This document shows positions 1-18,146 of a DNA stretch of 18,146 bases, in pieces (the first letter of the stretch is position 1; every line of letters starts with the position of its first letter). This DNA is from Thecamonas trahens ATCC 50062 (taxonomy: Eukaryota > Protista > Apusomonadida), in assembly GCF_000142905.1 (NCBI RefSeq), contig NW_013657610.1, positions 95,870-114,015 of the forward strand. The letters run 5' to 3'. The notes beneath the pieces are model-generated. The model saw nothing but the letters and a program-made list of their open reading frames with translations. It searched no databases and was not told where the DNA came from. A program made the position numbers and the translations under genes.

Positions 1-364
1 TGTTTTTTGGTGCCCAACTCTATCCAACTCCGTTGCTCACCCCCGCCCCGCCCTCCTCCTCCGTCTGCCCCCTCTCCGCTCTCCCTCTCTCCCCTCGACG
101 CCCTCCTCGCTTGGTTTGTTGCACGGCGTCATCTGGAGGGATACCCGAAAATATATATAATTATGTATCAAATGGTTGCCCCCGCCTCGGATCGGCTCGA
201 CTCTCTGCTCCTCCTGCCTGGTGTGGAACGACAGATCAAGGGCAAGGACTAGAGGGCACGGTCAGGCAAAGAAAGTAGATCAACGGGCGAAGCAAGAGAC
301 CAATTGGCCAACTCCTTGTCACCTTGGGCCAGACGGACGGGTGGGCAACGATCCTTAGTTGTTT

Positions 365-418
365 TCTCGCTCTCTCGCTCTCTCGCTCTCTCGCTCTCTC
401 GCTCTCTCTCGCTCTCGC
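365..418. repeat. (TCTCGCTC)n-type pyrimidine-rich microsatellite just upstream of the ATG at 442
   Basis: About 6 imperfect tandem copies of an 8-mer, read directly from the sequence. Confidence 0.85.
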
Positions 419-441
419 GCCAATCGTATTTGTAATCGTGC

Positions 442-3400
442 ATGTCGTCAAGTAAGCTTCCACCGGCGTATGTTGAGCTGCTCGAGGCGGTGGCCCAAGA
501 GCTGGCGAGGCGTGCGGCGACGTCGCGCGACGGACAAGTCCGCCAGGCGTTTCCCTCCAAATCGATTCTCGGCACGCTCGGCTCGCGCTCAAAGTCAGTG
601 ATGCAGCGAGTGCGGAGTGCGGTGGCCCGCGACGCGTCGGCAACCAACCTGCACTCGGTCCTCGCCCAGTATGGCTCGGCCTTTGGCATCGAGTTTGACG
701 CCGAGACCGACTCGATCGCACTCTCGACCACCCTCCCGCCGGCCATGATCTCGCAGTTTCGCAAGAAGCGCCCGCGTCCGGGCTCGGACGCCTTTGACGC
801 TCTCCTCGAGACCGCCGCCCAGCGGCTCGCTGCCGAGCTCGCCTCGCGCCAGGCGAACGCCATCCCGGCCACCGAGCTCGGCGCCCGCCAAGAGATGGTC
901 GACATCCGCGCTGCCTACGTTGCAGCAGGCATGCTCGAGAACTACAAGCTGCACTCGGTACTCCAAGCCCCACCGTTTGCCAGCCGCTTTGTCATTGTCA
1001 AGGTTGGAGCCGGCCCGGGCTACGAGATCCGCCTCCGTCCGGCCCTCGGCAGCCGCTCGTCGTCAGCCTCGCTCAGCACAAGCTCGTCCTTCGGCTCGGT
1101 GAGCGGAGGCAAGGCTGCGACTGCTCGCGCAATCTCGCCAGCGCATGGCAATGCAGTCGACCCGTACGGCCGCGTCGCCGCCGTCCATGGCCGCGCCGCC
1201 CACCCGGCCCCGCGCCCTACCCCCTTTCCGGATCTCTACCCGTCCGACGCACACTTGGGCCTCGGCGACCACGGGCGGCGGGCGATGCGGCTCAGCGGCA
1301 TGTTTGCCGAACCGCACGCGGCGACCTCGACCACGAGCTCGAGCCCGAGCTCAAGTGCCAATGGCAACTCCAGCCAAAGTAGCGGCGGGTACAACCTTGC
1401 TGGCGCCCAGGGTCAAGCCCAAGCCGCACCGTTCTCCTTTGTCACGCGAGGAACGCTCCACCAGTTTTACGCCGAACTGGACCGGCTGCCGCCGGCGTCG
1501 ATGCTCGCGCTCGACGCCGAAGGCACGCTCGATGCCGAACAGCCGACCATTCCGCTGGTCCAGGTCCATCTGCCGGCGCCTGTCTCGCAGACGTATCTCT
1601 TTCATGAGCCGACGTGGGATGCCGAGGCGGCCGGCGCCGGGACGACCGGCTCGATGTGGGACCACCTGCGGGTCCTTGTGGCCGACGCCGAGTTTACACT
1701 TGTCGTCTTTGACGCCGCCCGCCTTGCCGGCGCCCTCCTCGCCACAGCCTCGCCCCTGGACCTTGGTGCCGGGCGCACCATCCACGACGCCCGCGTCATC
1801 GACATTGCCGTCGCGGCGTGCGTTGTTGCCGGCAAGCGGCTGCCACCGACGCACGGGCTCAACGAGTGTCTGGCCGCCATCGGCGCGGGCAGAAACCGCT
1901 TTGCCGACGTCGTGCCGGCAAGCGCTGTCCGCAGCGCTACCACCTGGGCCCGTCCGCTCCTCGCGGAGCAGGCGACTCGCTACGCGGTCGGCGACGTGGC
2001 GCACCTGGTGGCCGCCGCCGAGCGGGCCATGGCCAGCGTCTCGGCGGTTCAGGCGCTCCGCATCCAGGCCGAGTCGCTGGCGGCGACCCGCGCAGCCGTC
2101 GCGGCCCGACTCGCTGGCTCGGATGCAGTGACCAAGACGCTCGCGGTTGGCCTTGATGCTGCCGCGTCCGGCTATGTCTTTGGCCGGCTGGCCGGCGGTG
2201 GCGGCGGCCTCACTCTGCTTGGCGAAGCCGATAGTCCGCTGCCGGACCGCAGTGGCGTCGGGAGCGCCGGCCCGCCGCTGCCGCGCCAGAGCCAGGCCAC
2301 ACCGCCACCGGCGGCTGCCATTGCACTTGCCTGCCTCCCGACTCACCTCGCCGGCCCTGTGGCGGCCACCATCGACGCGCACGGCGGGCTCGAGCGGGTG
2401 GCGGCGCTTGGTGTCGACGTCGGCGCGCCCATCATTTGTACGTTTGCCGGCGGACGCGGCGCGGCGGCGCTCGCGGCCAGCTCCAGCGTCGTCACCGACG
2501 CCGACGTCGCCGCCATTCTGGCCCGCCTCGCCATGCTCCAGCGCGCCGAGTCGGCGGAAGCAGCGCTTGCTATGACGACCTCGGGCGAGCTGCGCGCAGC
2601 CGACGAGCGCGGCACCCCCGCGGTGGCGCCTGTCGTTTACGGCGGGAGTGTGGTGGGCGAGGCCAGCTTTGGCGTGCCGGGCGTCGCTCTCCGGGTCTCG
2701 CAGCTCCCGCCGCTTGTTGCCGGCGGCGGGCCCGGCGGCCTTACCCTCGCGGTCGGGCACGACTGGGACGCAGCGACTCTCCCGGCGGCGGTCCTTCTCG
2801 GCGATGTGTGCGAGGGAGCGGCGAGCACCCGCGGCGGAAGCGAGTCAATACTCATTGTAGGCCCGCGGCGGTCGGGCAAGACGTCGCTCCTCCGGGCCGT
2901 CGCCCGACGCGCCGCCGCGCGCGCCCGGCACGTCCTCATTGTCGACTCNNNNNNNNNNNNNNNNNNNNNNNNNNNNNNNNNNNNNNNNNNNNNNNNNNNN
3001 NNNNNNNNNNNNNNNNNNNNNNNNNNNNNNNNNNNNNNNNNNNNNNNNNNNNNNNNNNNNNNNNNNNNNNNNNNNNNNNNNNNNNNNNNNNNNNNNNNNN
3101 NNNNNNNNNNNNNNNNNNNNNNNNNNNNNNNNNNNNNNNNNNNNNNNNNNNNNNNNNNNNNNNNNNNNNNNNNNNNNNNNNNNNNNNNNNNNNNNNNNNN
3201 NNNNNNNNNNNNNNNNNNNNNNNNNNNNNNNNNNNNNNNNNNNNNNNNNNNNNNNNNNNNNNNNNNNNNNNNNNNNNNNNNNNNNNNNNNNNNNNNNNNN
3301 NNNNNNNNNNNNNNNNNNNNNNNNNNNNNNNNNNNNNNNNNNNNNNNNNNNNNNNNNNNNNNNNNNNNNNNNNNNNNNNNNNNNNNNNNNNNNNNNNNNN

Positions 3401-3507
3401 NNNNNNNNNNNNNNNNNNNNNNNNCCCTGCCACCGCCACCACCACCACCACCACCATTACTCCGTCGCGCCAGTCGTGACCAGGTGGTCTCCGGCCCCGC
3501 AGCGTAG
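442..3507 (+). CDS. Multidomain protein: duplicated N-terminal helical (possibly winged-helix/LOTUS-like) module + EXD1/Egalitarian-like 3'-5' exonuclease domain + Ycf45/SpoIIIAA-like P-loop ATPase; 3' end uncertain because of the N gap
   Basis: Open from ATG 442 to the gap at 2949. Exonuclease motifs: ExoI LALDAEG (D 1513, E 1519), VIDIAVA, and WARPL...YAVGDVAHL (ExoIII, 1981-1995). ATPase motifs: LACLP...LGVDVGAP...VTDADV, GVPGVALRVS...GLTLAVG, then SILIVGPRRSGKTSLLRAVARR...HVLIVD (Walker A 2860-2883), in the Ycf45-family order. The frame after the gap is unknown (stop at 3479, 3507 or elsewhere). Confidence 0.8.
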   Translation: MSSSKLPPAYVELLEAVAQELARRAATSRDGQVRQAFPSKSILGTLGSRSKSVMQRVRSAVARDASATNLHSVLAQYGSAFGIEFDAETDSIALSTTLPPAMISQFRKKRPRPGSDAFDALLETAAQRLAAELASRQANAIPATELGARQEMVDIRAAYVAAGMLENYKLHSVLQAPPFASRFVIVKVGAGPGYEIRLRPALGSRSSSASLSTSSSFGSVSGGKAATARAISPAHGNAVDPYGRVAAVHGRAAHPAPRPTPFPDLYPSDAHLGLGDHGRRAMRLSGMFAEPHAATSTTSSSPSSSANGNSSQSSGGYNLAGAQGQAQAAPFSFVTRGTLHQFYAELDRLPPASMLALDAEGTLDAEQPTIPLVQVHLPAPVSQTYLFHEPTWDAEAAGAGTTGSMWDHLRVLVADAEFTLVVFDAARLAGALLATASPLDLGAGRTIHDARVIDIAVAACVVAGKRLPPTHGLNECLAAIGAGRNRFADVVPASAVRSATTWARPLLAEQATRYAVGDVAHLVAAAERAMASVSAVQALRIQAESLAATRAAVAARLAGSDAVTKTLAVGLDAAASGYVFGRLAGGGGGLTLLGEADSPLPDRSGVGSAGPPLPRQSQATPPPAAAIALACLPTHLAGPVAATIDAHGGLERVAALGVDVGAPIICTFAGGRGAAALAASSSVVTDADVAAILARLAMLQRAESAEAALAMTTSGELRAADERGTPAVAPVVYGGSVVGEASFGVPGVALRVSQLPPLVAGGGPGGLTLAVGHDWDAATLPAAVLLGDVCEGAASTRGGSESILIVGPRRSGKTSLLRAVARRAAARARHVLIVDXXXXXXXXXXXXXXXXXXXXXXXXXXXXXXXXXXXXXXXXXXXXXXXXXXXXXXXXXXXXXXXXXXXXXXXXXXXXXXXXXXXXXXXXXXXXXXXXXXXXXXXXXXXXXXXXXXXXXXXXXXXXXXXXXXXXXXXXXXXXXXXXXXXXXXXXXXXXXXXXLPPPPPPPPPLLRRASRDQVVSGPAA
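2949..3424. other. Assembly gap (476 N)
   Basis: Run of N characters. Confidence 1.
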
Positions 3508-3563
3508 CAAAGCCATCGATCCGATCTGGCGCATAGCATACGTCTCGGCCCCCCCCACATCTC

Positions 3564-3714
3564 GGCCAATTAGAGCAAGAAAGAAATGGCGCGAACGGTG
3601 GCCTTATGACCAACTCCCGCCTTTTTTTCCCCCTCCCCCCTTCCCTCCCTCCCTCCCTCCCTCCCCTTGTCTTTTTTGGCGGGAACCGACTCCGATTACC
3701 CGTTTCGCGCCAAA
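3564..3714. promoter_or_regulatory. Putative cell-cycle promoter: CCAAT box plus clustered E2F-type sites upstream of APC1
   Basis: GGCCAATTAG (CCAAT 3566-3570), TGGCGCGAA 3587-3595, TCCCGCC 3615-3621, TTTTGGCGGGAA 3674-3685 and TTTCGCGCCAAA 3703-3714. The last two closely match canonical E2F sites; the other two are partial. Function is inferred. Confidence 0.5.
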
Positions 3715-3914
3715 AAACTCGCCCACAGTCCCCTCCACCCCCGCCCTCACCCTCGTTCGGACGAGCCAAGTTGAGGAGAATGAGCAGCAGGCAGTGGCAG
3801 TGTGCGGGGCACTCAACGTGTGGTGGGGGAGAGAGACACAGGTCGCCGTACCCCCATATACATATACATACGCATACGCATACCGCACACCCTCCCTCCC
3901 TCCCGTGTCACCGC

Positions 3915-4586
3915 CACCTCGACCAAGTGGGTGACCTCGACCAAGTGGGTGACCTCGACCAAGTGGGTGACGTCGACCAAGTGGGTGACCTCGACCAAGT
4001 GGGTGACCTCGACCAAGTGGGTGACCTCGACCACGTAGACCAAGTCGGTGACGTCGACCACGTAGATCACCTCGACCACGTAGATCACCTCGACCACGTA
4101 GATCACCTCGACCACGTAGATCACCTCGACCACGTGGATCACCTCGACTACGTAGATCACCTCGACCACGTAGATCACCTCGACTACGTAGATCACCTCG
4201 ACCACGTAGATCACCTCGACTACGTAGATCACCTCGACCACGTAGATCACCTCGACTACGTAGATCACCTCGACCACGTAGATCACCTCGACCACGTAGA
4301 TCACCTCGACCACGTAGATCACCTCGACCACGTAGATCACCTCGACTACGTAGATCACCTCGACTACGTAGATCACCTCGACCACGTGGATCACCTCGAC
4401 TACGTAGATCACCTCGACCACGTGGATCACCTCGACTACGTAGATCACCTCGACCACGTAGATCACCTCGACTACGTAGATCACCTCGACCACGTAGATC
4501 ACCTCGACCACGTAGATCACCTCGACCACCTCGACCTCGACCTCGACAACCTCGACCTCGACCTCGACCACGACCGCCACGTCGAC
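3915..4586. repeat. 18-bp minisatellite with two unit types
   Basis: 7 copies of GACCAAGTGGGTGACCTC-type units (3921-4055, with one 9-bp half unit), then 26 copies of GAC(C/T)ACGT(A/G)GATCACCTC (4056-4523), decaying into GACCTC hexamers to ~4586. Confidence 0.97.
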
Positions 4587-4602
4587 AAAGCAGGTGACGG
4601 AC

Positions 4603-7600
4603 ATGATGTCGACGATCACGTGCCAAGTGCTGTATGAGGAGAGTGCGGTGGGCGGCAAGAGGCAGTACCTGAGCCACGGCCATGGCTGGACGAGCACGTC
4701 GAGCACATCGCGAACGTCAAGCAGCAGTGCCATGGCGAGCACTGGCTCGATGGCGACGGCAATGGCGACGGCGACAGCGACTCCGGCTGCACCGGCCCAC
4801 GCCGCCGCGGGCATGGGCATGGGCACGGGCGGTCATCCAGCCGGAGGCTACGGCCATGGCCATGCCGGCGAGTTGGCCCTGGTGGTGAGCGGCAACTGCG
4901 CCAGTGTCATGGCTGGTGCCCTCGTGGCTGCCTCGTACACCGTCCCGGCCGCCATCTCGCACGCCCTGTGGGTCTCCTTCCCGCGCCCGCTCCCCGGCCG
5001 CAGTGTCGGCGGTGATGCCGGCGGCAACGGGAGCATGGCCGCCGCAGCATGGTCGCCGCCCCGCTCCGGCCACTCGTTCCATGGCCCATCGCAGTCGCAT
5101 GTTCACCATGGCGACGACGAGGGCGATGGCGATGGCAGTGGCGGGCACGGCCCGGGCTCGTCGGGCGACGGAGGCCTCGTCACTGCGCTGGTGCTCCTCA
5201 CGGCGGCGGCGGCCCATGTGTACTACCCCACGGGACACGTCTACGAGGTTGTGCTCCCCTTTGCTGTGGCCGACGTGGCGGCGCTGCCGGTCGGCTTGCT
5301 CCTGCGGCGGGCGGCGGCGGCGGCGGAGGAGGCGGCGGCGGGCGCGGCGGCGCTGCCGTTCCTCTTCTCGCTCCTGCATCCGCTCGACGACGTCCGCCCG
5401 CTGGCGGCGCTCTCGCTCCACGGCGACGTTGTCTCGGACGCCTCGGTCAGTGTCCTCCTCGCGGCCTCCTCGCCGCCGCTGCTCCTCACTCACTCGGCCG
5501 GGCGGAGCGCGGGAGCCGGCAGTGCGCTCGACCTCTTCCTCCTCCGCCGCGCGCCGCCGGACACTCCGCCCGACGAGATCGAGCGCTCGCTGAGCGGCCT
5601 GGGGCGGCTCGGCATGGACATGGAAGAGGCGCAGAGCGAGGACGGGAGCGCGGGCAGCAGAGCGAGCCAGGGCAACGTCTCGGGCGTGAGCGGCGAGTCG
5701 GTCGACGCGCTCTACGCCGACGTCTATCTCGAGCACGTGTGGTCGTCGCCGTGGGCCGGCCTCGCCGCGCCGGCGCGCGCCTTTCTCACCCACGACGCCA
5801 ACGGCACGCTCGAACTCGCCCTTCTTGACCGCGAGGCGCAGGTTCTCACCGGCATCGCCTTTGAGCCGACGGCGCTGGCGGTGGCGTGGCAGGTGCCGGC
5901 CGTCGACGCCGCGCCCGTCCGCCTCGGCGGCCTCGACGCACTCGCCGTCGTCGCCCCGGGCGGCGGCCTCGTGCTCTACGTCGGCGGCACCCGGCTTGTC
6001 GACGTCGCCCTCCCGGCACCGCTCATCGGCAGCGGATGCGCAGCTGGCGGGCCGAACGAGTCGGCGCTCTCGCTCTCACCGGTCTCGATGGCCTCGGCCT
6101 CGTTCGACGCCTCGGGCCTCGGCATGGCCGGCGACGACGAGTGCGAGGCCGACGCCGAGGCCGGCAAGCTCGTCGCCCTCGCCGCAGCGGCCGGCTCGCG
6201 GCTGACGGTCGTCACCGCCCGCGGGCGCGCCTACCGCATCAACATCGAGCTCCCGCCGGCCTCGCCGCTCGCCGCCGCCGTCCTCGAGGTCCTCAGCACC
6301 ACCGTCTCACCTGCCTTTGCCCTCGCCCTCCGCCGCGAGCTCGTCGCCGCCCTCGCCCGCGCCACCGGCCCGGCGCCCAACCAGTGGCGCCTCCTAGCCG
6401 AGCTCCTTGTCGAGCTCCTTGCGCCGGTCACCCCGTCGTCGCCGACCACACCGGTCCGCCCGCGCGCCGACGACAGCGACGATCCGCTCGCGTGGCTGCT
6501 GACCGAGTCGGCAACGCACGCGGCGATGGGCGGCGGGTGCAGGCTGGGCGGACTCGGTGAGGCCGAGGACGGCAGTCTCAGCATCCGCGGCGCCGCCACC
6601 GGCAAGATGGCCAGGCGAGTGCCGTCGGCCGAGCTTGCGCCGGCGCTCAAGGGCTTGCACTTGCTGTACGAGGACTGCAAGCTCGATGTGCTGCGGTACG
6701 GCGAGCTGCAGCCGCTCGGCAAGCTGCTGGCGGCCCTGGCTGCGGCAGCCGGCGAGCACGGCGTGGGCTACGCCGAGGCATACGCCCGCGACGGGCTCGG
6801 CCGGTGGCCGGACGGCGGGATGGGCGCGGCAGGCGGAGCCGGAGAGGACCTCGGCCTTCCGCCGTCGATCCTCGCGTACCTGCAGACGATGGTCCGCACG
6901 CCGGACGCCGAGCTGGAGGCCTTCCCGCTGGTGGGCGGGACGGACGGCGTGTGCGAGACAAGCCGCAAGGTCCTGCACCTGTACGCCATCCTCACGCGGA
7001 GCCAGGGCGGGCGCTACGAGGTGTCTGCCGCCGAGCTGGCGGAGCGGGCGGCCGAGGCGCTCGAGTCGCACCTCTCAGCCATTTCGCTCTCGTTCCAGGC
7101 GTCGTTCTCGGGCGGCCTCGCGCCACGCTCGCCGGTCCTCCCGCTCTTCTCACCGGCGACGCCACGGGCGCGGTCGCCGGCGGGCGAGCCGCCGCTGGCC
7201 CACTCGGTTGTCCTCGCCCTCGCCGCCGAGGGCTTTACCCGCGACTCGCTCTCGTCGCTCCCTCCGGCTGTGGCGCTGCCGCTGCTCGAGGCGCTGCGCG
7301 AGGCGCGCGAGGACCCGCCGGCCGGCTGGCCCGCCGCCGCCTACGCCCTCATCGACCGCAACGACCTCGCCCGCCAGTCGGCCGGCGTCCCGCCCGAGCC
7401 GGCGTCGGCCGCCGCCGCCCCGTCGGCGACCTCGTTCGACACAGAGGCGACGTTTGCATCGCCGGCCGGCCCGGGCGCCCCGCCGGGCGCCCCGCTCCCG
7501 CCGCCGACCCTCATCACCCTCGCCCCGCCGGGCCTCACCGGCGCCCTGCCACGGAGCGCGAGCGCAGCAGCCGGAGCGGCGGCCTCCAGCGGCGCAGCAG

Positions 7601-10600
7601 CCGGCGCGCCGAGCGGCGGCGGTAGCCGGAGCGGCGACGACGGCGGAGCCGGCGGCAGTGGCGGCGGCAGTGGCGACGGCGACGGCGGCGCAGGCGGAGC
7701 TGGGAGCGAGGCGCGCGTCCCGCTCGGCACCGAGCTCGAGTCGCGGGTGGCGGCGATGCGGTTCTGCGGCGACGCGCGGGTTGCCGAGGTCCAGCGGCTG
7801 CTGACGTCGAGCGCGCCGGCGGCGCTACTGCTCCCGAGCGAGGCGGCGACGCTGAGCGACCATGAGCTCGTCGCGGCGCAGCAAAAGGCGCTGCTTGCGC
7901 TGGCGGAGCGGACGATGGCGCTGCCTGTCGGCCGCGGCATGTTCACCTTTGCCACGGCGGCGCCGATTGTGACCGAGACGCTGCCCATTCCGCCGCTGGT
8001 GCTCTCGGGCAAGGTGCCGGCGACCGGGGTGACGCTTGCGCTGGACACAGCGAGCGTGTCGAACGAGTTCACGCACTGGGCGCAGTTCCACAACGGCGTC
8101 GCGGCCGGGCTGCGGATCTCGCCGCGGGCGGCGCGGTTGTCGTCGACGTGGATCGTGTACAACCGGCCGGCGGAGCTCTCGCACTCGCACGCCGGCTTGC
8201 TGATGGCCATGGGCCTGCACGGGCACCTGGCCCGGCTGGACGTGACCAACGTCTTCTCGTACCTCTCGCAGTCGCACGAGGTCATCTCGGTGGCGGTGCT
8301 GCTGGGCCTGGCGGCGGCCAAGCGCGGGAGCATGGACACCTCGGTGGCCAAGATGCTCTCCATCCACGTCCCGTCGCTCCTCCCGCCGTCGGCCACCATG
8401 CTCGACGTCTCGTCGCTCGTCCAGACCGCCGCCCTCCTTGGCGTCGGCCTGCTCTTCCTCGGCTCGGCCCACCGCCGCATGACCGAGGTGCTCCTGGCCG
8501 AGATCGGCCGCCGCCCGGCGGCGTCGGAGCACATCAACGACCGCGAGGCCTACTCGCTCGCCGCCGGCCTCGGCCTTGGCCTGGTCACCCTCGGCCGCGG
8601 CGCCGACGCTGCCGGCCTCGCCGACCTCGCCATCGAGAACAGGCTGCACACGTTCATTGTCGGCGGCCGCGCCGACGAGGCTCCTGGCTCGGGCAGCGGG
8701 CTCAGCGGCGGGCCGGACGGCAGCGGGCGGAGCGGGAGCGGCAGCGGGCGGAGCGGCGCGGGCGGAGCTAGCGGGCGGAGCAGCGTCGGCGGGCTCGGCG
8801 GCAAAGCGATGGCCAACTCGCGGATCCGCGAAGGCGCGCGGGTCAACATCGACGTCACCGCGCCGGGCGCCACCCTCGCACTCGGGCTCATGTTCCTCAA
8901 GACCAACTCGGCGTCGGTGGCGGCACGGCTGGAGGTGCCGCGGACGCAGTTCCTGCTCGACTACGTCCGGCCGGACCTGCTGCTGTTGCGGGTCCTCGCC
9001 CGCAACCTCATCATGTGGGACGAGGTTGCGGCGAGCGAGGCCTGGCTCGACGCCCACCTCCCGCCGTTCATCGCCGCCCACGCCCCGCTCCGCCCGCGTG
9101 GCGGGAGTGGCGGCGGTGTTGCCGGCGGCGCCATCGACTACGCCGCCATGCTCCTGGCGTCCGACACCGACGAGGACGAGGACGAGGATGGGGACGGAGC
9201 GCCCAGGGATGGGAGCGAGGGTGGCGAGGGCGGCGATGGCGAGGGCGGGGGCGAGGACGGAGGGCGGCGGCAGCTGCCGTCGGTGGCCGACGTGGTCGCT
9301 GGCCTGCTCGGCGGGGGCGGCGGGAGCGGCGTCGACGGCGAGGGCCAAGCCGGAGCGGCCGGGGCTGTCGGCGGCGAGACCGATGTCGAGGCGCTGCAGG
9401 CGGCCTACGTCAACGTGGTGGCCGGGGCGTGCATGTCGGTCGGACTCAAGTACGCCGGCAGCGCGGCGGCGGAGGCGTACGAGCTGCTGCTGGGAAAGGT
9501 CGGATTCTTCCTCGACTTGGTGGCGGCGAGCGGCGCGAGCGGCGGCGGGAGCGGCAGCAGCAGCGGCAGTGCGGTGGACAAGGCGACGGCGGAGGCGTGC
9601 CTCTGCACGGCTGTGGTTGCGCTGGCGATGGTGATGGCCGGGAGCGGCAACGTGGGCGTGCTGCGGCTGGTGCGCAAGCTCCACGCAAGGACAGGCGTGG
9701 GCTACGGCTCGCACATGGCCATGGGCTCTGCGCTCGGCCTGCTATTCCTCGGCGGTGGGGCATACTCGCTCTCGACGAGCAAGGCGGCCATCGGGGCTCT
9801 CGTGGCGGCGTTCTTCCCGGTCTGGCCGGCATCGCCGAGCGACAACAAGTACCATCTGCAGGCCTTCCGCCACCTGTACGTGCTCGCGTTGGAGCGGCGG
9901 GTGCTGGAGGCGGTCGACGTCGACTCGGGCGCGGCGGTGTACGTGCCGGTCCAGCTGACGCTGCGCGGTAGCGACGGCCACGGGCCGGGAAGTGTGGCGG
10001 CGGTGACGCCGGCGCTGCTGCCGCCACGGGCGGTGCTCGCTGGCGTCGCCGTCGACTCGCCGCGCTACTGGGGCACATACATCGCCACGCCGGCGGCGAG
10101 CAGGGCGCTGGCACCGGCGGCACGGCTCATTGTGGAGCACGGCGTGCTGTACGTCAAGCGCAAGGCTGGGTACCTGGCGTACGCAACGGATCCGACCAAC
10201 GCGCGGTCGATGCTCTCGCGGGCGTTCCCGCAGAGACCGGCGGCGGCGCGGGTGGCGCCCGAGACGGACCTCACGCCGCCGGCCGAGCGCGCGCTGAGCC
10301 TCTTTACTGACTCGGCAGCCATGACTGCCTTTGCCGGCCACATGGCCGTCCCGCGGGCCGGTGAGCCGTGGACCGACTCGCACGCCTTTGCCGCCCGCGT
10401 CCTCTACGACGTGCTGACGGCGGAGAAGGTCGAGGTCCTCCCGGTTTATCTCGCGCTGTACGAGGCCGTCGGCGGGGTCGGCGCCGAGCTGGCAGCGGGC
10501 AAGCGGCTTGGCCCGGCGCGGGCGACGAGCCTGGCCGGCCTCGGCCTGCTCCGCGCCTGGTACGCCGCCGGCCCGCTGCGGCAGCTGCTGGAGCCGCGGT

Positions 10601-10860
10601 TCGTGGCCGCGATCCACGCGAGAATGAGCGACGTCCTCGCGCCGAATCCTCAGCTCGTCGCCGAGCTCGCGGCGTACTACCGTGGCGAGGCGAGAGTGCT
10701 GTCGGCGGCGGCGGCGGCGGTGGCAGGCTACTACGACATGCCCGGACAGGTTGTCCTGGGCGTGCTGCGGAAGCGGCTGGGATCCGAAGGCGCAGTGCGG
10801 GCGGCGGTGGCGGCCGTGGGAAGCGGGATCCCGTGGGTGTGGGTGGAGGCCATGGTGTAA
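4603..10860 (+). CDS. ANAPC1: Anaphase-promoting complex/cyclosome subunit 1
   Basis: About 2085 aa, uninterrupted. N-terminal motifs ELALVVSGN...SYTVPAAISHALWVSF and LFSLLHPLDDVRP. PC-repeat region motifs WAQFHNGVAAGLRI, HAGLLMAMGLHGHL, KMLSIHVP, REAYSLAAGLGLGLVTLG, NIDVTAPGATLALGLMFLKTN, YGSHMAMGSALGLLFLGGG and DNKYHLQAFRHLYVLA, all characteristic of APC1. First in-frame ATG is 4603 (4606 possible). Confidence 0.96.
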   Translation: MMSTITCQVLYEESAVGGKRQYLSHGHGWTSTSSTSRTSSSSAMASTGSMATAMATATATPAAPAHAAAGMGMGTGGHPAGGYGHGHAGELALVVSGNCASVMAGALVAASYTVPAAISHALWVSFPRPLPGRSVGGDAGGNGSMAAAAWSPPRSGHSFHGPSQSHVHHGDDEGDGDGSGGHGPGSSGDGGLVTALVLLTAAAAHVYYPTGHVYEVVLPFAVADVAALPVGLLLRRAAAAAEEAAAGAAALPFLFSLLHPLDDVRPLAALSLHGDVVSDASVSVLLAASSPPLLLTHSAGRSAGAGSALDLFLLRRAPPDTPPDEIERSLSGLGRLGMDMEEAQSEDGSAGSRASQGNVSGVSGESVDALYADVYLEHVWSSPWAGLAAPARAFLTHDANGTLELALLDREAQVLTGIAFEPTALAVAWQVPAVDAAPVRLGGLDALAVVAPGGGLVLYVGGTRLVDVALPAPLIGSGCAAGGPNESALSLSPVSMASASFDASGLGMAGDDECEADAEAGKLVALAAAAGSRLTVVTARGRAYRINIELPPASPLAAAVLEVLSTTVSPAFALALRRELVAALARATGPAPNQWRLLAELLVELLAPVTPSSPTTPVRPRADDSDDPLAWLLTESATHAAMGGGCRLGGLGEAEDGSLSIRGAATGKMARRVPSAELAPALKGLHLLYEDCKLDVLRYGELQPLGKLLAALAAAAGEHGVGYAEAYARDGLGRWPDGGMGAAGGAGEDLGLPPSILAYLQTMVRTPDAELEAFPLVGGTDGVCETSRKVLHLYAILTRSQGGRYEVSAAELAERAAEALESHLSAISLSFQASFSGGLAPRSPVLPLFSPATPRARSPAGEPPLAHSVVLALAAEGFTRDSLSSLPPAVALPLLEALREAREDPPAGWPAAAYALIDRNDLARQSAGVPPEPASAAAAPSATSFDTEATFASPAGPGAPPGAPLPPPTLITLAPPGLTGALPRSASAAAGAAASSGAAAGAPSGGGSRSGDDGGAGGSGGGSGDGDGGAGGAGSEARVPLGTELESRVAAMRFCGDARVAEVQRLLTSSAPAALLLPSEAATLSDHELVAAQQKALLALAERTMALPVGRGMFTFATAAPIVTETLPIPPLVLSGKVPATGVTLALDTASVSNEFTHWAQFHNGVAAGLRISPRAARLSSTWIVYNRPAELSHSHAGLLMAMGLHGHLARLDVTNVFSYLSQSHEVISVAVLLGLAAAKRGSMDTSVAKMLSIHVPSLLPPSATMLDVSSLVQTAALLGVGLLFLGSAHRRMTEVLLAEIGRRPAASEHINDREAYSLAAGLGLGLVTLGRGADAAGLADLAIENRLHTFIVGGRADEAPGSGSGLSGGPDGSGRSGSGSGRSGAGGASGRSSVGGLGGKAMANSRIREGARVNIDVTAPGATLALGLMFLKTNSASVAARLEVPRTQFLLDYVRPDLLLLRVLARNLIMWDEVAASEAWLDAHLPPFIAAHAPLRPRGGSGGGVAGGAIDYAAMLLASDTDEDEDEDGDGAPRDGSEGGEGGDGEGGGEDGGRRQLPSVADVVAGLLGGGGGSGVDGEGQAGAAGAVGGETDVEALQAAYVNVVAGACMSVGLKYAGSAAAEAYELLLGKVGFFLDLVAASGASGGGSGSSSGSAVDKATAEACLCTAVVALAMVMAGSGNVGVLRLVRKLHARTGVGYGSHMAMGSALGLLFLGGGAYSLSTSKAAIGALVAAFFPVWPASPSDNKYHLQAFRHLYVLALERRVLEAVDVDSGAAVYVPVQLTLRGSDGHGPGSVAAVTPALLPPRAVLAGVAVDSPRYWGTYIATPAASRALAPAARLIVEHGVLYVKRKAGYLAYATDPTNARSMLSRAFPQRPAAARVAPETDLTPPAERALSLFTDSAAMTAFAGHMAVPRAGEPWTDSHAFAARVLYDVLTAEKVEVLPVYLALYEAVGGVGAELAAGKRLGPARATSLAGLGLLRAWYAAGPLRQLLEPRFVAAIHARMSDVLAPNPQLVAELAAYYRGEARVLSAAAAAVAGYYDMPGQVVLGVLRKRLGSEGAVRAAVAAVGSGIPWVWVEAMV

Positions 10861-10871
10861 AGGAAGCACGG

Positions 10872-13800
10872 TTAGGGGTTGCTGGAGGATGAGGCGATGC
10901 GGTTGAGACGGCGCAAGAGGTCCCCGGGCTTCGGCACGCGCCGCGGGACCCTCCTGCGTTTCGGCTTGTCAAAGATCGCGTTGATGTCCGAGACGGCGCG
11001 TTCGCTCCGCCGTGAGCCAGCAGCCAAGTCATGAAAGACGTCTTCCGCAAAGCGAAGCAGCTGGTTCTGGTCATGCGAATTGGCCGGCAGAAGCTGGTTC
11101 AAGAGCGCCTCTACCTGACCCTCAGGCATAAAGAGCGACTCGTCATCGATAAATCCGGCGATGATGAGAGCCTCCAGCGCCCGCTGTTCCACGGCTTCGG
11201 CGACTGTGTCATCGGTGAGATCCTTGTCGAGATACAACCCGAAGAGCGGACTGGCAGCAAAGGCGAGCTGGCCACGTACAGCCCGAACGATGCATCGCCG
11301 GGCCACCTCGACCTCACAGGCAAGAGCGAGTGCGAAGAGGACCGTGACAGGCTGCATCGTAAGGTTGTGGATCCGCGGCTTGTCTGGCGACCACGTCGTG
11401 TCCTTGGTCAGCTTGTTGAGTTGCAGATCGACCAAGACATCGCCCAGCTTGGCAATGGCGACGAGGGCGGCAATGTCGGTACGATGCTTGGCCGCCAGTG
11501 ACTGCAGGTCCTTGTCGCTAGGTAGGTCAAACTCGCCCGACCAAGTCGGCTCCTTGCCCAGGAGCTGCGTCAAGGTATCGACAGCTTCGTCCTTCTGCAG
11601 CGCAACTTCCACAACACTTTCGTCGCCAAGCCGAAACAGCGGCTTGCAGGTGAGCACCAGGCGATGGCGAAGATTCTTAGCGAAGAGACGGTTGAAAAAG
11701 TCATGGACCAAGTTGTCGCGCACGTTCTCCACAATCACGAGCCACGGGCGAGGGCTTGTGGCGCACAAGGCTTTCAAGTCGCCGTTTTTGCGACCATTGC
11801 GGGAGAAGATGATCTTATCAATGAGGGCCTCTCTCAGCGCACAAGGCACCTGCGAATCCGACTGTGCATGGCGGAGGTCACCTATATCCATGTCGAGCCA
11901 GATGGTAAGATAGTCCTTGGCCAGCTCACTGTTGGCAAGCCAAAGAGCCAACGCTGTCTTGCCGCTCTTGCTCTTGCCGCGGAGCACGAAGACGCGCTTC
12001 TCTTTCAAAGCAGAGGCTACCTTCGAGCGCAGCCGATCCGGAATGGCAACGTGAGAGTCTGGCAGGTCTGGGACGGAGCCGGTGCGAGAGAAGCTGATGC
12101 CGACATACTCGAGGACGCCGGCGACGTACTCGCAGATCCACTCTGTCGGCCTTCTGGTGCGGCCGCTGATCGAGCACAGACCCCATCTCGACAGCCGCAA
12201 CGCGATATTCATGCAGCGGTCACGAATATGACCCCGGTATTCCAGCTGGGCTGGGCTGGCCAACTCGAGGTCTACAGCACCGCCGTTCCACTTCCTCTTC
12301 CGACTTGCGTGCTCGGCACCAGTCATCGACTCGTCGAGGAACTTGATCAGCGCTGGCTCGGTCGCCTGGTCTCGAGGCGCATGGAGCAGGCGACAGAACT
12401 CCTCAAACGGCAAGTTCTCATGGTGGAAAACAGGTACTGGAACAACCGCCGGGTTCGCAAGTGCTTCGTCCATCTCAGCAAGCGCAGCTGGCGATGCCAG
12501 CGAGTACGGCGTGACCGAGACCACCGCCACCCGCGACGAACGCACGACTGCGCGTAGGTCTTCGTAATCATCCTTCCTTGTACACTGCTGGGCACCAAGC
12601 GAGAACTCGTCCAAGAAGGTGGACACGTTGTGTTCTTCCAAGTAGTCTTTGATCTCGCCCATGTAGCCCTTGCTCAGGCCGCCGTGGATCAGCATCACGT
12701 CGCGCTCGTATGACGCTGCCACGCTCTTCGGCAGCCACGAGTTTGCCTGGCCGAGCTCCCAGGCAATGGCACGTGCAATGGCAAGCTCGATCTCGTCACG
12801 GGAAGGGTGATCAGTACTGGATCCGGCTCTGGAAACGTTGAGCGAGTGGGGCTGGTACGACCAAAGCTTCCAAGCGCTGGCGACGAGCTCAATTTCCTTG
12901 ACATCGCTCGCTGAGAGGTCGACGTGGTTCTGGATCTGCAAGCTCCAGTCGCGACCAGCACGCTCGACAGAGGAGGCAGGTTGCCACTGGGGGCCAACCT
13001 CAACGACGAGCAGCAGATTGGAGTTGATGGCAACGACCACGCGAGAGTCAAAGGCAAGCCTATCACGGGCTTGTTGAGGATCTGAACTCGATCCGCCTGT
13101 AGCAGCGATGGCGTCTGTCCAGGCCTTGACCGCACGCTGCCGGAGGCGCCAAGCACGATCTTCGGCGAGGGCAGAGGTGTCCTCAACCTCTGAGATCCAC
13201 AGCAGCTGTTGCTTGGCGGTCTGGAACTCCATGGGCGGGCCATCAAAGCCGAGCGAAGCAAGGAGGATGTCGAGCTTGGGGCGATCCTCGGTTGTGGACA
13301 CCGGCGTGTCGACGAGGTCGTGAGTCACGACTGCATTGCCATCATCCTCCACCTTGTCATGGCCCGCAGTCGAGTCGGAAGGAACATCATGCTCTTTGAG
13401 CGGCTCGAGTGAGCTCGACGAGACTATCGCGCTGGAGTCGTCTGGCACAGGTTCATCGCCAGCCTTGCCTTTGTCCACGGCGCCAAATGCGGTGATGGCA
13501 AAGATTCGATGGAGGTTGTGCAGAACGTAGCGGTCGTGAGAGACGTGGAGGAGGCCTGCGCGGACGACGCGATCTAGCTCAAAGTGAGGAAGTGCCGGTG
13601 ACGACCGCAGACCACCATCGGCTTTGTAGATGTCGTGGAGAGCATCCTGAGCGGTAACGGGGAGTGCGTCGTACGCCAGCTGCATGACAGCGGAGCAAAG
13701 AGCGGCAGTGCTGTCGTCATCGGACGAGGTGTCGGAGGCGGTGGCACAGACGACACTGTGAGCTTCGACAACTCGCTCCGGAAAGTCAGAGATGAATCGG

Positions 13801-16676
13801 TCGAGGATACTTAGCACCATGGGGTTACCGGCGACCTCGTTCACGAGGCTGGACAACAGATCTTGTTCGTCAAGAGCGGACGCCGACCGAGCTAGGAGAG
13901 CGCCCCCGTGCTCTGGTGAGAGGCCGCGGATGCCAATGACGTCGCCAAGCTCCAGCTCATCAGGAGCAAGCACGCGTGTCGTGACGGCAACGCAGTGCCC
14001 GGGCGAGCTGGTCCAGGCAGAAGTAACGGTCTTGACGAGCTCAAGCGTGACGGCGTCGTCCAGGACCAAGGCGACGTGTCGGCCACGAAGGTTGTATGAG
14101 GCTGAGATATCCCTGAGCGCGCTGGCTAGCGCGTCGGCCCCGAGGTTGCCCACAGGCAAAACAGACTCGCCAAAGCCATTGACGAGCAAGTGCCAGAGGC
14201 CGACGTCGAGCGCGTCGTACTGGCTTGCATCAAACCAAACAATTTGGAACTTGGAGGCGAGAGCCGGTTCCGCAAGCGCGGCCGCCAGCATGAGCGACTT
14301 GCCGCAGCCGCTTGGACCTGTGATGGCAAGCAACCGGGCATCGGAGCTGAGCTGGTGGACAACGTGCTGTTGCTCATCGCGGACGATAAAGTTGTCTGGG
14401 AGTGGCGGCGGTGGGAGCACCGGTGGCGGCGGAAGGTCGAGGGCGTGGACGACATGGAGACCGAGGTCACGGACCGCCGCCTTGGGGTCGATGTACCAGT
14501 TGTAAGTCGAGGCGTCGGGTGATGCAGCAAGGTCGCGAAGGAGTCGGACGGCGCCGGCATGGTAAGAACCATCGCTCAAAGCCCAGGAAGTCTGGGCGTC
14601 GGAATCGAGGGAAAGCGAGCGATAAATGATGTCCACAGCAGTGTCACGGTCGGAGAAGAACTTGGCAACGAATCGTGGGAGGATCTCGCGGTCGATAAAG
14701 AGCGGGATGTGCCGAGAAGAGGATGAGGCAAGCGCAAGTCTGGAGGCGGCAAGCGCGCGGCCAGATACGAGGAGAGAACGCGAGACGAGGACGGCGTATA
14801 CAGACGCAGACGGAAGGTCCCTTGGGTCCGCGGCACGAGAGTAGGCAATAATGAGCGAGGGGAAGCGGGCGAGGATTGAGTGGCGCAGCCGCCAGGCAGT
14901 GTCCTCGTTGTTTGGGGCGCAGATGATGGCGATGTCAATGGTGGCCGAGCGAGACTGGCTGGGTGATGCGGGACGCCAGACGCGCAGAGAAGAGTCGGAG
15001 GACCATGAGGCCAGTGTGATGACGTCGGGGCGAGACGCATATGAAGGCGCAATCACACCACTGATGTGGCCCGTGTGGCCTTGTAGCACTTGGTGAAAGG
15101 CTGTGGAAGATGTATAGCCCAGAGAGGACGTCCCGTCGTCCGCAGGAAACCACTCCCAGATCGTCCTGTCCGTCGACCACGAAACCAGGACAGGCAGCTG
15201 GCCATCTGCACTCGGCAGCGCAACCACACCCTCCACATTGCCGGTGTGGCCCTCCAGCACCTCACAGGAGGTCCTGTCCGCGGTGTACCGCATGGCGCCC
15301 GTCCCGTCGTCCGCAGCATGCCACACCCGGATCGTCCTGTCCTCCGACCACGAGACCAGGACGGGCAGCTGGCCATTCGCACTCGGCAGCGCAATCACAC
15401 CCTGCACATCACTGGTGTGGCCCTCCAGCACCTCACAGGAGGCCCTGTCCGCGGTGTACCGCATGGCGCCCGTCCCGTCGTCCGCAGCATGCCACACCCG
15501 GATCGTCTTGTGGTTCGACCACGAGACCAGGACAGGCAGCTGGCCATCCGCACTCGGCAGCGCAAGCACACCCCACACATCGTCGGTGTGGCCCTCCAGC
15601 ATCTCACAGAATGCACTGTCCGCGGTGTACCGCATGGCGCCCATCCCGTCGTCCGCAAGATGCCACACCCGGATCGTGTTGTCCTTCGACCACGAGACCA
15701 GGACAGGCAGCTGGCCATCCGCACTCGGCAGCGCAATCACACCCCGCACATTGCTGGTGTGGCCCTCCAGCACCTCACAGGAGGCCCTGTCCGCGGTGTA
15801 CCGCATGGCGCCCGTCCCGTCGTCCGCAGCATGCCACACCCGGATCGTCTTGTCCCCCGACCACGAGACCAGGACAGGCAGCTGGCCATCCGCACTCGGC
15901 AGCGCAAGCACACCCCACACATCGTCGGTGTGGCCCTCCAGCATCTCACAGAATGCACTGTCCGCGGTGTACCGCATGGCGCCCATCCCGTCGTCCGCAA
16001 GATGCCACACCCGGATCGTGTTGTCCTTCGACCACGAGACCAGGACAGGCAGCTGGCCATCCGCACTCGGCAGCGCAATCACACCCCGCACATTGCTGGT
16101 GTGGCCCTCCAGCACCTCACAGGAGGCACTGTCCGCGGTGTACCGCATGGCGCCCGTCCCGTCGTCCGCAGCATGCCACACCCGGATCGTGTTGTCTCTC
16201 GACCACGAGACCAGGACAGGCAGCTGGCCATCCGCACTCGGCAGCGCAATCACACCCCGCACATCGCTGGTGTGGCCCTCCAGCACCTCCATGCGTTCAC
16301 CAGTTTGCACGTCAAGTACGTCCACATTCTTTCCACATCCACCAGCAACCAGCGAGCCACCGATGTTGATGACTTTTTCGTACGAGCCAACAAAGCGAAA
16401 GCGCTCAGCACCACGATGCGCGACAGGGTCCACGGCTCTCGATGGAATGAGAGCCCCAGACGGGACATCTTCGCGCACAGCAGCAACCAGGTCCTTCACG
16501 GCTTTGGACGCGTTGTCATAGGCAAGTCGGGCGACAAGCTCGGTCTCGATGTGCGACGTACCGCTCTCAATGATTTGACGTGAGAGCGACAGCGCACGCT
16601 CGACCTCGTCAACGTCTTTGGCTCCTTCAACGGCCGAGGCGCACAACACAACGCAGATCATTGAGGAGGCCACCAA
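10872..16676 (-). CDS. C-terminal segment of an NLR-like STAND protein: WD40 repeats + TIR-like + NB-ARC + TIR-like + TIR + degenerate NB-ARC
   Basis: 1934-codon ORF. GH...W WD40 repeats at 16280-14976. Second NTPase: Walker A GPSGCGKS 14318-14295 with ALVLDDA, VAVTTR, GNPMVL and LHNL. TIR: DVMLIH...VSTFLDEFSL...SSRVAVVSVTPYSLASPAALAEM...VPVPVFH at 12701-12420. Third Walker A GKSKSGKT at 11978-11955. It has no convincing start of its own and continues the upstream ORF across a frame change. Confidence 0.85.
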   Translation of the reverse strand: MVASSMICVVLCASAVEGAKDVDEVERALSLSRQIIESGTSHIETELVARLAYDNASKAVKDLVAAVREDVPSGALIPSRAVDPVAHRGAERFRFVGSYEKVINIGGSLVAGGCGKNVDVLDVQTGERMEVLEGHTSDVRGVIALPSADGQLPVLVSWSRDNTIRVWHAADDGTGAMRYTADSASCEVLEGHTSNVRGVIALPSADGQLPVLVSWSKDNTIRVWHLADDGMGAMRYTADSAFCEMLEGHTDDVWGVLALPSADGQLPVLVSWSGDKTIRVWHAADDGTGAMRYTADRASCEVLEGHTSNVRGVIALPSADGQLPVLVSWSKDNTIRVWHLADDGMGAMRYTADSAFCEMLEGHTDDVWGVLALPSADGQLPVLVSWSNHKTIRVWHAADDGTGAMRYTADRASCEVLEGHTSDVQGVIALPSANGQLPVLVSWSEDRTIRVWHAADDGTGAMRYTADRTSCEVLEGHTGNVEGVVALPSADGQLPVLVSWSTDRTIWEWFPADDGTSSLGYTSSTAFHQVLQGHTGHISGVIAPSYASRPDVITLASWSSDSSLRVWRPASPSQSRSATIDIAIICAPNNEDTAWRLRHSILARFPSLIIAYSRAADPRDLPSASVYAVLVSRSLLVSGRALAASRLALASSSSRHIPLFIDREILPRFVAKFFSDRDTAVDIIYRSLSLDSDAQTSWALSDGSYHAGAVRLLRDLAASPDASTYNWYIDPKAAVRDLGLHVVHALDLPPPPVLPPPPLPDNFIVRDEQQHVVHQLSSDARLLAITGPSGCGKSLMLAAALAEPALASKFQIVWFDASQYDALDVGLWHLLVNGFGESVLPVGNLGADALASALRDISASYNLRGRHVALVLDDAVTLELVKTVTSAWTSSPGHCVAVTTRVLAPDELELGDVIGIRGLSPEHGGALLARSASALDEQDLLSSLVNEVAGNPMVLSILDRFISDFPERVVEAHSVVCATASDTSSDDDSTAALCSAVMQLAYDALPVTAQDALHDIYKADGGLRSSPALPHFELDRVVRAGLLHVSHDRYVLHNLHRIFAITAFGAVDKGKAGDEPVPDDSSAIVSSSSLEPLKEHDVPSDSTAGHDKVEDDGNAVVTHDLVDTPVSTTEDRPKLDILLASLGFDGPPMEFQTAKQQLLWISEVEDTSALAEDRAWRLRQRAVKAWTDAIAATGGSSSDPQQARDRLAFDSRVVVAINSNLLLVVEVGPQWQPASSVERAGRDWSLQIQNHVDLSASDVKEIELVASAWKLWSYQPHSLNVSRAGSSTDHPSRDEIELAIARAIAWELGQANSWLPKSVAASYERDVMLIHGGLSKGYMGEIKDYLEEHNVSTFLDEFSLGAQQCTRKDDYEDLRAVVRSSRVAVVSVTPYSLASPAALAEMDEALANPAVVPVPVFHHENLPFEEFCRLLHAPRDQATEPALIKFLDESMTGAEHASRKRKWNGGAVDLELASPAQLEYRGHIRDRCMNIALRLSRWGLCSISGRTRRPTEWICEYVAGVLEYVGISFSRTGSVPDLPDSHVAIPDRLRSKVASALKEKRVFVLRGKSKSGKTALALWLANSELAKDYLTIWLDMDIGDLRHAQSDSQVPCALREALIDKIIFSRNGRKNGDLKALCATSPRPWLVIVENVRDNLVHDFFNRLFAKNLRHRLVLTCKPLFRLGDESVVEVALQKDEAVDTLTQLLGKEPTWSGEFDLPSDKDLQSLAAKHRTDIAALVAIAKLGDVLVDLQLNKLTKDTTWSPDKPRIHNLTMQPVTVLFALALACEVEVARRCIVRAVRGQLAFAASPLFGLYLDKDLTDDTVAEAVEQRALEALIIAGFIDDESLFMPEGQVEALLNQLLPANSHDQNQLLRFAEDVFHDLAAGSRRSERAVSDINAIFDKPKRRRVPRRVPKPGDLLRRLNRIASSSSNP
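14976..16280 (-). repeat. Intragenic tandem array of 171-bp (57-aa) WD40 units
   Basis: Units start at 16280, 16109, 15938, 15767, 15596, 15425 and 15254 (near-identical; the 7th diverges in its second half), plus a divergent 8th at 15083. Confidence 0.97.
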
Positions 16677-18146
16677 GCGAGTCGTCTGCGCGGGCTTTCA
16701 TCCATGGCCAGGAGAGAGCAACGGCAACGGCAGCATGGTTCGCTCCGGCTGCAATCAGGTGGGAAATACCGTGGGTGACGATCCAATCGGAGGCAGTGCC
16801 AGAGGTCATTGCCGTCTTAGCGGACTCTGGTGTGGCGCCAGGCGGAGGCACCCCGGCGACAACGGCGAGGTGACGGACAGGAAGGGAAGGGATGTCGTCA
16901 AAGCACACCTCTAGCCGATGGCGAATGTAGTCGAGGTGCAGATCGTGCAGCTCGACTACGGTTATGGTGCCGCCATTCGTGGCAACGACGCGCAGCAACG
17001 ACGTGTTGGCGAGGGCATCGAGGGCCGCAGCAAAGTCAATATCGTCTTCTGGGACTGTGGCGCGGAAGTTGGCGACGTCGATGGGCGCGTCTGAAGGAAA
17101 GACGCCGAGCATGGCGTAAATGGCGAGTGCCATCGGACGGTCGAGGTCGTCGATGCTGCGGAGGGTCCATGTGATGATATCAAAGATGTGGGCGTACTTG
17201 GCGTCGGTGCCGCCTTCTGACTTGCGGTGCTTGTGGAAAGCACGCTTGGAGGCCGAATCAAAGTTGGCAACAGCGGCGTCAAGCGCAGCCTCGCCAGAAA
17301 TGGACGAGCCAAGGACGGCGAGGGCGAGGGCATGGCCACGGCAAAAGGTCGCGAGGGAGACGATGCGGGGATCGTTGAGAGCAAGGGTGTTTGCCCACTC
17401 AGGTGAGCCCTTGGCGAGGTAGTTGCGAAGGACAACAGCAGCGTCGTCCGGGCCAAAGGTATCAAGCTTGATGGAGGAGGCAGAGCTGGTAGCAACAGCG
17501 GCGTTGCGCGAGGTGACGAGGACGGCATGCGGGGCTGCGATGTGGTTGGTGAAGACGGAGGCCTGGGGGGTGGTCCAAACATCGTCGAGGATGAGCAGGA
17601 TGCGGGTGCCGGCGTCGGCGAGGGCCCGGGTCTTGGCAGCAAGGATATGTTGGAGATCGTCGAGGTTGGCACGGGGGCCTATGTCACAACCAAGGCCGTG
17701 CTCGAGAAGGTGAGCCATGGAGCTGACTAGATCGGCGTTGGACGTATTGTCCTCATCAAGTGAGAGCCAGAAGACGGAGAAGACCGAGGTGATGGCGGGA
17801 TGGATGGCGACATCGGCAGCGAGTGACGACTTGCCGACGCCACCGAGCCCGCTGACACCAACGACTGAGACGTTGTTCGCACCGATAAGCGCGTCAATGA
17901 CCGCAGCGCGAGTGTCAGGGAGCGGGTAGTACTCGGATGGGTTAGGTGGCGGCGGCATGGGTGAGGGGCGGAGGGGTGAGCTGGGAACAATGGCCTGGAT
18001 GCGGTCGGCAAGATCGTCGAGCATGTCAACCACGCTGTCGCGAGCCGGGGAGTACGGAGCGAGGCCGCGCTCGAGGAGGGCGTAGAGAGTGCCGATGCGG
18101 GCGACTTTGAGCTCGGGCGTGAGTTCATCGTGTTCCCAGAGATCCG
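16627..18146 (-). CDS. N-terminal segment (5'-partial) of the same STAND protein: APAF-1-like NB-ARC domain and helical domain
   Basis: The frame stays open past 18033 to the window edge (DLWEHDELTPELKVARIG...). Motifs: Walker A GLGGVGKS 17850-17827, Walker B LLILDDVW 17598-17575, VLVTSRN, CRGHALAL (GLPL-like), LGVFPSD, LHDL (MHD-like, 16950-16939), then HGISHLIAAG...WPWMKAR...LLNDL (APAF1 helical-domain-like). Confidence 0.85.
   Translation of the reverse strand, partial: DLWEHDELTPELKVARIGTLYALLERGLAPYSPARDSVVDMLDDLADRIQAIVPSSPLRPSPMPPPPNPSEYYPLPDTRAAVIDALIGANNVSVVGVSGLGGVGKSSLAADVAIHPAITSVFSVFWLSLDEDNTSNADLVSSMAHLLEHGLGCDIGPRANLDDLQHILAAKTRALADAGTRILLILDDVWTTPQASVFTNHIAAPHAVLVTSRNAAVATSSASSIKLDTFGPDDAAVVLRNYLAKGSPEWANTLALNDPRIVSLATFCRGHALALAVLGSSISGEAALDAAVANFDSASKRAFHKHRKSEGGTDAKYAHIFDIITWTLRSIDDLDRPMALAIYAMLGVFPSDAPIDVANFRATVPEDDIDFAAALDALANTSLLRVVATNGGTITVVELHDLHLDYIRHRLEVCFDDIPSLPVRHLAVVAGVPPPGATPESAKTAMTSGTASDWIVTHGISHLIAAGANHAAVAVALSWPWMKARADDSLGGLLNDLRCVVRLGR

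Follow-up and report, generated by a model that had tools for sequence, protein, structure and literature searches.

Does a single gene of the flagellate Thecamonas trahens encode an NLR-type receptor in which further TIR-NOD units follow the sensor? The question was raised by a stretch of DNA of 18,146 nt (the window), and a preliminary description had proposed a protist origin and more than 2400 aa of NLR-like protein joined across one frame change. Its source is indeed a protist, and NCBI models one gene, AMSG_11190, across the locus. The coding region occupies positions 10872-18146 on the minus strand (~2,423 codons within the window) at one chromosome end adjoining APC1, and its stop codon lies 12 nt from that of APC1, which is on the opposite strand. 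Two open reading frames, ORF A (16627-18146, minus strand, open toward the end of the window and of the contig) and ORF B (10872-16676, minus strand, 1,934 codons), are joined by a single frame change, as described. The domains follow in the order NB-ARC1, helical region, WD40 x8, TIR-like 2, NB-ARC2, middle region, TIR3 and third P-loop NTPase, so that TIR-NOD units do stand after a WD40 sensor in one open frame. No stop codon occurs in the 1,362 codons after the WD40 array, while the other five frames contain 21-48 each; in every segment of the coding region the GC1/GC2/GC3 pattern is of the coding type and codon use is alike. The sequence data suggest that the locus is probably a single long coding region, free of introns, on the inner border of a subtelomeric T. 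trahens gene family, with two further TIR-NOD units after the sensor.

Module 1 comprises the following features.

17920-17964, minus strand: Pro-rich linker 1, read from the translation, directly preceding the first P-loop and aligned with linkers 2 and 3
17281-17907, minus strand: NB-ARC1, the NOD of module 1 (Pfam NB-ARC; 84-93% DNA identity to ~20 sister copies)
16302-17280, minus strand: helical region between NB-ARC1 and the WD40 array, read from the translation, where a winged helix and a helical domain are expected
16629-16630, minus strand: frame break, an extra T in a TT pair that gives a TGA stop in frame A
14967-16301, minus strand: WD40 array of eight 57-residue units (TRF, Pfam WD40, unit table)

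Pfam matches were read against cut-offs of 23.5 bits for NB-ARC, 28 for TIR_2, 27.2 for nSTAND3 and 26.7 for NACHT. NB-ARC1, the first of three NB-ARC modules claimed, matched its profile with 63.1 bits (E 3e-17) and carried the motifs GLGGVGKS, LILDDV and VTSR (Walker A Lys at 17830-17832, Walker B Asp at 17584-17586, TSR at 17506-17508), with LHD in the helical region (16942-16944) as the MHD-like motif. Profile, Walker A, Walker B, hhhT[ST]R and MHD-like motifs together identify module 1 as NB-ARC. Positions 16302-16676 of the helical region gave no Pfam match. The WD40 array was detected by TRF with a period of 171, 6.8 copies and 91% matches, and the eight repeats described earlier were all recovered. 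Units 1-7 are near-identical (homogenised) apart from a few hypervariable codons; from the second half of unit 7 to the end of unit 8 the sequence is divergent and has no second copy, and the DNA homology of the array to sister copies stops at ~15129-15181, inside unit 7. The NOD and WD40 array of a tripartite NLR layout are seen in the window, and the position of an N-terminal TIR lies beyond the contig end.

At the frame break, all 11 sister copies that include the stretch are one T shorter and stay in frame. One base was left out at the site in contigs of four runs; in runs X1 and X3 the extra T was absent from every contig spanning 16629/16630, and none of the run contigs was shown to carry it, so the extra T may be an assembly error. 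The NCBI model bypasses the break via a 28-nt 'intron'. If the break is real, NB-ARC1 would be severed from everything downstream.

The TIR-NB-ARC-WD40 family is multi-copy, with ~20 copies near contig ends and the N-terminus outward. The 5' 3.1 kb of AMSG_11190 (NB-ARC1, helical region and homogenised array) is a member at 84-93% DNA identity; sister copies carry an N-terminal TIR, and the contig of AMSG_11190 (C70) ends at 18146, before that position. All 13 sister copies with a readable end stop ~100 codons after the array with a common tail, and AMSG_11190 is the only copy with a readable end that runs on past the array into modules 2 and 3. The downstream 4.1 kb is single-copy, with no second copy in the genome. 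This unique part was found at ~98-99% identity in contigs of two metagenomes and of a second T. trahens data set, and an in-frame 3-nt insertion was its only listed indel. Four of the six variants listed for module 2 and the middle region change a residue, giving no sign of strong constraint in a tiny sample. What is new, on these data, is a family copy that continues past its array into two diverged TIR-plus-ATPase units, a one-off layout.

Module 2 begins directly behind the array.

14436-14945, minus strand: TIR-like domain 2 (hhalign, predicted fold, atlas features)
14391-14432, minus strand: Pro-rich linker 2 (translation, three-unit alignment)
13467-14390, minus strand: NB-ARC2, the NOD of module 2 (Pfam, predicted fold, Foldseek)

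The first TIR-like domain after the sensor stood as a fold and failed as a Pfam match, none being obtained even at E 10. Against a T. trahens TIR profile, hhalign scored it at 39.2 (P 2.6e-5), compared with 12.5 +/- 1.9 for shuffles, i.e., ~14 standard deviations above them, and its atlas features fell in TIR clusters at 0.93. Residues 9-178 of its model matched 3jrn (Arabidopsis TIR) with Z 13.2 and rmsd 3.1 over 143 aligned residues, and the RPS4/RRS1 TIR with Z 12.5; both structure models made here were of low confidence (pLDDT ~51), and their input alignment consisted of TIR-NB-ARC relatives, which biases them to that fold. TIR NADase activity needs a Glu in the alpha-C helix, and the aligned position (14745-14747) holds Ala. 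A TIR fold or remote TIR homologue lacking the catalytic Glu is supported by both the profile comparison and the model.

NB-ARC2 was recovered as claimed, with a Pfam NB-ARC match of 30-34.4 bits (E 1.8e-8). Its model aligned best with Apaf-1 (Z 16.9, 286 residues) and CED-4 (Z 16.1, rmsd 3.6), followed by NRC2 (15.3), and Foldseek matched RPP1 at 4e-10. The motifs GPSGCGKS, LVLDDA, VTTR and GNPMVL are present (Walker A Lys 14298-14300, Walker B Asp 14058-14060, TTR 13974-13976, GNPMVL 13827), and the MHD position (13515-13517) reads LHN. The profile, the switch motifs and an NBD-HD1-WHD fold in the low-confidence model identify module 2 as NB-ARC.

Module 3 extends to the stop codon.

13281-13466, minus strand: acidic low-complexity linker, preceding the middle region
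12735-13280, minus strand: middle region of ~180 residues, fold unrecognised (hhalign, Pfam, atlas, model)
12099-12710, minus strand: TIR3 with a helical extension (Pfam TIR_2, predicted fold, alignment)
12039-12074, minus strand: Pro-rich linker 3, aligned with linker 1 by hhalign and in the three-unit alignment
11406-12038, minus strand: third P-loop NTPase, STAND-like and very divergent (Pfam nSTAND3, hhalign, predicted fold)
10872-11405, minus strand: helical C-terminal tail with the stop codon at 10872-10874 (translation, low pLDDT)

The middle region, described earlier as a second TIR-like domain, gave no Pfam match, no atlas match and no confident fold (pLDDT <45). Its hhalign score against the TIR profile, 24.0 compared with 12.5 +/- 2.4 for shuffles, came with a probability of only 5%; that part of the claim keeps weak support, and by its sequence the region is at best a decayed TIR remnant. 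The third TIR claimed fared well: TIR_2 scored 32.5 bits within the ORF and 26.1 bits on the isolated piece, identity to family TIRs was 36-38%, and the model matched the TIRs of SARM1 (Z 12.2) and RPP1 (Z 11.8). A candidate catalytic Glu at 12474-12476 is kept and aligns with the AEA motif of the family. TIR3 belongs to the TIR domains by its profile, its predicted flavodoxin-like TIR fold and this Glu.

A third NB-ARC had also been proposed; this was rejected, as Pfam gave no NB-ARC match in module 3 even at E 10. The third NTPase has a Walker A Lys (11958-11960), VIVEN as Walker B (Glu 11727-11729) and TCK in place of TTR (11643-11645); no MHD-like motif was found in module 3. Its nSTAND3 match, confined to the P-loop part (56 of the 155 positions of the profile), reached 34.8 bits within the ORF and fell to 24.2 bits, below the cut-off, for the isolated piece. 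The hhalign score against the T. trahens NB-ARC profile was 37.8, compared with 14.6 +/- 2.3 for shuffles, over 63 columns of linker and P-loop only. The model of module 3 (pLDDT <45 past model residue 430) matched Dark (Z 11.8), NRC2 (11.7) and Apaf-1 (10.4), with ORC/Cdc6 (10.7) and RFC (9.9) close behind, and a STAND/AAA+-like fold is predicted. No relatives of this NTPase were found among 1.8 billion representative proteins. The C-terminal tail is polymorphic: CAG is inserted in frame behind 11017, and runs X2, X3 and X7 show variants plus a 3-nt indel.

A similar Pro-rich linker before each P-loop had suggested serial duplication, and the three-unit alignment confirmed the linkers. The three units are collinear over their whole length (TIR, helical linker, Pro-rich stretch, P-loop, Walker B, hhhT[ST][RK]) with 11 invariant columns, which makes common descent of the unit type plausible. 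A recent duplication did not hold: identity to module 1 is 24-28% for NOD2 and 16-22% for NOD3, TIR3 stays at the family identity given above, and the NOD phylogeny, with its long branches, did not resolve. The TIR-linker-NOD cassette is used in many T. trahens genes, and stand-alone TIR-NB-ARC genes (e.g., L024) occur in the same genome. Judged from these comparisons, modules 2 and 3 are old divergent relatives of that cassette and not recent copies of module 1. No relatives of the two modules were found outside the T. trahens genome. They carry signs of divergence or decay: the lost catalytic Glu, LHN for LHD, VIVEN, the missing MHD-like motif in module 3 and the unrecognisable middle region.

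These degenerate catalytic and switch motifs would also fit a chimera or decaying pseudogene, in which ectopic WD40-array recombination at the chromosome end fused an older local gene in frame to a family copy; its product would then go unused, and the frameshift at 16629/16630 would be its first visible lesion. The homology breakpoint inside WD40 unit 7 and the confinement of the extension to the AMSG_11190 copy fit such an event, and subtelomeric sister copies frequently contain frameshifts and gaps. However, ~1,360 stop-free codons at 16-28% identity to module 1 point to long-term translation of the downstream part, the X1/X3 contigs span the break without the extra T, which may be an assembly error, and the indel polymorphism of the tail keeps the frame. 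We regard this explanation as rather unlikely.

The open frame could alternatively hold two or three expression units, with internal starts at, e.g., ORF B Met 1149 for a WD40-less TIR-NOD protein or, given a real frameshift, at ORF B Met 6; the units would then be linked partner genes and not one chain. ORF B has Met codons at residues 6, 1149 and 1328, stand-alone TIR-NB-ARC genes such as L024 offer a precedent, and a real frameshift would force an internal start for ORF B. Against this, no stop codon separates the units, TIR-like 2 lacks its own ATG, as no Met codon falls between residues 462 and 796 of ORF B, and only ~8 residues separate the final WD40 blade from the first TIR strand. Separate expression seems improbable.

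An assembly artefact, in which NB-ARC1 and the array came from another subtelomere and were misjoined to a different gene also starting with WD40 repeats, is very improbable. The DNA upstream of ~15129 exists in ~20 copies (84-93% identity), the contig breaks off within this repeat, and no contig among four runs bridges 14944-15100, so the assembly is the only source for the array-to-unique join. But coverage holes of like size are seen at other places in these low-depth runs, and the WD40-to-TIR-like junction, unit 8 and half of unit 7 lie in gap-free single-copy DNA, so family-type WD40 repeats precede the downstream units whichever copy supplies the rest.

On the favored reading of one long coding region, the product would be an NLR-type switch. 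Ligand bound by the hypervariable WD40 propeller may free NB-ARC1 for nucleotide-dependent oligomerisation, which would gather TIR domains for NAD+ cleavage or signalling and so trigger defence or cell death. With the appended units the chain would gain two more NODs, a catalytic TIR and a non-catalytic TIR, which could serve as built-in partners or regulators. A sensor-helper function, the fused-pair reading of the preliminary description, is speculation from domain order alone. In its strongest form, the gene would be intact (the extra T being an assembly error) and its single 2,700-residue chain a self-contained receptor network: WD40 and NB-ARC1 would detect ligand, the appended modules would act as helper/executor, and TIR-like 2 and TIR3 would form the asymmetric TIR pair needed for NADase, an RRS1/RPS4-type pair fused in a unicellular relative of animals and fungi. 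Such a network is conceivable, with little chance of being correct.

As apusomonads form the sister group to animals plus fungi, their NLR-like genes bear on the origin of intracellular immune and cell-death receptors in that lineage. If real and expressed, AMSG_11190 would be a naturally occurring multi-NOD receptor in one chain from outside the plants, with a mid-chain sensor and both a catalytic and a non-catalytic TIR downstream, offering a compact model for NOD cooperation; if a decaying chimera, it would be ordinary subtelomeric debris. The locus lies beside APC1, at the border between the core genome and a fast-evolving subtelomeric receptor family, and illustrates how new receptor layouts may be built by array recombination or gene fusion.

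The earlier suggestion that TIR-NB modules placed after the sensor depart from known receptors was too strong: TNLT, TNLN, TNLTN and TNLTNL layouts are listed for grape and poplar, and RPP2A, a TNTNL, is functional (PMC3782705). Plant tandem TIR-NLRs, like AMSG_11190, have at least two TIRs and at least two NB-ARCs per chain, and TNLTN and TNLTNL likewise place a TIR-NB unit after the repeat sensor. In contrast to them, AMSG_11190 has a WD40 rather than an LRR sensor, no C-JID and three NODs, and the two are related in sequence only through their domain families; the plant cases are mostly annotation only, and RPP2A is not sensor-first. Membership in the plant TNL family was rejected, the sensor being WD40 and Pfam giving no LRR match in the gene. 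Wheat WTN1, with tandem NB-ARC domains (10.1101/2024.08.30.610185), also carries more than one NB-ARC (two) in one chain and is a functional immune receptor, which indicates that multi-NOD NLRs can work; unlike AMSG_11190, it has LRRs and adjacent NODs, and no TIR is described.

Apaf-1, Dark and CED-4 share with AMSG_11190 the succession of NB-ARC, helical domain and WD40 propellers, and Apaf-1 and CED-4 are the best structural matches of NB-ARC2. They differ by their CARD effector, by a single NOD, by WD40 repeats that are not homogenised and by ending with the sensor. Fungal HET-E/NWD-type NLRs reportedly have homogenised, near-identical WD40 units differing at few codons. Membership in this group was rejected (NACHT 18.9 bits, below its cut-off; NB-ARC 63 bits). 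Like AMSG_11190, the fungal proteins combine near-identical WD40 units with a multi-copy family and candidate non-self recognition. They pair NACHT with HET or another effector (PMC5658179), whereas AMSG_11190 pairs NB-ARC with TIR.

The NLR-like gene was read on the minus strand from two open reading frames, and it is convergent with APC1, with 12 nt between both stop codons:

18146 (edge of the window and end of contig C70) to the TGA stop at 16627, minus strand, open reading frame A (ORF A)
16676 to the stop codon at 10872-10874, minus strand, open reading frame B (ORF B), in a frame other than that of ORF A, 1,934 codons
4594-10860, plus strand, APC1 (anaphase-promoting complex subunit 1), 2,088 codons

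The window covers positions 95870-114015 of C70. APC1 is the first core-genome gene inward of the subtelomeric family. The product name at NCBI is 'uncharacterized protein AMSG_11190, partial [Thecamonas trahens ATCC 50062]', with 2,359 residues. No N gap was present in the NLR-like gene region, and the sole gap in the window (2949-3424, 476 N) is in large part why the bin at 3001-4000 looks GC-poor. On contig C35, positions 358126-358173 matched the final 48 nt of the gene at 90%, about 1.3 kb downstream of the sister copy on that contig; the match may be low-complexity chance or a common 3' element.

Sequence searches were performed with the two ORFs and their domains taken separately. The preliminary description had listed three NB-ARC modules, eight WD40 repeats and multiple TIR-like domains, and much of this domain content was confirmed by Pfam: NB-ARC1 scored 63 bits, WD40 was matched, NB-ARC2 scored 30-34 bits (cut-off 23.5), and TIR3 scored 32.5 bits with TIR_2 (cut-off 28). 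Corrections were needed. The third P-loop region yielded no NB-ARC match in Pfam and matched nSTAND3 only, with 56 of 155 profile positions covered. The middle region (12735-13280) gave a weak collinear TIR signal (24.0 vs. 12.5 +/- 2.4 for shuffles, probability 5%), with no atlas match and no confident predicted fold. The domain called TIR-like 2 (14436-14945) had no Pfam match, and Ala occupies the catalytic Glu position that is kept as Glu in TIR3; other comparisons nevertheless point to a TIR. Against the T. trahens TIR profile it scored 39.2 (P 2.6e-5; shuffles 12.5 +/- 1.9), and its language-model features fell among the TIR clusters. In two predicted structure models, both weak (pLDDT 51-52) and both biased towards the TIR-NB-ARC fold by the alignment of T. 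trahens TIR-NB-ARC rows on which they were built, TIR-like 2 matched 3jrn (Z 13.2, rmsd 3.1, 143 residues) and the RPS4/RRS1 TIR (Z 12.5), NB-ARC2 matched Apaf-1 (Z 16.9), CED-4 (16.1) and NRC2 (15.3), TIR3 matched SARM1 (Z 12.2) and RPP1 (Z 11.8), and the third NTPase was closest to Dark and NRC2 (Z ~11.8), with ORC/Cdc6 close behind at 10.7. The profile alignment, the features and the predicted fold point to TIR-like 2 being a TIR.

The main rival to a working receptor is that the gene is a decaying chimera, and the motifs and the frame both bear on it. In module 3 the NOD is degenerate, with VIVEN as Walker B, TCK, and no MHD-like motif, and its TIR appears to be of the catalytic type. The module 2 switch looks intact in Walker A and B, TTR and GNPMVL, but its MHD position reads LHN and its TIR is of the non-catalytic type. 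No stop occurred in the 1,362 codons that follow the array, compared with 21-48 in each of the five other frames. GC3 was ~0.70 in the NLR-like gene and 0.90 in APC1, and the coding-type GC pattern was alike in all segments of the gene. Between residues 462 and 796, ORF B contains no Met codon. Variant-based constraint offered a sample too small to judge by, with 14 of 137 differences listed.

The frame is broken by an additional T at 16629/16630. Each of the 11 sister copies in which this stretch is present is shorter by one T and stays in frame, and the copy on contig C64 is identical over 91 nt around the break apart from the extra T. The NCBI model bypasses the break by a 28-nt 'intron', the removed sequence of which is coding in the sister copies. 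The read data comprised four runs, all available as contigs and none recorded as RNA. One base was left out at the break site in contigs of all four runs, although these contigs may stem from sister copies and are not assignable to the window copy; in runs X1 and X3 the deletion-bearing contigs made up all the depth spanning the site. The extra T has no positive support, and it is tentatively attributed to an assembly error.

At ~98-99% identity, the single-copy part was found in contigs of X1, a further data set from this organism, and of X2 and X7, metagenomes of estuarine and marine origin, so that close relatives of the sequenced strain occur in these two metagenome samples. Among the listed variants, the unique part had a single indel, an in-frame CAG insertion behind 11017. 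It lies within a cluster of residue-changing differences in the C-terminal tail (11008-11054; X2, X3 and X7), and X3, from the same organism, carries both tail forms, which suggests two alleles. No contig from the four runs covered 14944-15100, where the join of the array to the unique part rests on the assembly; coverage holes of like size occur elsewhere in these low-depth contigs. The junction between WD40 and TIR-like 2 sits in single-copy, gap-free DNA and was therefore not made by collapse of two repeats.

Eight units of 57 residues make up the WD40 array; seven are near-identical, with a few variable codons, and the eighth is divergent. A higher-order 342-bp repeat was observed at 15426-16109, where units 2-3 and units 4-5 form almost identical pairs. 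Repetition in the genome is confined to the 5' 3.1 kb of the gene (15047-18146), which occur in ~20 copies at 84-93% identity, and the sister copies are located on small contigs or no more than a few kb from a contig end, with the N-terminus outward. The N-terminal TIR is present in sister copies and would lie beyond the contig end for the window copy. Two subtypes of this TIR, differing in the first-strand motif, were seen in the family (loci L006, L009, L019 and L027 vs. L004 and L005), and TIR3 was nearer the subtype of contigs C22, C97, C67 and C125, with 41% identity to P0004. In 13 sister copies the frame closes ~100 codons past the last WD40 unit, with a tail common to them. The family homology of the window copy breaks off inside unit 7 (~15129-15181), after which half of unit 7, unit 8, ~8 linker residues, TIR-like 2 and the rest follow in a single-copy frame. 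The sister tails were considered as remnants of TIR-like 2 and rejected, since local alignments to the post-array sequence reached z <=1.9 vs. shuffles and DNA similarity ends at ~15129-15181.

Serial duplication of a TIR-NB-ARC unit had also been proposed. The three units were collinear in alignment over their whole length (TIR, helical extension, Pro-rich linker, P-loop, strand, Walker B, hhhT[ST][RK]), with an invariant Trp in the helical extension, another in the strand after the P-loop, and an invariant His before hhhT[ST][RK]. A recent event is opposed by identities to the family of 16-28% for the NODs (NB-ARC2 24-28%, NOD3 16-22%) and 36-38% for TIR3. The NOD tree was unresolved, with modules 2 and 3 on long branches (1.3 and 3.0 changes per site). 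Within the genome, the search for paralogues of modules 2 and 3 yielded TIR and NB-ARC similarity alone, at 28-38%. Word-indexed protein search with modules 2 and 3 yielded the gene's own NCBI model or nothing, phmmer with module 3 against 1.8 billion representatives yielded T. trahens TIRs only, two metagenome contig scans contained no relatives of either module, and PDB sequence searches, PADLOC and NCBIfam returned nothing useful for them. The TIR-plus-linker cassette is reused by T. trahens in several layouts, for example ankyrin-kinase-TIR, TIR-NB-ARC and ANK-TIR-NB-ARC, at the following loci:

C1:66000-75999, L021
C10:1-9000, L022
C6:287000-296999, L024
C26:3000-12999, L025, one long open frame with a TIR and then an unidentified C-terminal region
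C70:64000-73999, L026

The layouts over these five loci include stand-alone TIR-NB-ARC. Because the units are collinear yet far apart in sequence, and relatives were not found outside the genome, the layout is better read as a probable old fusion of TIR-NOD units or old internal duplication than as a recent serial duplication.

The sequence shows how the domains are ordered, what state their motifs are in and that the frame is open; a mechanism can be proposed by analogy with Apaf-1, plant TNLs and TIR enzymes. A ligand bound at the variable WD40 face would release NB-ARC1, nucleotide-dependent oligomerization would then gather the TIR domains, and these might cleave NAD+ or make signals. Modules 2 and 3 could possibly be a built-in partner, a regulator or an extra supply of TIR. 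The initial interpretation was supported in part, in that the gene is NLR-like and carries TIR-NOD units after the WD40 sensor in one open frame; its reading as sensor and executor modules in one chain is speculative.

In the literature searched, no paper linking Thecamonas with NB-ARC or NLR genes and no description of a WD40-based three-NOD receptor in a protist were found. The claim that this layout differs from every known receptor was too strong, because plant receptors with multiple TIR and NB-ARC domains, and wheat WTN1, are on record. Among the listed one-chain plant receptors are some in which a TIR-NB unit follows the LRR (TNLTN, TNLTNL), and RPP2A (TNTNL) is functional (PMC3782705); WTN1 has tandem NB-ARC domains and is needed for resistance (10.1101/2024.08.30.610185). 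What is new here is only the extension beyond the array, in a single, species-specific copy. The TNLTN and TNLTNL forms carry the TIR-NB unit after an LRR sensor, whereas the T. trahens gene carries its TIR-NOD units after a WD40 sensor.
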